Shown: positions 1 through 64,000 of the stretch, piece by piece
Numbering within the stretch: position 1 is the first letter of the stretch
Layout: every line of letters starts with the position of its first letter
Assembly (NCBI GenBank): GCA_964344305.1
Contig: CAYFMT010000007.1
Span: 26,886-90,885, forward strand
Direction: 5' to 3'
Source: an uncultured bacterium
GTDB taxonomy: Bacteria; Fidelibacterota; Marinisomatia; Marinisomatales; JABMOV01
Length of the DNA stretch: 64,000 bases
Translations under genes and position numbers: made by a program
The notes under the pieces: model-generated
Seen by the model: only the letters and a program-made list of their open reading frames with translations
What the model was told of the DNA's origin: nothing
Databases searched by the model: none

Positions 1-403
1 CAGGCCTGTAATGGAATTTAGAGGTCCAATTGTCAGTGTTCGCAGTGTCCCAAGAGGAACGCATGTCAGTTATGGTGGGAAATATATCACACAAAAAGAA
101 TCCAATATTGGTGTGGTTCAATCTGGTTTTGCTGATGGATTTCCTCGCCCTTGGTATAAAACGGGACATGTGGCCTATAATGGTGAAATGTTTCCCATTG
201 CCGGCAGGGTATGCATGGATCAATTCATGGTAGATTTCGGGGAGACCAAGCCTATGGAAGGGGAGAATGTTTTGTTCTTTGGAGAATCAGGCAAAAACCT
301 CATCCACGTAGAAGAGATTGCAGCAGCAATAAACAGCACAACCTATGTTCTTCTTACTGCCATTGGCGGAAGAACAAAGCGAATTTTTATTGAGTCTGTT
401 TAG
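1..403 (+). CDS. alr: alanine racemase, C-terminal fragment (5' end lies outside the window)
   Basis: The reading frame is open from position 2 with no start codon. Motifs ...VSYGGKY...GFADGFPR...GRVCMDQFMVD...TTYVLLT... match the C-terminal beta-domain of PLP alanine racemases. Confidence 0.85.
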   Translation, partial: RPVMEFRGPIVSVRSVPRGTHVSYGGKYITQKESNIGVVQSGFADGFPRPWYKTGHVAYNGEMFPIAGRVCMDQFMVDFGETKPMEGENVLFFGESGKNLIHVEEIAAAINSTTYVLLTAIGGRTKRIFIESV

Positions 404-728
404 ACGATTCTGGTTTACGGACCCAGGAACGTCTTTCTTCGAATGCTCGAATTTGGAATTCCGCCCAATCTTCAATTAGGTTGATCAATTCTTCCTTTTC
501 CGTCGTATCATCATCAAATTTTTCATTTACTGCTTTGGTTAAAGCAAATTTCTTGTCTTGGATTTGTCCATAGGTCAACTGATGTTTATCTGACCATTTG
601 AGATGTTCCTCCACAATGTCGCTGCGAATGGAATCAGCCTTTTTATAGGCTTTAATTCGGTTCGAGAACAATGCAAGAATGACAATAACCAATACAATAA
701 TGACAATGATTAAATAATCCATACCCAT
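387..728 (-). CDS. hypothetical small membrane-anchored protein
   Basis: 113-aa ORF with an N-terminal hydrophobic helix (YLIIVIIVLVIVILALF) followed by a charged helical region. Its 3' end overlaps the alr stop convergently by 17 nt. No family recognised. Confidence 0.45.
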   Translation of the reverse strand: MGMDYLIIVIIVLVIVILALFSNRIKAYKKADSIRSDIVEEHLKWSDKHQLTYGQIQDKKFALTKAVNEKFDDDTTEKEELINLIEDWAEFQIRAFEERRSWVRKPESSKQTQ

Positions 729-737
729 ACTTAACTC

Positions 738-2276
738 CTATGGTTGCAGTGGAAGATTTAAAACCCCAACCCAGTAAACTGCTACCATAATGATGGCCAC
801 CACGATGCCAATTGGCCATGCGATAATGGCATTACGAATAAAATCTTTTGGCTCAAGCTTTCCACTGGAGTACACAATGGAACTGGCAGGTGTACCAATA
901 ACTAGCCAGAATGCCATGGATGTAGAAATGGCGAGTATAATACCAACGATCAATGGGTTCGTCCCGGAATTGCCAGCCATATCAAGTATAACCGGTCCTA
1001 TTACAGCAACAGTTGCACCAGCGCTCATCAGGTTGGTTAGCGAAGCCCCAATCACAATAACTAGTATAATCAGTGGAAGCCCCGAATCCATTCCAAGGGG
1101 AGCGGTAATGGAAATTATGGAATCGGCCAACCAGCTTGCGGCACCAGTTGCCTTGAATACAGACCCCAAACTGATGGCTCCTGCATAAAGAACAATGACT
1201 CCCCAGCTTACATTTTCTTCATAATCTTTCCATGATGTGAGCCCTAAAAGCATGTATGAAACAGCACCGATCATTGCCACACCTCCGAGACCCAGCGAAA
1301 AACCAAGCATGTCGCGAGTAAGTGACTTATCTGTTATCCATAAAAAGACCACCAGCGCCATAATGCCTGTTACCAACCACTGGTTTCCCGTCATCGCCCC
1401 ATGTTTTTCCAGATCCTCTTTCAAGGTGGATACAGCATCACTCAAGTCCAGCACTTCAGGTTTAAATACGAGTGGCAGGGTAAATGCCATAATCCCTGCC
1501 ATTACCACGGTATAGAAAACGCCCATGGAAAGCCATTGACCGAACGATACTTCGATACCGATATTTGACAAGAATCCGATCATGATTGCATTTCGGGCAC
1601 CTCCAGTAGGGCTCATGGGACCACCAATCATACATCCTACTGCAATAGTTATGAGAAGAAGTCTTCCGAGGTTTGGTGCCGGTGTGGTGCGATTTGTCAA
1701 TGTATACAAGGCAATAGCAATAGGAACGTACATGGATGCAATGGCATGTTCCCCTACAAATGCTGTCGGTATTGCGGTACCTAATAGAATTGCAAAAACG
1801 ATTTTTCGGGTTTTTGATCCTGCCAGCTTAATAACAATGATACCTATTCTCTTATCAAGTCCATATTTTACGAGTGTGGCACCGATGGCAAGAGATCCGG
1901 CGATAAACCAGACAGCATCATGAGCATACGTGGACACAATTTTTGAAGGTTCTGTGATCCCAAACAACAGTTGAACAAGCCCAATTAACAATGCAACAGC
2001 AGGCATTGGTATAGCTTCTGTGGCGAAAAAGATTACACAGGTAGCAAGGAGTGCAATGGTTATTTGAATATGCTTTGCTTTGAGCAGGATATCTTCAGCT
2101 GATAAATCCGGAAAAAGAAATTCAGCTTTTGCCACCATGGATTGAAGAGGAGGTGTAACAAAGCCCAATAAAATGAAAATTATAGCGCTAATGATCAACC
2201 ACTTGAAATCCGTGGTCTTCGAAAATCCGCCTGATTGGCTTTGTTCCTGACCGCTCATGGTCTTGAAAAATGCCAA
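738..2276 (-). CDS. DASS/SLC13-type anion permease (ArsB/NhaD permease superfamily)
   Basis: 512-aa polytopic membrane protein with two-fold repeat organisation and hairpin-like motifs (GGPMSPTGGARN, SAGATVAV). These are typical of divalent anion:Na+ symporters and citrate-transporter-like permeases. Confidence 0.7.
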   Translation of the reverse strand: MAFFKTMSGQEQSQSGGFSKTTDFKWLIISAIIFILLGFVTPPLQSMVAKAEFLFPDLSAEDILLKAKHIQITIALLATCVIFFATEAIPMPAVALLIGLVQLLFGITEPSKIVSTYAHDAVWFIAGSLAIGATLVKYGLDKRIGIIVIKLAGSKTRKIVFAILLGTAIPTAFVGEHAIASMYVPIAIALYTLTNRTTPAPNLGRLLLITIAVGCMIGGPMSPTGGARNAIMIGFLSNIGIEVSFGQWLSMGVFYTVVMAGIMAFTLPLVFKPEVLDLSDAVSTLKEDLEKHGAMTGNQWLVTGIMALVVFLWITDKSLTRDMLGFSLGLGGVAMIGAVSYMLLGLTSWKDYEENVSWGVIVLYAGAISLGSVFKATGAASWLADSIISITAPLGMDSGLPLIILVIVIGASLTNLMSAGATVAVIGPVILDMAGNSGTNPLIVGIILAISTSMAFWLVIGTPASSIVYSSGKLEPKDFIRNAIIAWPIGIVVAIIMVAVYWVGVLNLPLQP

Positions 2277-2347
2277 TATTTCGTCAAATCTTCAAGTTTT
2301 ATCCGCCGAAGTAAATCTACTTTGTATACATACAAATACGATTTGAA

Positions 2348-3475
2348 TTACGATTTCGTTATTTTTTTATATATTACTCCGCGATCTTGCAGGTATCGAT
2401 GTATATACTCATATGCATCATAATCCATTCCAAAATATTCCGGCGGGCATACACCTGTTTTCTTCCATGATCCAGAGAGGATATAGTTCACGATGGAAGT
2501 ACAGGTAAAACCTGTGGTTCGTGCCATGGATGTATTACCGGTGGTTTCATCAAATGTATCCAATAGCAAATACTCAATTGTCATTGCCTGGTTATCATGC
2601 TTCCCGGTTATTTCCATTTTCATGACGGTCATGTCACGATCTTCCGAACTCATCATCCAATCAGCTTTGAGAAGTTCGGCACTCACATCTACAGGACATA
2701 CTTCCTGATTGCCCAACAGTATTGGTGAGGAAGAAAAGAAATCCAGTTTCTTTAGCATTTTAATGTATTGAGTCGTGCCATAATAACGTACCGTTTTTTC
2801 TACCATATTTGGGATATCCATAGTGTTGAGAAGTGTTCGAAGTCCATCCGTGTTAAAGGCTTCAAGCTCCCCAATCGAATCAACATTGAAAACCTCTAAA
2901 TCAGTTAATGCTTCTTTTGTCACTTCCTTGCCATTTGTTACAAATCGAGCAGGTCTTGTGTATTCTTCGATGACATCCCTTGGAGAAAAAACAGCTTTAT
3001 ATTTGAATGGCCACTCGGGATTTTGAGGGAGACCGCCTACCATGCATTTGAAAGAGTTCATGTCAATCTTTTGGGAATAATGACCACAGATTATGTTGCT
3101 CATTCCCGGTGCGACACCACAATCCACTGCTACCATGTTATTGTGTTTTTCAGTTATTTCTTGTAATCCAAATGGATCCTCTGGAAAGAATGATATATCC
3201 ACGATAGGAATACCAAAGGGGATAACGCGTTCCAAAAATGAATAGCCCAGATGCCCCGGTAGTGCACCAATTATTATGTCTTTGTTATTACAGACACTCT
3301 TCAGGAATTCCAATTCAAATGCATTCCCCATAATAGGATGTAGATTTGAGTTGAATGGAAGTTTCTCCAGATTCTTTTGATCAATATCAACAACTGTAAT
3401 ATGATGATCTTTCGCAAGATCCATGGCAATGGTCTTGCCAACAAGTCCGGAACCAAATAAAATGATTTCTGCCAT
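2348..3475 (-). CDS. saccharopine dehydrogenase-family NAD(P) oxidoreductase
   Basis: 375 aa with an N-terminal Rossmann motif (ILFGSGLVGKTIAMDL). Length and C-terminal domain resemble the saccharopine/lysine-6-dehydrogenase family. Substrate is not assignable by eye. Confidence 0.65.
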   Translation of the reverse strand: MAEIILFGSGLVGKTIAMDLAKDHHITVVDIDQKNLEKLPFNSNLHPIMGNAFELEFLKSVCNNKDIIIGALPGHLGYSFLERVIPFGIPIVDISFFPEDPFGLQEITEKHNNMVAVDCGVAPGMSNIICGHYSQKIDMNSFKCMVGGLPQNPEWPFKYKAVFSPRDVIEEYTRPARFVTNGKEVTKEALTDLEVFNVDSIGELEAFNTDGLRTLLNTMDIPNMVEKTVRYYGTTQYIKMLKKLDFFSSSPILLGNQEVCPVDVSAELLKADWMMSSEDRDMTVMKMEITGKHDNQAMTIEYLLLDTFDETTGNTSMARTTGFTCTSIVNYILSGSWKKTGVCPPEYFGMDYDAYEYIHRYLQDRGVIYKKITKS

Positions 3476-3507
3476 ATGTCTCCTGAGATTGGTGGGATAT
3501 AAAAAAG

Positions 3508-3591
3508 TGCCGAGGGTCGGGGTCGAACCGACACGGGATTGCTCCCACTGGTGTTTGAGACCAGCGCGTCTACCAATTCCGCCACCCCGGC
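3508..3591 (-). tRNA. tRNA-Leu (anticodon CAA)
   Basis: The reverse complement folds as a cloverleaf: acceptor GCCGGGG/CCTCGGC, anticodon arm CTGGT-CTCAAAC-ACCAG, long variable arm, and GGTTCGA T-loop. Confidence 0.9.
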
Positions 3592-3682
3592 ATTTTTTGA
3601 GTGGATAAGTAAAAAGAAATTAGAGGTACATAAAAAATATTGTCAATATATTTGGGAATAGCTAATCGTGGAGGTTTTAATC

Positions 3683-5473
3683 ATGTCATACACAACAATT
3701 CCAGAACTTTTTTATCAATCCGTAAACGCATTTCCTGATGAAGTTGCCTATGGTGAGAAAAAAAATGACCAATGGGAAACACTTACATTTGGTGAAGTGG
3801 GGAAACTCGTGGAAACATTTGCAGCGGGGTTGTATGGATTGGGTGCAAGAAGGGGTGACAATATTGCCATTCTATCAGCAAATTGCCCACGATGGGGAAT
3901 CAGTGACTACGCCATATCAGGAATGGGGTGTGCCACAGTCACGGTTTATCCAACACTCATTCCCTCTCAAATACAATATATACTGGAGGATTCAGACACA
4001 AAGATTATTGTCACTCAGGATAAAGAGCAGACAGATAAGGTCATGACATTTTTCAATGCATCTTCTCAATTGGCTAAAGTGATTTGTATGGATGATTCCA
4101 TAGGTGTGACCGATGATATCATCCGTTTTCAGGATGTCCTCGAAATGGGTATTAAGGCCCAGGCGGATGGGTATGACTTTAAAAAGGAATCGGAACAGTG
4201 CAAACCGGATGATCTTCTCACTCTTATTTATACAAGCGGGACTACGGGTAATCCAAAAGGGGTGATGCTTACTCATGATAACCTGGTAAGCAATGTCCAG
4301 GCTGCTTCAAAAGTCCTGGATATTTCAGAAACAGATAGCCTTTTGTCCTTTTTACCGTTAAGTCATAGTTTTGAAAGAATGGCAGGGCATTTTCTTGCGT
4401 TCTCCAATAGTGCAAGTGTGTATTTTGCAGAAAACATGGATTCCATCGCTGCAAATATGGGAGAGGTCAAACCCACGCTCATGACATCAGTACCAAGGCT
4501 CTACGAAAAAATGTATGCACGAGTTCTGGAAAAGGTTGCTGGTGATCCTGCAATCAGACAGAAGATTTTCTGGTGGGCTATAAAGACCGGAAAGTCCGCA
4601 GCCAAATACCTGCAAAGAAATTCTGAACCAACAGGATTTCTTGCATTTAAATATAACCTGGCCTCCAAACTTGTGTTTTCAAAAATTAAGGAACGTGTAG
4701 GTGGTCGTCTTCGATTCTTTGTATCAGGTGGTGCTCCATTGTCCAAGGAAATCGGAGAATTTTTCTCTGCAGCCAATATTGCTATCCTTGAGGGATATGG
4801 ACTAACTGAAACGAGTCCTGTTATCACCGTTAACAGACTGGAATTGTTCAAGTTTGGAACGGTGGGAGCTGTGATTGAAAGGGTTGAAGTAAAAATCGCC
4901 GATGATGGTGAAATCCTATGCAAAGGTCCAAACGTCATGAAAGGATATTACAAGAACCAGGAAGCAACGGATGAAGCCATTGATGATGATGGTTGGTTCC
5001 ACACGGGTGATATTGGCGAATTTGATGAAGATAATTATCTGCGCATTACGGATAGAAAGAAAAACCTTCTGGTCACCTCCGGGGGTAAAAATGTAGCTCC
5101 AGCTCCAATGGAGATTGCATTGGGTTCAGATAAATTTATCGATAGTGTTATTGTTTTAGGTGATAATCGAAAGTTTATCTCAGCACTGATTGTTCCTTCA
5201 CATGAAGCAGTAAGTGAGTGGGCAGAATCAAACAATGTGTCATACAAATCCATCGAAGAATTACTTAAAAATGATTCTGTCATACAACTTTATGAAGATA
5301 TCGTAAATACCGCAATGAGTAACTTTGCGCACTATGAGAAAGTGAAGAAATTCGAGTTGCTCACTGATGTCTGGAGCATAGAATCCGGTGAATTGACTCC
5401 CAAACTTTCTGTGAAGCGCAAGGTTGTTGAAAAGAAATACGCTGAATTGATTGACAGCATCTACGAAGGATAA
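3683..5473 (+). CDS. long-chain fatty-acid--CoA ligase (AMP-forming)
   Basis: AMP-binding signature YTSGTTGNPKGV, plus GYGLTET and TGDIG...RKK motifs. I chose the ATG at 3683, preceded by GGAGG, over the GTG at 3668 used in the track. Confidence 0.9.
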   Translation: MSYTTIPELFYQSVNAFPDEVAYGEKKNDQWETLTFGEVGKLVETFAAGLYGLGARRGDNIAILSANCPRWGISDYAISGMGCATVTVYPTLIPSQIQYILEDSDTKIIVTQDKEQTDKVMTFFNASSQLAKVICMDDSIGVTDDIIRFQDVLEMGIKAQADGYDFKKESEQCKPDDLLTLIYTSGTTGNPKGVMLTHDNLVSNVQAASKVLDISETDSLLSFLPLSHSFERMAGHFLAFSNSASVYFAENMDSIAANMGEVKPTLMTSVPRLYEKMYARVLEKVAGDPAIRQKIFWWAIKTGKSAAKYLQRNSEPTGFLAFKYNLASKLVFSKIKERVGGRLRFFVSGGAPLSKEIGEFFSAANIAILEGYGLTETSPVITVNRLELFKFGTVGAVIERVEVKIADDGEILCKGPNVMKGYYKNQEATDEAIDDDGWFHTGDIGEFDEDNYLRITDRKKNLLVTSGGKNVAPAPMEIALGSDKFIDSVIVLGDNRKFISALIVPSHEAVSEWAESNNVSYKSIEELLKNDSVIQLYEDIVNTAMSNFAHYEKVKKFELLTDVWSIESGELTPKLSVKRKVVEKKYAELIDSIYEG

Positions 5474-5475
5474 GG

Positions 5476-6480
5476 ATGAAACAGGAAATTCAAATTGGTA
5501 TTATTGGTTGTGGTACCTGGGGTGGTACAATAGGTCAATCCCTGGCGAAGCAGGGATACAGGGTCAAAATATGGCATAAATTCGAAGATGAAGTTGCTTT
5601 TTTACGCGAGAAAAGGTACCATTTCATTCAGGAAGATCTCGAGTTTCATGAATCGATTGAGTTTTCGACTGAATATAAGGATGTCGTTCCTGAATCGAGT
5701 TTTATTGTCATTGCAGTGCCATCCCATATCGTGCGAATCGTACTACCGGAATTTGTCCCCATGGCAAATGATGATTCGATTTATGTCAATCTATCCAAAG
5801 GGATAGAGAATGACAGCCTCATGACCATGAGCCAGGTAATTCATAGCGTTGGAGATATCCCTGAAGAGAGGATCGTCACTCTTTATGGCCCATCCCATGC
5901 AGAAGAGGTAGCAAAAAACCTGCCAACCACACTTGTTTCAGCCTCCAGTTCCATGGATACGGCAAAAAAAGTTCAACATGTATTTTCAACACCTTACCTG
6001 AGGATATATACCAACAATGATATAAAGGGCGTTGAATTGGGTGGATCCTTGAAGAATGTGATCGCCATTGCTGCCGGTATTTGTGATGGAATTGGATATG
6101 GTGACAACACGAAAGCAGCACTTCTAACCCGTGGAATCACTGAGATGACCAGATTGGGTGTTGCCATGGGTGCCAAATATGATACCTTCTTTGGGTTAAG
6201 TGGTATTGGTGACCTGATTGCTACCTGCCTAAGCAAACACAGTCGAAACCGTTTTGTTGGTGAAGCTATCGGACGCGGAGAGAAAATTGATGATATACTG
6301 GCAGGTATGAAAATGGTCGCTGAGGGTGTTAAAACAGCAAAATCAATACATCAGTTAATTGATAAATACGATGTTGACATGCCAATTAGTACAGCTATTT
6401 ACAATGTCATATTCAACCAGCACAACCCAATTGTCTCTGTACAGGAACTTATGACTCGCGAACTCATCAGTGAAAACTGA
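5476..6480 (+). CDS. gpsA: NAD(P)H-dependent glycerol-3-phosphate dehydrogenase
   Basis: 334 aa with N-terminal GxGxxG (IGIIGCGTWG) and GSLKNVIAIAAG...GDLIATC motifs typical of GpsA. Confidence 0.92.
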   Translation: MKQEIQIGIIGCGTWGGTIGQSLAKQGYRVKIWHKFEDEVAFLREKRYHFIQEDLEFHESIEFSTEYKDVVPESSFIVIAVPSHIVRIVLPEFVPMANDDSIYVNLSKGIENDSLMTMSQVIHSVGDIPEERIVTLYGPSHAEEVAKNLPTTLVSASSSMDTAKKVQHVFSTPYLRIYTNNDIKGVELGGSLKNVIAIAAGICDGIGYGDNTKAALLTRGITEMTRLGVAMGAKYDTFFGLSGIGDLIATCLSKHSRNRFVGEAIGRGEKIDDILAGMKMVAEGVKTAKSIHQLIDKYDVDMPISTAIYNVIFNQHNPIVSVQELMTRELISEN

Positions 6481-6578
6481 TTTGAATTCTTTATAACACA
6501 GAACCCATACACATCGGTTTCTCTCGAATTCTGCCTTGGATTGTCGTCCCGATTCTCAGTAATCTCCGCCGCTTTTTT

Positions 6579-6650
6579 GGGCTCGTAGTTCAATGGATAG
6601 AATAGGGGATTCCTAATCCCTTGATGCAGGTTCGATTCCTGCCGAGCCTA
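6579..6650 (+). tRNA. tRNA-Arg (anticodon CCT)
   Basis: Cloverleaf read by eye: acceptor GGGCTCG/CGAGCCT, anticodon arm GGGGA-TTCCTAA-TCCCT, and T-arm GCAGG-TTCGATT-CCTGC. Confidence 0.88.
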
Positions 6651-6670
6651 CAGAGTGAAAAGGAGATAAT

Positions 6671-7345
6671 ATGTTAAAGCCAAAAAGAAAAATTACCCGC
6701 AAGGAAATCAAGGTGGATCCAATGCTGGAATCACTTGCGTCAGCGAACGAGCATTTCAATACGCATAAACAGACCTACGTTCGTGGTGGAGCTGTCATCG
6801 TCATAGGTATATTGGCAGTTATATTCTATATGAATAGACATTCAGTGGCGATTCATGAAGCGAATACTGCCCTGGGGAAAGCATTGATATCATGGGAAAC
6901 TAATGATTTGGACAATGCCAAATTTCAGTTTGAATTACTGTTGGATGAGTATGGTCACACAGTTAGTGGTGAGCAGGGTGCCTATTACCTCGGTCTGATT
7001 GCCCTTAAAAATGGGGACACTGAAATGGCCAGAACTAATTTAGAAACATTCGTTAATAGCAATTCCGTACCTATCCTGGAAGCCAGTGCCCGTATGCATC
7101 TTGCAGATTTGTATGCATCCACCGGTGATATTGGCTCTGCAAGAAAATCATTGCAGCAGGTAGGTAGATTGGGATGCACATCGGGACAAAAAGATGAAGC
7201 AAACATTCGATTGTTTAAACTGATGATATCTTCAGGAGATACGGATGAAGCAGAAGATTTGTTGAATGAATTTCTTGCTCAGGAAAACCTCCATGATAAG
7301 GCTCGGAATGATGCCCAACAACTGCTGGGAATGATTCAAGGATAA
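6671..7345 (+). CDS. membrane-anchored TPR-like protein (YfgM-like)
   Basis: 224 aa with a basic N-terminus and one TM helix (GGAVIVIGILAVIFYM), followed by helical-repeat TPR-like sequence. Confidence 0.5.
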   Translation: MLKPKRKITRKEIKVDPMLESLASANEHFNTHKQTYVRGGAVIVIGILAVIFYMNRHSVAIHEANTALGKALISWETNDLDNAKFQFELLLDEYGHTVSGEQGAYYLGLIALKNGDTEMARTNLETFVNSNSVPILEASARMHLADLYASTGDIGSARKSLQQVGRLGCTSGQKDEANIRLFKLMISSGDTDEAEDLLNEFLAQENLHDKARNDAQQLLGMIQG

Positions 7346-7396
7346 CAAGCTTATATCAGTTGTAAAAAGGAATAAAAAACAATAATTTTTGGGCTG

Positions 7397-7430
7397 AAAA
7401 GTGGGCAAAAAACCCACTTTTCGTTTCTTT
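7397..7430 (+). terminator. rho-independent terminator-like hairpin
   Basis: 9-bp stem AAAAGTGGG / CCCACTTTT with loop CAAAAAA, followed by a T-rich tail (CGTTTCTTT). It lies between the TPR gene and rimP. Confidence 0.6.
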
Positions 7431-7438
7431 AGAGATAA

Positions 7439-7870
7439 ATGGAAAAAATAAAAAGTCATATTGAGTCTCTTTTAGGAGAGGAATTTGTCCTTCTGGATAT
7501 CAAGGAAGATGTTCATTCTGGATTGCTGAAACTGACCGTGGATAGTGAACAGGCTATTTCGCTGGAAACAACCACTAATATCTCCAGAATGATTCAGGAT
7601 TCTGAATTGATGGACGAATTCTATCCTGAAGGTTACAGGTTGGAAGTGTCCTCTCCAGGAGTTGGATCACCACTTACCATGCCATTTCAGTTCAAAAAAA
7701 ATGTTGGTCGGACCCTGTCTGTGCAGTGGATGGAAGATGGTGTTTTGAATGACCTGAAGGGAAAACTGGAATCTATGACTGATGATGCATTGATGCTGTC
7801 ATCCAAGAAAATGAAGAAGACTATTCCATTTCAAACCATTGAAAAAGCAAAAGTTGTTATCACATTTTAA
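7439..7870 (+). CDS. rimP: ribosome maturation factor RimP
   Basis: 143 aa containing an EVSSPG motif, and positioned immediately upstream of nusA-infB. Confidence 0.85.
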   Translation: MEKIKSHIESLLGEEFVLLDIKEDVHSGLLKLTVDSEQAISLETTTNISRMIQDSELMDEFYPEGYRLEVSSPGVGSPLTMPFQFKKNVGRTLSVQWMEDGVLNDLKGKLESMTDDALMLSSKKMKKTIPFQTIEKAKVVITF

Positions 7871-7885
7871 CCAACCGGAGGAAAG

Positions 7886-9145
7886 TTGATTAATCGGGAA
7901 CTAATCGAAGTTTTTTCAGAGATTGCACGAGAAAAGAATGTTGATCGCTCTGAGCTCGGGACTATCCTTGAGCAGTTGTTTTTATATGTTATTGAAAAAC
8001 AGACTGGTGATTCCTCTAACTGCAGTGTCATTGTAAACCTGGATAAGGGTGAAATTGAGATTTATGCAGAGAAAACTATTGTTGAAGAAATAGATGATGC
8101 CAAAGTTGAGATTACAATGGAAGAAGTTCTTAAACAGGATCCATCCCTGACAGATCTTCAGATTGGTGATCCCTATGTAGAAGTCATTGATCCGAGGGTG
8201 TTTGGTCGTCGACTAATTACCCACGCCAAACAGTTTTTTGCTCAAAGACTCCGCGATGTTGAACGCAAATATATCTACGATGACTATGCAACACGTGTTG
8301 GTGAAATCATTATTGGAACGGTGCACCAGGTTCAAAGAGATAACGTATTTGTGAACATTGAGCACGCAGAGCTCCGACTTCCTCGAAAGGAGCAGATTCC
8401 AACTGAGAGATATCGTCGAGGTGATACCATTCGTGCAATCATCAAATCAGTTGAAATAACTGCAAAAGGGCCGGATATTGTTATTTCTCGAAGTGACAAT
8501 CATTTTCTCTATAAGCTGTTTGAGATGGAAGTTCCCGAAATTGAGGATAGTATTATTGAGATCAAAGCCATTGCTCGCCATCCCGGTGAGAGGGCAAAAA
8601 TTATTGTTCATTCTCATGATCGTCGAATTGATCCAGTTGGTGCCTGTGTTGGTATGCGGGGTAGTCGGATCCAGGGAGTTGTTCGTGAGTTGGACAATGA
8701 AAAAATTGATATTGTCAACTTCAGTGAACAGCCTGAAGTATTAATTACGCGTGCCCTTTCACCTGCGAAACCTGAGAATCTCTACATTGATGATGAGAAA
8801 AAATATTGTATCGCAATTTTCAGGGATGACGAACTCGAATCTGCCATTGGCAAAGGCGGTATGAATATCAATCTTGCGTCAAGGGTTACGGAATACAGGA
8901 TTGATGCGTACAGTATATCTGAATACGAGAAATCCCAAATTGAGCAAAGTGCGACACTTGAAACTGTTGATGGGGTTACGGAAACCATTGCCCAGGGATT
9001 ATCTGAGGTTGGGATTCATACTGTATCGGACGTATTGAATGCAGATGAGGAAACGCTACTGTCTGCAGAGGGTGTTACAGAAGATACCATAGAAGATTTA
9101 TATGTATCCATTCAGTCATTTGTTGAGTCTGAAGAGGCTTCGTGA
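7886..9145 (+). CDS. nusA: transcription termination/antitermination factor NusA
   Basis: 419 aa with N-terminal, S1 and two KH domains (GACVGMRGSRIQ, IGKGGMNINLASR). TTG start preceded by GGAGGA. Confidence 0.95.
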   Translation: MINRELIEVFSEIAREKNVDRSELGTILEQLFLYVIEKQTGDSSNCSVIVNLDKGEIEIYAEKTIVEEIDDAKVEITMEEVLKQDPSLTDLQIGDPYVEVIDPRVFGRRLITHAKQFFAQRLRDVERKYIYDDYATRVGEIIIGTVHQVQRDNVFVNIEHAELRLPRKEQIPTERYRRGDTIRAIIKSVEITAKGPDIVISRSDNHFLYKLFEMEVPEIEDSIIEIKAIARHPGERAKIIVHSHDRRIDPVGACVGMRGSRIQGVVRELDNEKIDIVNFSEQPEVLITRALSPAKPENLYIDDEKKYCIAIFRDDELESAIGKGGMNINLASRVTEYRIDAYSISEYEKSQIEQSATLETVDGVTETIAQGLSEVGIHTVSDVLNADEETLLSAEGVTEDTIEDLYVSIQSFVESEEAS

Positions 9146-9182
9146 TCGAATCGATTAGCTGAAAAGGAAAAACAGGAAAAAT

Positions 9183-11669
9183 ATGGCGAGACCGGTCAGG
9201 GTATTTCAAATTGCTAAAGAGCTGAATATTTCTCATACAGAAATCCTATCTTTTTTAAAGGATAAAGGTGTGGAAATAGCCAGCCATATGTCTCCGGTAG
9301 ACGATGATGTTTACCAAATGATCCTTACGGAATTTGCTAAAGACAAAGAAGCCGTTGATCGATTCCGGAAAGAACAGGTCAGGCGAGAAATTCACGATAC
9401 TCGTATACGTGAAAGACAATCCGCTGATCCAAAAATGAAGATCCTTTCCCTGTCTGAGCAGCGTAAGCTCGAAAAGGAAGAAAAGAAGCAGGCTGAAATT
9501 CGGAAAAAAGAGGAAGAAGTAAGGCGGAAGGAAGAGGAGAAAAGACAGAAAGAACAGGCTGCAGCTCAGAAAAAAGCCGATGAAGAAAGACGCGTAAAAG
9601 AAGCGGCTGAAGCAGAAGCACGAGCCAAGCAAGCTGAAGAAGAGAAAAAGAAAGCGGAAAAAGAAAATGCCCCTGCAAAGGTAAAGTCTAAGAAGCAGAA
9701 ACTTCGAAAAGTTGACCTGTCAGAGATTCAGGCTGAAATTGGAAAAGGCAAGCGTCCTGTAAAGCATAAAAGAGAAGAAAAAGTTGATTCAAAAGCCAGT
9801 CGGAGTGCAAAAGACAGAGTGCGTCAGACCATGGCGAAGCTCGATACCAAAGGCAAAAAGAAGGTATACAGAAAAGAGCGGCAGGAAGACGTGGTTGAGG
9901 ACCATGGCAGCATCCAGATTTCCGAATATTCAAGTGTGGAAGAATTGTCAAAGATTTTCAATGTTTCCTCCAGTGATGTCATCCAAAAATGCTTTGCTCT
10001 AGGTGTATTGGCCACCATAAATCAGCGACTGGAATGGGATGTTATCGAATTGCTGTCAGATGAATATGGTTATACCGCAGAAAAGCTCACAGATGTTGGT
10101 GAAGAGTTGTTTTCGCTCGAAGAATCTGATGAAGACTTAACCAATGCAAAACCGAGATCTGCTGTTGTGACCATCATGGGACATGTGGACCATGGTAAAA
10201 CATCTTTGCTGGACTATATTCGTGAATCCAATGTTGTAGCGGGTGAATCAGGTGGAATTACGCAGCACATTGGTGCCTATAAGGTTGAAATCGATGACGA
10301 ACACACAATTACATTTTTAGACACTCCGGGTCATGAAGCATTTACTGCCATGCGAGCGCGTGGTGCACAAGTAACGGATATTGTCGTTCTGGTGGTTGCT
10401 GCTGATGATAGTGTGATGCCACAGACGATAGAGGCTATCGATCATGCAAAAGCAGCCAGCGTCCCATTAATTATTGCTATCAATAAAATGGACAAGGCTG
10501 GTGCAGATCCTGATAAGGTTAAAAGAGAGTTATCCGACCACAATGTACTGGTAGAAGACTGGGGTGGGAAGGTACAATCCATTCAGGTATCAGCAAAAAC
10601 CGGTGATGGAGTTCAGGATGTACTGGATGCCATTCTTCTTGAGGCTGATATGCTTGAGTTAAAAGCAAACTGGGACTGTACGGCACGGGGAACCGTTATC
10701 GATTCACGATTGGATAAAGGGCATGGACCTGTTGCCACGGTATTGATCCAAAAAGGTGAGTTAAGTGTTGGTGACCCATTTATCTGCAGCGATTATGGTG
10801 GGAAAGTACGTGCCATCATGAATGAACGTGGGCAGCGAATCAAAAAAGCATTTCCATCTGATGCAGTCCAACTCCTTGGTTTTGAAAATGTACCACAGGC
10901 TGCCGATATATTTGCTGTTGTTGAAAATGAAAAGGATATCAAACGAATTACATCCGATCGTCAACGACTAAGACGAGAGATAGAACATAAAAAGATATCG
11001 TCACTCACCCTCGACGCCATGTCTGCTATGATCAAGGAGGGAACCATCGAATCTCTGCCATTGATAATCAAAGGTGATGTGGACGGTTCAGTGGAAGCGC
11101 TTGCAGAGACCTTCCTGAAGTTGAACACAGATGAAGTGGGTGTTAATGTCATTCGGAAATCAGTTGGTATGGTCAATGAATCGGATGTCCTCCTGGCTGA
11201 AGCCTCGAAGGCTGTCATAATTGGTTTTCATGTACAGGTGTCATCCAATGCACGCTTACAGGCAAAGCAAGCCGGTGTAGAAATTCGAACATACAGCATT
11301 ATTTATAATGCAGTAGAAGATATCAAGATGGCCCTTGAAGGATTGTTAAAACCTGAAGAAGTAGAAGAAATAAAAGGTAAAGCCCTCGTGCAGGCACAGT
11401 TTAAGATTCCAAAGATTGGTTTTATTGCTGGTTGCAAGGTGTCAGAAGGTATCATTACTCGCAATGATATGGCACGACTGCTTCGAGATGAGGAAGAACT
11501 GTTTTCAGGTAAAATCACCTCGTTAAAACGATTCAAGGATGATGCAAAAGAGGTGAAGGAAGGTCTTGAATGCGGAATAGGTATTGAAGGCTTTTCAAAG
11601 TATCAGGAAGGCGATATCATCGAAGTCTTCGAGATAAAGCAGATTAAAAGAAAACTCGAAACGAATTGA
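9183..11669 (+). CDS. infB: translation initiation factor IF-2
   Basis: 828 aa with a K/E-rich N-terminal region, G-domain motifs [13 protein letters not shown] and NKMD, and a C-terminal IF-2 domain. Confidence 0.97.
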
Positions 11670-12040
11670 ACACACAAACGCCTTATAACCGACCGGAAAG
11701 AGTCGGTCATGAAATATTACACATCCTGGGTGATATAACAACCAAGTATATCAATTTATCCGACCTTGGCTTTATTACATTTACAGAATGTATCGTCACA
11801 CCAGATTTAAAGCTTGCAAAGGTGTATTTCAGTGTCTTGTCTCCCCAATATGATACAAAGAAAATAGAGCTGGAGCTCAATCACCGAAAAAAGGCATTCA
11901 GGAAATATCTGGGACATGAACTCCGAATAAAGAATACTCCAGAATTACGTTTTTATTACGATATCTCCATGGAAGAATCCAACAGGATACACGAGCTATT
12001 CGCCAAAATTGAGCATGAGGATGATGATCAGCATCAATAA
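11666..12040 (+). CDS. rbfA: ribosome-binding factor A
   Basis: 124 aa whose position after infB and sequence (RVGHEILHILGD...TPELRFYYD) match RbfA. TTG start overlaps the infB stop. Confidence 0.88.
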   Translation: MNTQTPYNRPERVGHEILHILGDITTKYINLSDLGFITFTECIVTPDLKLAKVYFSVLSPQYDTKKIELELNHRKKAFRKYLGHELRIKNTPELRFYYDISMEESNRIHELFAKIEHEDDDQHQ

Positions 12041-12677
12041 ACCCGAGAATTGGACTTCCTTTGATGTGGTGAAAAAGATCCGTGTGATCACAAAGGAAAA
12101 AAAGGTTGGCCATGGTGGCACCCTTGATCCATTTGCTACCGGTGTATTGATCATTGGCACTGGAAAGGATACCAAAAAGCTATCTGACGTGACAAACTTT
12201 GAAAAAGAATATATTGGCGTTATAAAACTGGGAGAAGAAACGAATACACTCGATACCGAAGGAGATGTAATACAATCCCTGCCTGTACCAGACAGTTTGA
12301 ATCAAGAGGATGTTAAAAAAGTTTTTTCGGATTTCATCGGAGACTATTTACAGGTCCCACCCATGCATTCCGCGAAGAAAGTAAAGGGAAAAAGACTCTA
12401 CGAACTTGCACGAAAAAATGTAGACGTTCATCGTGACCCGGTATCTGTGACTATTTTTGATTTAAAGCTCCTTGAGTTTAATCTTCCATTTATCACATTC
12501 TCCGTCACCTGTTCCAAAGGTACCTACATTCGGGTTTTAGCAAAAGATATTGCAGTGAAGCTGGATACTTGCGGTTATCTCATATCACTCGAAAGAACCC
12601 GCATTGGTGAGTATCTCATAGAAAATGCCCAGAGCCTTCAAGAATTTGAAAAACAATGGTCACCTACAATAGCATAA
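12009..12677 (+). CDS. truB: tRNA pseudouridine(55) synthase TruB
   Basis: Motifs GHGGTLDPFATGVL and YIRVLAKDI. The track start is a TTG, and an ATG at 12015, 12021 or 12024 is equally possible. Confidence 0.92.
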   Translation: MSMRMMISINKPENWTSFDVVKKIRVITKEKKVGHGGTLDPFATGVLIIGTGKDTKKLSDVTNFEKEYIGVIKLGEETNTLDTEGDVIQSLPVPDSLNQEDVKKVFSDFIGDYLQVPPMHSAKKVKGKRLYELARKNVDVHRDPVSVTIFDLKLLEFNLPFITFSVTCSKGTYIRVLAKDIAVKLDTCGYLISLERTRIGEYLIENAQSLQEFEKQWSPTIA

Positions 12678-13594
12678 CGAATATTGCTCCTGTTAAAGCG
12701 TCCATTTTGACCATGGGCACCTTTGATGGTCTTCATAGAGGGCATCAGGAGATAATCCAGCGTGTTGTGAACCAGGCGAAGGCACTAGATCTTCCATCTG
12801 TATTGATTACGTATGATCCTCATCCAAGATACGTCGTTAGCAAGTCCGGTACAAACCTTCAGCTTCTTATGAGTATTGACAAGAAATTGAGTTTATTGGA
12901 AGAAATGGGTGTGGATATTGTTCTGGTGGTTCCATTTACAAAGGAAACGTCAGAAATGAATGCCGGGGACTATATTCAGAATGTAGTGTGTAGAAATTTT
13001 AATCCACAGCACATTATCATTGGGTATGATCATCATTTTGGCAGGGATCGTGAAGGCACACCTGAATCACTAAAATCCTACTGCAATCAGGAAGGTTTTA
13101 CGGTGGATATTGTTCAACCAGTATCAGATGAAGGTCATATTATCTCCAGTACAAGGGTGCGACAATTAATTTCTGATGGTTTCGTCAGGCGTGCGTCCTT
13201 TGAGCTTGGTTGGGTATATGGATTTGATTCAGTGGTTGTAGAGGGAGCAGGGAGAGGGAGAAAGCTGTCTTTCCCAACCGCTAATTTTGTGCCGGTGGAA
13301 AAAAATCAGTTATTACCGAAGGGTGGAGTCTATTGCACAAGGGGAAGAGTTCATGGACAGCAGATATATGGAATGTGTAACTTAGGGACTCGTCCAACCT
13401 TCGATGAAAAAGAATTTGTTATGGAAGTGCATTTTATGAGTGAATCATCTCATGATTTATATGGACAAACCATCACAATTGAGTTCCTTGAACGTATCAG
13501 GGATGAGAAGAGATTTCAGTCTGCAGAGCTTCTTATCCGTCAGTTAGAAGCAGATAAAGAACAATGTATGAATATAATAAAGAAGTATATGTAG
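12656..13594 (+). CDS. ribF: bifunctional riboflavin kinase / FMN adenylyltransferase
   Basis: 312 aa with GTFDGLHRGH in the N-terminal adenylyltransferase domain, and PTANF...GVY in the C-terminal riboflavin kinase domain. Confidence 0.93.
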   Translation: MVTYNSITNIAPVKASILTMGTFDGLHRGHQEIIQRVVNQAKALDLPSVLITYDPHPRYVVSKSGTNLQLLMSIDKKLSLLEEMGVDIVLVVPFTKETSEMNAGDYIQNVVCRNFNPQHIIIGYDHHFGRDREGTPESLKSYCNQEGFTVDIVQPVSDEGHIISSTRVRQLISDGFVRRASFELGWVYGFDSVVVEGAGRGRKLSFPTANFVPVEKNQLLPKGGVYCTRGRVHGQQIYGMCNLGTRPTFDEKEFVMEVHFMSESSHDLYGQTITIEFLERIRDEKRFQSAELLIRQLEADKEQCMNIIKKYM

Positions 13595-13602
13595 GAGGAA
13601 TA

Positions 13603-13872
13603 ATGCCACTTACTGTAGAACAGAAAAAAGAAATCGTTGAAAAATTCGGAAAAGACGGAAAGAACACCGGTTCTGCCGAAGTGCAAATTGCATTATTAAC
13701 ACAGCGAATTCGTGAATTAACAGAGCATGTAAAAGTACATAAAAAAGATAACCATTCCAGACATGGTCTGGTGAAGCTTGTTGCTCAGAGAAAGAAAATG
13801 ATGAAATATTTACGTAAAACGAATCCAGAATCTTATGTAAGTACCATCAAAGAACTTAACATAAGAGGATAA
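13603..13872 (+). CDS. rpsO: 30S ribosomal protein S15
   Basis: The ATG at 13603 is preceded by AGGAGG. The 89-aa product (GSAEVQIALLTQRI..L..H...HKKD.HSR.GL) matches S15. The longer track ORF start is rejected. Confidence 0.95.
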   Translation: MPLTVEQKKEIVEKFGKDGKNTGSAEVQIALLTQRIRELTEHVKVHKKDNHSRHGLVKLVAQRKKMMKYLRKTNPESYVSTIKELNIRG

Positions 13873-13879
13873 TATCTAA

Positions 13880-16033
13880 ATGATAACAGTCGAACGAGAA
13901 ATTGCCGGTAGACTTCTAAAAATTGAAACCGGTAAAGTGGCACGACAATCCGCAGGATCTGTCGTTGTTACTTATGGAGAAACAACCATTATTGCAGCGG
14001 TAAATGCTGCAAAGGAAATGCGTGAGGGAATCGACTTTTTCCCTCTACAGGTTGAATACAGAGAACGTTATTATGCCGGTGGGAAAATCCCCGGTGGTTT
14101 CTTTAAAAGAGAAGCCAAACCATCAGATAATGAAGTGCTGACCAGCCGTCTAACAGATAGACCTATTCGTCCGCTATTTCCGAAGGCATTCAAGTATGAA
14201 ACACAGGTCATGATTACAGCCCTGTCAAGTGATGGCGAAAACCTGGCAGATACTATTGCGGGCGTAGGAGCCAGTGCTGCTCTAATGACATCAAATATCC
14301 CATGGAATGGCCCCATCGCCACAGTACGTGTAGGTCAGATTGACGGTAAGTATATTGTCAATCCACTGCGTTCTGAGATGGAACAATCCACCATGGAAAT
14401 GATCGTTTCCGGTAATGAGAAAACCATCGTCATGGTAGAAGGGGAATCACTTGAGATTTCTGAGGAATCCATGGTTGAGGCATTGGAAGCGGCACATAAA
14501 GTCATTGTGGAGATCATTGAACTGCAGAAAGAACTGGCAGAACAATGTTCAATTGAAAAACGTCCAATTCCTGAAGAAGAAACCGATTCTAAACTGGAAG
14601 CGAAAGTCCTGGATGATAATCGTAAGAAGCTGGAAGATGTCAGTCGCATCGCCGATAAACAGGAGAGGGACGACTCGTATTCAGCCATTGTTGATGACTA
14701 CCTTGAATCTCTTGATGATGGTAGTGAAGATGTAGAAAAAAACCAGGATTATGCCAAGAAAATCCTGGGGGATACTTACAAATCCATTGTCAGGGATAAT
14801 ATTCTTTCTACCGGATCAAGACTTGATGGTAGAAAAACAACGGATATACGTCCTATTACCGTGGATATGAGTTATTTGAAGCGGACTCACGGTTCAGCAT
14901 TATTCACACGAGGCGAAACTCAGGCACTTGCCGTGGTTACGCTTGGTACAAAGAGCGATGAGCAAATCATCGACAGCATGAATGATGATTACAAGAAAAA
15001 CTACATGCTTCACTACAATTTCCCGCCTTATTGCGTGGGTGAAGTAGGTCGTATCGGCTTTACAAGCCGCAGGGAAGTCGGGCATGGAAATCTGGCAGAA
15101 AGATCATTGAAACCGGTTCTTCCTTCTCAGGAAGATTTTCCATACACTATTCGTATTGTATCGGAAATCATGGAATCCAATGGATCATCCTCCATGGCAT
15201 CTGTCTGTGGCGGATCTTTGTCCCTTATGGATGCCGGTGTTCCTATCAAAGAGCATGTGGCAGGAATTGCCATGGGATTGATTACAGACGGAGACAGACA
15301 TGCCATCCTGAGCGATATACTTGGTGCAGAGGATCATCTTGGGGATATGGATTTCAAAGTAGCCGGTACCGAGAAGGGTATCACCGCGATTCAGCTTGAC
15401 CTTAAAATTGAAGGAATATCCTTTGATTTGCTCAAGGAAGCTCTGGCTCAGGCCAAGGTAGGCAGACTTCATATCCTTGGTATTATGAATGAGGCTACGG
15501 CAGGAGAGCGTAAAGATATTTCGCCATACGCACCTCAAATTCGTATTCTTCAGATCAATCCAGATAAGATTGGCGCACTCATTGGTCCCGGTGGAAAGAA
15601 TATCAAGAAAATCATTGCTGATACTGAATGCAATATTGAAGTAGATGATGATGGCAATGTTTTTGTATCCAGCACCAATAAGGCGAAATGCGAGGATGCT
15701 GTGGAGTTGGTTCGATCCATAACCATGGAACCAGAAGTGGGTATGGAATTTGATGGAATCATTACTCGCATCATGACATTTGGCGCATTTGTTGAATTTG
15801 CACCTGGTCGTGAAGGATTAATTCATATTTCGAATCTGGAATGGCATCGTGTCAACCAGGTTGAAGATGTAGTAAAGTCGGGGGACAACGTAAGAGTTAA
15901 GCTAATTAAAATCGATGATGAAGGTCGTTTAGACTTCAGCAGAAAAGCACTCTTGCCTAAACCTGAAGGGTATGTAGAGCCTGAAAGACGGCCGCGCAAA
16001 CCCAGAAATAAGCCGTTTAGAAAGCGAAATTAA
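13880..16033 (+). CDS. pnp: polyribonucleotide nucleotidyltransferase (PNPase)
   Basis: 717 aa with two RNase PH domains followed by KH (IGPGGKNIKKI) and S1 domains. Canonical rpsO-pnp synteny. Confidence 0.97.
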   Translation: MITVEREIAGRLLKIETGKVARQSAGSVVVTYGETTIIAAVNAAKEMREGIDFFPLQVEYRERYYAGGKIPGGFFKREAKPSDNEVLTSRLTDRPIRPLFPKAFKYETQVMITALSSDGENLADTIAGVGASAALMTSNIPWNGPIATVRVGQIDGKYIVNPLRSEMEQSTMEMIVSGNEKTIVMVEGESLEISEESMVEALEAAHKVIVEIIELQKELAEQCSIEKRPIPEEETDSKLEAKVLDDNRKKLEDVSRIADKQERDDSYSAIVDDYLESLDDGSEDVEKNQDYAKKILGDTYKSIVRDNILSTGSRLDGRKTTDIRPITVDMSYLKRTHGSALFTRGETQALAVVTLGTKSDEQIIDSMNDDYKKNYMLHYNFPPYCVGEVGRIGFTSRREVGHGNLAERSLKPVLPSQEDFPYTIRIVSEIMESNGSSSMASVCGGSLSLMDAGVPIKEHVAGIAMGLITDGDRHAILSDILGAEDHLGDMDFKVAGTEKGITAIQLDLKIEGISFDLLKEALAQAKVGRLHILGIMNEATAGERKDISPYAPQIRILQINPDKIGALIGPGGKNIKKIIADTECNIEVDDDGNVFVSSTNKAKCEDAVELVRSITMEPEVGMEFDGIITRIMTFGAFVEFAPGREGLIHISNLEWHRVNQVEDVVKSGDNVRVKLIKIDDEGRLDFSRKALLPKPEGYVEPERRPRKPRNKPFRKRN

Positions 16034-16048
16034 TTCAGGAGTTTTACT

Positions 16049-17164
16049 ATGAAGATTGGGGTTCCAAAGGAGATTAAACCCAGTGAATCACGGGTGGCTC
16101 TTACACCGCATGGCGCATTGGAGTTGACTAATAGAGGACATGAGGTATTTGTTGAAACATCTGGAGGGTTGCTATCCGGGTACTCGGACAATGATTATTC
16201 AGATGTAGGTTGTCGTGTTCTTGACACGGCCAAACAAGTTTTTGACGAAGTGGATCTGATTGTAAAAGTAAAGGAACCACAACCTCAGGAAATTGCCATG
16301 TGTCGACCAGACCTGGCTATGTTCACCTATTTCCATTTTGCTGCTTCGGAATCCCTTACTCGATCGTTTGCAGATACTGGGGCTACTTCCATTGCCTATG
16401 AAACAATAACATCAGATGATGGAAGTCTTCCACTGCTTGTTCCCATGAGCGAAGTTGCTGGACGCATGTCTGTTCAGGAAGGTGCAAAGTACCTTGAGAA
16501 AGCACAGGGGGGAAGAGGCATCCTGTTAGGCGGTGTGCCTGGTGTTGAACGTGCAGTAGTAACAATCATCGGTGGAGGGATTGTGGGTACAAATGCATGT
16601 CATATTGCTGCTGGTTTAGGGGCACAGGTCTATATAATGGATACAAATTTATCCCGATTACGATATCTGGATGAAACTATGCCAAAGAATGTGACCACGG
16701 TCTATAGTAATACATACAATCTCCAGGAATTAATGAAAAAAACGGACCTGTTAGTTGGTGCAGTTTTAATTCCGGGAGCAAAAGCACCAAAACTTGTAAC
16801 AAAAGACATGCTGACTCTCATGCAACCAGGCAGTGTCATTGTTGATGTGGCTGTGGATCAGGGTGGCTGTGTAGAAACATGCAAACCAACCACTCATGAT
16901 CAACCTACTTATGAAGTGGATGGAATCATTCACTATTGTGTGGCCAATATGCCAGGCGCCGTACCATTTACTTCAACCAAGGCACTAACAAATGCAACCA
17001 CTCCTTATCTGTTGAACATCGTTGATAGAGGCGTTAAAGAGGCACTACTCAATGATCCGCATTTACTTCAAGGTCTGAATACCTATAAGAAGCAGATTAC
17101 GCATAAAGCTGTAGCTGAAGCATTTGACATGATTTTTGTTAATCCACTGGATGCTCTAAATTAA
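16049..17164 (+). CDS. ald: alanine dehydrogenase
   Basis: 371 aa starting [17 protein letters not shown], with NAD-binding motif [11 protein letters not shown]. These are typical of the AlaDH family. Confidence 0.9.
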
Positions 17165-17255
17165 ACGATAGAGAAACTTAAGTCTATTCATTTTCGTGCT
17201 TGCTTTCAGTAAGTAGGCTAAGTAATATTCCATAAACCTTCGAGTAATACTTGAA

Positions 17256-17624
17256 ATGAATAGTACACCTTCTGGAATCAAAAAGTTATACTACTCCATA
17301 GGAGAAGTAAGCGACATAACAGGAATTAAACCTTACGTGCTTCGGTATTGGCAAACAGAGTTCAAGCAACTCAATCCACCGAAAAATCGTGCAGGTAACA
17401 GGACATACAGGCAAAAAGATATTGATTTAATTCTTAGTATTAAATCTTTGCTGTATGAACAGAAATTTACAATTGAAGGGGCGAGACATAAGCTGGAAAC
17501 AGAAGGTGTTACCCCTGGTTTTCCATCTGAAAGTGGTGGAAATAAGCCAAAAGAGGTATCCGGTGAATTCATCACCTCATTGAGGGATGGATTGAAGGAA
17601 ATCCTACAGATTATTCGAGAATAA
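17256..17624 (+). CDS. MerR-family HTH transcriptional regulator
   Basis: 122 aa with an N-terminal MerR-type HTH (YSIGEVSDITGIKPYVLRYWQTEF...R...NRTYRQKDI). Confidence 0.8.
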   Translation: MNSTPSGIKKLYYSIGEVSDITGIKPYVLRYWQTEFKQLNPPKNRAGNRTYRQKDIDLILSIKSLLYEQKFTIEGARHKLETEGVTPGFPSESGGNKPKEVSGEFITSLRDGLKEILQIIRE

Positions 17625-17638
17625 TCTACATGACAATA

Positions 17639-17712
17639 CGGAGCGTGGCGCAGTCCGGTAGCGCACTGCAATGGGGTTGCAGGGGTCGGAGGTTCAAATC
17701 CTCTCGCTCCGA
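17639..17712 (+). tRNA. tRNA-Pro (anticodon GGG)
   Basis: Acceptor CGGAGCG/CGCTCCG, anticodon arm CTGCA-ATGGGGT-TGCAG with G37, and T-arm GGAGG-TTCAAAT-CCTCT. Confidence 0.88.
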
Positions 17713-17764
17713 CAATTTTCACAAGGAAAGCTGGGTGAATTCGTCATCCGGGTAATTTGTATAC

Positions 17765-18430
17765 ATGCTTAGTGATCCTACAATAGTTCCATTAACAGTT
17801 ATACTATTACTTTTGGTGACAATTGCAATAGTTCAAAATCTGTACAAAGTTGCAGGTTTTCTGGTTTTTACTTATGTATTGTACCTGTTAATTATCTGGG
17901 TTCGTATGGAACCAGTACCAAGTATGCCAAGTGAAAATCACGGAATAAGTAATAATATTAGTCCCACTTCCGAAACGATTTCAAATTCAGATTCATTCAT
18001 CGCTGCTGAATCTACAATTGACCCTGACACAACAGACGAAATCTCTGATATAATTCAACAGGTGTATATCCCCATTAAAGTAAAATCTATATCCATGACT
18101 GATAGAATAATCCATCGTTCGCCTGCGAGGATTGATTCAGTGTTCTCTGATAGTCTTGAGCACATTTATTGCTTTTCGTCTATCGAAAATTTGAATAATA
18201 CAGAACAGACCATAAGCCATAAATGGTATTATGAGAACCAGTTCTTTTCTACAGTGGATATCCAGGTAGGATTCTCATTTAACTGGCGATGCTGGAGTCG
18301 AATATCAAATGTAAATGAATGGCCCGGTAACTGGAAAGTCTATGTACTTGATTCTAACGAAGTCCCACTGGATTCCATTTCATTTACAATTAGCAATTCA
18401 AAAGAAACAGGATTGCGACGTGTACAGTAA
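17765..18430 (+). CDS. hypothetical membrane protein (possible DUF2914-like C-terminal domain)
   Basis: 221 aa with two N-terminal TM helices. The C-terminal beta-rich segment (HKWYYENQ...NWRCWSRI...GNWKVYVLD) is reminiscent of DUF2914, but that assignment is weak. Confidence 0.5.
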   Translation: MLSDPTIVPLTVILLLLVTIAIVQNLYKVAGFLVFTYVLYLLIIWVRMEPVPSMPSENHGISNNISPTSETISNSDSFIAAESTIDPDTTDEISDIIQQVYIPIKVKSISMTDRIIHRSPARIDSVFSDSLEHIYCFSSIENLNNTEQTISHKWYYENQFFSTVDIQVGFSFNWRCWSRISNVNEWPGNWKVYVLDSNEVPLDSISFTISNSKETGLRRVQ

Positions 18431-19352
18431 GTATCGATCAGCAATTATTATACTGATTCTCGTTATGATTTCCGGATGTAGTACCAGGGATGGTTCATCA
18501 CTTCAGATTAAATGGAAAAAATCATCGGAGGTATTGCCACGTGGTGTTGTTGTATACACCGGTGTCGATGACGTTTTACCGTTGAAGGTGTGGGTGGCGA
18601 AAATAGACCATAATAGCGGATTTCGGGCAAAAGTGCTTGTATCAGATGATGAGGATCGACGCGAAACGGTCATGGATTTCTATAACGGGATGGAAGCACT
18701 GCTTGTTGTGAATGCAGGGTATTTTATCATGCACAAAAATCCTGCGAGTCATGTAGGACTCCTCATGTCAGACAATCAACTAATAGAACCTGCATCTGAG
18801 TCTGTGATTCGATTGGGTACGCGGTATCCCATTGCGAGAGGAGCCTTTGGTACCAAAAGCGAATATCGCTATGACATTGCATGGGTAAATTCAAGAAACG
18901 ATTCCATATTTGAGTGGGAAGATCCCATCAATAACCTTAATGGAAAACCAGTTAAAACGTTAGATTTCTCAGAGGCAAAATACTGGAATGTGGTAGATGC
19001 TGTCCATGCTGGTCCAGTGTTGATTGAAGGTGGTGAAATACAGGATTTTGTTGATGAGGAAGTATTCTTCGGTACCAGTATTCCAGATGTACATCCACGA
19101 ACTGCCATAGGGTATACGAAGGAAAACGACCTGATTATATGCGTGGTAGATGGTCGTCAACCTGAAAGTCGGGGAGTTTCATTGTTAGAATTATCCATCA
19201 TCATGGAAGAGTTCAATTGTGTAGAAGCGCTAAACCTCGACGGTGGTGGATCCAGCACTTTGGTAGTCAACGGTACTCTTTTAAACAGACCGGCAGGTGG
19301 AACATCCTTGCGTGAGGTGATGTCAGCCATTGCTATTGTTCCAAATGAATAG
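18420..19352 (+). CDS. phosphodiester glycosidase-family (DUF2233/NAGPA-like) lipoprotein
   Basis: Motifs NAGYF and LNLDGGGSSTLV are typical of the family. I prefer the GTG at 18420, which gives a signal peptide with lipobox (LVMISGC) and overlaps the upstream stop. The track ATG at 18315 would overlap the upstream gene by 116 nt. Confidence 0.7.
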   Translation: MYSKYRSAIIILILVMISGCSTRDGSSLQIKWKKSSEVLPRGVVVYTGVDDVLPLKVWVAKIDHNSGFRAKVLVSDDEDRRETVMDFYNGMEALLVVNAGYFIMHKNPASHVGLLMSDNQLIEPASESVIRLGTRYPIARGAFGTKSEYRYDIAWVNSRNDSIFEWEDPINNLNGKPVKTLDFSEAKYWNVVDAVHAGPVLIEGGEIQDFVDEEVFFGTSIPDVHPRTAIGYTKENDLIICVVDGRQPESRGVSLLELSIIMEEFNCVEALNLDGGGSSTLVVNGTLLNRPAGGTSLREVMSAIAIVPNE

Positions 19353-20001
19353 ATTTACTGTCCTTATACCAGTATTTAACGGCGCCAAACATATAGAAAC
19401 GCTGTTGGGTAGAATCCCGGAAACTTTTCATTCTAACATACTGTTTGTAGACGATGGAAGCAGTGATGACAGTGGGAATATCATTCACTCCAAAAAATTG
19501 CGAGTCATCCACAACAGCGTCAACAGGGGAAAAGGGTATTCCATTCGAAAGGGGATTGGTATCGTCGGAAAATCCAATGAAGAATTCTGTATTCTAATGG
19601 ATGTAGATCTACAACATCCACCGGAATATATCTCAACTTTTGTGAAATCATTCGATCCCGGAACCATATCCCTGGGATATAGAACCAATCGAATAAAAAT
19701 GCCCATATCCAGATTCATATCAAATTTCTTTACAAGTCTGTGTCTAACCATACGCACAACAAATATCATCAAAGATTCTCAATGTGGTTACCGATTGATT
19801 CCCAGGTCATTGTTTAATATTCGTACTAGTGAAAAGGGATTTATGCAGGAGAGTGAATTGTTGATGAAAGCATGTATCATGGGGTATGACATTAAAAATA
19901 TTACCATCCCCACGGTGTACGCCGATGAAGTATCGGCCATTAATCCCTGGAGAGAAACATACCAATTTGTTCACCTGTTTATTAGGAGTTATTTCTGGTA
20001 A
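19345..20001 (+). CDS. family 2 glycosyltransferase (polyprenol-phosphate sugar transferase-like)
   Basis: N-terminus FTVLIPVFNG...DDGSSD...DVDLQHPP is typical of GT2 (GT-A fold, DxD). ATG at 19345 chosen. Confidence 0.8.
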   Translation: MNRFTVLIPVFNGAKHIETLLGRIPETFHSNILFVDDGSSDDSGNIIHSKKLRVIHNSVNRGKGYSIRKGIGIVGKSNEEFCILMDVDLQHPPEYISTFVKSFDPGTISLGYRTNRIKMPISRFISNFFTSLCLTIRTTNIIKDSQCGYRLIPRSLFNIRTSEKGFMQESELLMKACIMGYDIKNITIPTVYADEVSAINPWRETYQFVHLFIRSYFW

Positions 20002-20615
20002 TGAAATGGATTAAAAATTTATATGACTGGGTTTTACACTGGGCCGATACACGATATGGGGTTGCAGCTCTGGTTATTTTATCCTTCGCTGAAGCATCTT
20101 TTTTTCCCATACCACCCGATGTGTTGCTCATAGCCCTGGTATTGGGAGCGAGAACCAGAGCCTTAATATTTGCTGCGTATTGTTCCATAGCCTCCGTATT
20201 GGGAGGAGCAACTGGGTATTTAATTGGTCAGGTGTTATGGTGGAATACTGATGGTAAATTTTCCAGAATCGCACAATTCTTCTTTGACAATATTCCCGGG
20301 TTTACTCACGACGTATTCGTAAGTATACAAACGTTGTATGATACCTGGAATTTCTGGGTGATTTTTACTGCGGGATTCACACCAATACCATTCAAGGTAT
20401 TTACTATCAGCGCTGGTGCGTTTGATATTTCATTTGTCATGTTTATGATTGCGTCGATTGTAAGTCGATCAGCAAGGTTCTTCCTGGTAGCAGGACTTAT
20501 CTGGAAATTTGGTGATCCAATACGATCATTTATTGATAAATATTTTAACCTGCTTGCGATATTATTCACAATTGTCCTTATTGGAGGATTTGTGGTTATT
20601 AAATATTTATTCTAG
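20001..20615 (+). CDS. YqaA/DedA-family membrane protein
   Basis: 204 aa, polytopic, with the motif FAEASFFPIPPDVLLIAL characteristic of the YqaA/SNARE-associated family. Its start overlaps the upstream stop by 1 nt. Confidence 0.75.
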   Translation: MKWIKNLYDWVLHWADTRYGVAALVILSFAEASFFPIPPDVLLIALVLGARTRALIFAAYCSIASVLGGATGYLIGQVLWWNTDGKFSRIAQFFFDNIPGFTHDVFVSIQTLYDTWNFWVIFTAGFTPIPFKVFTISAGAFDISFVMFMIASIVSRSARFFLVAGLIWKFGDPIRSFIDKYFNLLAILFTIVLIGGFVVIKYLF

Positions 20616-20706
20616 CAGGGAATATTGGAACTCATGTAGTATTTCGAGCATGATGTATAATGAAATGAGTATTATAATCTATTTTGAACACAAATAGAAT
20701 CTCCAG

Positions 20707-20781
20707 TCGGGGTGAGAGGATTCGAACCTCCGACCTCGTCGTCCCGAACGACGCGCGCTAACCGGGCTGCGCTACACCCCG
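20707..20781 (-). tRNA. tRNA-Pro (anticodon CGG)
   Basis: Reverse complement reads CGGGGTG-TA-GCGC...GCGC-G-CGTCG-TTCGGGA-CGACG...GGAGG-TTCGAAT-CCTCT-CACCCCG-A. Confidence 0.9.
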
Positions 20782-21058
20782 AAAGGTAAATTTTCAATTA
20801 GAAACCGAAGGGAAATCTAAAAAATAGATGGAGGAAAACTAAACGGTTTCACCAGTGATACATTTATGCTTGGCTGCTAATTGAATGTTGGTGAACCAAT
20901 AGACAGGTTAATATTCTTATAATCTGGATATTATTATAAATCTTGTGTAAATTTCTGGCTCTGCGTGAAAACTTGATTACAAAACAGAGCAACCAATTCT
21001 TTGTAACATAATCGAGATACGTACATCTATTAATGAATAGAAACAAGGAGAAAGGCAT

Positions 21059-21916
21059 TTGGCCACTTCAGTAAAAAAAAGTAGTAAAATCTCAAACGGA
21101 AGTATCAGTATGTACCTTGCTGAAATCGGTCGTTTCAATCCCCTGGAACCAGACAGGGAAGTGGAACTGGCATTACGAATTCAGGATGGGGATGAACTGG
21201 CTATGAAAGAATTGGTGGAAGCCAATTTACGTTTCGTTGTTTCCGTTGCAAAAAAATACCAGGGAAATGGACTGTCATTAGCCGATATCATAAACGAAGG
21301 CAATTTAGGTCTCATAAAAGCGGCAAAACGGTTCGATCCTTCCCGTGGTTTTAAGTTTATCTCGTATGCAGTATGGTGGATAAGACAATCCATCCTTCAG
21401 GCGTTAGCCGAGCAGGGAAGACTTATTAGGCTGCCATTGAATCGTGTTGGTACCATCACGAAAATCACAAAAGTAGCTGAAAAACTTGAGGCTGAGATTG
21501 AACGTCAGCCCAAAGTCGATGAAATCAGTCACCAGCTGAATATATCCAGTGAGGAAGTCTTCAATGCATTTCAGTACTCCAGACGGCACAGTTCTCTGGA
21601 TACACCCTTCACTGAAGGTGAAAAAAATTCCCTCCTGGATGTCGTAGAGGACGATCTGGCTCCCATGCCGGATACAGAAGTCATGAGGAAATCCATGAAA
21701 GAGGATGTTCTCATGGCACTGACTACACTTCCTGAGCGTGAATGTGCAGTCCTTGAAATGTATTTTGGCATCAATCGTGATCGTGCCCATACATTGAATG
21801 AGATTGGCGAGGAGTTTAACCTAACTCGCGAACGTGTAAGACAGATCAAGGAAAAAGCAATACGACGCTTGCAGCATAAGTCCAGAAGTGAAACATTGAG
21901 AATGTATCTGGGCTAA
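21059..21916 (+). CDS. rpoD: primary-type RNA polymerase sigma-70 factor (short, FCB/Bacteroidetes-like, no region 1.1)
   Basis: 285 aa with regions 1.2 to 4.2 intact (ANLRFVVSVAKKYQGNGLSLADIINEGNLGLIKAAKRFD, FISYAVWWIRQSI, LTRERVRQIKEKA). TTG start. Confidence 0.88.
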   Translation: MATSVKKSSKISNGSISMYLAEIGRFNPLEPDREVELALRIQDGDELAMKELVEANLRFVVSVAKKYQGNGLSLADIINEGNLGLIKAAKRFDPSRGFKFISYAVWWIRQSILQALAEQGRLIRLPLNRVGTITKITKVAEKLEAEIERQPKVDEISHQLNISSEEVFNAFQYSRRHSSLDTPFTEGEKNSLLDVVEDDLAPMPDTEVMRKSMKEDVLMALTTLPERECAVLEMYFGINRDRAHTLNEIGEEFNLTRERVRQIKEKAIRRLQHKSRSETLRMYLG

Positions 21917-21937
21917 GCATTCAAGATCTCAATTGAA

Positions 21938-21968
21938 GGGTATTAACTGTGTTAATACCCTTTTTTTA
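21938..21968 (+). terminator. rho-independent terminator
   Basis: Perfect 10-bp stem GGGTATTAAC / GTTAATACCC with a 3-nt loop and then T7, located 22 nt after the sigma gene stop. Confidence 0.85.
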
Positions 21969-22046
21969 TATATAATAGCCTGCTTGATGTGATTCTGATC
22001 GGAAGTAATTTCACCAATCCTTTTGAAAAGAAATACCTGAAAAACA

Positions 22047-24518
22047 ATGTCACAATACGATTTTAAATCCATTGAAAGAAAATGGCAAAAATTCTGGGAA
22101 GAAGAGAGAGTATTCCGAGCAGAAAATCATTCTGAGAAACCAAAATTCTATTGTCTGGTAGAATTTCCCTATCCATCAGGTGATGGCCTTCATGTTGGTC
22201 ATCCACGATCTTACACGGCGCTGGATATACTTGCACGAAAGAAAAGGATGGAAGGGTATAATGTTTTGTTTCCCATGGGATTTGACAGTTTTGGTCTTCC
22301 TTCAGAAAACTATGCCATTAAAACAGGTATTCATCCAACCATAACCACAGAAAAGAATGTTGCACGGTTTACACAACAATTAAAGTCCCTTGGATTTTCA
22401 TTTGACTGGGATCGTTCATTCTCTACAACGGAACCGGAATACTACAAATGGACCCAATGGATATTTATTCAATTCTATAATCATGGACTTGCATACAAGA
22501 AAAAAATGCCAATCAACTGGTGTTTAGCCTGCAAGATTGGTTTGGCGAATGAAGAAGTAGTAGATGGCTGTTGTGAGCGATGTGGTGGAGAGGTTGAGAA
22601 ACGACAAATCTCACAATGGATGTTAAAAATCACAGAATATGCCGACAAACTTCTTGAGGATCTAGATTCTGTTAATTATCTGGAAAAAATAAAGTTACAG
22701 CAGAAAAACTGGATTGGTAAATCGGAAGGTGCCACGGTCCATTTCAAAATAGATGGCCATTCGGAAAAAGATCTATCTGTATTTACAACCCGTCCAGATA
22801 CATTGTTTGGGGTCACATTTATGGTACTGGCACCTGAACATGATTTCATTGACAGTATTACCACTGATGAATATAAATCACATGTGGATCAGTACAGAAA
22901 GTCGGCGGCGAAAAAGAGTGACTTAGAGAGAACAGAATTAAGTACAGTAAAAACGGGTGCATTCACGGGTGCCTATGCCATTAATCCTGTTAATGACCAA
23001 TTGATACCCATCTGGATAGCCGATTATGTACTAAGCACGTACGGTACCGGTGCTATTATGGCAGTTCCTGCCCATGATGAGCGGGATTTTGAATTTGCCA
23101 AGAAATTTCAATTGCCAATACAATGTATCATTGAGCCCGATGAATCATTGTTACAAAAATACAAGTTAAACAGGGAGGAAGTGCTGGAGTCCAAGGTTTG
23201 CTGGCCTCATGATGGTAAAGGTATAAACTCCAGTAATAACAATGGACTAGATATCAATGGACTTTCTGTTGAGACTACTATTTCTACAACGATATCCTGG
23301 CTGGATAAAAACGGAATGGGGGAGTATTCTTTACAATACAAATTGCGGGATTGGGTATTCTCCCGGCAGCGTTACTGGGGTGAACCCATTCCAATGATTC
23401 TTTGTGAGGACTGTGGCTGGAATCCGGTTCCTGAAGAAGATTTACCGGTACTATTACCGGAAGTAGACAAATATGAACCAACGGACACAGGAGAATCGCC
23501 CTTGGCGGTTATTCATGATTGGGTGAATGCTACTTGTCCTAAATGTGCCAAACCAGCCAAAAGAGAAACAGATACTATGCCTAATTGGGCAGGTTCTTCG
23601 TGGTATTTTCTTCGATACATAGATCCGCACAATAATAAGAATATTGCAAACCATGATCTACTGAAGTACTGGATGCCCGTTGACTGGTACAATGGTGGAA
23701 TGGAGCATACCACGCTGCATTTACTGTATTCACGTTTTTGGAACAAGTTTTTGCATGATATTGGTGTTGTACCTGTGTCAGAACCATATTTAAAGCGGAC
23801 TTCGCACGGGATGGTACTGGGCGAAGGTGGTGAAAAAATGTCCAAGTCACGGGGGAATGTTATTAATCCTGATGATGTGGTGGATAAATATGGTGCTGAT
23901 GTGTTTAGAATGTATGAAATGTTCATTGGACCATTTGATCAATCAGCATCCTGGGATACAAAAGGGATTGTTGGAATAGATCGTTTTATTCAGCGAGTAT
24001 GGAAGTTTTTTGATATTGTTAAAATTGAAGATAAGCCCGAATTCGATAAAGATCTATTATATACCATTCACACAACAATAAAAAAATTAACGGAAGATAT
24101 TGATTCCCTGAATTTGAATACTGGAATCAGCCAATTGATGATATGTTTGAATGATATGTATTCCAGAGACACTATTTCAAAAGACACTGCAATGTCGTTT
24201 TTACTGTTATTGTCACCGTATGCTCCGCATATAACTGAAGAGATATGGAAGATTCGAATCAGTGATGACAATGAAACCATAAGCTATAAAAGTTGGCCCA
24301 GCTTTAATCCTGATTATCTGGTGAAGGATACAATTACTATTGCAGTTCAGGTTAACGGAAAACTACGCGGTGAAATAACCGTTAGTGCTGATGCAACAAA
24401 AGAAGATATCCTAAATGAAGCTAAAAAGGCTGAAAGAGTTAATGATTACTTGCAAAAGGGAACACTTATAAAAGAAATAGTCGTACCGGGACGATTGGTG
24501 AACTTCGTTGTTAAGTAA
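22047..24518 (+). CDS. leuS: leucine--tRNA ligase
   Basis: 823 aa with class I HIGH (HVGH) and KMSKS motifs, plus CP1 editing and zinc-binding cysteines. Confidence 0.97.
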   Translation: MSQYDFKSIERKWQKFWEEERVFRAENHSEKPKFYCLVEFPYPSGDGLHVGHPRSYTALDILARKKRMEGYNVLFPMGFDSFGLPSENYAIKTGIHPTITTEKNVARFTQQLKSLGFSFDWDRSFSTTEPEYYKWTQWIFIQFYNHGLAYKKKMPINWCLACKIGLANEEVVDGCCERCGGEVEKRQISQWMLKITEYADKLLEDLDSVNYLEKIKLQQKNWIGKSEGATVHFKIDGHSEKDLSVFTTRPDTLFGVTFMVLAPEHDFIDSITTDEYKSHVDQYRKSAAKKSDLERTELSTVKTGAFTGAYAINPVNDQLIPIWIADYVLSTYGTGAIMAVPAHDERDFEFAKKFQLPIQCIIEPDESLLQKYKLNREEVLESKVCWPHDGKGINSSNNNGLDINGLSVETTISTTISWLDKNGMGEYSLQYKLRDWVFSRQRYWGEPIPMILCEDCGWNPVPEEDLPVLLPEVDKYEPTDTGESPLAVIHDWVNATCPKCAKPAKRETDTMPNWAGSSWYFLRYIDPHNNKNIANHDLLKYWMPVDWYNGGMEHTTLHLLYSRFWNKFLHDIGVVPVSEPYLKRTSHGMVLGEGGEKMSKSRGNVINPDDVVDKYGADVFRMYEMFIGPFDQSASWDTKGIVGIDRFIQRVWKFFDIVKIEDKPEFDKDLLYTIHTTIKKLTEDIDSLNLNTGISQLMICLNDMYSRDTISKDTAMSFLLLLSPYAPHITEEIWKIRISDDNETISYKSWPSFNPDYLVKDTITIAVQVNGKLRGEITVSADATKEDILNEAKKAERVNDYLQKGTLIKEIVVPGRLVNFVVK

Positions 24519-24564
24519 TTCGTCAATTAACTATAATTATACATAATATATATTATACGCAATA

Positions 24565-25587
24565 TTACTGTACTTGAGAACGGAAAGCGTCGATATTTTC
24601 TTTGGAGCCAAGAACCATAATGGTCTGGCTAGGTTTTAGCACTGTATGTGGATCAGGGTTGATAATTGTTTGACCATCTTCCTCTTTTACACCTACAATA
24701 ATTAAATTATAAGATTCACGTATGTTTGAATCCTTTATCATCATCCCATCAAATGATTGGAGATCATTAATATTGAATTCATCAATAACCAGATCCATTT
24801 CAGTTTCTTTAAGCGTAATAGATACGGTATCCTGAATAGTTGGCTGGATAAGTAACTCTGCCATTTTATGTCCACCGGCGATGTACGGATTTATAACTTT
24901 ATTTGCACCTGCCCTTTTCAACTTGTTTCGTGTATCGAGCTTGCTACATCGGCTTAAGATAAAGGCATTTGGCGCAAGAATACGTGCGGACATGGTAACG
25001 AATAAATTATCCTGATCTGTATCCAGGGTTACGACAATTCCTTCAGCATATTCCGCTCTGGCAGAGATCATGGTTTCTTCAAGAGTGGCATCGGCCTGTA
25101 AATATTTATACCCTTTTTCCTGGATTTTTTCAACTTTTGCATCACTGTGATCAATAATGACGAATGGAAGGTGTTTCTCATGCAATTCTTTTGCAATAAC
25201 AGCTCCCATTCTTCCATAACCGAAAATAATATAATGCTTTTTCAGGTTTTTGATTCTTCCAATCATTTGTCGCCTCCGATAGCGATTGAATTCAATGAGT
25301 TCAGTACCAAATCGAGATATCATAACTGCATATCCGGATACACCGAACATAATAACAATAATAGCCCACAGCCGTCCAACATCATTAAGAGAATGAACTT
25401 CACTGAAACCGACTGTTGTGAGGGTTATGACCGTCATATACAGGCTGTCCAGTAAAGACCAATCCTTACCACCAATAATATAAAACCCTGCCGTACCTAT
25501 ACTGGTTAATAACAGCAGATAGAGTAAAAATACGAATCGATGTTTTTTTGGTTTAAACAAACTCATGGTGCTGTTTCCATGATCCAC
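24565..25587 (-). CDS. potassium channel with RCK (TrkA-N/TrkA-C) domains
   Basis: 340 aa with two TM helices flanking a selectivity filter TTVGFSE, then a Rossmann-like TrkA-N domain (IIFGYGRMG) and a TrkA-C domain. Confidence 0.85.
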   Translation of the reverse strand: MDHGNSTMSLFKPKKHRFVFLLYLLLLTSIGTAGFYIIGGKDWSLLDSLYMTVITLTTVGFSEVHSLNDVGRLWAIIVIMFGVSGYAVMISRFGTELIEFNRYRRRQMIGRIKNLKKHYIIFGYGRMGAVIAKELHEKHLPFVIIDHSDAKVEKIQEKGYKYLQADATLEETMISARAEYAEGIVVTLDTDQDNLFVTMSARILAPNAFILSRCSKLDTRNKLKRAGANKVINPYIAGGHKMAELLIQPTIQDTVSITLKETEMDLVIDEFNINDLQSFDGMMIKDSNIRESYNLIIVGVKEEDGQTIINPDPHTVLKPSQTIMVLGSKENIDAFRSQVQ

Positions 25588-25883
25588 TGTAAATATGCAG
25601 GATCTCCATTTTGGACACCAATAGTTATTACTTCGGGCAAATCATAAGGGTGATTTTTTCGAATACACTTATACACTTCAGGTTCTTTTGATTTTGATGC
25701 TTTGATTACGAGCAAACATTCCTTTTCGTTGACTGCGGTGTCATTCCATCGGTAAACAGATTCAATATTAGGTATAATATTCACACAGGCAGCTAATCGG
25801 TCAATATCCACCAGTTTCTTTGCAATAGCCCGAGCTTCATTTATGGTTGAAACTGTTGATAAAATCATAACTATTTCTTTCAC
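25563..25883 (-). CDS. cutA: divalent-cation tolerance protein CutA
   Basis: 106 aa with sequence ...LAACVNI...ESVYRW......E..L.IK... typical of CutA1. Confidence 0.8.
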   Translation of the reverse strand: MKEIVMILSTVSTINEARAIAKKLVDIDRLAACVNIIPNIESVYRWNDTAVNEKECLLVIKASKSKEPEVYKCIRKNHPYDLPEVITIGVQNGDPAYLQWIMETAP

Positions 25884-25922
25884 AGAGAAACCTCCAAAGC
25901 ATTGAAAACTGAGTAGTGAAAG

Positions 25923-25996
25923 TACGCCCGGGAGGATTCGAACCCCCGGCCTCCAGAACCGGAATCTGGCGCTCTATCCAACTGAGCTACGGGCGC
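25923..25996 (-). tRNA. tRNA-Arg (anticodon CCG)
   Basis: Reverse complement reads GCGCCCG-TA-GCTC-AGTTGGATA-GAGC-G-CCAGA-TTCCGGT-TCTGG-AGGCC-GGGGG-TTCGAAT-CCTCC-CGGGCGT-A, with a G1-U72 wobble. Confidence 0.85.
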
Positions 25997-26057
25997 AATT
26001 ATAAAAGTGTTACAAATACTATTGTGAATTTATATTAAAAGTATATCGTAATAGGAC

Positions 26058-26939
26058 CTAAGAATTCATTGCGGATTTTTCTGCCGCCTCTATTGTATTT
26101 TCAACTAGCATGGCTATGGTCATTGGTCCAACACCACCTGGCACCGGCGTCATTGCGAATGCAATATTTTCCAGGGATTTTCTATCTACATCGCCAGTAA
26201 GGCGATACCCACGTTCACGTTCAGGCGCATCCACCCTGTTTATGCCAACATCAATGACAATCGCATCTCTTTTCACATAGGAGTCGTTGATTAATTCTGG
26301 CACGCCAATAGCCGCGATCACAACATCCGCATCTTTTGTTACAGCAGGGATATCTTTGGTGCCGGAATGACAAATAGTTGTGGTTGCATTTGATCCTTTG
26401 GTTTTCAAGCTGGTCAAAAGAGACATTGGACGACCAACTATATTGCTCCTGCCAACGATCACCACATGTTTCCCGGAAAGATCAATATTATAATGTTCCA
26501 ATATTCGCATCACACCCTTAGGTGTACATGGAATAAATTCAGGCCTTCCTTGTGCCAGTTTTCCAATATTCACAGGATGAAATCCATCCACGTCTTTCTC
26601 AGGTAGAATATTATCAAGTATGCGGTCAGAATTAATGTGTTCTGGGAGAGGCAGTTGTACAAGAATTCCATGAAATCGATCATCTTGATTTAATTTATGG
26701 ATATGATAGAGCAGTTCACTTTCAGGAGTATTCTCCGGCAGCACAATGGTTTCTGAAAGCAGGTTCAAGGATGCAAATTTCTTTGCCTTACTGTTCACAT
26801 ATACTTTTGATGCAGGGTCATCTCCAACAAGAACAACAGCGAGACCAGGCACAATATCTTTGGCTTTTAATGTTTCAATTCGAGATGTTAGAGTCGAAAA
26901 AACACTCTGACTCACCTCTTTTCCAGAAAGTAATATCAT
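26058..26939 (-). CDS. folD: bifunctional methylenetetrahydrofolate dehydrogenase / methenyl-THF cyclohydrolase
   Basis: 293 aa with motifs VGDDPAS.VYV..K, GILVQLPLP, GRSNIVGRPM and TPVPGGVGPMT. Confidence 0.95.
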   Translation of the reverse strand: MILLSGKEVSQSVFSTLTSRIETLKAKDIVPGLAVVLVGDDPASKVYVNSKAKKFASLNLLSETIVLPENTPESELLYHIHKLNQDDRFHGILVQLPLPEHINSDRILDNILPEKDVDGFHPVNIGKLAQGRPEFIPCTPKGVMRILEHYNIDLSGKHVVIVGRSNIVGRPMSLLTSLKTKGSNATTTICHSGTKDIPAVTKDADVVIAAIGVPELINDSYVKRDAIVIDVGINRVDAPERERGYRLTGDVDRKSLENIAFAMTPVPGGVGPMTIAMLVENTIEAAEKSAMNS

Positions 26940-26967
26940 ATGCGGTAGGGATGTTATTGATTAGTAC

Positions 26968-27285
26968 TTATTCCAGGGATTCATCAACAAGATCGATGAG
27001 TGAACTAACCCTGTTATCAACTTCACGTATGGTGGAATCCTTATCTTTTTGCAAGGTGAACAATTCATCTGAAATATTCATGGCTGCAAGAATAGCAATT
27101 CGAGTGGAAGATTGATCGGTGGCTAGACTATCCTGAACTTCGCGCATTTTTCCATCAACAAAGGAAGCAATGTCTTTTATGTAAGAAGCATCTGCCGGTG
27201 CCTTAACCGTATACTCCTGGCCGAAGATACTAACACGAACTAAACTGGCACGGTCATCCATTGTTTTCCTGACTGTACTCATCAA
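26968..27285 (-). CDS. zapA: cell division protein ZapA
   Basis: About 100 aa. Sequence VSIFGQEYTVKAP....YI..IA..VD......Q...AILAAMNI..EL resembles ZapA. The start may instead be the ATG at 27261. Confidence 0.75.
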   Translation of the reverse strand: MMSTVRKTMDDRASLVRVSIFGQEYTVKAPADASYIKDIASFVDGKMREVQDSLATDQSSTRIAILAAMNISDELFTLQKDKDSTIREVDNRVSSLIDLVDESLE

Positions 27286-27445
27286 GCAATTGAATTAAAT
27301 GCTCTACGCGCATTTCGATTGCTGCCAGTTTTTCTGATACTCCTGATGGGCTTCCGCCACTGGAAATTCCCTGCTTTGCCGATTTGAGTTCATCAGCGAG
27401 AAGCCTGATCTTGTTTTCCAGTTCATCAAAAAGGGCAATGTTCAT
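27254..27445 (-). CDS. small coiled-coil protein (ZapB-like)
   Basis: 63-aa helical ORF (FDELENKIRLLADELKSAK...) coupled to the pheT stop (ATGA overlap) and immediately upstream of zapA. Confidence 0.5.
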   Translation of the reverse strand: MNIALFDELENKIRLLADELKSAKQGISSGGSPSGVSEKLAAIEMRVEHLIQLLDEYSQENNG

Positions 27446-29826
27446 AGCGACCTTAATTTACCATCAAAAGATGATTCAACAACACTTATAATTTCATTTA
27501 TTATTGAATTTACTTCCGAATCTTCAAGTGTTCTGACATCACTTTGGAATAGAAGTTTATACACAATACTCTTTTTCCCTGCTCCAAGAGATTCATGTGT
27601 AAACACATCCATGGGATCAATAGATACAAGATGATCAAACTTTTGATCTTTAATTCGTTGGATCACATCATTTGTCAATACTGAATTATCGAAAACAAAA
27701 TTTAAATCTCTATCTATTACCGGATATACAGATATTCCTGTATAAGCGGGTCTCTCCTTTAGTTCAAGGAGCTTATTCACATCGAGTTCAAAAGCGAATA
27801 GATCAGTTTTTACCTTTAGGTTTAAATCTGAGAGTAATTGTTTTGAAACCTTCCCCAATTGACCAATCCTGTCTCCCTGAACAATTATGTTAAGGGCATG
27901 ATTATATAGCATTGATTGTGTTGCATCGAATGATGGGACAGATTTAAGAAAATCCCTGATAAATGATTTAACGAACCCTTTCAAATGAAAATAGGTAAAT
28001 GGAACACTTTCCTTTTTGTGAATATCGCGTATATGGTGATGACCACATATCAGTCCGGACATAGATGTTACTTCAGTATAGTTCTCAAAACCTGAACCTC
28101 GGCTATAATGAATTTGTCCAATTTCGAACAGCATTTGATCAGGACTGCCATTATTGATATTATGGATCGTATTCTCAAGGATCGCAGGTAATAGACTTGT
28201 TCTCAGTACTGCCATCTGCTCACCCAGAGGATTCAATGTTTCAATGGGTGTTTTTCCGGATATTCCAGCTACTTTGAGGGACTGCAGTGAATTGTTATAG
28301 CATTGATAAAAACCAAATCCTTTTAGTGTATTGATCAACTCAATGACTGGAGATTGTAAATCGGGGTTTGAAACGGGGAATAGACTGGAAAATGAAAGGG
28401 ATTCTGGGATGTTGTCATAACCATGTATTCTAACAATCTCTTCGATAAGATCAATTTCCCGCGTCAAATCAGGACGGTATGTAGGTGGAATACAGACAAG
28501 TAGTCCATTTTGGCTTTTAACAGTGATACCGAGTCCGGAAAGAATTGTGAGAATAGTATCCTCTGGTACAGAATACCCCAAAATGTCCTCTACACGGGAT
28601 ACTCTAAACTTTATCTCTGGCTGTTCAATCTTCCGGGCATAATTGTCAACCATTTCTGAAGCAAGTGTTCCCCCTGCGTAATCCTCAAGAAGCTCCACAA
28701 CTCGCCAGAATGCAGCCTCCACTCCATCGATATCTGCTCCACGTTCGAATCTACGAGATGCCTCTGTCAGCATACCAAGAGATTTTGATCCTTTGCGAAT
28801 GGTAACGGGATCAAAATATGCGCTTTCAATTAGCACATCCTTCGTATCCTCTGCAACAGCAGTGTTTAACCCACCCATAATTCCGGCGAGGGCAATAGGG
28901 TTTTCCCCATCTGTGATAAGCAAATGATCCTCATTCAAAACTCTTTTTTCCTCATCAAGAGTAATGAACTCCTGGCCATGTACTGCTTTTTTAACTGCTA
29001 TGGTTTTCGAAGGGATGAGTCTGTAGTCAAAAATATGTGTCGGATGGCCCATTTCCAGCAATACAAAATTCGATATATCCACCACATTGTTAATACTGCG
29101 TTGCCCTGCGGCGGTTAAACATTGCACCATCCAGTCTGGAGAGGAACCAATTTTTAAATTTTTTACAACACCGGCGATATACCTTGGACATCCATCTGGA
29201 TCATCAATAACAACATCAATATTCTCGTCTTTGTTTTGGGGTATAGCAGGTTTTCGTGAAGAATATGGTGAAAGTGGACGACCAGTCTTTAATGCAACTT
29301 CCCGGGCGATACCGAAGTGAGACAAAGCATCAGGACGGTTGGGTGTTATGTCCAATTCAATAGATGCTAGATTAGCATTGTAGTAATCGATAAATGAAAT
29401 ACCAGGTTCTGTATTTTCCGGCAATTCCATTATTCCTGAATGATCATCAGATAATTTTAATTCTTTTTCAGAACAAAGCATACCAAAGCTTTCAACGCCT
29501 CTTAACTTTGCCTTTTTAATTCTAAGCCCACCAACAAATTCTGCACCAATTTGAGCCATAAATACGTTTAACCCATCACGCACATTTGGTGCTCCACAAA
29601 TCACTTGATGTTCACCTGTTCCATCATTCACTGTGCACACACTTAGCTTGTCCGCATTAGGATGTTTTTCAACCGAGATTACATGGGCTGTAACCACTTT
29701 GTGTATAGTAGAGACATCAATTCCATCTTCTGCTTCGAATCCCAACAGGGTTAACATATCGGATAATTCATCCACAGATTCTTGAATATCAACGTAGCGA
29801 TTTAACCAATTAAGTGATAGCTGCAT
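27442..29826 (-). CDS. pheT: phenylalanine--tRNA ligase beta subunit
   Basis: 794 aa with an N-terminal tRNA-binding domain (HPNADKL..C.V), plus B3/4, B5 and FDX-ACB domains. It follows pheS. Confidence 0.96.
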   Translation of the reverse strand: MQLSLNWLNRYVDIQESVDELSDMLTLLGFEAEDGIDVSTIHKVVTAHVISVEKHPNADKLSVCTVNDGTGEHQVICGAPNVRDGLNVFMAQIGAEFVGGLRIKKAKLRGVESFGMLCSEKELKLSDDHSGIMELPENTEPGISFIDYYNANLASIELDITPNRPDALSHFGIAREVALKTGRPLSPYSSRKPAIPQNKDENIDVVIDDPDGCPRYIAGVVKNLKIGSSPDWMVQCLTAAGQRSINNVVDISNFVLLEMGHPTHIFDYRLIPSKTIAVKKAVHGQEFITLDEEKRVLNEDHLLITDGENPIALAGIMGGLNTAVAEDTKDVLIESAYFDPVTIRKGSKSLGMLTEASRRFERGADIDGVEAAFWRVVELLEDYAGGTLASEMVDNYARKIEQPEIKFRVSRVEDILGYSVPEDTILTILSGLGITVKSQNGLLVCIPPTYRPDLTREIDLIEEIVRIHGYDNIPESLSFSSLFPVSNPDLQSPVIELINTLKGFGFYQCYNNSLQSLKVAGISGKTPIETLNPLGEQMAVLRTSLLPAILENTIHNINNGSPDQMLFEIGQIHYSRGSGFENYTEVTSMSGLICGHHHIRDIHKKESVPFTYFHLKGFVKSFIRDFLKSVPSFDATQSMLYNHALNIIVQGDRIGQLGKVSKQLLSDLNLKVKTDLFAFELDVNKLLELKERPAYTGISVYPVIDRDLNFVFDNSVLTNDVIQRIKDQKFDHLVSIDPMDVFTHESLGAGKKSIVYKLLFQSDVRTLEDSEVNSIINEIISVVESSFDGKLRSL

Positions 29827-29840
29827 TCAATAAACCTGAG

Positions 29841-30833
29841 TTAAAACTGTTCCAGAAAACGAATATCATTCTGGTAAAACAGACGTATGTCATCAATCTT
29901 GTATTTCAACATGGCCATACGCTCCACACCCATTCCAAACGCGTATCCTTTCCATTCTTCCGGATCATACCCAACAGAGTTAAATACTTCGGGGTCGACC
30001 ATCCCACACCCAAGAATCTCCATCCACTGGTTCCGTTCTTCATTCCAGAGATCAACCTCTGCGCTTGGTTCTGTAAACGGAAAGAAACTTGGCCTAAATC
30101 TTAATTTAGTGTCAGGTCCAAACATCCGATGGATAAAATAGGTCAATGTGGATTTGAGTTCTGAAAAAGTAACATGTTTATCCACGTACAATCCTTCAAC
30201 CTGATGAAACAGGCAATAACTCTTGTAACTGATTGCCTCATTCCGATACACACGTCCGGGACAAATATATCGAATGGGTGGATCTTCATTTTCCATTAAA
30301 TGAATTTGAACATTACTGGTGTGGGTACGCAGTACCACATTTTCTTCAACAAAGAACGTGTCTTGCATATCTCTGGCAGGATGATGCTTGGGAATATTTA
30401 ATGCCTGAAAATTATGATAGTCATCATCAATTTCAGGTCCATAAGCCACGGAAAAACCAATATCCCTGAAAATAGACTTGATTTCATCCATCGTTTGTTG
30501 AAGTGGGTGAATGGATCCCACACGAAATGAATGTCCGGGCAATGTGTAGTCGAAAATTGAGTCGCTATCACCTTCTGTAGAAGATGATGAATCCTCTAAC
30601 TTACTTGAAAACTGTGCAGTTAATTCGGATCTTAACTCGTTTAACAGTTTCCCAATGATAGGCCGCTCAGATGCATCGACAGATCCCATCTGAGAAAACA
30701 ATGCAGCCACTCTCCCCTTCCTGCCAAGAAAGGATGATTTCAGTTGGTCTATTTCGTTTTGCTTTGATGGAAAGGAATCAATTGCAGCCCGGAAATCATC
30801 CCGGACTGCATCGATTTTATCTTGAAAAGACAT
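29841..30833 (-). CDS. pheS: phenylalanine--tRNA ligase alpha subunit
   Basis: 330 aa with class II motifs (HPARDMQDTF, RTHTS, GRVYR, FPFTEPS, GFAFGMGVERMAM). Confidence 0.97.
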   Translation of the reverse strand: MSFQDKIDAVRDDFRAAIDSFPSKQNEIDQLKSSFLGRKGRVAALFSQMGSVDASERPIIGKLLNELRSELTAQFSSKLEDSSSSTEGDSDSIFDYTLPGHSFRVGSIHPLQQTMDEIKSIFRDIGFSVAYGPEIDDDYHNFQALNIPKHHPARDMQDTFFVEENVVLRTHTSNVQIHLMENEDPPIRYICPGRVYRNEAISYKSYCLFHQVEGLYVDKHVTFSELKSTLTYFIHRMFGPDTKLRFRPSFFPFTEPSAEVDLWNEERNQWMEILGCGMVDPEVFNSVGYDPEEWKGYAFGMGVERMAMLKYKIDDIRLFYQNDIRFLEQF

Positions 30834-30835
30834 CG

Positions 30836-31183
30836 TTATTTTTGAACGGTCTTTACGAGCTGGGCAAAGGCCTCAGGGTTGGAAACAGCCAGATCGGCCA
30901 GGATTTTCCTGTTGAGGTCAATACCTTCCTGTTTTAAACCGGAAATGAATGCAGAATATGACATACCATGTTGCCGTGCAGCCGCGTTAATCCGCAATAT
31001 CCAGAGTCTACGGAACATCCGTTTTTTCTGGCGTCGGTCACGGTAAGCATAAGTACCAGCTTTCCAGACCGAGTCTTTTGCAGCTTTATAATTGCGGCTC
31101 CGGGCACCATAGTAGCCTTTGGCCTGCTTCACCACTTTACGGTGTCTTCTATGTCGAGGTACAGAACTATTAGATCTTGGCAT
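30836..31183 (-). CDS. rplT: 50S ribosomal protein L20
   Basis: 115 aa starting MPRS......RHRKV...AKGY.G.R, with INRK.LA.LA matching L20. Confidence 0.96.
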
Positions 31184-31195
31184 AATTCAGTCCTC

Positions 31196-31390
31196 CTATT
31201 CTGCGAGCATCTGCCGTACGCGATTCACTTCGGATGAAGAAACGAGTCCTGCATTACGCATTTTCCGTTTTACACCCTTAGATCTGCGAATAAGCATATG
31301 TCTATGGTTTGCTTTATTACGTCGGATTTTGCCGGATCCGGTAAACCGGAAACGTTTGGCAGCACCACGACGTGTCTTCATCTTAGGCAT
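31196..31390 (-). CDS. rpmI: 50S ribosomal protein L35
   Basis: 64 aa starting MPKMKTRRGAAKRF..TGSGKI.R..A...H, matching L35. Confidence 0.95.
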   Translation of the reverse strand: MPKMKTRRGAAKRFRFTGSGKIRRNKANHRHMLIRRSKGVKRKMRNAGLVSSSEVNRVRQMLAE

Positions 31391-31399
31391 TCATTACTC

Positions 31400-31912
31400 C
31401 TATTTTGCAATGAACATTGTTGACATTCTACGTCCCTCCAGACCATCACGTTTTTCAACGACCGCCACTTCCTCGAGCATGTCAATAACTCGGTCCATGA
31501 GATCGTCACCCAGATCCAGTCGGGACATTTCTCGGCCACGGAACATCACCGTAACCTTGAGTTTGCTTCCTTCTTTCAGGAATTTTTTGCCTTGATTTAT
31601 TTTTGTATCAAGGTCATGTACATCAATATGTGGACGAACCCGTACTTCCTTTATTTTAACAACATGCTGTTTTTTCTTACTTGCCTGCTGCTTTTTCTTG
31701 GCTTCATATTTTATTTTACCATAATCAAGAATTTTGCATACCGGTGGTTTTGCATTAGGTGCCACCTCAACGAGATCCAGTCCCGCATCCTGTGCCTGTT
31801 GCAATGCTGATTCAATACCGACTATACCTACCTGTTCACCATTGCCGTCGATCAGGCGAACTTCTTTTTCATCTATATCTTCGTTGATACGGGTTTTATT
31901 CTGATTTGCGAT
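31400..31912 (-). CDS. infC: translation initiation factor IF-3 (non-canonical ATC start proposed)
   Basis: The track ORF (TTG at 31804) lacks the conserved N-domain. In-frame upstream sequence reads I-ANQNKTRINEDIDEKEVRLIDGNGEQVGIVGIESALQQAQDAGLDLVEV, which is typical of IF-3. No ATG/GTG/TTG lies between the in-frame stop at 31931..31933 and 31804. The ATC at 31912..31910 has AAGGAG 8 nt upstream. Confidence 0.85.
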   Translation of the reverse strand: MANQNKTRINEDIDEKEVRLIDGNGEQVGIVGIESALQQAQDAGLDLVEVAPNAKPPVCKILDYGKIKYEAKKKQQASKKKQHVVKIKEVRVRPHIDVHDLDTKINQGKKFLKEGSKLKVTVMFRGREMSRLDLGDDLMDRVIDMLEEVAVVEKRDGLEGRRMSTMFIAK

Positions 31913-33854
31913 AAGATATACTCCTTGTTTTTACTTCGTCCACTAAGATCCGGGTAAAATCACTCAATTCCTCTACACCCAGATCACCAATTTTCCGTCT
32001 CCTTACAGATACGGAACGATTTTCTTTTTCCTTTTCACCAATAATTGCCATTACCGGAATTTTACTTAATTCAGCCTGTCTTATTTTTGCGCCAATTTTG
32101 TCTGGTCGCATGTCCAATTCACAACGAATCCCAGCCTGTGTTAACTCTGATAGGATTTCCTTGCCATAGTCGTGCGTTTTCTCCGATACTGGGAGAACAA
32201 TCACCTGCCTGGGGGCCAGCCAAAGTGGAAAATCACCTGCAAAATGTTCAATTAAGAACCCCACAAATCGTTCGTGTGTGCTTAGTGGTGCTCGATGTAT
32301 ACACAGAGGGGTTTCGTCTTTTCCCTCATCATTTGTGTAGGTTAATCCAAAACGACCGGGAATAGCAAAATCCACCTGATTTGTGGCCAGTGTAAATTCT
32401 TTTCCTATGGCACTCCAAACCTGAACATCAATCTTGGGACCATAAAACGCTGCTTCACCTGGTATTTCTGTGTAGTTGAACCCACCGGAATCCAGAGCCT
32501 CCCTTACTGCCTGCTCCGTTTGAATCCACATTTCAGGATCATCCACATATTTCTTCCCAAGGTCATCAGGGTCGTGAAGACTGAGTCGCATCATGTACTT
32601 CTCAATTCCAAATATTTCAAAATACTCAAGATACATGTTGCACACTGCAAGGAACTCATCCTTGAATTGTTCCGGGGTACAATAAATATGCGCATCATTC
32701 ATTTGCATACTTCTCACCCTCATCAGACCAAACAATTGCCCTGATTTTTCATATCGATAACAGGTGCCGTATTCTGCCAGGCGAACCGGCATATCCCGGT
32801 AGCTTTTTGGGGTAGCGCCGAAGATCTTGTGATGATGGGGACAATTCATGGGTTTTACATAATAGTCCACCCCATCGATTGTCATGGCAGGATACATGGA
32901 TTCTTTGTAATGAGATAAATGCCCACTCCGTTCGTATAAACTTCCTTTTGTAAGGTGAGGAGTCCTTACACGCTGATACCCTGCTTTTAATTCGGATTCT
33001 TTTGCCAGATTTTCCAATTCCTCGAGGATAATGGCACCGTTTGGTAACCATAAAGGTAACCCTGGGCCCACTTCATCATCGAACGTGTATAAATCCAGTT
33101 CACGGCCAAGTTTTCTGTGATCACGTTTTTTTGCTTCTTCCAGGAATTGCAGATATTTTTTCAACCCTTTTTTTGAACTGAAAACCGTACCATAAATGCG
33201 TTGAAGCATTTTGTTATTTTCATCACCGCGCCAATAAGCACCTGATGTATTTAACAGCTTAAAATACTTAATCTTTGACGTATTGTGTACATGAGGACCT
33301 CTACAAAGGTCTATCCAGTCAGATTGTTGGTATGCTGTGAGGGTTTCTCCTTTTGGGATATCCTCAATTATCTCTGCCTTGTAGAGTTCACCCATTTTTC
33401 TGAAAAGTGTGATGGCCTCATCTCTTTTCAGCACTTTTCTGGAAACATCCTGAGCATTTTTTGATAGTTCACGCATCTTATCTTCGATACGCTGCAGGTC
33501 ATCTTCTGAAAATGTTCCAGGAATATCAAAATCATAATAAAAGCGATTTTCGATAGCTGGACCGATGGTAACCTGTGAATCAGGGAACAATTCCTTTACA
33601 GCTTGAGCCATAAGGTGAGCCGTGCTGTGCAAAAGAACGTCATGCCCTTCGGGTGAGTCCCCAGTGAATAATTCGATCGTTGCGTCATACGTAATTGGGA
33701 ATGTGATATCACTCAGCGTTCCGTTTATTTTACTGACAATGACATCCTGTGCCAGACGGGGTCCAATGCTTTCAGCAATTTCCAATGGGGTCGTACCAGA
33801 AGGGTATTTTCTGGTGGTTTGATCAGGAAAAGTGATGGTTATTGGGCTACTCAT
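31896..33854 (-). CDS. thrS: threonine--tRNA ligase
   Basis: 652 aa with TGS, editing (HSTAH) and class II catalytic domains and an anticodon-binding domain. thrS-infC-rpmI-rplT synteny. Confidence 0.97.
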   Translation of the reverse strand: MSSPITITFPDQTTRKYPSGTTPLEIAESIGPRLAQDVIVSKINGTLSDITFPITYDATIELFTGDSPEGHDVLLHSTAHLMAQAVKELFPDSQVTIGPAIENRFYYDFDIPGTFSEDDLQRIEDKMRELSKNAQDVSRKVLKRDEAITLFRKMGELYKAEIIEDIPKGETLTAYQQSDWIDLCRGPHVHNTSKIKYFKLLNTSGAYWRGDENNKMLQRIYGTVFSSKKGLKKYLQFLEEAKKRDHRKLGRELDLYTFDDEVGPGLPLWLPNGAIILEELENLAKESELKAGYQRVRTPHLTKGSLYERSGHLSHYKESMYPAMTIDGVDYYVKPMNCPHHHKIFGATPKSYRDMPVRLAEYGTCYRYEKSGQLFGLMRVRSMQMNDAHIYCTPEQFKDEFLAVCNMYLEYFEIFGIEKYMMRLSLHDPDDLGKKYVDDPEMWIQTEQAVREALDSGGFNYTEIPGEAAFYGPKIDVQVWSAIGKEFTLATNQVDFAIPGRFGLTYTNDEGKDETPLCIHRAPLSTHERFVGFLIEHFAGDFPLWLAPRQVIVLPVSEKTHDYGKEILSELTQAGIRCELDMRPDKIGAKIRQAELSKIPVMAIIGEKEKENRSVSVRRRKIGDLGVEELSDFTRILVDEVKTRSISYRKSE

Positions 33855-33983
33855 AGAAATTTATTATGAAATATTCAATTAAAAAGCACGAGCGGTTGTG
33901 TTCAGACGTAAAAAGCCTGTTACACAAGTATGTATAGATATGTGATGGTCTTGTTTCTTAAGAATCATTTGTTTGATTTCCTG

Positions 33984-34057
33984 TGGGCGATAACGGATTC
34001 GAACCATTGACCTCTACGATGTCAACGTAGCGCTCTAACCAACTGAGCTAATCGCCC
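33984..34057 (-). tRNA. tRNA-Val (anticodon GAC)
   Basis: Reverse complement reads GGGCGAT-TA-GCTC-AGTTGGTTA-GAGC-G-CTACG-TTGACAT-CGTAG-AGGTC-AATGG-TTCGAAT-CCGTT-ATCGCCC-A. Confidence 0.9.
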
Positions 34058-34136
34058 AAAGATTTTCATTTTTCCAATAAGCTCACGTGATTAGCAAAGT
34101 TGCCTGTCCCGTACTTAAGCCTAACGGAAGTCGGGA

Positions 34137-34172
34137 AGCTAATCGCCCGAAATTTCTCTTTATCCAAATTGC
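34137..34172. repeat. partial duplicate of the tRNA-Val 5' end plus leader (second copy of 34046..34082)
   Basis: AGCTAATCGCCC (12/12 identical) at 34046..34057 and 34137..34148. Roughly 60% identity follows over the next 25 nt, and the period is 91 nt. Confidence 0.6.
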
Positions 34173-34244
34173 CAAACCTTCTTCGAAAAAAGCCACGAAA
34201 TTTAGCAGGATTAGCGGATCATCTGTAAGAAATTATTTTACGCA

Positions 34245-35900
34245 CTATTGAAGATTAGAACTAAGGATTTCAGTGTAGGCAACATCATCGTTTAACAGCC
34301 GAATCGTCTCGGATAATACATTATCGTATTTCAAAGATATTTCGATTTTTTTCCTGCTATTTTCGAGGGATTGGGCAAATTCCATGTGTAAAGCTTCTTT
34401 GATCTGATCCTTTTCCTTCTCGAATAGTGATGTCTCCTTTTCATCAATGTATTGATCCATCTGATCGAAAATAGATGATAAGTTCGTATTTGAGCTGTCG
34501 TTCTCTAGGAACAGATCTTTCATCTCGTTATAGCGTTTCTCGCCGAGAAGCCTGATATCCAAATCCATCCCAGAAAGAAATGTTTGAAATTTCTCTATTA
34601 ATTCAACGTCACGAATGACATCATCCAGTGTATCATACTCTGATTGATGTTTTTGTGCATATGTAAAGAATACACTCTTCCTGTAACATTCCTGCATTAA
34701 TGGTCCAAGTTTGTCAACATCCACTTCAAAATCCGGTGCAATTCCTCCACCACCTTTTACAGTCCTGCCGGACAACGTTGTAAATAAGGAATCATCATCG
34801 TCAGAATTCAATACAATTTTCTCATCAACATAGCCTGGCTTTTGGATAAGACGACCGCTGGGGATATAATATTTTGCGGTAGTTATCTTTAGTGAGCGAG
34901 AGCGATCCAGGTCAAAAACAGATTGGACCAATCCTTTACCAAATGATGGTCTACCAACAATGATGGCTCTGTCCAGGTCCTGAAGGGTTCCGGAAACAAT
35001 TTCACTCGCAGAAGCACTTCCTTCATTAATCAGGACAGCAATTTTTATGTCATCCGATATGATGGGTTCTCTTTTTGCTTTCAATACTCGGTTACTCGCC
35101 CTGTTTCTGCCTTTTGTGGAAAGCAGCATTTCACCTTCAGGCACAAACATGTCCAGAATATCGATGGCTGCATTCAGCAAACCTCCGGGATTATCCCTTA
35201 AGTCTAATATAATGGATTCTGGATTGTGTTTCACAAGGTCACTGACTGCGGACTTCATTTCTGATATTGAATTTTTTGAAAACCTTGTTAACCTGATATA
35301 ACCATTCTTATCATCGATCATACCTGAATAGGTAACATCATCTACTCGAATATCGCCACGAACCAGAGAGAACTCCAGGTCATCTTCACTTCCCATACGG
35401 TGTATCGTTAAAGAGACTTTTGTTCCTTTCTTTCCACGGATTTCTTTCGCCGCATCATTGATAGACATATCTATGGTAGGCCTTCCATCAATTTTAACAA
35501 TAACATCGCCACGGATTATCCCTGCGCGTTGGGCAGGAGAATCATCCATGGGTGCAATAACTGTCAGTTTCCCTTCTCGTCTGCCAAGATGCATACCGAC
35601 GCCACCGTATTTCCCATGAGTCAGAATATCCAACCCATCTTTCTCCTCATCCTCAAGGTATACGGTATAAGGATCAAGGTTTTCGAGGATATCCCTGATG
35701 CTTTCACGGGTAAATGCCTCAATGTCAATATCATCAGCATAATTTGTAATAATATTCTTGTAAACATTATTGATGAGCCGCTGTGATTCTGCAATTTGCT
35801 GAAACAATTGCGACTTTGATACGGCCAGTGATAATAACGCTGCTATGCTGACAGTGAAAACCATGATCCAAAGTGATTTCCTATTCATGGCTTTTTTCAT
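34245..35900 (-). CDS. S41 C-terminal processing peptidase (Ctp/Prc-like) with PDZ domain
   Basis: 551 aa with a signal/anchor helix, a PDZ domain (GGVGM...DDSPAQRAGI..GD.I..IDG), and S41 catalytic motifs (NEGSASASEI, GKGLVQ). Confidence 0.9.
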   Translation of the reverse strand: MKKAMNRKSLWIMVFTVSIAALLSLAVSKSQLFQQIAESQRLINNVYKNIITNYADDIDIEAFTRESIRDILENLDPYTVYLEDEEKDGLDILTHGKYGGVGMHLGRREGKLTVIAPMDDSPAQRAGIIRGDVIVKIDGRPTIDMSINDAAKEIRGKKGTKVSLTIHRMGSEDDLEFSLVRGDIRVDDVTYSGMIDDKNGYIRLTRFSKNSISEMKSAVSDLVKHNPESIILDLRDNPGGLLNAAIDILDMFVPEGEMLLSTKGRNRASNRVLKAKREPIISDDIKIAVLINEGSASASEIVSGTLQDLDRAIIVGRPSFGKGLVQSVFDLDRSRSLKITTAKYYIPSGRLIQKPGYVDEKIVLNSDDDDSLFTTLSGRTVKGGGGIAPDFEVDVDKLGPLMQECYRKSVFFTYAQKHQSEYDTLDDVIRDVELIEKFQTFLSGMDLDIRLLGEKRYNEMKDLFLENDSSNTNLSSIFDQMDQYIDEKETSLFEKEKDQIKEALHMEFAQSLENSRKKIEISLKYDNVLSETIRLLNDDVAYTEILSSNLQ

Positions 35901-36529
35901 GGTAACAATTTCCTTTTGGTCATTTCATTAATTATTTGATCCTGGATCGTACTAATGCTTTGGGTTCCATCAACTTTAACAATTCGATTCTTGAATTCCT
36001 TGCAAAGATCCAGGTAGCGATTCCTCGTTTGTTCCTGAAATGAAAGGCCTGCACTTTCAATTCTATCGGGCTCGCCACCCCTTCTGGACATACCTGTAAT
36101 GGGATCTACATCTATATAAAAAGTAATATCAGGGTCCAGGTCAAATGTTGCAAAAGCATTCAACTGAACGAGCCAGTCATGGTCTAGATCCCTGCCACCA
36201 CCCTGATAGGCAAGTGTTGAATCCTTGTACCTATCAGCTATCACCCATTTTCCCGACTCCAGTGCTGGTACAATCACTTCCTTAGTAAGTTGTGCACGAC
36301 TGGCAGTCATGAGTAATGCTTCTGTTCGTGCATTTAACTCATTTCCACCTGAATGAAGCAAAATATCACGAATCATTTCTGACACATGAGTCCCTCCAGG
36401 TTCACGAATGATGATTGTTTCTTCTCCAGAGGATTTCAGAAAATCATTCAAGTGTTGTGCCTGGGTGGATTTACCACAACCATCAATACCTTCAAATGTA
36501 ATGAATGCAGATTTATGAGAAATAGACAT
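35897..36529 (-). CDS. tmk: thymidylate kinase
   Basis: P-loop FITFEGIDGCGKSTQ and REPGGT motifs. I prefer the ATG at 36529 to the track's TTG at 36547. Confidence 0.92.
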   Translation of the reverse strand: MSISHKSAFITFEGIDGCGKSTQAQHLNDFLKSSGEETIIIREPGGTHVSEMIRDILLHSGGNELNARTEALLMTASRAQLTKEVIVPALESGKWVIADRYKDSTLAYQGGGRDLDHDWLVQLNAFATFDLDPDITFYIDVDPITGMSRRGGEPDRIESAGLSFQEQTRNRYLDLCKEFKNRIVKVDGTQSISTIQDQIINEMTKRKLLP

Positions 36530-37226
36530 TGGGATTGTTTTTTCCAATCATGATAACACATTCTCCTTTTGCAGGATGTGAACTAAAATATGATATGAGG
36601 TCAGAAATTGTTCCACGATGCATTTCCTCATGGATTTTGGTTATCTCTCTGCCAATGACAGCAGGTCTGTCACCCATTTCATTCAGAAGGTCATTAAGCG
36701 TCCTTACCAGACGTTTAGGACTTTCATACAGCACTACGGTGGCATTTTCATCAATCATGGATAAAATGCGCTTACGTCGACCTTTTTTTGGAGGTAGAAA
36801 GCCCTCAAAAATAAATCGATCTGTGGGCAATCCTGAAGATACCAGTGCAGCAATAACTGCAGAAGGTCCCGGCACAGGTGATACTGATACACTGGCATCA
36901 ATTGCACCACGGATAAGTTTGTAGGCTGGATCGCTGATTCCCGGTGTTCCTGCATCGGTAATCAATGCAATATCCTTACCACTGGTCAGGGACTCTACAA
37001 TTTGAGGGATGCGGGTAAACCTGTTATGCTCGTAATAACTGATAACCGGCGTATTTATGGAATAGTGCTTCAGCAGAATCCGGCTGTGTCGTGTATCTTC
37101 GGCAGCAATAACAGAGACTGATTTTAATATATCGATTGCCCTAAAGGTGATATCACCCAGGTTACCAATAGGTGTTGATACAATATAGAGTGTCCCTTTT
37201 TTATTGCTGTTTAAAGACGACTTAAT
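36513..37226 (-). CDS. rsmI: 16S rRNA (cytidine1402-2'-O)-methyltransferase RsmI (start codon unresolved)
   Basis: The track ORF starts at an internal TTG. The in-frame upstream translation ...KKGTLYIVSTPIGNLGDITFRAIDILKSVSVIAAEDTRHSRILLKHY... is the conserved RsmI N-terminus. No ATG/GTG/TTG lies between the in-frame TGA (37242..37244) and that motif. The ATT at 37226..37224 is given as a provisional start. Confidence 0.8.
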   Translation of the reverse strand: MKSSLNSNKKGTLYIVSTPIGNLGDITFRAIDILKSVSVIAAEDTRHSRILLKHYSINTPVISYYEHNRFTRIPQIVESLTSGKDIALITDAGTPGISDPAYKLIRGAIDASVSVSPVPGPSAVIAALVSSGLPTDRFIFEGFLPPKKGRRKRILSMIDENATVVLYESPKRLVRTLNDLLNEMGDRPAVIGREITKIHEEMHRGTISDLISYFSSHPAKGECVIMIGKNNPNVYFS

Positions 37227-38527
37227 GCCCTCCGAATAATGTCAATTCCCTGGTCAATTTCATCTTTGCTAATATTCAAATGAGGTCTAAACCTGATACT
37301 TTTGTGACCACATCCAAGAATCAATGCACCTTCTTCTGCAATCAGGCCAGCCAGTGAATCGCGTTTGTCTCCATCAGGCAAATCAAATGCACAGAATAGA
37401 CCAAGACCACGAGCGTTGGAAACAAGACCGCCAAACTCACCCTGAACATCGTGTAATTTTGATTGAAGGTATTTACCTGATTCTTTTGCTCGTGTCACAA
37501 GGTTTTCCTTCTCTATAATATCAAGGTAAAGTGTGAACCGAACCATATCAACTACATTTCCGCCCCAGGTGGAATTGATACGGCTAGATTCATGAAATAC
37601 ATTCTTCTCTACCTCATCAAGGCGATTCCCGGCAAACATACCACAAACCTGCGTTTTTTTACCAAAACTAATGATGTCAGGTCTTGCATTCTCTCCATAG
37701 TTTTGATGAGCCCACATTTCACCGGTCAATGCCACGCCGGTTTGGACTTCATCATAAATCAAAATAATTTCGTTTTCATCGGCGAGAGAACGGAGTGATT
37801 CAAAGAATTCCTTCCTGAAATGATTGTCTCCGCCTTCACCCTGTATGGGTTCAATAATAATTGATGCGATATCATATGGATTTTCAGCAATGGCTTTCTT
37901 GATCTCGCTAATGGCCTTTTTCTCAAGCTCGATTACTGATTCCAGATTTTCTGACAGTGGGAATGTGATTTTTGGGGTTGTAATCCTTGGCCAGTCAAAT
38001 TTTGGAAAATACATCACTTTTCGAGGGTCTGGAGAATCCGTTAGTGACATGGTATATCCAGTCCGACCGTGGAAACATTCACTAAAATGAATGACTTTTG
38101 AACCTAATTCCCCGCGGCCTGCGGCAATATTTTTCCGCACTTTCCAGTCAAATGCAGCTTTTAACGCATTCTCTACTGCCAGCCCTCCACCTTCAATGTA
38201 AAAAGCATAGGGAAGGTACTCGGGTTGAGCAACTCGTCCCATGGTAGATACAAACTCAGCCATTTCCTTAGAGTAGATATCAGAATTTGTAGGTTTGTTC
38301 ATGGCAGCGTCGGCCAAGCGTTCACGATTTTCAAGAATGTAAGGATGATTGTAACCTACAGACAGAGAAGCGAACATTGTGAATAAGTCCAGGTACTCCC
38401 GACCAGTTTTTGAATCAACAAGCCATGATCCATGACTTTTCTTTAAATCAATAACCGGATCCATGCCATCGGCCAGCATGTGTTTACCAATGGCAGAATG
38501 AACATTTTTTGCATCTACGTTAATCAT
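37211..38527 (-). CDS. lat: L-lysine 6-transaminase (class III aminotransferase)
   Basis: 438 aa with long colinear similarity to actinobacterial/flavobacterial Lat (NKP.NSD.YS...F....., GGLAVENALKAAFDWK, FDWPRI, EPIQGEGGD, FDEVQTG, FGKKTQVCG, NSTWGGN). Confidence 0.88.
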   Translation of the reverse strand: MINVDAKNVHSAIGKHMLADGMDPVIDLKKSHGSWLVDSKTGREYLDLFTMFASLSVGYNHPYILENRERLADAAMNKPTNSDIYSKEMAEFVSTMGRVAQPEYLPYAFYIEGGGLAVENALKAAFDWKVRKNIAAGRGELGSKVIHFSECFHGRTGYTMSLTDSPDPRKVMYFPKFDWPRITTPKITFPLSENLESVIELEKKAISEIKKAIAENPYDIASIIIEPIQGEGGDNHFRKEFFESLRSLADENEIILIYDEVQTGVALTGEMWAHQNYGENARPDIISFGKKTQVCGMFAGNRLDEVEKNVFHESSRINSTWGGNVVDMVRFTLYLDIIEKENLVTRAKESGKYLQSKLHDVQGEFGGLVSNARGLGLFCAFDLPDGDKRDSLAGLIAEEGALILGCGHKSIRFRPHLNISKDEIDQGIDIIRRALSRL

Positions 38528-38549
38528 ATTTATCCTCGAATTTATACCG

Positions 38550-40079
38550 TTATAAGTCGAATTTAATTCCCTGAGCCAAAGGCAGGTCCTTGCTCCAGTT
38601 TATTGTGTTTGTCTGGCGACGCATATAGGCTTTCCAGGAGTCTGAGCCTGATTCCCTGCCGCCTCCTGTCTCCTTCTCACCACCAAACGCTCCGCCAATC
38701 TCTGCACCGGATGTCCCAATATTGACATTGGCAATTCCACAGTCGCTGCCGCGAGAAGATAAAAATTCTTCTGCATGCTGAACATTCATCGTGAAGATAG
38801 ATGACGATAATCCCTGGGGAACGCCATTGTGTAGTTCAAGTGCATCATCCAAATCCTTATATGTAATAATATATAGGATTGGGGCAAATGTTTCATGTTG
38901 CACTATATCCCACTCATTCCTTGCTTTTACAATGGTAGGTTCGACAAAAAATCCATCACCATCCATGGCATTTCCGCCATAAAGAATTTCACCACCTGCT
39001 TCTTTTACTTTTTCTATAGCTCCACTATAATCCTCTACCGCAGCCTGGTTGACGAGTGGCCCCATAAGTGTACCATCCTCAATTGGGTTGCCAATTTTCA
39101 CCTGACCATAGGCATGGACAAGTTTCTCAATCAAGGTATCTGCTATGGACTCCTGAACGATGATACGACGAGTGGATGTGCATCGCTGGCCTGCAGTTCC
39201 AACTGCACCAAACACAATAGCTGGAATTGCCATGGATAAATCCGCTGATTCATCCACGATGATGGCGTTATTTCCACCCAATTCCAGAATGGATTTTCCA
39301 AACCTCTTTGCGACTGCTTCACCAACATGTCTTCCCATATAGGTTGACCCTGTAAAAGAAATCAATGGTACGCGAGTATCTTTGATCAATTCCTCACCAA
39401 TGGTGGAGCCTCGACCAATTATGATACTAAAAATGCCTGAATACCCATTTCTTTCCATGACACTGTTGCAGATATTCTGAACGGCAATGGCACAGAGAGG
39501 TACAGTGCTTGATGGTTTCCAGATGACAGTATTTCCGCAAATAGCAGCGATGAATGCGTTCCATGCCCATACCGCAACGGGAAAGTTGAAAGCACTGATG
39601 ACGCCTACAGGACCGAGTGGATGCCATTGTTCGTACATGCGATGATCGGGACGTTCTGAATGCATGGTATTTCCATACAGCATACGTGATTGTCCAACAG
39701 CAAAATCCGCAATATCGATCATTTCCTGGACTTCCCCATCACCTTCAGCCTTGATTTTCCCCATTTCCAGCGATACGAGGGATCCGAGTAAATCTTTATA
39801 CTTTCGTAATTCATCCCCCATCTGACGAACAAGTTCACCACGAATAGGAGCCGGAACTTTCCTGAATTCCTTAAATGCTGTAACGGAATCCTGTACCACC
39901 TGCTCATAATCGTTTAGACTGCATTGATAAACGTGTCCAAGAGTCTCACCTGTTGCTGGATTCAAGGATGTTAGAGTCCCTGCATCTAATGTTTTTGACC
40001 ATGTTCCTGTTCCTGTACAGGCACCATAATTGTATTCTTTTATCCCAAGTCCTGTTAAGATATCGTTGATTGTGGACAT
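38550..40079 (-). CDS. pcd: ALDH7-type aldehyde dehydrogenase (alpha-aminoadipic semialdehyde / piperideine-6-carboxylate dehydrogenase)
   Basis: 509 aa with ALDH motifs (ELGGNNA, catalytic GTAGQRCT). N-terminal and overall pattern resemble antiquitin/Pcd, and it lies directly downstream of lat. Confidence 0.8.
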
Positions 40080-40171
40080 TTTTTGCTCCTAAAATGTGGA
40101 AATGTTGTAAAAATCCAGCAGAGAAGTTATTAGTTTAAAACACGAGAAAAAATGCTAGTGAATAGATATAT

Positions 40172-40203
40172 AAAAAAACCTGTCTATTATGACAGGTTTT
40201 TTT
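40172..40203 (-). terminator. rho-independent (bidirectional-type) terminator
   Basis: 8-bp stem AACCTGTC / GACAGGTT with a 6-nt loop, flanked by A7 on one side and T7 on the other. It sits just 3' of the selenoprotein gene stop at 40208. Confidence 0.8.
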
Positions 40204-40207
40204 GAAT

Positions 40208-41248
40208 TCATTCTTTTTCCAGGAATTTATTTTTCTGTTTCAGATAGTAATCGTCATCCGGTTGAAGTGCAATACACTTGTCAATAATCATCACCGCATC
40301 ATCAATTTTACCTAACTTCCATAACACCTCTGCCTCTGTATCCATCACCTGGGCTATTGCAAGTGTCTCTTTCTCTTCGATCATTGATACTGCACGTCGA
40401 ACTTTTTCTAAGGCATCATTCAAATAAAGATCCAGCTCGGTCATCCGCCAGGCATACCCATTCAATAAACTGTAACTGTCCTTACCCATTTTTATGGCGA
40501 GATCTGTCAGTTTTTTGTAGGCTTCAGCTTCTTCCGAGTGTGCCTTTGCTTGTTTGAAGTGTTTAACCAGGGATGAATACGCGGTAGGCAAATATTCACT
40601 TTCCGGGAAGGAGGTAATGAAATCAGTAATTCTATCAATCTTTCCCTCCTGGGAAAGTCTGTACTGGGCACTTTTTAACTTTGCATATTCAACCAGAGTT
40701 TCATCGAGATCAGCTACGTTTTTCCAGGCGTCCATAGCACTGGATAAATCACCTTTATCCTCGTATTTCTCAGCGAGCGCTTTCAACATCTCTATATCTC
40801 CAGGATTCTTCTGCAATTCTTTTTCCATGGAAGATATTGTACCAAGATTCTTGCGAATCCTCTCCAATTCGTCAATAAACTCTTTTGGGGGTAAATACCC
40901 TACTATCCGATCTATCTCCTCACCATTCGCATCAGCAACAATGGTGGTCGGGAACCCCTGAATATGATATTTATCCTTAAGAAATGGTCCATTGCCTTTT
41001 TCACCATCCACTTTAAGGGCCAGAAAATATGTTGATGCGTATTTGATAACTTCCTTATCAGAAAATGTCTCGGCATCCAGCCGTTTACACCAACTTCACC
41101 AATCTGTATAAAATTCAATCAACAACAGTTTTTCCCCGGCTTCTGATATCAAATCCTCATAGGATTTATCAGACCAGGGGAATTCCTCTGGAATTGACTG
41201 ACAGGCAAATAGTACTAGCAGAATTGTTGATAACAATATTTTATTCAT
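40208..41248 (-). CDS. thioredoxin-fold (U-x-x-C) + TPR lipoprotein; predicted selenoprotein with in-frame TGA at 41096..41098 read as Sec
   Basis: The ATG at 41248 is in frame (79 codons) with the track ORF 40208..41011. Translation reads MNKILLSTILLVLFAC...LLLIEFYTDW-[TGA]-SWCKRLDAETFSDKEVIKYASTYFLALKVDGEKGNG..., so the TGA replaces the first Cys of WCxxC. A SECIS-like hairpin follows. Confidence 0.7.
41064..41091 (-). promoter_or_regulatory. candidate bacterial SECIS hairpin
   Basis: The mRNA 4 nt after UGA can fold as GGUGU-AAA-CGGC-UGGAU-GCCG-AG-ACAUU. This gives a 5-bp lower stem (2 G-U pairs), an internal loop, a 4-bp GC upper stem, and a G-containing apical loop starting 16 nt after UGA. 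Confidence 0.5.
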
Positions 41249-41261
41249 GATTTGCATAATC

Positions 41262-41675
41262 TCATTCACTTAAATGTTCTTTTAATTTATTCAGTACTTG
41301 TGCTGGAGGTCGCACAGGTTTTTGACTCTTTTTGGAGATGAATACATGGGTGGTTGACCCTTTAACCAGGACTTTATTTTCATTTTGTCTTACTATTTCG
41401 TATTCAATTTCTAATCTCAATTTCGGCAACTCTCTGATTGCGGTCCGAACAATTAGGTTGTCCTCGAATTGTGCCCCTTCAAGATAGTGACAATCAGCAT
41501 GGACAACCGGCAGGTAAACGCCTAAAGTTTCAATGGATGTAACATCCAATTCGATGGAAGCCAGTAATTCTGTTCGCGCTGATTCAAAATACTCCAGATA
41601 ACGGGAATAGTAGACGATACCCATTTGATCAATATCGCGATAATACACTTTTACGTGATAATCATGATGGATCAT
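41262..41675 (-). CDS. 4HBT-family acyl-CoA thioesterase (YbgC-like)
   Basis: 137 aa. The pattern VYYRDIDQMGIVYYSRYLEYFE.ART matches the hotdog-fold YbgC/FadM signature. Confidence 0.8.
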   Translation of the reverse strand: MIHHDYHVKVYYRDIDQMGIVYYSRYLEYFESARTELLASIELDVTSIETLGVYLPVVHADCHYLEGAQFEDNLIVRTAIRELPKLRLEIEYEIVRQNENKVLVKGSTTHVFISKKSQKPVRPPAQVLNKLKEHLSE

Positions 41676-42631
41676 CAGTTTTCGGTATAGGATCCCAGTT
41701 TATCATATTTTTCAATGCGTGAAGCGAGAAAACTTTCAGGGGATGAATTGTATAAAGAATCAAGCTCTTCGCTGATGGCTGATTTCAGCAAATCGAAGGT
41801 AGACTTTGGATCCCTGTGAGCTCCACCATGCGGTTCAGGAATAACCCTGTCACAAACACCCATTTTTACTAGATCACCTGGGATAAGCTTCAAGGCTTCA
41901 GCTGCATCGGATGCTTTTCCTGCATCATGCCAAAGAATAGATGCACACCCTTCCGGACTGATGACAGAATACCATGTATTTTCAAGCATGAGCATCCTGT
42001 CTGCCAATCCAATACCCAATGCTCCACCACTTGCACCTTCACCAATCACAATGGATATTATAGGAACCTGTAACCGGGACATTTCAAACAGATTCTTCGC
42101 GATGGCTTCTCCTTGACCCCTTTCTTCAGCGCCAAGTCCAGGATAGGCACCCTGTGTATCTATGAGGGTTATAATCGGTCTATTAAATTTTTCAGCAAGT
42201 TTCATCAGTCGCAAAGCTTTTCTGTAACCTTCCGGTCGCATCATACCAAAATTTCTATACAGATTCTCCTTTGTATTCCTGCCTTTTTGTTGACCGATAT
42301 ACATTACAGAGCGTCCATTCAATGTACCCAGTCCTCCTACAGTGGATGGGTCATCAGCGAAATGTCGATCACCGTGTAACTCAACAAAATCGGGAGACCA
42401 GTCAGTAATGTAATCCAGAGTGTATGGCCTTTCGGGATGACGTGCCAGTTGGACCCGTTGCCACCGGCTCAAACGTGAAAATATTTTCTCGATGGTATCG
42501 TCACGTCGTTTCTCCAGCTTCGTGATATCCTCTGCATTGCTTAGCGACGGATCATCTGATGTGCGCAATTCAATAATTTTTTCATCAAGATCCTTGATAG
42601 GATTTTCAAATTCCAGATATGTATTGGGCAT
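41675..42631 (-). CDS. accA: acetyl-CoA carboxylase carboxyltransferase alpha subunit
   Basis: 318 aa containing LDFE.PI..L...I..L, HP.RPYTLDYI, DT.GAYPG..AEERGQ.EAIA and GEG.SGGALG. Confidence 0.95.
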   Translation of the reverse strand: MPNTYLEFENPIKDLDEKIIELRTSDDPSLSNAEDITKLEKRRDDTIEKIFSRLSRWQRVQLARHPERPYTLDYITDWSPDFVELHGDRHFADDPSTVGGLGTLNGRSVMYIGQQKGRNTKENLYRNFGMMRPEGYRKALRLMKLAEKFNRPIITLIDTQGAYPGLGAEERGQGEAIAKNLFEMSRLQVPIISIVIGEGASGGALGIGLADRMLMLENTWYSVISPEGCASILWHDAGKASDAAEALKLIPGDLVKMGVCDRVIPEPHGGAHRDPKSTFDLLKSAISEELDSLYNSSPESFLASRIEKYDKLGSYTEN

Positions 42632-42640
42632 ATTCTTCCG

Positions 42641-44695
42641 TTAAAATACCGTTTTTAAAATAATCTCCAGATCCAGTGTCAAACCCTGATTCTGGATATA
42701 GTAATGATCCAAAACTCTTTGATCATCAGCGGAGAAGTTAATATTGCGAAGTCTCTGCATCCCAGTAAGTCCGGGGATGCAAATTAAGTGGGGATCATCT
42801 ACGTTGGTGGGGACAAGTTTGGAACCCACGAAACTCATTTTACCCTGAATGATCTGCGCCATCAAAGGTAAGTATTTGATGAATTGAATTTTGCTGTCAA
42901 AGATACTTGCATTAATTGTCGTATTGTCCTCACCCCAGTAATCCTGTCGAATTCGTCTTCCGTGCATGAATAAGTACACAGGACTACAAATAATCATTAT
43001 GGCGGAAGCAAATACAATATCAAACAGACGCTTAACGACCCAGTTAACTCGATGGAATAGTGTGTACTCAATATGAACAAACGAATAATCACCTAATTCC
43101 TCAATGGATGCCTTACCCAGTAGAATATCCTGGTTGCGAGGTACCATGCGATATGTCAAACGCAAATCCTTAGTATTGTCCATAATGGATAATCCATTTT
43201 TCGACACATAGGAGCTGGATGGAAATATAATTTCACGGATTTTTAATTTGTCAATAATACCACGGATATCTGAGATCCTGCCTACGAACGGAATGGGTAA
43301 CTCATCCTGTGGTACCGTTAACTCAGAATCGCAAAATCCAACTAATTCAAGACCGGTTTCAAAGCGTTTGGATAAATGTTTTGCAATTCGAATGGCTTCT
43401 TTATCCGTACCAATAATTAGGGTTTTCCGCGCAAACAGTATATTATTCTTATCCTTTACCTGTGTGAAATACCCACGACTCATCCAGTAATGAAACAACA
43501 TTCTCCAGCCGGGAATCAACACGGTAATGAGAAGGGTTGCAACAATAATGACCAGGCGTGAAAATGCAAACTGTTTGAAGAAATAAGTGAATGCAGTGGC
43601 AATAAAAAATCCGGACAAAGATGACAGTATTGCACGTGTGTATGACAGAATATATCTTGAATAGAGTTGAAATGTTGCATTAATGATTAACCAGAAAACA
43701 ACATAAATCCCAGGGATGAATCCTCTGGTAACTACTACGGGTTCAAAATCTGTAAACCGGATGGGTATGGCTATAGCAAACGCAGTCAACACGGCAAATG
43801 CATCCAGCGAAATCGACAGGATCTGTGATTTTGACCCGCCAATGATGGCAATGGTTTTCCTGAATCTGACACCTGCTTTCACCATAAACCGAGTCATTCG
43901 CTTTTGACCAACGGAGAAATATTTATCCGCAAATAAAATCATGGCAGAGTAAAATGCCTGAATACTGTCATAGGGAGCTGATTTTACAGATTCGCCATGG
44001 AAATGGATGATTTTTGCTTCAGGTAAATAATGAATTTCCTTTCCGCTTATTTTCACCTGGAAACAGAGATCAAGATCTTCCCCGAACATGAAATATCGCT
44101 CATCAAAACCATGAAGATCATGGTAAAGGTCGGACCGAATAAACATGCATGACCCGCTGATGGCTTCCACTGAATGTATGTCATCTGGATCTAGATAGGT
44201 AAGATTGTATTTTCCGGCCCATTTGGAACGAGGGAACAATTTTGATAATCCCAATAATTTTGGCAGGGCAACCATAGGTCTGGGGAATGACCGTTTGCAT
44301 GCAGGTTGAAGAGATCCATCCGTGTTCAGTATTTTTGGTCCCACCATGCCAACATGGTTTTGGGATTCCATGTAATTGACGAATGTTTCAACGGTGGATT
44401 CCTCAAGGATCGTATCCGGGTTCAATATTAAATAATAGTCGCCATTTGCAACATCTGCAGCCTGGTTTACCGCTTTCCCAAACCCCAGATTTGTTGAATT
44501 ATGAATGATTTGAATATTCTCGGGGAGATCCTTGATTGCCTCTGCAGAGCCATCGTATGAGTTATTGTCAACAACAACAACATCGATATCACCCTTATAA
44601 CTAGAGGATAAAACCGTATCAATACAATGAAGGAGGTATTGTTTTACATTATAACTGACAATTAAAACCGAAACAGTCGGATTTTTGGGGTCCAT
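42641..44695 (-). CDS. fusion protein: GT2 glycosyltransferase + polytopic membrane region + CoA-binding-like domain + degenerate bacterial sugar-transferase (PGT) domain
   Basis: The N-terminal ~290 aa is GT2 (VSVLIVSYN...VVDNNS.DGS...DED). The middle has ~5 TM helices and a WbaP-like Rossmann segment (TLIIGTDKEA..IA). The C-terminus resembles Bac_transf (KRLFDIVFASAIMIICSPV...PGLTG...LDLEIILKTV) but is shortened. Confidence 0.7.
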   Translation of the reverse strand: MDPKNPTVSVLIVSYNVKQYLLHCIDTVLSSSYKGDIDVVVVDNNSYDGSAEAIKDLPENIQIIHNSTNLGFGKAVNQAADVANGDYYLILNPDTILEESTVETFVNYMESQNHVGMVGPKILNTDGSLQPACKRSFPRPMVALPKLLGLSKLFPRSKWAGKYNLTYLDPDDIHSVEAISGSCMFIRSDLYHDLHGFDERYFMFGEDLDLCFQVKISGKEIHYLPEAKIIHFHGESVKSAPYDSIQAFYSAMILFADKYFSVGQKRMTRFMVKAGVRFRKTIAIIGGSKSQILSISLDAFAVLTAFAIAIPIRFTDFEPVVVTRGFIPGIYVVFWLIINATFQLYSRYILSYTRAILSSLSGFFIATAFTYFFKQFAFSRLVIIVATLLITVLIPGWRMLFHYWMSRGYFTQVKDKNNILFARKTLIIGTDKEAIRIAKHLSKRFETGLELVGFCDSELTVPQDELPIPFVGRISDIRGIIDKLKIREIIFPSSSYVSKNGLSIMDNTKDLRLTYRMVPRNQDILLGKASIEELGDYSFVHIEYTLFHRVNWVVKRLFDIVFASAIMIICSPVYLFMHGRRIRQDYWGEDNTTINASIFDSKIQFIKYLPLMAQIIQGKMSFVGSKLVPTNVDDPHLICIPGLTGMQRLRNINFSADDQRVLDHYYIQNQGLTLDLEIILKTVF

Positions 44696-45420
44696 TATTT
44701 ATGCCAGCCAAACATCTTCCATAGTCGAAGTCGCCAAACCATGAAAATGGCTTCAAACATTATGTGACGTGACATTTTTGATTCACCAATGGTTCGGTCG
44801 ATGAAAATAACAGGATGTTCCTTAATGGTAAATCCTTTTGTCCAGGTACGGAAATTCATTTCAATCTGAAATGAATACCCCTGTGATCGAATTGAATCAA
44901 GATCAATGGCCTCCAATACCTCCCTTCTCCAGGCTTTAAAACCTGCAGTGGCGTCGGAGATGGGTAAGCCGGTGATTACACGACTGTATATATTGGCACC
45001 GTAACTCAGGATCAGCCTTGAAAGCGGCCAATTGACCACACTGATCCCATTGCAGTATCGGCTGCCTATAACAAGGTCATTGGTTTCAAGTTCTTCGAGA
45101 AGCAGTGGGACATCACTGGGATCATGTGATAGATCAGCATCCATTTGAATAATGGCTTCATATCCTCTTTCCAGTGCCCATTTAAACCCAAAACAGTAGG
45201 CTGTACCAAGACCCTGTTTACCGGGTCTTTCTTCCAGGAATAAATGCGGGTGTCTTTGCTGATGCTCTTTGACGATATCGGCGGTACCATCCGGTGAATT
45301 ATCATCCACGATTAGGATATGTGCTTCCGGTGCTACCAGTGTCACATGACGAATTAAATCGGAAATATTTTTCCGTTCATTGTAGGTTGGTGATACAATA
45401 AGGGTTTTCAAGGCTGCCAT
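44695..45420 (-). CDS. polyprenol-monophosphomannose synthase-like GT2
   Basis: 241 aa containing SPTYNE..NI, VDDNSPDGT, GLGTAY and MDADLSH.P, typical of Dpm1/Ppm1-like enzymes. Confidence 0.85.
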   Translation of the reverse strand: MAALKTLIVSPTYNERKNISDLIRHVTLVAPEAHILIVDDNSPDGTADIVKEHQQRHPHLFLEERPGKQGLGTAYCFGFKWALERGYEAIIQMDADLSHDPSDVPLLLEELETNDLVIGSRYCNGISVVNWPLSRLILSYGANIYSRVITGLPISDATAGFKAWRREVLEAIDLDSIRSQGYSFQIEMNFRTWTKGFTIKEHPVIFIDRTIGESKMSRHIMFEAIFMVWRLRLWKMFGWHK

Positions 45421-45429
45421 TACTTTCCG

Positions 45430-46311
45430 TTAGTTCATTCGGTCCCGAATCTGTTTCAAACAGACATCAAGAGCGTCGCATTTCACACCTAATTTGTTTT
45501 CAATTTTTGTGGTAATCAAACCACTTTTTAACGGTCTTTTTGCCGGTTGGTCCAATTCGACGGTGGAAATTGGAGAAATCAGATTTGGATCAAGGTCAAA
45601 CACCGCTGCCACCATCTTTGCAAAGTCAAAACGATTCAGCCAATCTTTCCCACTATAATTGTACACACCTGTAGCATCCTGATCCACAACTGCTTTTAGT
45701 GCATGGGCCATGGAAACGGTCCACGTTGGATTGTTCCATTGATCATCCACCACATTGATAGGAGTATTTTTACTTAGTGAATCCACTACCCATTTAACAA
45801 AGCTTGCTGTGGTAAAGTTTGTATAATCAAATACGACATTGGTACGAATGATACACCAGGAACCGGAATAGGATTTTACAAGGGATTCAGATTCCAGCTT
45901 GTTCTTTCCATAAACGTTGATGGGATTGACAGGATCTGTTTCAGTATAGGGACCATTCTCCCCATCAAAAATATAATCAGAAGATATATGTATAAATTTC
46001 GCATCCAGCGAATGTGTCAGTAGATGATTGACAGTTTCAACATTTATCTTGTGCGCGAATTCAGGCTGTCTTTCACAGTTATCTACATTAGTCATGGCAG
46101 CCAGGTTCAATATGACATCAGGTCGAATATCAGCAATTAACTTCGCAAGACGACTTTCATCGGTAATGTCAACAGTTGCATACTGCACAGCCTGTTTCGG
46201 TGGCTCACGAAGAAGGTCAACCCCAAAAATATGGTATTGTCCCTGGAACAAATCCAATACAGCCTGTCCAAGTTGTCCCTGGGCGCCGGTTATGAATAGC
46301 TTTTTCTTCAT
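45430..46311 (-). CDS. rfbD: dTDP-4-dehydrorhamnose reductase
   Basis: 293 aa with N-terminal ITGAQGQLG, STDYIFDG and other RmlD substrate-binding patterns. Confidence 0.88.
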   Translation of the reverse strand: MKKKLFITGAQGQLGQAVLDLFQGQYHIFGVDLLREPPKQAVQYATVDITDESRLAKLIADIRPDVILNLAAMTNVDNCERQPEFAHKINVETVNHLLTHSLDAKFIHISSDYIFDGENGPYTETDPVNPINVYGKNKLESESLVKSYSGSWCIIRTNVVFDYTNFTTASFVKWVVDSLSKNTPINVVDDQWNNPTWTVSMAHALKAVVDQDATGVYNYSGKDWLNRFDFAKMVAAVFDLDPNLISPISTVELDQPAKRPLKSGLITTKIENKLGVKCDALDVCLKQIRDRMN

Positions 46312-47318
46312 TATTCCTCAATTCTAAAGGAATGAGCAATTACATCCAATTGTTTCATATAGATCACTTTCCTTTTTTGTGGGTAATGGGTTAATAGATA
46401 TATAAAATACGTTTTGTCTGATGCACCATCGTAGAACAGGTAGCTGATAAAGGGACCACCCTTTGGGTCTTCAATAGATTCCCAGATACCCGTATATCTC
46501 CAAGCATTCCAGTGCTTGAATTCATCCAAATCAGAAGTAAATCTATAGTCATGAGTACTTATGTGCCCAAATAGTTCTGTCGGGAGTGTCTTTGCCATGT
46601 TGGCTGCAGTGGTTGAATCCTCAGCAATGACTCCATCCTGGGCATAAATTCCAATCCATTGGAATGGTGTTTCTCGTCCAAGCCAGACAAATTGCTGTTC
46701 CAGGCTGTCCATAATAACCTCCCACCCCCATGGGATTTGAATAGTCCAGGGATATTTTTCTGCCAGTTCACTCTCGACTTTTTTTCGACGAGCCGATTCA
46801 AGGAGAAATTTTTTCTGTTTCTTAACAAGGATGGAATCAAACTGTTTTTTAATCCAGGTTTCCTTTCCTTCCAGCTCATTCATTATGGTTTCTTCATTGG
46901 CCCCGCTGATAATCATGAAAATTTGGTTGTTGGCAAATTGATCAAAAGTGAAAATGACCTGATTTTCTCCCAAAATTGTTCTTTTGAAATCCGCCTCGCC
47001 AAGCAGGGATTTTACCAATTGAGTAGAAGGATATATATCTTTTGAACCAATAGACCCAATAATAACATTGTTCAGCTCTTTTACACCATCATAACCGGAT
47101 GGATCAACAAAGATGAATTCATAGTGGGGTTCCGGTTTTGGTGTGTACAATGTGTCATTAAAGATGGTACCGATGATTCGCATGATTCCATCCCTGGAAT
47201 GATCATCAACGAGTACCATAATCTCATCGTCAGCGCCAATAGCGTCCCTTTTTATATCACATGCAAAAAGTCCAAATATGATAGGTAAAATGACGATTGT
47301 ACTGGTAGTATGTTTCAT
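46311..47318 (-). CDS. hypothetical lipoprotein
   Basis: The ATG at 47318 gives MKHTTSTIVILPIIFGLFAC (signal peptide plus lipobox). About 335 aa. No family confidently recognised, though it may be DUF4837-like. Confidence 0.55.
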   Translation of the reverse strand: MKHTTSTIVILPIIFGLFACDIKRDAIGADDEIMVLVDDHSRDGIMRIIGTIFNDTLYTPKPEPHYEFIFVDPSGYDGVKELNNVIIGSIGSKDIYPSTQLVKSLLGEADFKRTILGENQVIFTFDQFANNQIFMIISGANEETIMNELEGKETWIKKQFDSILVKKQKKFLLESARRKKVESELAEKYPWTIQIPWGWEVIMDSLEQQFVWLGRETPFQWIGIYAQDGVIAEDSTTAANMAKTLPTELFGHISTHDYRFTSDLDEFKHWNAWRYTGIWESIEDPKGGPFISYLFYDGASDKTYFIYLLTHYPQKRKVIYMKQLDVIAHSFRIEE

Positions 47319-47403
47319 TCGATAACCATCCTTTGCCACGTAAAAGTGATTGACAGAACGTTAAAAATTATGTCATAGATATTGATGAGTAAACAAGGAA
47401 GGA

Positions 47404-49506
47404 TTATCCGTCCTCAATCAATAAAAAATTGGCTCGTTGGTGCTCCATAATAACCTCCTGGACTTGAACTGTCACTCTGTCTCCTAGCTGGAATGACACT
47501 TTCTCCCTCCGGCTTTGAAGCATGTACTCATCCTCTGTAAAGAGCAGATCCTCGTATGGCAATGTCGTGATATGGACCAGTCCCTCTGCCAGAGATTTCT
47601 CCAATTCTACAAAGAATCCAAAATTCATTACACCTGAGATGATTCCCGGTAATTTTTCGCCAATCTGTGTTTCCAGCCAGCGAAGTTGTTTTAAGCGGAT
47701 ATATTCCCTTTCAGCAGATTGGGATTTCAGTTCCATTTCATTGGCATGATGACATATTGTCTGAAGCTGGTTTGAGTTATCAGGATCAACCTTTAATGTT
47801 GATTGTATTTGTTTTATTCGACGATGAACCAGTAAATCCGGATACCGCCGTATTGGCGATGTAAAATGTGTGTATGAACCAAATGCCAGCCCAAAATGCC
47901 CGCGATTACCGGTGGAATACTGTGCTTTTGTCATGGTACGCAATGCTACGGATTCGATCAAACCTTTGAAGGGTGAATCCTGTATATCCAGGAGCAATTT
48001 CCGTATATCCCTTGAATGTATCTGACTGCCCATCTGGTATGTTGGGATTCGAAGTTTTTTCATAAGATGGAGAAATTTCTGAATATCATCTTCAGGTGGT
48101 TTTTCATGCACTCGAAAAACAAATGGATGTACTTTCCCAAATTGTTCTGCTATTGTTTTATTTGCCACGAGCATACACTCTTCTACCATCTTATGGCTCC
48201 TGAGCCTCTCCTTGGGTGTGATCCGATGTGGAATTCCACTGGCTTCTAGAAAGAATTCAGGCTCTGGAATATCAAAATCTATGCTGCCCAGTTTCGATCT
48301 TTGCTTTTCCAGTACGTCACAGAATCGTTTTAATAGTGACAACTGTTTCTGTAAAGGATGTTTTCTAGTGCGATGAAGGATACCTTCAACTTCTTCATAG
48401 GTAAGTCTTGATTGACTGTGGATCACAGATTCCGTGACATCTGATTTTAATAGATTACCATGATGGTCAAATTCCATCAATATTGAAAAGGTTAATCGAT
48501 CTTTTCCCGGAACAAGTGAACACAGGTTGGAAGATAGAGATTCAGGTAGCATATGTATCACACCTTCCGTGAAATACACGGATGTACTGCGTTCATAGGC
48601 TTCACGATCCAGAGTCGTTCCCGAGCGGACATAATGGGACACATCCGCTATATGCACACCCAGGTGCCAACCGCTCCTGGTTTGCTCAATGGAAATTGCA
48701 TCATCGAAATCCCTGGCTTCTTCTGGGTCTATGGTGAAGGTGACAATATCCCGTAAATCCCTCCGGTTTTCAATTTCGCTCTTGATAGACTCTTCATTGA
48801 AATTGACTGAAATTCGAAGTGCGTCCTCGGGGTATTCTCTGCTATACTCATACTTACGTGTAACAAAATCAAAATCATTTTCAGGATTCGATGCATCACC
48901 TAATTTGGTTAAAACCTTCACAAGAATTGGGGTTAATGGTGATCCCCAGTCTGTCACCCTGGCTTCGATCATTTGGCCAGGTGTGACTCCATGTTTCTTC
49001 CTGTTGATAATCTTAATACCACGTTCAGGAGTTACAGGAGAGACATTCATGTATAGTTTTCGATCTCTCTCATATGTTGTGCCAACGAACCGATTGGTTT
49101 TTCGCTCCAGAATTTCAATGATCTTACCACGACGCCTGTCATCAGTTGATCGACCATGTGGCTTCACTTTTACCCTGTCTCCATTGACAGCATTCATGAG
49201 TTGACGTCTGCCAATAAAAACATCAGCGAGGCCGTCGTCAGAGATGACAAAACCAAACCCCTTTTGTGTAAGTGATAGAGTCCCGGTTATGTATCTGGTG
49301 TTCCGGGATAGAGTATACCTGTTTCCTTTTTGAAGCTTAATGGATCCATCCTTTACCAAATCTTTTAATGCTGCCTTGAAGGCGATCTGCTCATAGGGTT
49401 GTATATTGATCCGTTTTGACAATTCCCGGTATCGGTATGTAGAGGATGAGTGTTTTTGCAGGAACACCAGTATTCGGGTTTTGATTGATTTGTCTACTCT
49501 GCTCAT
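47404..49506 (-). CDS. rnr: ribonuclease R
   Basis: 700 aa with an N-terminal HTH/cold-shock region, an RNB catalytic domain (DFDDA, HIADVS, RSTSVY, YSTG..GHFGLA...YTHFTSPIRRYPDL), and a C-terminal S1 domain. Confidence 0.95.
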   Translation of the reverse strand: MSRVDKSIKTRILVFLQKHSSSTYRYRELSKRINIQPYEQIAFKAALKDLVKDGSIKLQKGNRYTLSRNTRYITGTLSLTQKGFGFVISDDGLADVFIGRRQLMNAVNGDRVKVKPHGRSTDDRRRGKIIEILERKTNRFVGTTYERDRKLYMNVSPVTPERGIKIINRKKHGVTPGQMIEARVTDWGSPLTPILVKVLTKLGDASNPENDFDFVTRKYEYSREYPEDALRISVNFNEESIKSEIENRRDLRDIVTFTIDPEEARDFDDAISIEQTRSGWHLGVHIADVSHYVRSGTTLDREAYERSTSVYFTEGVIHMLPESLSSNLCSLVPGKDRLTFSILMEFDHHGNLLKSDVTESVIHSQSRLTYEEVEGILHRTRKHPLQKQLSLLKRFCDVLEKQRSKLGSIDFDIPEPEFFLEASGIPHRITPKERLRSHKMVEECMLVANKTIAEQFGKVHPFVFRVHEKPPEDDIQKFLHLMKKLRIPTYQMGSQIHSRDIRKLLLDIQDSPFKGLIESVALRTMTKAQYSTGNRGHFGLAFGSYTHFTSPIRRYPDLLVHRRIKQIQSTLKVDPDNSNQLQTICHHANEMELKSQSAEREYIRLKQLRWLETQIGEKLPGIISGVMNFGFFVELEKSLAEGLVHITTLPYEDLLFTEDEYMLQSRREKVSFQLGDRVTVQVQEVIMEHQRANFLLIEDG

Positions 49507-50804
49507 AATCGATTCACGATTGAAAAATGTAATTTTCCACTAGTAATGGAATGATCTAAACCCATGCCATATTCGATGGATATAATAGATGATTTTAATA
49601 CCTGGCTATACCCAAACCCAGCACCGACTTTTATGGTTTCAAATTGTGGAGCCACTGCACCATCGAAAAAAAGATACATTCGTGAATCCGGCATGTAAAA
49701 ACTGAATTCCAACGATTCGATCCCAACCCATTCATCCTTGAAGAATTCATCACTGTATCCACGCAGACTGTTTGCTCCACCAAAGTAGGTTAAATATCCC
49801 TGATGCAGGTTGTTATTCTGGATAAATACGCCAGCAAACCGTGATATTGACGACAAACCCAGTGATGAAATAACAGGGATATACCATGATACATTGCTGG
49901 TAATACCCAGTACAATATTCTCATTCTCACCAGATGAGGATCCTGCAGAAATAGAATGATCCATAAACAGTCCCTTTCGGGGTATCCAACGGTTGTCCAA
50001 CCGCTGGTAAGTCTGAGATATAAGCACTGATGATTCTTTAAAACTATTTATCCCCGCCGAATCACCTTGTGGAGAAGCAAAGAGACGGGTTCTGGCTGAA
50101 CCTATCTTCCATTTTCCCAGTTTTTCGGTATGAAAAATGGCCTGCAAACCAATTCGTGATTTCACATACAATCCATCACGCAATTCCTGATTGTAAACAG
50201 CATGACCACCAACTGGTAAATTGATCAGGTATGGTTCTTCAAGTTCAAATGTTATGAGCTGTGTTTCTTCGTTTAGCCGTTTCCAATAGACATCTACAGT
50301 CCCTGCTGATTTCCAGATATTCTCCATGTGAATACTGGCTTCACCCGTGAGAGCCCACTCATTTGCCTCATTTCTTGATGCACCTGCTAAACCCATAATA
50401 GTGTTAGAAAAACTTTCATGTGGAAAGATTTTAACTGCCATCTTCCCTGAATGGGATTTTCCCAATAAATAGGAAGAAGAGTTTGAAAAATAGTTATAAC
50501 TGTTTACTATGCTTCTAAAACGATCGTCAATATCTTTTGTATTTGATAACCTATGTAACCCCTTGAAATGTAATTGGATAGTGGATGGCTTCACATTACT
50601 CTCGCTTGATACAAGGATAGTATCTACTCCTATAGGTAGGTATTGCTGTGTATATATACTCCCTGATTCGTTTAATTCTGTGAGATGAAAGGATAGATTC
50701 ATGTCACCAGTGGATTTTATCCGCGAAGTCAGGGTATCGTGTATAGTATCGCTTACTGGCAATTGGATCGATTCCTGTGCAAGGATAACTGTTAACCATA
50801 ACAT
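49503..50804 (-). CDS. Omp85-family (Bac_surface_Ag-like) outer-membrane beta-barrel protein
   Basis: About 433 aa from the ATG at 50804 (the track start at 50876 would overlap the upstream gene). It shows alternating beta-strand patterning and a YFGGANSLRGY motif resembling the Omp85 L6 (V/I)RG(Y/F) motif. Family assignment is by eye only. Confidence 0.55.
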   Translation of the reverse strand: MLWLTVILAQESIQLPVSDTIHDTLTSRIKSTGDMNLSFHLTELNESGSIYTQQYLPIGVDTILVSSESNVKPSTIQLHFKGLHRLSNTKDIDDRFRSIVNSYNYFSNSSSYLLGKSHSGKMAVKIFPHESFSNTIMGLAGASRNEANEWALTGEASIHMENIWKSAGTVDVYWKRLNEETQLITFELEEPYLINLPVGGHAVYNQELRDGLYVKSRIGLQAIFHTEKLGKWKIGSARTRLFASPQGDSAGINSFKESSVLISQTYQRLDNRWIPRKGLFMDHSISAGSSSGENENIVLGITSNVSWYIPVISSLGLSSISRFAGVFIQNNNLHQGYLTYFGGANSLRGYSDEFFKDEWVGIESLEFSFYMPDSRMYLFFDGAVAPQFETIKVGAGFGYSQVLKSSIISIEYGMGLDHSITSGKLHFSIVNRL

Positions 50805-50814
50805 GTGTAACAAA

Positions 50815-53800
50815 TTAAAATGTCGCACGCAGTTCTCCGTTAAATGCCACAAACTGATTGTATCTCTGATTATCAATGTAAGTAAGTGTTCCTATAAATG
50901 TTAAGTTTCTACCGAATTGAAACTCAGTCAGCCCTGTGATTTGAATGGATTCACCAATGGGAAGACCTCGATTTGCTTCTGGTGGGACAGACAGTATATC
51001 ACCATTCATTGTTGAGTTTACCCACTCAGTCATCAAGTTGATTCTATGCCTTTTATCCATAAACAATGCCACTTCAGATCCGAAACCAGAAAATGATACA
51101 AGATAGTCACCGGTAGCGATATGTCCCCTGTCTTTTCCCGTCAATCCTCTCAATTTCACTTGGAGATCAGAATGACGATTCCATTCAGGACCTGATTCAA
51201 GCCACCAGCCATTGGTTTCACGATTTCTTGATAAAAAAACCGTGGATTCAGTGGAGTTATCATGTATCTGCATTTCATGTTTCCAATACCAGCTTTTTCT
51301 GATGTTCTCTCTCCATTCGATTTTATTCTCACTGGTGATCTTTAAATCATTCCCACGGGGATCCGTCCCTGAGAGGTCACGCTTAAAATTGTGGCGGCAT
51401 CGAATTGATCGTCCAGTCCTTGGGCTTTGATACTGGATGTATTGACGATAGGACCAGAATTCCCGACTGATACCGTCTTCCAGTATTGATCTGTCGAAAA
51501 TCTTTGTGACGTCAAAATCATCAATACCATCATAGCGAAATCGCCATTCAGATATGCTCTGAAAATTTTTGAACAATGTCCCTGGAAAGTATCGACCCAA
51601 TATTCTCAATTTTGATTGAGACTCTATCCGACTGACCTGATCACGGTCCCCAGTATATATGAGATGGGCAATAAAATCTCCCTGGGCATCAGGAATATAT
51701 TCGTTATAGACATCATCATATCGATAGTGACCATACCCTACCCCAACCGAATCATATATTAATGCACGTTGTTCAGCAAAAGCTCGTTCGGTTCTGACAT
51801 GTAAATCAAGATGAATGGGATGGCGAGGTTTGGCAAATTTGGTCGTGATGGAGGACATACTAAAATCTGTGGATTCAATATCAGGTGAATAGGAATCCTT
51901 TATTCTTTTCCTGTATTGAATGGTCCCGGACCAGCCATTGCGAACATTGCGGGTAAAATCAACCTCACCAAAAAGTCCTACAGATTGTGTATCCAATTTT
52001 GCTGAATCATTATTTACATGAGCAAAGTCAACTCGCTGTCCAAGTTTTGCTGATGTGGATATGGATTGATTCTTGTATTCCACACCGGCTGTTTTCCAAT
52101 CATACCTGTAAGTATGGTTGTTTTCTTCGGATTCATACTTCAAAATGGGATGGAAATTGCCGGGGAGCAATCTCACCAAAGATTGCGTTTGTGAATACAT
52201 GGAAGTACCACTTACTACGTTATTGTAGGATACCATTGCCAGGGGAACCCATGATCGCGATACTGTCAGGGATGTCCAGGTTCGGTGCTTTTCAACTTCA
52301 TCGAGGGAATAACTTGCATTCTGGTATTTAAAATGATCGTTATGGCGTTGAAGTGATAGTCGTCCATCTATTAATCTTTCACCAAAAGAATCAGATATCA
52401 CGGATGAATTCCAATCACTGCTGAATCCGGCATCTTTTTCAATAGATGAACCGCGAAACAACTCTGATTTTTCCCAAAATGAGATAGAATAATCAAGGGT
52501 GATATTTGTATGAAGAACCTTTTCATTTTTACCAATTATTTTCCCTTCATATTGATACCCGTAATTATCATTGTCATCCATGGAAGACAGAAGGTTCTTA
52601 TCAAACGATGAAATCGTGGCATTTCCGTTGAGTCTAACCTTCTCCTTATATCCTACTTCACCCTGAACATGAAAAATATCCAGGGATGCAGGGGAAATGA
52701 TGGTTTTACCTGGTGAATAGAGATCAAGTGTTGATATGCGTTCAGATGGTTCTACAAACTCAAAATACAGGCGACCCTGATTAGAAATCCTTTTATAATA
52801 GCTTCCATGAACCGGGTCTGAATAAAAAGTGACACTATATCTTTCCTGTGATGAGTCGGGGTTTGTTTCCCAGAAGACATAGATTCCATTTTCAAGGGTG
52901 TACTTCCCTGTTGGAGATTTTACACCACTTTGAATTGTGACCAGCGTATCCCCAGCCTCAATCAGCGCATTCACGGCATCTGACGACAGGGACTGCTGTT
53001 GTTTATTGAAAATATCCTTTTCCCTTAACCAGGAAAATGACAGTTCACTTCCATCCCATTTTAAACCAGATGTTGCACCCAGCACATTTCGGGAGTACGA
53101 AAAATCAGAATATTGGTATTCCACCAAAATATCAGAGTCTGTATGTATGATATGCTTTGGGTTAAAGGTTAGCTCTGCCTTGCTGTAATCAATGATATAA
53201 TCGTTGTTTTCTCCACGTAGAAGTCTGTTTCCATCCAGATAGACCATTTCTGTCCCGGCCAATACAATAACATCCCGATTTCCTTCCCTGGAATGAAGGA
53301 AATATGGCCCCTGCCTTCCTTCATCTCCTTTCAACTCTATTGAATGATATTCTCCATTGGTACCTGCCATGATAAATTCAGAAAACCACTTTTCTGAATC
53401 ATGCTTAACCGCCAGACCAGTAAGCTTTCTTTCTGCCCTGAATAGACGTGTCTCCATTTTCATGTTTATATCACCAGCTTCAATAATATAGTCGGGATGT
53501 TTCACCTGTATGTAGACTTTATCAATTTCTTCCAGAGATTGCGTATTTCCTTCTGGTTGAATGGGAATATCCCTGTCAGTAATGACACCGGTCAGAAAAA
53601 GATCATCGCCAAGATCACCCTGAAGCTGAAACTGCAATCCACCGGAGAAATCATTACCACCTATGGGTGAAAATCCAATAGATCTGAATATGGTACCACT
53701 GGATGTTATGGTTCCAGTTTCTTCCTGTCTGGACCTTGCTTGAATGGGACTGATTTTTGTCTCTGGCTCTACAAGTGTATGTAAAAGAGGAAGCGTTGTG

Positions 53801-54093
53801 GACAATGGACCTACTTGAACCGGAATCCTCGCAAATCTATAATAGACAATAGCCTGGTTGGTCAGTGAATCAGGAAATGTGACGATCCCTTCAATGGGTT
53901 TTATTGAATACTGTGTAAATAACTTTCCATTATAGAAAACCTGAACTGATTCTTTGATAACCGGTTTGTGTGAAAGGGAATAGTCGGTTTGATTCGATAC
54001 GATGGTAAGGGTATCATACTGCGATTCTATTTGAGGATAGGTCACGCTAAGAAGTGTCAACAGGACCAAAAACAGTTTAAGATTATTTCTCAA
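50815..54093 (-). CDS. large (1092 aa) secreted beta-rich protein, probable outer-membrane protein, unclassified
   Basis: N-terminal signal peptide (MRNNLKLFLVLLTLLSVTYPQ). The composition is Y/W/S/N/G-rich with beta-strand character throughout, and the C-terminus ...FVAFNGELRATF resembles an OMP beta-signal. No family recognised. Confidence 0.6.
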   Translation of the reverse strand: MRNNLKLFLVLLTLLSVTYPQIESQYDTLTIVSNQTDYSLSHKPVIKESVQVFYNGKLFTQYSIKPIEGIVTFPDSLTNQAIVYYRFARIPVQVGPLSTTLPLLHTLVEPETKISPIQARSRQEETGTITSSGTIFRSIGFSPIGGNDFSGGLQFQLQGDLGDDLFLTGVITDRDIPIQPEGNTQSLEEIDKVYIQVKHPDYIIEAGDINMKMETRLFRAERKLTGLAVKHDSEKWFSEFIMAGTNGEYHSIELKGDEGRQGPYFLHSREGNRDVIVLAGTEMVYLDGNRLLRGENNDYIIDYSKAELTFNPKHIIHTDSDILVEYQYSDFSYSRNVLGATSGLKWDGSELSFSWLREKDIFNKQQQSLSSDAVNALIEAGDTLVTIQSGVKSPTGKYTLENGIYVFWETNPDSSQERYSVTFYSDPVHGSYYKRISNQGRLYFEFVEPSERISTLDLYSPGKTIISPASLDIFHVQGEVGYKEKVRLNGNATISSFDKNLLSSMDDNDNYGYQYEGKIIGKNEKVLHTNITLDYSISFWEKSELFRGSSIEKDAGFSSDWNSSVISDSFGERLIDGRLSLQRHNDHFKYQNASYSLDEVEKHRTWTSLTVSRSWVPLAMVSYNNVVSGTSMYSQTQSLVRLLPGNFHPILKYESEENNHTYRYDWKTAGVEYKNQSISTSAKLGQRVDFAHVNNDSAKLDTQSVGLFGEVDFTRNVRNGWSGTIQYRKRIKDSYSPDIESTDFSMSSITTKFAKPRHPIHLDLHVRTERAFAEQRALIYDSVGVGYGHYRYDDVYNEYIPDAQGDFIAHLIYTGDRDQVSRIESQSKLRILGRYFPGTLFKNFQSISEWRFRYDGIDDFDVTKIFDRSILEDGISREFWSYRQYIQYQSPRTGRSIRCRHNFKRDLSGTDPRGNDLKITSENKIEWRENIRKSWYWKHEMQIHDNSTESTVFLSRNRETNGWWLESGPEWNRHSDLQVKLRGLTGKDRGHIATGDYLVSFSGFGSEVALFMDKRHRINLMTEWVNSTMNGDILSVPPEANRGLPIGESIQITGLTEFQFGRNLTFIGTLTYIDNQRYNQFVAFNGELRATF

Positions 54094-54913
54094 TGAATAT
54101 GACTAATTCTTCGATTGTCAATAAAATAAACCTGTTGTTCTCATGGTAAACGTCCAGAATATCTTTCACCTGAATGCTCTTAATCTCTCCATGAGAAAGA
54201 CGATATCTCCCCTGATTATCCCACAGTATCCAATCATCCTTCCACGGCGTAATATATATTGCCTCCATATTGGTAATGGGAAGAGTGGCTATCATCCTGC
54301 CGATGTTGTTAAACAGTATTAATCGATGGTTTTCATTTGTTAAAAGTGCCAGTATTGCGTTATTTCCAATAGTCATTGATGTGATTTGTTCAGGGGACGA
54401 TAAATACCTGTAGAGGTCAATGAAAACAGAAGGATCCCATCCCGAAAGCAGTCGACGATTGATCTCTCCGTATTCACTGGATAATATATAACAATTGCCA
54501 TTAGGATCAGTGGCGAACAATTCGGGGTAGATCTCGGCATGCTCATCCGTGGAGATATATTGTAGTTTTCGATCAAACCAGGTTAGCCTGTTTGCCATTC
54601 TATCTAAAATGACAACATGCTGCTGAGTTTGGGAAATATCCACTGGATCACTGAAGTACCCATCGTCAAGTCCAATCCCACCTGCAGTATTCAGAATCTG
54701 ACCGATGTTGTCCAACCAGACGATGGTTCCCGATTCAATATCAAGCAGATACATGTCACCAATGGGATTGGCTACCACTTTGTCCCAGGGAGAGCCAGAT
54801 ATGTTTTCCGGGACCGGTAAGGTTAGATGAAGTTCTAGATCAGGTGTTTGTCCACAAAGGAATGATATGGACATGAAACCAATGATACTATGGAGATATG
54901 TGTTGGTTTTCAC
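54083..54913 (-). CDS. hypothetical secreted protein (beta-propeller/NHL-like repeats possible)
   Basis: 276 aa with an N-terminal hydrophobic signal and repeated ...YLLD/YILS...G.I..(F/L)(D/N)..G... segments. It overlaps both neighbouring genes. Confidence 0.45.
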   Translation of the reverse strand: MKTNTYLHSIIGFMSISFLCGQTPDLELHLTLPVPENISGSPWDKVVANPIGDMYLLDIESGTIVWLDNIGQILNTAGGIGLDDGYFSDPVDISQTQQHVVILDRMANRLTWFDRKLQYISTDEHAEIYPELFATDPNGNCYILSSEYGEINRRLLSGWDPSVFIDLYRYLSSPEQITSMTIGNNAILALLTNENHRLILFNNIGRMIATLPITNMEAIYITPWKDDWILWDNQGRYRLSHGEIKSIQVKDILDVYHENNRFILLTIEELVIFIEK

Positions 54914-55709
54914 CCTGCTTATATAGATTAAACAGAAACGTTGTTCCTATGGCGATGATAATGATGGATATAACCTGGGCACCTGAAAGACCAAGGATGT
55001 ACTTATCATTGGTACGAATGAATTCTATGGAGAATCGTTCAATCCCGGCAAAAATCAAATAGGTAAAGAACAATGAACCCGTGTGCTTGATACTCATGCG
55101 CATCTTCCATAGTAATCCGAATATGATACCGGCCAGTAGAACTTCATAGATTTGTGTCGGGTGCACCGTTAAAATCCCAGGATCAAATCCTGTCAGATCA
55201 ACCCAGGGGTAATACGCTTCGAATACAGCCGTTGTGGTAGGCGGTAACCCATTTGCAAAGGATACACCCCATGGAAGATGAGTAGGCAGCCCATAATCAT
55301 CTCCCACAAGAAAACATCCAATTCTACCGATTCCATACCCTAGGATTAGTAATGGAGCCACGATATCCCCAAATGTGAGCCAGGGCAGATTATTTTTTCT
55401 TAAAACATAGGTAACACCGAGCGTTCCACCAATGAGTCCACCATAAAAAACCAGTCCGGCACCGCTGAATATCATGCCGATAGGATCGTCAATCACACGG
55501 CCAAAATTTTCCAGAAGGTAATATAGTTTAGCTCCAAGGATGCCACCAACAGCGGCGGCAAATACAATATCCGATGCGATTTTTCGATCATAATCCAGCC
55601 GCTTCATTTCCCTGTCCAGAAAATAGTAGCAAGAATAAAACGCTACAACCATCATAAATCCAAAGGAGTGGATTTTGATGGGACCTATCTCAAGAATCGT
55701 TGGCCACAT
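54888..55709 (-). CDS. lgt: prolipoprotein diacylglyceryl transferase
   Basis: Motifs IHSFGFMMV, GARLYY-like GAKLYY, GG..G, GRIGCF..GDDYG and HPTQIYE. The ATG at 55709 overlaps the upstream TAA (TAATG). Confidence 0.92.
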   Translation of the reverse strand: MWPTILEIGPIKIHSFGFMMVVAFYSCYYFLDREMKRLDYDRKIASDIVFAAAVGGILGAKLYYLLENFGRVIDDPIGMIFSGAGLVFYGGLIGGTLGVTYVLRKNNLPWLTFGDIVAPLLILGYGIGRIGCFLVGDDYGLPTHLPWGVSFANGLPPTTTAVFEAYYPWVDLTGFDPGILTVHPTQIYEVLLAGIIFGLLWKMRMSIKHTGSLFFTYLIFAGIERFSIEFIRTNDKYILGLSGAQVISIIIIAIGTTFLFNLYKQGENQHISP

Positions 55710-56569
55710 TATATTTTTGCCCCACAACTGTGACAGAATTTGGCGTTATCCTGCAACCTTGATCCGCATTGCGAACAGAATGCTGCAATAGATGATTGTT
55801 TTGCTGGAGTGCTTTTTGGACCTTCAGATTTATCTTTTGATTTTACATAGACAACACTGACAATAATTGCCAGCGTAAATAGTACAGCCAGAGGCTCCCA
55901 CAGGGGTAATCGATGTCTCTGTGGTACCGTTTTGATATCGTGCGGCGACGCAGTGGATGGTCTTTCACCTCCTGAAGCGAGCATTTCCTGGAGGTATGCC
56001 ATGGTAGTTTTCAAGGATGGATTTTCATAAGCAATTCGAATGCTGTACATCGAGTTTGCTTCGAGTTGTGAAATATGAAACCGATTGAAGTTTAATCCAT
56101 GTTGATCTGAAAATGGTTCTGAGCCCTGTTTGTCCATTTCAAATCCATTAGATGAGGCTGGTTGATTTACCACAATATGCAGATTTTCAACCGCTTCGTC
56201 GAACTTTAGATTGAATTCAAAATCACGATGGGGATTGGATGGATCGTAAGGGGTAAAAAATGCAAATAACCTGAAATCCTTTTTAGCCATGGACACGCCT
56301 ACCCATGTCTCTTCACCGGATTTATCCGGTTCAACCATATTTAGATCGGTTCCACCGTTATCATTCTCTATGATCTGGAAGATGGAATCTGTTTCGAATG
56401 GTGTCATAAATGAGATGGATTCCGAAGGAGAAACACTGGAAAACACACCGGTGTATTCCACCATAACCCCCGGGTAATAGTATTCTGGATAAATGGTTAC
56501 ACTCATTTCCTGGATTTTGTTACCAAAAGCCAGGCTCATAGCAATAAGAGTGAAAACTAACTTCTTCAT
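55709..56569 (-). CDS. hypothetical bitopic membrane protein with C-terminal zinc-ribbon
   Basis: 286 aa with a signal peptide, a ~200-aa exported domain, a TM helix (LAVLFTLAIIVSVVYV), and a C-terminal CSQCGSRL......FCHSCGAKI zinc-ribbon. Confidence 0.55.
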   Translation of the reverse strand: MKKLVFTLIAMSLAFGNKIQEMSVTIYPEYYYPGVMVEYTGVFSSVSPSESISFMTPFETDSIFQIIENDNGGTDLNMVEPDKSGEETWVGVSMAKKDFRLFAFFTPYDPSNPHRDFEFNLKFDEAVENLHIVVNQPASSNGFEMDKQGSEPFSDQHGLNFNRFHISQLEANSMYSIRIAYENPSLKTTMAYLQEMLASGGERPSTASPHDIKTVPQRHRLPLWEPLAVLFTLAIIVSVVYVKSKDKSEGPKSTPAKQSSIAAFCSQCGSRLQDNAKFCHSCGAKI

Positions 56570-56643
56570 AGGGTGATTTCTGTATTCATTAATAAAACAA
56601 AAGTTACTGAGAAGTGTGTATGTGTTTAGGGTTTATTTTCCTC

Positions 56644-57444
56644 TTAAAAAGCGAAAAATACAAAACGCATGATGTCGTAATAATCCTGACTTGTGAAACC
56701 GACTGTATGCTCATTGATTAACGATGCACCGGGATAATGGGATGCGCTATACGCCTTCATATGTGTTTTGAATTCAATGGTGATATCCAGGTTATGAGGT
56801 ATTGAAACATGGCATTTGCTGAAGTCACTTCTTAGAGCTTCTTCTGCAGATTTCTCGATCATCTGAAGAACTTTTTTGGGGTGAATATTCACAGTTGAAT
56901 TGCCTATTCCCTCTTTGGTAACTACAGTTACTGTATTGTGATTCCATTCCCCTATTTCCTCGGATAATCCTTTGTCACCAGAAACCATAACTGTGGGTAC
57001 TCCTGCATACTCTCCCGCAAGCATATGCATAGCATATTCGGACATGGGTTTTCCATTCAGTTTTACTGTTGCAATAGATGCACTGCTCCAGGTATGCGCC
57101 ATTGGATTTCCATCTCCTCCTGCGCGAGAATGATAGCCAATCATGAACATGGCATCGAATGTGTCATCAATTTCCTGAACCATGCTCAAGGGATGACCGC
57201 TCCATCCACGTATAAGCTGCGTATTCTCTGGTAAGCAAGAATGGAGGATATTGCGTCCGGTTTCATGGGCATCTTTGATTACTATTTCTTTTGCACCAGC
57301 GTTATTGGCTCCTCTACAGGCTGCTGCGACTTCCTCTGACATCTGCTTCTGGAAATGTTCATATTCCGGGTTGTTCTTTGTGACCTCATCCCAGGTATTG
57401 ACACCTGCGATACCCTCCATATCTGCGCTGATATATATTTTCAT
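56644..57444 (-). CDS. dppA: M55-family D-aminopeptidase (DppA-like)
   Basis: 266 aa starting MKIYISADMEGIAGV..W.EV, which is characteristic of peptidase M55. Confidence 0.82.
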   Translation of the reverse strand: MKIYISADMEGIAGVNTWDEVTKNNPEYEHFQKQMSEEVAAACRGANNAGAKEIVIKDAHETGRNILHSCLPENTQLIRGWSGHPLSMVQEIDDTFDAMFMIGYHSRAGGDGNPMAHTWSSASIATVKLNGKPMSEYAMHMLAGEYAGVPTVMVSGDKGLSEEIGEWNHNTVTVVTKEGIGNSTVNIHPKKVLQMIEKSAEEALRSDFSKCHVSIPHNLDITIEFKTHMKAYSASHYPGASLINEHTVGFTSQDYYDIMRFVFFAF

Positions 57445-57635
57445 AGACGTCCTGTTTGGTTGATTTTCCTGGGTCGATATTACGGAGAATCGTGGTGGAA
57501 TTCAGGTGTCAGGTGTATGGTTTCATATGACAGGTTGCTAACAGTATTCCTTGAAAGATGCAGGACACTTTGACGAATTATGTCATGGTGAATACGAAGA
57601 ACAAGCCATCCCTGGAAATTCACCTCGCAAGTTAA

Positions 57636-58127
57636 ATGAGAATCTTGTATAATTATCAAGCTCGATATATAAAAATGGCTGGAGAAACTATGATAAACTG
57701 GAAAATTAGACCTTTCAAAATGGAGGATTATCCCGGTGTTCTGCGCGTTTGGGGACAGGCAAATCTCCCTCATAAACCCCGTGGCAGGGATAATCCTGAG
57801 ATGATTAAAAAGGAAATAACACTTGGTACTTCACTGTTTTACGTGGCCGAATCACAACATGAAATTATTGGAACGGCATTTGGTTCTCATGATGGCAGAA
57901 AAGGATGGATCAATCGACTGGCGGTTAATCCGGATTACCAAAGGCAGGGTATTGCCAGAGCCCTCATTCAAACCGTAGAAGATAGACTTGAATCCCTGGG
58001 TATTCTGATCATTGCCACTTTGATTGAAGAAGATAATGACCACTCTAAAGCCGTGGCGGAATCCCTTGGATTTAAACGCATGGAAACCATTCACTACTAC
58101 TCAAAAAGAAAACATCAGGATGTATAG
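57636..58127 (+). CDS. GNAT-family N-acetyltransferase
   Basis: Acetyl-CoA binding motif RLAVNPDYQRQGIARALI. The true start is probably the ATG at 57675 or 57690 rather than 57636. Confidence 0.8.
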   Translation: MRILYNYQARYIKMAGETMINWKIRPFKMEDYPGVLRVWGQANLPHKPRGRDNPEMIKKEITLGTSLFYVAESQHEIIGTAFGSHDGRKGWINRLAVNPDYQRQGIARALIQTVEDRLESLGILIIATLIEEDNDHSKAVAESLGFKRMETIHYYSKRKHQDV

Positions 58128-59082
58128 ACTTTATCTCTTCATGACACTACTGCTTTTTTTAGGATGTGATGACAGGGTCGGTACAGATGGACTGGATGGT
58201 ATTCAGTTTCGTGAAGAAATGAGACAGTTTGTTGAGGAAATCAGCAGTAAATCAAAATCTGTGGAATCTGAATTCATTGTCATTCCACAAAATGGGCATG
58301 AACTGCTTGTGCAGGATGGGTCTGACAGTCTTTATCCAGATTTCTCATATTTAAGTGCTATCGATGGTATTGGGCGTGAAGAACTGTTTTATGGTTATAC
58401 TGATGACAATATAGAAACACCGGGTAGCGTCACCACATCCATCCTGCCCTATTTGATTTTGGCAAGAAACAATGCAATCCAGGTGTTGGTGACGGATTAC
58501 TGCAATAGCAGTTCAAAAATAAACGATTCCTACATTGAGAATTTCGGTTATGGATTTATTTCCTTTGCAGCGACCAACCGCGACTTGGATGTTATCCCTG
58601 GAACACCATCAATTCCATTTAACAGCAATTCTTCCAATATATCCAGCTTAAACCTTGCGAAAAATTTTCTATACCTTATCGATCCATCGCAATACCAATC
58701 TAAAAATAGTTTGATCAGTGATATTTCCGACACGGACTACGATCTGGTTATACTGGATGCATTTTTTGATGAGACTCCCTATTCTGAACAGGACATAATC
58801 AGTATGAAAACCAAATCAAATGGTGGGAGTCGTCTTGTGATCGCATACCTTAGCATTGGTGAGGCGGAAGATTACCGATATTACTGGGAAGCGGACTGGG
58901 AAAGTGACGGTCCAACCTGGCTTCTGAATGAAAACCCATACTGGGAAGGGAATTATCAAATAAAATACTGGGATGATGACTGGAAAACCATCATTGATGG
59001 GTATCTGGATATTATTCTCGAAAGTGGTTTCGATGGAGTTTATCTAGACCTTATAGATGCTTATGAATATTTTGAAGACTAA
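58120..59082 (+). CDS. TM1410/MJ1477-family (GH114-like) putative glycoside hydrolase, lipoprotein
   Basis: The ATG at 58120 gives MYRLYLFMTLLLFLGC (lipobox). The family hallmark is present: LVIAYLSIGEAEDYRYYW...NENPYWEGNYQIKYWDDDW...GFDGVYLDLIDAYEYF. Confidence 0.8.
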   Translation: MYRLYLFMTLLLFLGCDDRVGTDGLDGIQFREEMRQFVEEISSKSKSVESEFIVIPQNGHELLVQDGSDSLYPDFSYLSAIDGIGREELFYGYTDDNIETPGSVTTSILPYLILARNNAIQVLVTDYCNSSSKINDSYIENFGYGFISFAATNRDLDVIPGTPSIPFNSNSSNISSLNLAKNFLYLIDPSQYQSKNSLISDISDTDYDLVILDAFFDETPYSEQDIISMKTKSNGGSRLVIAYLSIGEAEDYRYYWEADWESDGPTWLLNENPYWEGNYQIKYWDDDWKTIIDGYLDIILESGFDGVYLDLIDAYEYFED

Positions 59083-60259
59083 ATTACTTTCACTTTTCAT
59101 CCTTGCCTTTCTGGCATCTTCATGCGCGAATAGAACTATTCCTGAAAATGAATTGGATCAATTCATTAAGGATGCCACTGACTTTATGCTGGAATCCACT
59201 CTCCCATCAGGTCAATTCATTTACCGCATTAACATGAACCCCGATGTGACGGTGAACCCGTCCTACAATATGCTTAGACATGCAGGTGCGACCTTTGCAC
59301 TCACTATGTCGTATGATTACAGTCCTAATGATCAAATTCTATCTGCCATGTTATCCTCAACGAGTTTTTTAATCGATTCTACCGTTGGACCAATCCCTGA
59401 TACGACTGGGATACTAACCGTATGGTCAATACCAAGTATTGTTGGGTCAAACAAAGTATTTCAGTCAAAACTAGGTGGTGCGGGATTAGGACTCATATCC
59501 CTGGCCAGTACCGAAAGGATACAACCCGGTTCAATTCCAAATGAAGTCATGACCGGGCTGGGCAATTATATCCTGTATTCTCAAAAAGAAGATGGGAGTT
59601 ATTATTCAAAATATATCCCGGGCAGAGGTGGACTGAATGATGAATGGACATCCCTGTATTATCCCGGCGAGGCGGCCCTGGGACTCATGTTATTATTTGA
59701 ATTGGACGGGAATAAGAAATGGGTTACTTCTGCAGCAAAAACAATTGAATACCTTGCAGACAGTCGAAAAGGTGACCTGGATGTTCCAGCCGATCACTGG
59801 GCGCTTATGGCATCTGAAAAACTAATGGAGTTACCACCTGATGAATGTCCTATCCCACAAGACATAATTGTTGATCATGCCATCCAGGTATGTAAATCTA
59901 TATTGAAATCACAGGTAATGGAGAGTGATAATCCTGATTTCATCGGGGGATTTGCCGATGATGGCAGAACGACACCAACAGCTACGAGACTAGAAGGTCT
60001 ACTAGCTGCTCAAATGTTTATACCAGATTCTCATCCCATTCAACGTGATATCCAGTTTGCCATTCATGAGGGGATTAGATTCTTACTTAATAACCGCATT
60101 AGTGGCGGGTTTTATAAAGGCGGGATGCCCAGAGCGGCTGGATATAAAGATGAATCTGAATCAGGTGCAAAAAAGTTCAATCGTAGGGTTACAGAAATTC
60201 GTATCGATTATGTACAACACGCATTAAGTGCGGTTATACGATATAAGGAACAACGTTAG
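59057..60259 (+). CDS. hypothetical lipoprotein (possibly alpha/alpha-toroid fold)
   Basis: Signal peptide with lipobox (LAFLASSC). The 400-aa product has helical-repeat character (YYPGEAALGLMLLFE, DHWALMA). No family recognised. Confidence 0.5.
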   Translation: MLMNILKTKLLSLFILAFLASSCANRTIPENELDQFIKDATDFMLESTLPSGQFIYRINMNPDVTVNPSYNMLRHAGATFALTMSYDYSPNDQILSAMLSSTSFLIDSTVGPIPDTTGILTVWSIPSIVGSNKVFQSKLGGAGLGLISLASTERIQPGSIPNEVMTGLGNYILYSQKEDGSYYSKYIPGRGGLNDEWTSLYYPGEAALGLMLLFELDGNKKWVTSAAKTIEYLADSRKGDLDVPADHWALMASEKLMELPPDECPIPQDIIVDHAIQVCKSILKSQVMESDNPDFIGGFADDGRTTPTATRLEGLLAAQMFIPDSHPIQRDIQFAIHEGIRFLLNNRISGGFYKGGMPRAAGYKDESESGAKKFNRRVTEIRIDYVQHALSAVIRYKEQR

Positions 60260-60261
60260 AG

Positions 60262-60696
60262 TTAATACCCTCGCTGGGCTTTTAACAATAATAGGTTTGC
60301 TTTCTGTCTGTCCCCATCCTGGGCAATAGACACAATTCTAATGGCTTCAATAAGTGGGATATTTTGATTATCAAAATTGGAATATAATGCATCCAACTGG
60401 CCTGTAATCAGTCCCAGATCCATCCCAGCCTCCGTTGAGATATGTTCATCGATAATTTCGTAATAACGATCGATGTAGTAAGGAGGAAGCCAATTCTTGA
60501 CTCCTTTGTATTGCTTTGTTACTTCTCTTTGGTGATGCATTTTTGCGCTAGACATGGATGCATAGGCACCGTTGACAAAAGCAATCTTTTCGGAATCATT
60601 AAGTGAATTCCAGTACATGGCAGGAGTGGTTTCTCCCTGAGCGAACATAGTTGAAGCACTGAATAACAGAAGGATAAATGTCTTCCTCATTTGCAT
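60262..60696 (-). CDS. hypothetical secreted protein
   Basis: 144 aa with a signal peptide (MRKTFILLLFSASTMFAQG). It overlaps the nadE stop. No family recognised. Confidence 0.45.
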   Translation of the reverse strand: MQMRKTFILLLFSASTMFAQGETTPAMYWNSLNDSEKIAFVNGAYASMSSAKMHHQREVTKQYKGVKNWLPPYYIDRYYEIIDEHISTEAGMDLGLITGQLDALYSNFDNQNIPLIEAIRIVSIAQDGDRQKANLLLLKAQRGY

Positions 60697-62303
60697 CCTT
60701 TAAAATGATTAATGATTGGTATTCTTCGACCAATGCCGAATGCTTTCTGACTTACTCTTAGTCCGGGAGCGGCCTGACGACGTTTAAATTCATTTATTCT
60801 GATGAGATGATAAAGTCTGGAAACAATTTTTTCGTCATATCCCTGTTCAACCAAGTCAGGAATGGATAGACGCTTTTCAATTATGGCATCTACGATTGGG
60901 CTGACCTCACTGTAATCAAAAGGGTCTACCTGATCAGGTGCCAGTTCCGCTGATGGGACTTTCTCTATAATATTTATTGGAATCCGATCGTAACCTGCAT
61001 GGTTATTAACCCATCTTGACACATTATATACATCTGATTTGGACAAATCTGAAATCACGGCCAACCCCCCACTCATATCACCATATAAGGTGCAGTAACC
61101 AAGAGCCATTTCCGTCTTATTGCCTGTTGACAAAACAAGCCATCCAAATTTATTTGATAGAGCCATGATTACATTGCCACGAATACGTGCCTGGATATTT
61201 TCCTCAGCAATATTTCGCTCGGTATTGACAAAGAATGCAGATAGATCCCTCTCCATCTTATCCACCAATTCCTGAATAGCAATTTCATGGAAGGAAAGTC
61301 CCAGGTTTTTCGATAACTCTACGGCGTCAGATATGGAATGATCGCTGGAATATTTACTGGGTAATCCAAATACATGTACATGTTCAGGACCAAGTGCATC
61401 AACTGCAATACAGGCTACCAACGCAGAATCGATACCGCCACTTAAGCTGACAATGGCGTCTTTGTGGTTGGTTTTCCTGAAATAATCTTTTACACCCAGA
61501 CATAATGCACGGTATAAACCTTCATCCCTGCTATCTGTATCTTTCGTAATAACTGGGTTAATATCATTTATATCACAAGATACTATATCCTCGTCGAATC
61601 CACGTCCTACTGCAATGATATCCTGCGATTTGTTTAAAATAACGGATTGTCCATCAAAGATGATTTCGTCCTGCGCTCCAACCAAATTACAGTACACAAA
61701 TGGTATGTCACACCCTTTCAGTTTATCCTTTAAATGGTCAATTCTGTCCTGCAGCCTGTTTTCATGATAGGGAGATGCAGAGATATTTACGATCAAATCA
61801 ACGTTTTCTTGAATGAGATTATCTGTAACGTGATTAGAATACTCGTCGTCCCAGAGATCTTCGCAAATCTCAAGTCCTATCCTTATTGGATTGTTGTTGT
61901 AAGAAGTTTCCCAAATTCCATCTGAAGATCCGGGTGAAAAATAACGGGCTTCATCAAACACATCATAAGTCGGCAGGAGTTGTTTATCGTATGTATAAAC
62001 GATTTTTCCATTCTGACACACAGCTGCGCTGTTATAAATCAACGTGTCCTCTTTCCTTATGTATCCAAGGATTATTGGTACGGTGGAATGGCTAACAATG
62101 TCATTCAGTACACGCAGGTTCTCTTCAATAAATCCTTTTTCCCATAGCAAATCCTGTGGTGGATACCCAGAGATTACCAGCTCAGGGAAAACCACCATAT
62201 CGGCCTTCTGGTGGACTGCTTCGCGGTAGTTCTCGATAATCATGGCTTTATTGGATTCAAATGCTCCAACAGTCGGATTCACCTGGCAGCAGACAATATT
62301 CAT
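60687..62303 (-). CDS. nadE: glutamine-dependent NAD+ synthetase
   Basis: 538 aa with an N-terminal CN-hydrolase domain (FPEL..SGYPP.DL, EICEDLW) and a C-terminal NAD synthetase domain (SLSGGIDSAL P-loop). Confidence 0.93.
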   Translation of the reverse strand: MNIVCCQVNPTVGAFESNKAMIIENYREAVHQKADMVVFPELVISGYPPQDLLWEKGFIEENLRVLNDIVSHSTVPIILGYIRKEDTLIYNSAAVCQNGKIVYTYDKQLLPTYDVFDEARYFSPGSSDGIWETSYNNNPIRIGLEICEDLWDDEYSNHVTDNLIQENVDLIVNISASPYHENRLQDRIDHLKDKLKGCDIPFVYCNLVGAQDEIIFDGQSVILNKSQDIIAVGRGFDEDIVSCDINDINPVITKDTDSRDEGLYRALCLGVKDYFRKTNHKDAIVSLSGGIDSALVACIAVDALGPEHVHVFGLPSKYSSDHSISDAVELSKNLGLSFHEIAIQELVDKMERDLSAFFVNTERNIAEENIQARIRGNVIMALSNKFGWLVLSTGNKTEMALGYCTLYGDMSGGLAVISDLSKSDVYNVSRWVNNHAGYDRIPINIIEKVPSAELAPDQVDPFDYSEVSPIVDAIIEKRLSIPDLVEQGYDEKIVSRLYHLIRINEFKRRQAAPGLRVSQKAFGIGRRIPIINHFKGCK

Positions 62304-62306
62304 ATG

Positions 62307-62585
62307 TTAATGACGGATCTCAAATCCAGAAAAGGATTCGAATGTCTGTTTCATTTTTACATCAACATGACTCACTGAACTGGCTTCAGGGCCACGATGC
62401 AATTCATGGATAAATAATCGAAGATTCTCCTCAGATCCCTGGGCTTCACAATACACTGATCCATCCGGTACATTTTTTACCCATCCTGAAATGGTAAAAC
62501 GATTTGCTTGATTTCTTGTAAATGCGCGAAACCAGACGCCCTGGACTTTGCCTGTAATGGAGATAATTGCCTTTGTTTTATCCAT
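62307..62585 (-). CDS. acyP: acylphosphatase
   Basis: 92 aa with the motif ITGKVQGVWFRAFT...A....ISGWVKN..DGSV, matching the acylphosphatase signature. Confidence 0.88.
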   Translation of the reverse strand: MDKTKAIISITGKVQGVWFRAFTRNQANRFTISGWVKNVPDGSVYCEAQGSEENLRLFIHELHRGPEASSVSHVDVKMKQTFESFSGFEIRH

Positions 62586-63036
62586 GGATATGACTCTCCA
62601 GCTTTGACAAGAGATCTTTGACTGTAATTGCCTGATCCATACCGTTAATCAACCAGGATTTGTATCCGATAACTGGTTTATTCAACTGCATCATGTATGC
62701 GATTTCTGACAGGGTTCCATATTTCCCGCCAATGGCAATTCCTAGGTCACAGTTGTAAGTGATGAGCGGGTTTCTACCAATACCCATTCCAGTTGAAATT
62801 GGAATGCCGATATAATTGTTTGATTCTCGATAATCCATTCCCTTTAAGATGCCAATGACAGTACCATTTTCCTCATTTATTCCCCGGGAAATCGCCTCCA
62901 TAACGCCCTCTGCACCTCCGCAAAAGACCAGACAATTTTTCTTTGCCAGCCATTGCCCTATCTCTATGGTCTCCTTATAAAGAGCCTCATCCACTTCCCT
63001 GCCACCAAAGACACCAATCCTGGAGGTGAAATTCAT
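62578..63036 (-). CDS. TIGR00725/LOG-like (Rossmann-fold nucleotide-binding) protein
   Basis: The ATG at 63036 overlaps the asnS TGA (TGATG). Sequence RIGVFGG....DE.LY....E.G..LA....LVFCGG..GVMEA..RG is typical of the family. Confidence 0.75.
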   Translation of the reverse strand: MNFTSRIGVFGGREVDEALYKETIEIGQWLAKKNCLVFCGGAEGVMEAISRGINEENGTVIGILKGMDYRESNNYIGIPISTGMGIGRNPLITYNCDLGIAIGGKYGTLSEIAYMMQLNKPVIGYKSWLINGMDQAITVKDLLSKLESHIHG

Positions 63037-64000
63037 CAGGGTTCCAATCGGTAAATAGTGCGTGGGAAAGGAATACACTCTCGAATATGTTGTGTACCGG
63101 TAATCCAAGCAACAGTTCGTTCAAGTCCCAACCCAAATCCGGAATGAGGCACTGTCCCATATTTTCTCAGGTCGAGGTACCATTTGAATGGTTTCAGTGG
63201 AAGATCATGATATTGGATTCGTTTCACTAAGGTGTCATAATCGTCTTCACGCTGTCCCCCACCGATAATTTCACCAAATCCTTCGGGGGCAATCATATCC
63301 ACACCCAGTGCCAGTTCGTTGTTGTGAGCATCACGTTTCATATAGAATGCTTTTATATCCGCTGGCCACCGATGGATCATTACGGGCTTATCATACTTCT
63401 CACCTATAATTGTTTCGTCGGCAGCACCCAGGTCATTACCGTACTCAAAATCGGCTCCAGCTTCCTTCAGGATGGCTGCCGCTTCATCGTAGGTTATCCG
63501 TGGGAATGGTGGAACGATGGATTCCAGTTTGGATAAATCACGTTCCAGGGTGTCCAGCTCCTGTTTGCAATGCTCAAGACATTGCTGAACGATATATCCT
63601 ATGAGCTTTTCAGCCAAATCCATGTTTTCATCCAGGTCACAATAAGCCATTTCCGGTTCCAGCATCCAGAATTCCGTTAGATGTCGTCGAGTTTTTGATT
63701 TTTCAGCGCGGAATGTGGGACCAAACACATAGATTTTTCCGAGAGCCATAGCGCTCGCCTCCCCGTACAATTGTCCACTTTGTGTCAGGTAGGCGGATCG
63801 TTCGAAATAGTCCACTTCGAATAGATTGGTTGTGCCTTCTACAGCATTGGCTGTGAACATGGGGGAATCCACCAGCGTAAAGCCGTTGGAATCGAAAAAA
63901 TCTCTTGCTGCTTTGACTACATGGTGACGTACCCTCAAAATGGCATTCTGTTTCTTTGATCTGAGCCACAAATGTCTGTTATCCATGAGAAATGCTGTAC
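63036..64000 (-). CDS. asnS: asparagine--tRNA ligase, C-terminal part (5' end lies outside the window)
   Basis: Class IIb catalytic core ([30 protein letters not shown]). The frame stays open upstream to the window edge (...[13 protein letters not shown]). Confidence 0.93.

Follow-up and report, generated by a model that had tools for sequence, protein, structure and literature searches.

The minus strand between positions 41,248 and 40,208 of the 64-kb stretch of DNA analysed here (the window) very likely holds one selenoprotein gene, which codes for a thioredoxin-type redox protein with selenocysteine (Sec) at its active site (Table 1). The existence of such a gene, hidden in the ORF calls, had been put forward in an original prediction, and it is supported by the alignment column of the internal UGA codon, by a putative SECIS hairpin that covaries among relatives, and by the alternation of Sec and Cys forms.

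Table 1. Coordinates of the recoded gene, its parts and its surroundings in the window
Feature	Position	Strand	Details and basis
Full recoded CDS	40208..41248	-	346 codons, Sec at codon 51, plus terminal TGA
Signal peptide with lipobox MNKILLSTILLVLF-A-C16, predicted lipoprotein anchor	41201..41248	-	Direct reading
Thioredoxin-fold domain, DsbD-gamma/DsbH-like	40853..41176	-	Residues ~25-132; Pfam
UGA codon 51, read as Sec; N-terminal attacking residue of U-S-W-C	41096..41098	-	Alignment
Cys54 codon, resolving Cys of UxxC	41087..41089	-	TGT/TGC in 78/78 relatives
SECIS core	41071..41083	-	Stem CGGC 41083..41080, loop UGGAU 41079..41075, stem GCCG 41074..41071; covariation
Extended SECIS, lower stem GGUGU/ACAUU around the core	41064..41091	-	MFE -8.9 kcal/mol, z = -2.0
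267-aa ORF of standard gene calling	40208..41011	-	Artefactual GTG start (41011) inside the thioredoxin fold
C-terminal all-alpha TPR-like domain	40217..40837	-	Residues ~138-344; sub-threshold TPR Pfam matches, AF2
Own terminator TGA	40208..40210	-	Codon 347; 13/61 Sec-form relatives also end in TGA
Terminator-like hairpin with A/T runs on each side	40171..40204	.	14-pair stem, directly 3' of the gene
Upstream co-oriented accA and 4HBT thioesterase	42631..41675 and 41675..41262	-	Pfam

Read from the ATG at 41248..41246, the strand forms a single frame of 346 codons in which the TGA at 41098..41096 is the sole internal stop. The first 50 codons give MNKILLSTILLVLFACQSIPEEFPWSDKSYEDLISEAGEKLLLIEFYTDW, and the sequence that follows the TGA (SWCKRLDAETF...) runs on in frame through the 267-aa ORF of standard gene calling. 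The predicted start, stop and frame were all reproduced from this reading, including the 237 nt upstream of that ORF, which equal 79 codons and keep its phase. Full-length homologues with Cys instead of Sec (346-385 aa) span 94-100% of the recoded product. In the public gene calls the locus is divided, since the protein P0001 is exactly the 267-aa truncation and the N-terminal piece is called as a separate 50-aa “gene”.

The genetic code of the window appears standard with respect to TGA, which terminates 12 of its 53 ORFs, the selenoprotein gene included. Among the genes ending in this codon are gpsA, nusA, an Asn/Asp-type aaRS, infB, pheT, tmk, nadE, accA and the thioesterase, and the Pfam matches of all these reach the profile ends, which agrees with the earlier claim that gpsA, nusA and asnS truly stop at TGA and that a reassigned code does not account for the internal one. 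The only sign of a sense codon (translation table 4 or 25), or of a sequencing or assembly error, is the Trp shown at this column by the closest public homologue, P0002. However, the DNA of P0002 carries TGA, and the listed product, which disagrees with its table-11 translation, owes its Trp solely to a code-4 gene model in which the codon was read in this way. Moreover, TGA ends window ORFs at natural C-termini (for example in accA, pheT and nusA), homologues carry Cys at the column rather than Trp or Gly, and the identical in-frame TGA is present in four independent assemblies of the locus from runs ERR2281801, ERR2281803 and ERR2281804. An error or a sense codon therefore has a negligible probability.

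The position of the TGA is that of the first redox Cys of the CxxC motif, as originally proposed: in the alignment, the codon 51 column coincides with the leading Cys of the WCxxC motifs of PDB 2kuc and PDIA3, and with the first Cys of the W-C-x-W-C motif of the Cys-form homologues. We compared 78 relatives, all of them species representatives of the Marinimicrobia/Fidelibacterota, with the window counted separately (61 plus the window giving 62 Sec forms). The column is occupied by TGA in 61, TGT in nine and TGC in eight of them, and never by TAA, TAG or any other codon, so that the suggested comparison of homologues returned only Cys (17 species) or TGA (61 species). In one marine clade the motif reads W-U-G-S-C. 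The frame downstream is in phase with the TGA in 61/61 Sec-form species, the ORF upstream of it is intact in 57/61, and the codon-position entropy of the N-terminal segment (1.07/0.61/1.58) resembles that of the coding region beyond the TGA. Sec/Cys pairing, UGA-containing orthologues and coding conservation on both sides of the codon, by which selenoproteins are recognised, were all found.

Judged from the sequences, the recurrence of the TGA in four assemblies and in 61 of the 78 species is far beyond chance. A single in-frame stop in an otherwise intact gene does resemble a recent nonsense mutation, but a pseudogene or a strain-specific defect is hard to reconcile with a stop that 61 species share in one column despite protein identities of just 31-58%, and that is always TGA (a chance of (1/3)^61, or ~8e-30, if the three stops are equally likely and the events independent). 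The frames are open and the substitution patterns of coding type on both sides of it, and an artefact of a shared pipeline is unlikely in relatives that come from many independent projects. We give this explanation next to no credence. Assembly error and pseudogene, both anticipated as objections when the gene was predicted, are contradicted by the four assemblies and by the conservation across 61 species.

A candidate SECIS element lies in the coding region directly 3' of the UGA, its core stem beginning 12 nt and its loop 16 nt downstream of the codon. The core stem is 100% paired in 62/62 Sec forms through 10 stem variants, with compensatory changes at all four core pairs, and the observed values were reached by 0/500 shuffles. 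The full core stem is present in 61/61 Sec forms versus 2/17 Cys forms (nominal Fisher p = 3e-14, uncorrected for relatedness). Published criteria for a bacterial SECIS (bSECIS) are an apical loop of 3-9 nt, an upper stem of 4-16 bp, a G in the first two loop positions followed by G/U, a distance of 16-37 nt from UGA to loop, and an MFE <= -7.5 kcal/mol (PMC13188914 Fig. 2). All 62 Sec forms have a 5-nt loop, a stem of at least 4 bp, G[G/U] and a 16-nt spacing, and 58/62 reach the energy value, the element of the window having an MFE of -8.9 to -10.2 kcal/mol.

The universally conserved stem is 4 bp only, the spacing is at the lower bSECIS limit, and the single-sequence fold only modestly beats shuffles (z = -1.9 to -2.0). 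Support for the extended element is only partial, because its lower stem is 77% paired in relatives and its register differs by clade. Part of the sequence conservation in the hairpin acts at the protein level, since it overlaps the conserved R-L-D-A peptide; codon choice and covariation there are unexplained by protein-level selection. In 2.5 Mb of searched strand, the combined pattern of TGA and hairpin occurs at 62 family sites (61 species and the window) and only seven times elsewhere. Another SECIS use would call for a frame that stays open for 20 or more codons before the TGA and for 40 or more after it, and none of these seven non-family matches has this. A permissive Rfam search of the region gave chance-level matches only, and no family fits. 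No SECIS-like hairpin follows the terminal TGA.

All public gene calls treat the locus as two genes, and a GTG is present at 41011, as would be expected if the UGA were a real stop, the products were a 50-aa lipopeptide and/or a re-initiated 267-aa protein, and the hairpin served another purpose. Such separate products would nevertheless break the thioredoxin fold at the active site, and the larger piece would have no signal peptide. In addition, the downstream frame stays in phase with the TGA in every Sec-form species, no start is conserved, because the annotated internal starts fall at many alignment columns, and in 17 species the gene for this protein has a Cys codon instead and no interruption. 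We therefore consider separate products highly improbable.

The genes for Sec synthesis and insertion were searched around the locus. No selA, selB, selC or selD was found within the window or the ~10 kb adjoining it on either side (~84 kb of contig); the six window tRNAs detected by ARAGORN and Rfam are all ordinary, with no tRNA-Sec among them. Likewise, ARAGORN found no tRNA-Sec in 85 loci, and no Sec machinery was found in ~1.2 Mb of flanks of the relatives. The single tblastn match to E. coli SelA, SelB and SelD probes was an IF-2 GTPase domain. A scan of the window and the 1.2 Mb of flanks for further Sec/Cys pairs, swamped by antisense shadow ORFs before filtering, left no credible second selenoprotein; its sensitivity is low because it requires Cys homologues within the same small set. 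A literature search returned nothing specific on Sec use in Marinimicrobia, on a Trx-TPR selenoprotein or on project PRJEB17505. The sole documented selenium gene of the phylum is selD, which three incomplete SAR406 single-cell genomes were reported to carry as an “orphan” (PMC5029168).

These absences, together with the orphan selD, would fit a recoding of UGA 51 other than Sec insertion through canonical SelB, for example near-cognate insertion of Trp or Cys under stimulation by the hairpin, or a Sec pathway of an unconventional kind. We regard this as improbable: the site alternates with Cys alone at the catalytic CxxC residue, which is the standard Sec/Cys signature, and hairpins with the position and loop of a SelB-type bSECIS are present in 62/62 Sec forms, whereas the SAR406 single-cell genomes are incomplete and the searched sequence covers only part of the genome. 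That the phylum decodes the codon 51 UGA without the canonical SelA/SelB system we hold to be very doubtful.

The product of the selenoprotein gene is predicted to be a lipoprotein, probably exported, in which a DsbD-gamma/DsbH-like thioredoxin domain is fused to a TPR domain. Among Sec-form relatives, the N-terminal signal peptide is intact in 57/61 and the strict lipobox pattern is present in 44/61. The first domain matches PF13098 (54.7 bits, cut-off 27) and PF00085 (39.1 bits, cut-off 23.5) above the Pfam gathering thresholds, and its U-S-W-C motif aligns to WCGPC/WCGHC, placing it in the thioredoxin fold. For the structure we used the AF2 model of P0003, a Cys form 51% identical to the window protein (pLDDT 94.5), where the motif is at the start of helix 52-60 and the thioredoxin domain matches DsbD-gamma, DsbH and 2kuc at TMt 0.70-0.81. 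The C-terminal domain of the model has 12 helices (pLDDT >90) resembling TPR superhelices, and in the family this part carries the invariant motifs LNGYAWRM, DTEAEVLWK and C325-I-x-x-x-P.

The start of the gene is separated by 13 nt from the 4HBT thioesterase gene upstream; the latter, accA and the selenoprotein gene probably form an operon and would be co-transcribed. The pair of accA and thioesterase is also found upstream in ~25/78 related loci. Recurrent neighbours are limited to accA, the thioesterase and a glycosyltransferase, plus NrfD-like genes in one clade, and no conserved redox partner (DsbD/CcdA) was found in the neighbourhoods of the related loci.

By analogy with E. coli fdhF, the hairpin would recruit SelB-GTP-Sec-tRNA(Sec) during translation at UGA codon 51, where Sec would be inserted in place of termination; the second UGA (codon 347) would terminate normally, because there is no such hairpin there. 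The lipoprotein would then be exported to the periplasmic side, where Sec51 may act as an exposed nucleophile that attacks disulfides or oxidised thiols of substrates, and Cys54 may resolve the resulting selenenylsulfide. For the fused TPR domain, the most likely role is the binding of client proteins or of a partner. Within Marinimicrobia/Fidelibacterota the family is mostly of the Sec form, with several switches between Sec and Cys.

Few uncultured bacteria of the dark and the low-oxygen ocean are as abundant as the Marinimicrobia (SAR406). Most of the sampled species encode the Sec form, and the public calls split or truncate the gene, in one case translating the TGA as Trp; redox and metabolic inventories of the phylum therefore miss the protein, and the selenium dependence of these bacteria is overlooked. 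The 61 Sec and 17 Cys forms, with their repeated switches and relic SECIS elements, provide a test set for the costs and benefits of Sec versus Cys, and the family could also be used for training selenoprotein predictors. If confirmed, ~nine independent switches between the Sec and Cys forms, together with two “fossil” SECIS elements, would represent a natural experiment on Sec retention. Thioredoxin-fold UxxC selenoproteins and SECIS elements within coding regions are textbook knowledge, and no new principle is involved.

Among known systems, the hairpin resembles fdhF-type and consensus bSECIS elements in being a coding-region stem-loop directly 3' of the UGA with a small apical loop, an early G then G/U, and a spacing within 16-37 nt, but differs from that of fdhF in being very short, at the 16-nt minimum spacing and without sequence similarity to it. 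The W-U-G-S-C motif of one clade, and the Sec-dominance of the family as a whole, recall the “UGSC-containing protein” selenoprotein family NF041046. An assignment of that clade to the NF041046 family was rejected, as neither the window protein nor any clade representative, members of the U-G-S-C clade included, matched it at E <= 1, and the shared tetrapeptide is a coincidence.

The order of domains, with thioredoxin at the N-terminus and TPR behind it, is that of E. coli CnoX/YbbN (PDB 3qou), which was the top full-length Foldseek match (E = 4e-6), although with a TM of only 0.25-0.30 and 18% identity. CnoX is a cytoplasmic protein without Sec, whereas the present protein has a signal peptide and a lipobox, arguing against a cytoplasmic location, and Pfam and NCBIfam profile searches found no link between the two at the level of sequence families. 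The best domain matches are the periplasmic disulfide reductases DsbD-gamma and Chlamydia DsbH, which have a W-C-x-x-C-type motif and are exported, as is predicted for the present protein; PDB 1vrs, 1uc7, 2fwg and 2ju5 match the thioredoxin domain at TMt 0.70-0.77. The NCBIfam scores stay below the cut-offs for DsbD (NF001419, 55 of 330 bits), DsbH (NF043050, 39 of 190) and the selenoprotein TsoB (NF045694, 69 of 805), as they do for five other representatives of the clade, and by these profile scores the likeness to the three proteins is at the domain level only. Unlike DsbD, the present protein has no membrane domain; a TPR domain is added, and Sec takes the place of Cys.

The closest described class is that of the “Thiol:disulfide interchange protein” or “Trx-like 2” UxxC selenoproteins (PF13098/cd02953), predicted by Kryukov & Gladyshev in 2004 (PMC13188914 Table 1) and counted in the GOS ocean survey, where “Trx-like 2” had 22 Sec versus 2,098 Cys homologues (PMC2398784 Table 2). 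The present gene shares with this class PF13098 as the best Pfam match, DsbD-gamma as the nearest structures and HMMs, a coding-region SECIS directly downstream, and an occurrence in marine microbes, and it has the DsbD-gamma-type thioredoxin domain with Sec first in UxxC by which the class is defined. As DsbD-gamma-like UxxC selenoproteins have been known since 2004-2008, it represents an unannotated addition to an established class. It seems set apart by its lipoprotein signal and by the TPR domain of ~210 residues at its C-terminus, neither of which is mentioned in the published descriptions of the class (PMC13188914, PMC2398784; exemplar WP_011366075.1), and its clade is Sec-dominant (61 Sec versus 17 Cys species), opposite to the “Trx-like 2” proteins of GOS. 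We see roughly even chances that these proteins constitute an undescribed Sec-dominant family of the Marinimicrobia/Fidelibacterota, without a curated selenoprotein model, in which a lipoprotein DsbD-gamma-like selenothioredoxin with a client-binding TPR domain, that is, an extracytoplasmic “seleno-chaperedoxin”, would be decoded with a minimal 4-bp SECIS set in the R-L-D-A codons.

Direct translation of the minus strand from the ATG gives 50 sense codons, a TGA at codon 51 within the peptide F-Y-T-D-W-[TGA]-S-W-C-K-R-L-D, and then 295 codons in the unchanged frame up to a second TGA, and the mechanical ORF list holds only a 267-aa piece with a GTG start (see table). All frame, TGA and ORF details of the original prediction, which proposed a selenoprotein with UGA in place of the first Cys of a thioredoxin CxxC motif, are thus present in the window translation and the ORF list. 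The locus occurs in four independent assemblies from three sequencing runs, with the TGA in all four. A TGA-reassigned genetic code is ruled out by the stops of the 53 non-overlapping window ORFs (TAA 32, TGA 12, TAG 9). The TGA-ended ORFs include gpsA, nusA, infB, pheT, tmk, nadE, an Asn/Asp-type aaRS, accA and a thioesterase, and in each of these Pfam matches run to the profile ends. Since these proteins are complete at their C-termini, TGA is an ordinary stop here, as had been claimed, and the meaning of codon 51 is position-specific.

Features of the window and of related loci
Feature	Sequence	Position	Strand
Start codon (ATG)	window	41248	minus
In-frame TGA (codon 51)	window	41098..41096	minus
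Terminal TGA	window	40210..40208	minus
267-aa ORF	window	40208..41011	minus
Hairpin stem CGGC/GCCG	window	41083..41080 + 41074..41071	minus
Hairpin loop UGGAU	window	41079..41075	minus
Cys325 codon	window	~40276..40274	minus
accA, thioesterase and selenoprotein genes	window	40208..42631	
14-pair hairpin	window	40171..40204	
Aldehyde dehydrogenase gene	window	38550..40079	
684-aa ORF	window	42641..44695	minus
tRNA-Val(GAC)	window	33983..34057	
TGA at Sec column of P0002 gene	L085	208-210	
Hairpin kept in Cys form	L026	4848-4907	
Hairpin kept in Cys form	L038	10142-10201	
NrfD/polysulfide-reductase-like gene	L022	5202-6638	

With codon 51 written as Cys, Thioredoxin_2 (PF13098, 54.7 bits) and Thioredoxin (PF00085) both score above the Pfam gathering threshold, and TPR matches in the C-terminal half are sub-threshold. 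The first Cys of CxxC is the nucleophilic one, and structure alignment places codon 51 at this residue in 2kuc (WCGPC) and PDIA3 (WCGHC), which together with the W-C-x-W-C of Cys-form homologues bears out the predicted identity of the column. One scan of species-representative genomes yielded 80 related loci, nearly all labelled Neomarinimicrobiota, Marinimicrobia or Fidelibacterota. In 78 of these the alignment covers the column: 61 have TGA (Sec forms) and 17, the Cys forms, have TGT (9) or TGC (8); TAA, TAG or any other sense codon occurs in none of the 78. Six loci (L004, L021, L034, L035, L044 and L078) carry this Marinimicrobia-type gene in records labelled ‘Gammaproteobacteria bacterium’ or ‘uncultured Lentisphaeria bacterium’, labels that likely reflect binning contamination or wrong taxonomy. 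The N-terminal segment of the Sec forms is open, with a signal peptide at its start, in 57 of 61 (the remainder being contig ends or artefacts of the start-codon heuristic). Past the TGA, the reading frame keeps its phase in every case, and the terminal stop is itself TGA in 13 of the 61, as in the window gene. Codon-position entropies are 1.07/0.61/1.58 over the 14 codons that precede the UGA and 1.24/0.79/1.62 well downstream, which indicates protein-coding selection on both sides. The codons of the relatives, the four assemblies, the intact in-phase frames and the entropy pattern therefore leave no room for a chance stop, an assembly error or a pseudogene. No relative found exceeds 58% identity to the window protein.

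Every Sec-form gene harbors a SECIS-type hairpin 12 nt past the UGA, over the R-L-D-A codons (CGG CUG GAU GCC G in the window). In the 62 Sec-form sequences (61 representatives and the window gene), all four core pairs are 100% paired across 10 stem variants, with changes on both sides seen for all four; double-compensatory forms include CGAC/GUCG, CGUU/AACG, CUGC/GCAG, CAGC/GCUG, UUGC/GCAA and UGGC/GCCA. None of 500 column shuffles equalled the observed pairing or covariation, and pairing falls to 16-64% when partner columns are slid. In the 17 Cys forms the peptide is similar and its codons are scattered; their hairpin columns are 52% paired, and the full stem occurs in 2 of 17 (nominal Fisher p 3e-14, relatedness ignored). 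The Arg codon at the hairpin is CGG in 47 of 61 Sec forms, versus ~10% of window Arg codons. Published bSECIS limits are a loop of 3-9 nt, a stem of 4-16 bp, a UGA-to-loop distance of 16-37 nt, a G at one of the first two loop positions with G/U next to it on the 3' side, and an MFE <= -7.5 kcal/mol (PMC13188914). Loop, stem and G position lie within these limits in 62/62 sequences and the energy in 58/62; the window element has an MFE of -8.9 kcal/mol (z = -2.0). A lower stem exists, its register varying by clade. A generic pattern of a TGA followed after 12 nt by a GC-rich 4-bp stem with an N-G-[G/U]-N-N loop, searched over 2.5 Mb of strand, matched the 62 family sites and only 7 others, none of them surrounded by an open frame. 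No Rfam family matched the SECIS region.

The Cys forms make up about nine separate groups, and the nearest relatives of several are Sec forms. Cys-form locus L026 shares 77% identity with Sec-form L039, and Cys-form L038 shares 52% with L020. L026 and L038 each keep a complete Sec-type CGGCUGGAUGCCG hairpin, suggesting a relic SECIS after recent Sec-to-Cys replacement. A database search returned full-length homologues (346-385 aa) with W-C-x-W-C, and proteins of 242-305 aa, several named ‘Candidatus Marinimicrobia’, that start at various points just past the motif. When 1.84 billion representative proteins were searched with a profile, 759 clusters reached E <= 1e-30; in ~41 of the best 150 of these, a protein starting at residue 1-5 does not join the profile until position 55 or later, the pattern that truncation of Sec forms leaves. 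The closest full-length public homologue, P0002, was deposited as W-W-S-W-C, but its DNA has TGA at the Sec column and a table-11 translation disagrees with the listed product; the Trp thus probably comes from a code-4 gene model that read past the Sec codon of this 1.2-kb contig. Such mis-translation could conceal selenoproteins as seeming ‘WxxC’ variants.

Together, the alternation of Sec with Cys and the hairpin of SECIS type point to the canonical SelB mechanism, which would act at codon 51. No tRNA-Sec, selA, selB or selD was found in the window, ~10 kb beyond each end, or 1.2 Mb of relatives' flanks, and a scan of low sensitivity found no further selenoprotein genes in the available sequence. 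We found no literature on Sec decoding in Marinimicrobia/Fidelibacterota save for a report of selD in three SAR406 single-cell genomes, ‘orphan’ in those partial assemblies (PMC5029168).

The N-terminus, MNKILLSTILLVLF-A-C, reads as a lipoprotein-type signal, and export of the protein is predicted. An AlphaFold2 model of P0003, a public Cys form of equal length and 51% identity (mean pLDDT 94.5, pTM 0.83), has a thioredoxin fold at ~25-132 followed by twelve helices at 138-344. Foldseek against PDB gave E. coli YbbN/CnoX (Trx + TPR) as best full-length match, with a low TM of 0.25-0.30, DsbD-gamma, DsbH, 2kuc and a Bacteroides cytochrome-c-biogenesis-related Trx domain for the N-terminal domain (TMt 0.68-0.81), and TPR superhelices for the C-terminal one. 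From fold and motif, the protein would be a periplasmic disulfide reductase or isomerase in which Sec51 attacks, Cys54 resolves and the TPR domain recruits clients. Invariant residues lie chiefly in the TPR half (LNGYAWRM, DTEAEVLWK, C325-I-x-x-x-P); Cys325, in the last repeat (D-x-C-I-x-L-Q-P), was invariant in a first alignment and present in >=90% of sequences in a larger one; it may have a structural role or add a third redox-active residue.

About a third of loci, the window included, have accA and the thioesterase gene upstream. The order accA, thioesterase, selenoprotein gene, and tRNA-Val(GAC) ~7 kb downstream, are common to the window and its three closest relatives (loci L001-L003), which supports placing the organism in Marinimicrobia/Fidelibacterota. 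The 684-aa ORF encodes a family-2 glycosyltransferase fused to CoA_binding_3 and a bacterial sugar transferase (Bac_transf) C-terminus, a fusion that 18 related loci also have upstream. A 14-pair hairpin with A-run and T-run flanks, which looks like a bidirectional intrinsic terminator, separates the selenoprotein gene from the aldehyde dehydrogenase gene downstream. NrfD/polysulfide-reductase-like membrane proteins, sometimes as two paralogues, are encoded upstream in the W-U-G-S-C clade (L022 and 11 other loci); these may be part of a respiratory cluster of the alternative-complex-III type, a setting that hints at a function in respiratory-complex maturation. No conserved DsbD/CcdA-type electron donor was found in the relatives' neighbourhoods, and the surrounding genes in general reveal little about function.

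Taken with TGA as a normal stop elsewhere, the TGA/Cys column and the covarying hairpin uphold the selenoprotein interpretation, and we regard the gene with high confidence as a genuine selenoprotein gene. Among predicted bacterial selenoproteins, Trx-fold UxxC proteins are the most frequent kind, and by domain the window gene belongs with them. Neither the recoding nor the chemistry would surprise a specialist. The family is of use as a well-documented case: it is broadly conserved in a phylum that is abundant and uncultured, it is mis-annotated systematically, its covarying SECIS is minimal, and it has switched repeatedly between Sec and Cys. Among the high-confidence predictions already on record is a ‘Thiol:disulfide interchange protein’ family (PF13098, UxxC) (PMC13188914). 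Identity of the U-G-S-C clade with the known ‘UGSC-containing’ family is rejected because NF041046 gave no match. None of the NCBIfam selenoprotein models captures the window family; for the window protein and five other clade representatives alike, NCBIfam gave only domain-level, far sub-threshold matches (TsoB DsbD-like domain, DsbD, DsbH). Our literature search returned no paper joining selenoprotein, thioredoxin and tetratricopeptide. The gene is thus an unannotated addition to a known selenoprotein class, and arguably a new subfamily, differing from known Trx-fold UxxC selenoproteins by its lipobox, its TPR fusion and the dominance of Sec forms.

Follow-up and report, generated by a model that had tools for sequence, protein, structure and literature searches.

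A covarying stem-loop 3' of an in-frame UGA as a probable bacterial SECIS element in a thioredoxin-like/TPR lipoprotein gene of marine Marinimicrobia

The locus analyzed here lies in a 64-kb stretch of DNA from an uncultured bacterium, referred to below as the window, and centers on a minus-strand gene that forms a single frame of 346 codons plus a stop codon when an internal TGA is read through (Table 1). In public gene calls, the same gene is stored as two ORFs, of 50 and 267 amino acids, and contigs from runs ERR2281801-804 of PRJEB17505 contain an identical copy of it. The readthrough translation starts with MNKILLSTILLVLFAC, which carries a lipobox-like L-F-A-C motif, and the Cys behind the hydrophobic stretch is kept in the full-length orthologues; the signal peptide and this lipobox-like Cys16 suggest that the protein is exported and lipid-anchored. 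Across the TGA, the local protein sequence reads F-Y-T-D-W-U-S-W-C-K-R-L-D, with the redox motif U-S-W-C, in which the predicted Sec takes the first Cys position of a CxxC motif. This motif belongs to a thioredoxin-like domain that matches the Pfam families Thioredoxin_2 (1.4e-14, 54.7 bits with a cut-off of 27) and Thioredoxin (8e-10, 39.1 bits with a cut-off of 23.5); further Pfam matches include DsbH-like, Thioredoxin_7 and TPR families, and the C-terminal ~210 residues constitute a TPR-type domain. Among the NCBIfam models, none reaches its cut-off for the Trx-TPR protein, the matches to DsbD, DsbH and the TsoB C-terminal domain all being sub-threshold, so that no curated family covers this protein.

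Two genes on the same strand, accA and a gene for a YbgC-type acyl-CoA thioesterase, lie upstream. The order accA, thioesterase, Trx-TPR is found in the window's own contigs and also in three loci that encode Cys in place of the predicted Sec (L091-L093), which supports the orthology of the Cys-form loci; in another locus (L090), the ORF next to accA is small and matches no Pfam family. At the other end of the gene, 4 nt past the stop codon, lies a 14-bp hairpin with runs of A and T on its flanks; it is probably an intrinsic terminator that acts in both directions and at which transcription of the gene ends. The hairpin that is the subject of this work coincides with no terminator-like site. 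A role of the hairpin studied here on the plus strand was considered and rejected, the sole plus-strand ORF at this place (41065-41250) being antisense to the gene and taken as spurious.

Table 1. Features of the locus, in window coordinates
Feature	Position	Strand	Basis or remarks
accA	41675-42631	-	NCBIfam; upstream of the predicted selenoprotein gene
YbgC-type acyl-CoA thioesterase gene	41262-41675	-	NCBIfam; upstream of the predicted selenoprotein gene
Predicted selenoprotein gene, complete	40208..41248	-	Translation; 346 codons + stop, in-frame TGA read through
Signal peptide with lipobox-like L-F-A-C (Cys16)	41201..41248	-	Sequence MNKILLSTILLVLFAC
Thioredoxin-like domain, DsbD-gamma/DsbH-like, residues 38-127	40868..41137	-	Pfam; sub-threshold NCBIfam; solved chains
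UGA, predicted Sec codon, residue 51, first Cys position of CxxC	41096..41098	-	
UGU codon, resolving Cys54 of UxxC	41087..41089	-	
Full hairpin as first drawn	41064..41091	-	RNAfold MFE and centroid
Lower stem GGUGU/ACAUU, 5 bp, two G-U pairs	41091-41087 with 41068-41064	-	
Putative SECIS core CGGC-UGGAU-GCCG, 13 nt	41071..41083	-	Stem 41083-41080 with 41074-41071; loop 41079-41075
14-bp hairpin flanked by A and T runs	40171..40204	.	Terminator-like site, 4 nt past the stop codon

Protein searches retrieved full-length homologues of 336-414 aa with Cys in the motif WC[STVN]WC, together with many entries of 245-305 aa that lack the N-terminus and begin immediately past the redox motif. All truncated entries with a source name are labelled Candidatus Marinimicrobia or Neomarinimicrobiota, and the named database entries of the Trx-TPR family are all from Marinimicrobia (SAR406). 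When genome contigs were searched with the Cys-substituted protein, by back-translated patterns that required Cys and so missed Sec forms, only 9 distant Cys homologues were found, in Zixibacteria and Bacteroidota. Scanning metagenomes with 20 aligned homologues produced 80 loci at 34-56% identity, of which one (L067) was misparsed and left out, so that 79 loci were counted. At the codon for the first Cys of the motif, TGA stands in 70 of these 79 orthologous loci, which come from independent metagenomes, and a Cys codon (TGT or TGC) in the other 9. Clustering at 60% identity sorts the 69 distinct sequences into 29 clusters, the median protein identity between pairs being ~38%, and the G+C content of the gene varies across the orthologues from 27% to 61%. 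TGA has been preserved at the position of the catalytic Cys over such deep divergence, beside homologues with Cys, and this is the pattern by which selenoprotein genes are classically recognized.

This distribution bears on the possibility that the TGA is a true stop, that is, that the gene is a pseudogene, contains a sequencing error or represents separate genes for 50-aa and 267-aa proteins, as gene callers annotate it and as the many truncated database entries would have it. However, TGA occupies the same codon in 70 independent loci from at least 26 clusters, with the frame open on both sides, and aligns with the catalytic Cys of full-length homologues, whereas the downstream "gene" would lack a signal peptide and half of its thioredoxin fold. 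We consider a true stop extremely improbable, and we give equally little credence to the decoding of the UGA as a standard amino acid (Trp, Gly or Cys) by way of a reassigned code or a suppressor tRNA. Four full-length database entries do show W at the Sec position, and no Sec machinery was seen in the window, both of which would fit such decoding; the W entries most likely stem from translation of the TGA by a gene caller under a code in which TGA stands for Trp. On the other hand, 9 of the window's 36 long ORFs terminate at TGA, and readthrough is needed nowhere else in the window, a search for a second selenoprotein gene in the window having returned the gene at 41248-40208 as the only credible one with an in-frame TGA. 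TGA thus serves as an ordinary stop, and with only one plausible in-frame TGA gene in the window, reassignment of the genetic code is excluded. Furthermore, Trp at the catalytic position of CxxC would inactivate the enzyme, and a covarying hairpin that conforms to the rules for bacterial SECIS (bSECIS) elements would be left unexplained.

This hairpin follows the codon directly. The minus-strand mRNA reads UGA AGUU GGUGU AAA CGGC UGGAU GCCG AG ACAUU UUC, and an earlier note on this DNA had drawn in it a SECIS-like structure with a lower 5-bp stem, an internal loop AAA/AG (3/2 nt), an upper 4-bp stem and a 5-nt apical loop. Both the position and the structure agree with the minus-strand sequence, the drawn fold being the MFE as well as the centroid structure in RNAfold. 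The distance from the UGA to the loop is 16 nt. The 13-nt core formed by the upper stem and the loop encodes Arg56-Leu57-Asp58-Ala59 and contributes the first base of Glu60, and the element lies, as had been pointed out, inside the coding sequence, within the 346-codon ORF 3' of the UGA. For the 28-nt hairpin, the drawn structure has an energy of -8.4 kcal/mol and the MFE is -8.6 kcal/mol; for 45 nt, the value is -10.5 kcal/mol. In the comparison with shuffled controls, which the note had proposed, the stability did not exceed that of the shuffles convincingly: a 59-nt segment folds at -13.1 kcal/mol against a mean of -8.9 for dinucleotide shuffles (z = -1.84), and 12 of 200 shuffles are equally stable. 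The stability of the hairpin in the single sequence is therefore marginal, barely above chance, and its significance comes from comparison across orthologues, not from single-sequence folding. A second hairpin forms in the window sequence at nt 39-54 of the folded 59-nt segment. Rfam release 15 revealed no SECIS or other relevant family in the whole window at the gathering threshold, and in the region 40900-41250, with E up to 10, it returned only a spurious match to the snoRNA sR9 (15.8 bits).

The 60 distinct TGA forms were aligned over 48 nt from the UGA without gaps. Pairing of columns 16-19 with 25-28, the upper stem, holds in 99.2% of the cells of this alignment, with all four pairs present in 58 of the 60 forms, and covariation across the aligned loci was evident, three of the four upper-stem pairs showing double-sided (compensatory) changes. 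Pair 18-26 is GC in 50 forms, AU in 3, UA in 3, GU in 2, CG in 1 and UG in 1; pair 19-25 is CG in 55 and UA in 5; and pair 17-27 is GC in 51, GU in 7 and UA in 2. The compensatory variants CGAC/GUCG, CGUU/AACG, CGCU/AGCG and CUGC/GCAG occur in at least 4 separate lineages, and in one cluster CGAC/GUCG co-occurs with the G-U intermediate CGGC/GUCG. Further stem variants are CGAC/GUUG, CGUU/AGCG, which is related to both CGUU/AACG and CGCU/AGCG, and AUGC/GCAA. None of 500 column shuffles reached the observed covariation, although such shuffle statistics overstate independence because the sequences are related. When the whole 9-pair structure is considered, 86.5% of cells are paired, compared to 26-56.5% when the 3' partners are slid by 1-3 columns.

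The loop, too, is conserved. It is UGGAU in 46 of the TGA forms, UGGAC in 9, UGGAG in 2 and different in three others, so that UGGAY accounts for 55/60; it starts with UGG in 59/60. No variation occurs at U20 and G21, and conservation is 90% or higher at G22 and A23. The spacing of 16 nt between the UGA and the loop is maintained, without gaps, in all 60 forms. Thus, the hairpin proposed from one sequence is conserved in the orthologues that keep TGA, and this holds for its upper part only. In the lower 5-bp stem, 76% of cells are paired, the variation is almost all one-sided, and the best pairs simply join the UGU of Cys to the ACA of Thr; the first two bases of the Cys54 codon (columns 10-11) are invariant in the 60-sequence alignment, and the third is U or C. 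In the RNAalifold consensus, the lower stem is missing, and the 4-bp upper stem is the only helix. Of the two-stem hairpin as drawn, the upper stem and the loop stand, and the lower stem and the internal loop are left without support from covariation. As judged from the alignment, the conserved core is a 4-bp stem with a UGGAY pentaloop, that is, a 13-nt minihelix CGGC-UGGAY-GCCG, rather than a two-stem structure.

It is conceivable that the UGA encodes Sec and that the target of SelB differs from the one drawn, being an extended upper stem with a bulge or a fold that includes downstream sequence, with the lower stem irrelevant. Consistent with such a target, U15-A29 extends the upper stem in 45/60 TGA forms, and pair 14-30, which leaves one base bulged and is seen as A14-U30 in orthologues, forms in 24/60 with six double-sided changes; the RNAalifold consensus retains the 4-bp stem alone; and the hairpin at nt 39-54 follows in the window. 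In the window itself, the stem is a minimal one of 4 bp because positions 15 and 29 are A and A. As the core stem-loop is identical, an extended or downstream fold would refine the main explanation, not contradict it, and as an alternative in its own right we assign it a low probability.

Given that stem and loop sit on the conserved peptide R-L-D-A, it may also be asked whether the hairpin is a by-product of coding, such that W-C-x-R-L-D-A-E-T-F happens to be self-complementary in RNA and plays no role in UGA decoding. In line with such a by-product, part of the lower stem pairs a Cys with a Thr codon, the lower stem as a whole varies on one side and is paired in 76% of cells, and several Cys forms also possess the hairpin. 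The codons used in the upper stem and loop argue otherwise. In the 60 TGA forms, Arg at the site is encoded by CGG in 49, Leu by CUG in 55 and by UUG in the remaining five, and Ala by GCC in 42, whereas elsewhere in these genes the shares of CGG, CUG and GCC among their synonymous codons are 19%, 19% and 28%, respectively. Other invariant residues of the same genes, namely, Arg in EIDRIVG and AWRM and Leu in EVLWK, use all six codons, with CGG in 12/51 and 7/55 cases and CUG in 5/59; hence the synonymous sites are frozen only at the hairpin and not at other invariant Arg, Leu and Ala residues. All 44 Sec forms that encode RLDA do so with [C/A]GG CUG GAY GCY. Conversely, Cys forms that encode the same four residues employ codons that break the stem or the loop (CGU UUA GAU GCU; CGC CUG GAU GCG; CGG CUU GAU GCC).

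Comparison of Sec with Cys forms leads to the same conclusion on the origin of the hairpin. We compared 18 distinct Cys forms, half of them (9) taken from the scan and the other 9 from contigs encoding Cys homologues. All four stem pairs are present in 7 of them and only one of the four in 7; the loops are degenerate (UAGAU, UUGAU, UGAAU, UGGCU), and the RLDA peptide is relaxed to KKLEA, KRLAK, KKLNA or RLDK. The mean MFE is -10.2 kcal/mol in Sec forms versus -6.65 kcal/mol in Cys forms (Mann-Whitney p = 1.7e-5), and 88% of the former versus 39% of the latter are at or below -7.5 kcal/mol. Cys orthologues with an identical hairpin imposed by codon constraint, an outcome that the earlier note regarded as fatal to its proposal, are thereby ruled out: the stem is kept in 7/18, and the RLDA codons differ. 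Of the Cys forms that keep the hairpin, L034, L042, L044 and L084 share 60%-identity clusters with Sec forms, and L094 resembles L028/L029 in the motif region; as most of them cluster with Sec forms, they look like recent Sec-to-Cys replacements that carry a relic SECIS. Finally, Ala59 is replaced by Val, Asn or Ser, and Arg56 by Leu or Met, exactly where the partner bases have changed, with the pairing of the stem kept. Amino acid replacements coupled to base changes that restore pairing, together with the relaxation of RLDA in Cys forms, make a by-product of coding very improbable. The hairpin both covaries and is relaxed upon replacement of Sec by Cys, as is typical of a structure under selection, and since it lies within coding sequence, the R-L-D-A peptide is also constrained by the RNA.

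We conclude with high confidence that the hairpin is the bacterial SECIS of the gene 41248-40208. According to the bSECIS consensus of Zhang and Gladyshev (2005), as summarized in a 2026 review (PMC13188914), such elements close an apical loop of 3-9 nt with an upper stem of 4-16 bp; one or both of the first two loop bases are G, the usual order being G and then G or U; UGA and loop are 16-37 nt apart; and the MFE is at most -7.5 kcal/mol. The element in question has a 5-nt loop, UGGAU, on a stem of 4 bp, the lower limit; a G at loop position 2 in 60/60 TGA forms; and an energy of -8.4 to -8.6 kcal/mol for 28 nt. Its spacing of 16 nt, which the earlier note had placed at the short end of the range, is precisely the lower limit. 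As for its setting, it follows directly, within coding sequence, on an in-frame UGA whose counterpart in the homologues is a Cys codon. A scan of 1.03 Mb, both strands counted, for an open-frame UGA with a UGGNN loop on a stem of 4 bp or more behind it returned 70 hits in the family and 2 elsewhere, the latter being at chance level.

Under the proposed mechanism, the attacking redox residue of an exported thioredoxin-like/TPR lipoprotein would be Sec, encoded by the UGA at 41098-41096. The 13-nt minihelix CGGC-UGGAU-GCCG would be the binding site of the elongation factor SelB, loaded with Sec-tRNA(Sec), and would tether SelB at the ribosome with the UGA in the A site, so that Sec is inserted and termination does not occur. 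From the E. coli and Moorella model, we infer the binding of SelB, with G21 and G22 of the loop as the contact bases, and the incorporation of Sec. Like the elements of the E. coli fdhF/fdnG type, this one is a stem-loop that directly follows an in-frame UGA within the coding sequence; it bears, however, no resemblance to the E. coli SECIS elements in primary sequence. In the fdhF SECIS of E. coli, a bulged U contributes to SelB binding, whereas the window sequence has no bulged U. Relative to the bSECIS model, the element is minimal, with both the stem of 4 bp and the spacing of 16 nt at the lower limits, and, in contrast to most bSECIS loops, the first and last bases of UGGAU (U and U) do not form an N1-N2 pair.

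The genes expected to act on such an element were sought in the vicinity. No tRNA-Sec was detected in the 64-kb window by ARAGORN or Rfam, and a search for selA, selB and selD with NCBIfam on 20 size-appropriate ORFs of the window gave housekeeping genes only. With phmmer, E. coli SelA, SelB and SelD produced, against six-frame fragments of the window and of the loci, only a GTPase-domain hit in an 828-aa ORF after nusA, which is taken to be IF2; overall, the window and ~0.4 Mb of sequence flanking the orthologues yielded neither selA, selB and selD nor tRNA-Sec. Three SAR406 single-cell genomes were tabulated in 2016 with "orphan SelD" (PMC5029168), and beyond that table, our search of the literature on selenoproteins of Marinimicrobia, Marinisomatota or SAR406 found nothing specific. 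We tentatively put forward, as possible rather than probable, a broader reading: CGGC-UGGAY-GCCG may be a lineage-specific, near-minimal SECIS for a Marinimicrobia SelB with its own loop specificity, the family may be direct evidence that SAR406/Marinimicrobia decodes Sec, and the RNA may shape the protein near its active site, the R-L-D-A peptide being kept or replaced as base pairing demands.

For annotation, the implication is that an abundant marine gene family is stored as truncated "thioredoxin family" proteins, hypothetical proteins or two ORFs, and that reading through the UGA is predicted to restore a complete exported selenoprotein. If this is true, the family would provide gene-level evidence for the use of Sec in uncultivated SAR406/Marinimicrobia, which bears on the use of trace elements in the ocean interior. 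The element is of an ordinary, known kind and leaves the understanding of the mechanism of Sec insertion unchanged. The 60-sequence alignment nonetheless amounts to an unusually clean natural experiment, in which a minimal SECIS undergoes compensatory changes that drag amino acid replacements along, and a SECIS this small (4 bp, 5-nt loop, 16 nt) could help to refine models for bacterial SECIS searches and to design compact Sec-insertion tags.

Selenoproteins with UxxC in a thioredoxin fold have already been catalogued, among them the "thiol:disulfide interchange protein" (PF13098) and, from the GOS survey, the marine "Trx-like 2/3" families. The protein described here joins this type in its fold, which matches PF13098/PF00085, and in having a predicted Sec at the first CxxC position alongside Cys homologues (WC[STVN]WC). 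It shares with the catalogued proteins a Thioredoxin_2/DsbD-gamma-like domain, Sec (here predicted) as the first residue of CxxC, abundant Cys homologues and a marine metagenomic origin, and differs from them, in a comparison made by description only, in its lipoprotein signal and the ~210-residue C-terminal TPR part. The closest solved domains are 2KUC, a putative disulphide isomerase of Bacteroides thetaiotaomicron (E = 2e-16), and the DsbD C-terminal domain (3e-9), both of which share with it an active-site region, WCxxCKRL, and a cis-Pro loop, "GYPT", and both of which, unlike it, contain Cys instead of Sec and no TPR domain.

The complete 4-bp upper stem of the SECIS hairpin is kept in several orthologous loci with a Cys codon (TGT or TGC) instead of the TGA, namely, L034, L042, L044, L084, L094, L095 and L096; the UGGAU loop is intact in the first five of these and altered in L095 and L096 (UAGAU, UUGAU). 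Because the Cys forms L034, L042, L044 and L084 group with the Sec forms in sequence clusters, their hairpins look like relic SECIS elements that would have persisted after recent Sec-to-Cys replacement. The upper stem is gone from the more distant Cys forms. In the minimum free energy fold of the window sequence, a second small hairpin of 5-6 bp, UGAUAAGGAAGUUAUCA, is found 3' of the SECIS.

The selenoprotein gene escapes correct annotation in public data. For the identical sequence in the contigs L100-L104, public gene calls split it into two ORFs, the first of 50 aa, ending at the TGA, and the second of 267 aa, starting at an internal GTG/Met. N-terminally truncated entries were found for dozens of Trx-TPR orthologues across NCBI, JGI and ENA, some under the names 'thioredoxin family' or 'TPR repeat', others as hypothetical proteins. 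Four database proteins (P0002, P0019, P0029 and P0114) show DWWSWC or a similar motif, with Trp in the place of Sec. This appears to be an artefact of gene prediction with a code that reads TGA as Trp; the contigs involved appear to be short and low in G+C, with the Sec codon as the sole in-frame TGA.

In 2016, an 'orphan SelD' was listed in 3 SAR406 single-cell genomes without a recognised selenium-utilisation trait (PMC5029168, Table 1). A selenoprotein gene with a SECIS that is widespread in SAR406 would account for this SelD.

Features in and around the selenoprotein gene (window coordinates)
Feature	Position	Strand	Remark
L-lysine 6-transaminase and L-piperideine-6-carboxylate dehydrogenase	37211-40079	-	directly downstream of the selenoprotein gene
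14-bp hairpin	40171-40204		A run on one side, T run on the other; separates the selenoprotein gene from nearby + strand sequence, the two ending towards each other
Selenoprotein gene	40208-41248	-
Second small hairpin	41040-41060	-
accA and YbgC-like acyl-CoA thioesterase	41262-42631	-	upstream of the Trx-TPR lipoprotein gene
684-aa ORF	42641-44695	-	N-terminal family-2 glycosyltransferase, C-terminal polyprenyl glycosylphosphotransferase

The downstream genes (matches to TIGR03251, 1.6e-191, for the transaminase and NF050084, 2.7e-239, for the dehydrogenase) are a catabolic pair converting lysine to 2-aminoadipate, and the 14-bp hairpin has the form of a putative bidirectional intrinsic terminator. 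Upstream, the order accA, thioesterase, Trx-TPR lipoprotein is common to the window and three Cys-form loci (L091-L093), a conservation in which no functional link among these genes is evident; in locus L090, the ORF after accA is small and has no Pfam match. The C-terminal part of the 684-aa ORF is of the WcaJ/EPS sugar transferase type, and rmlD and another glycosyltransferase adjoin this ORF.
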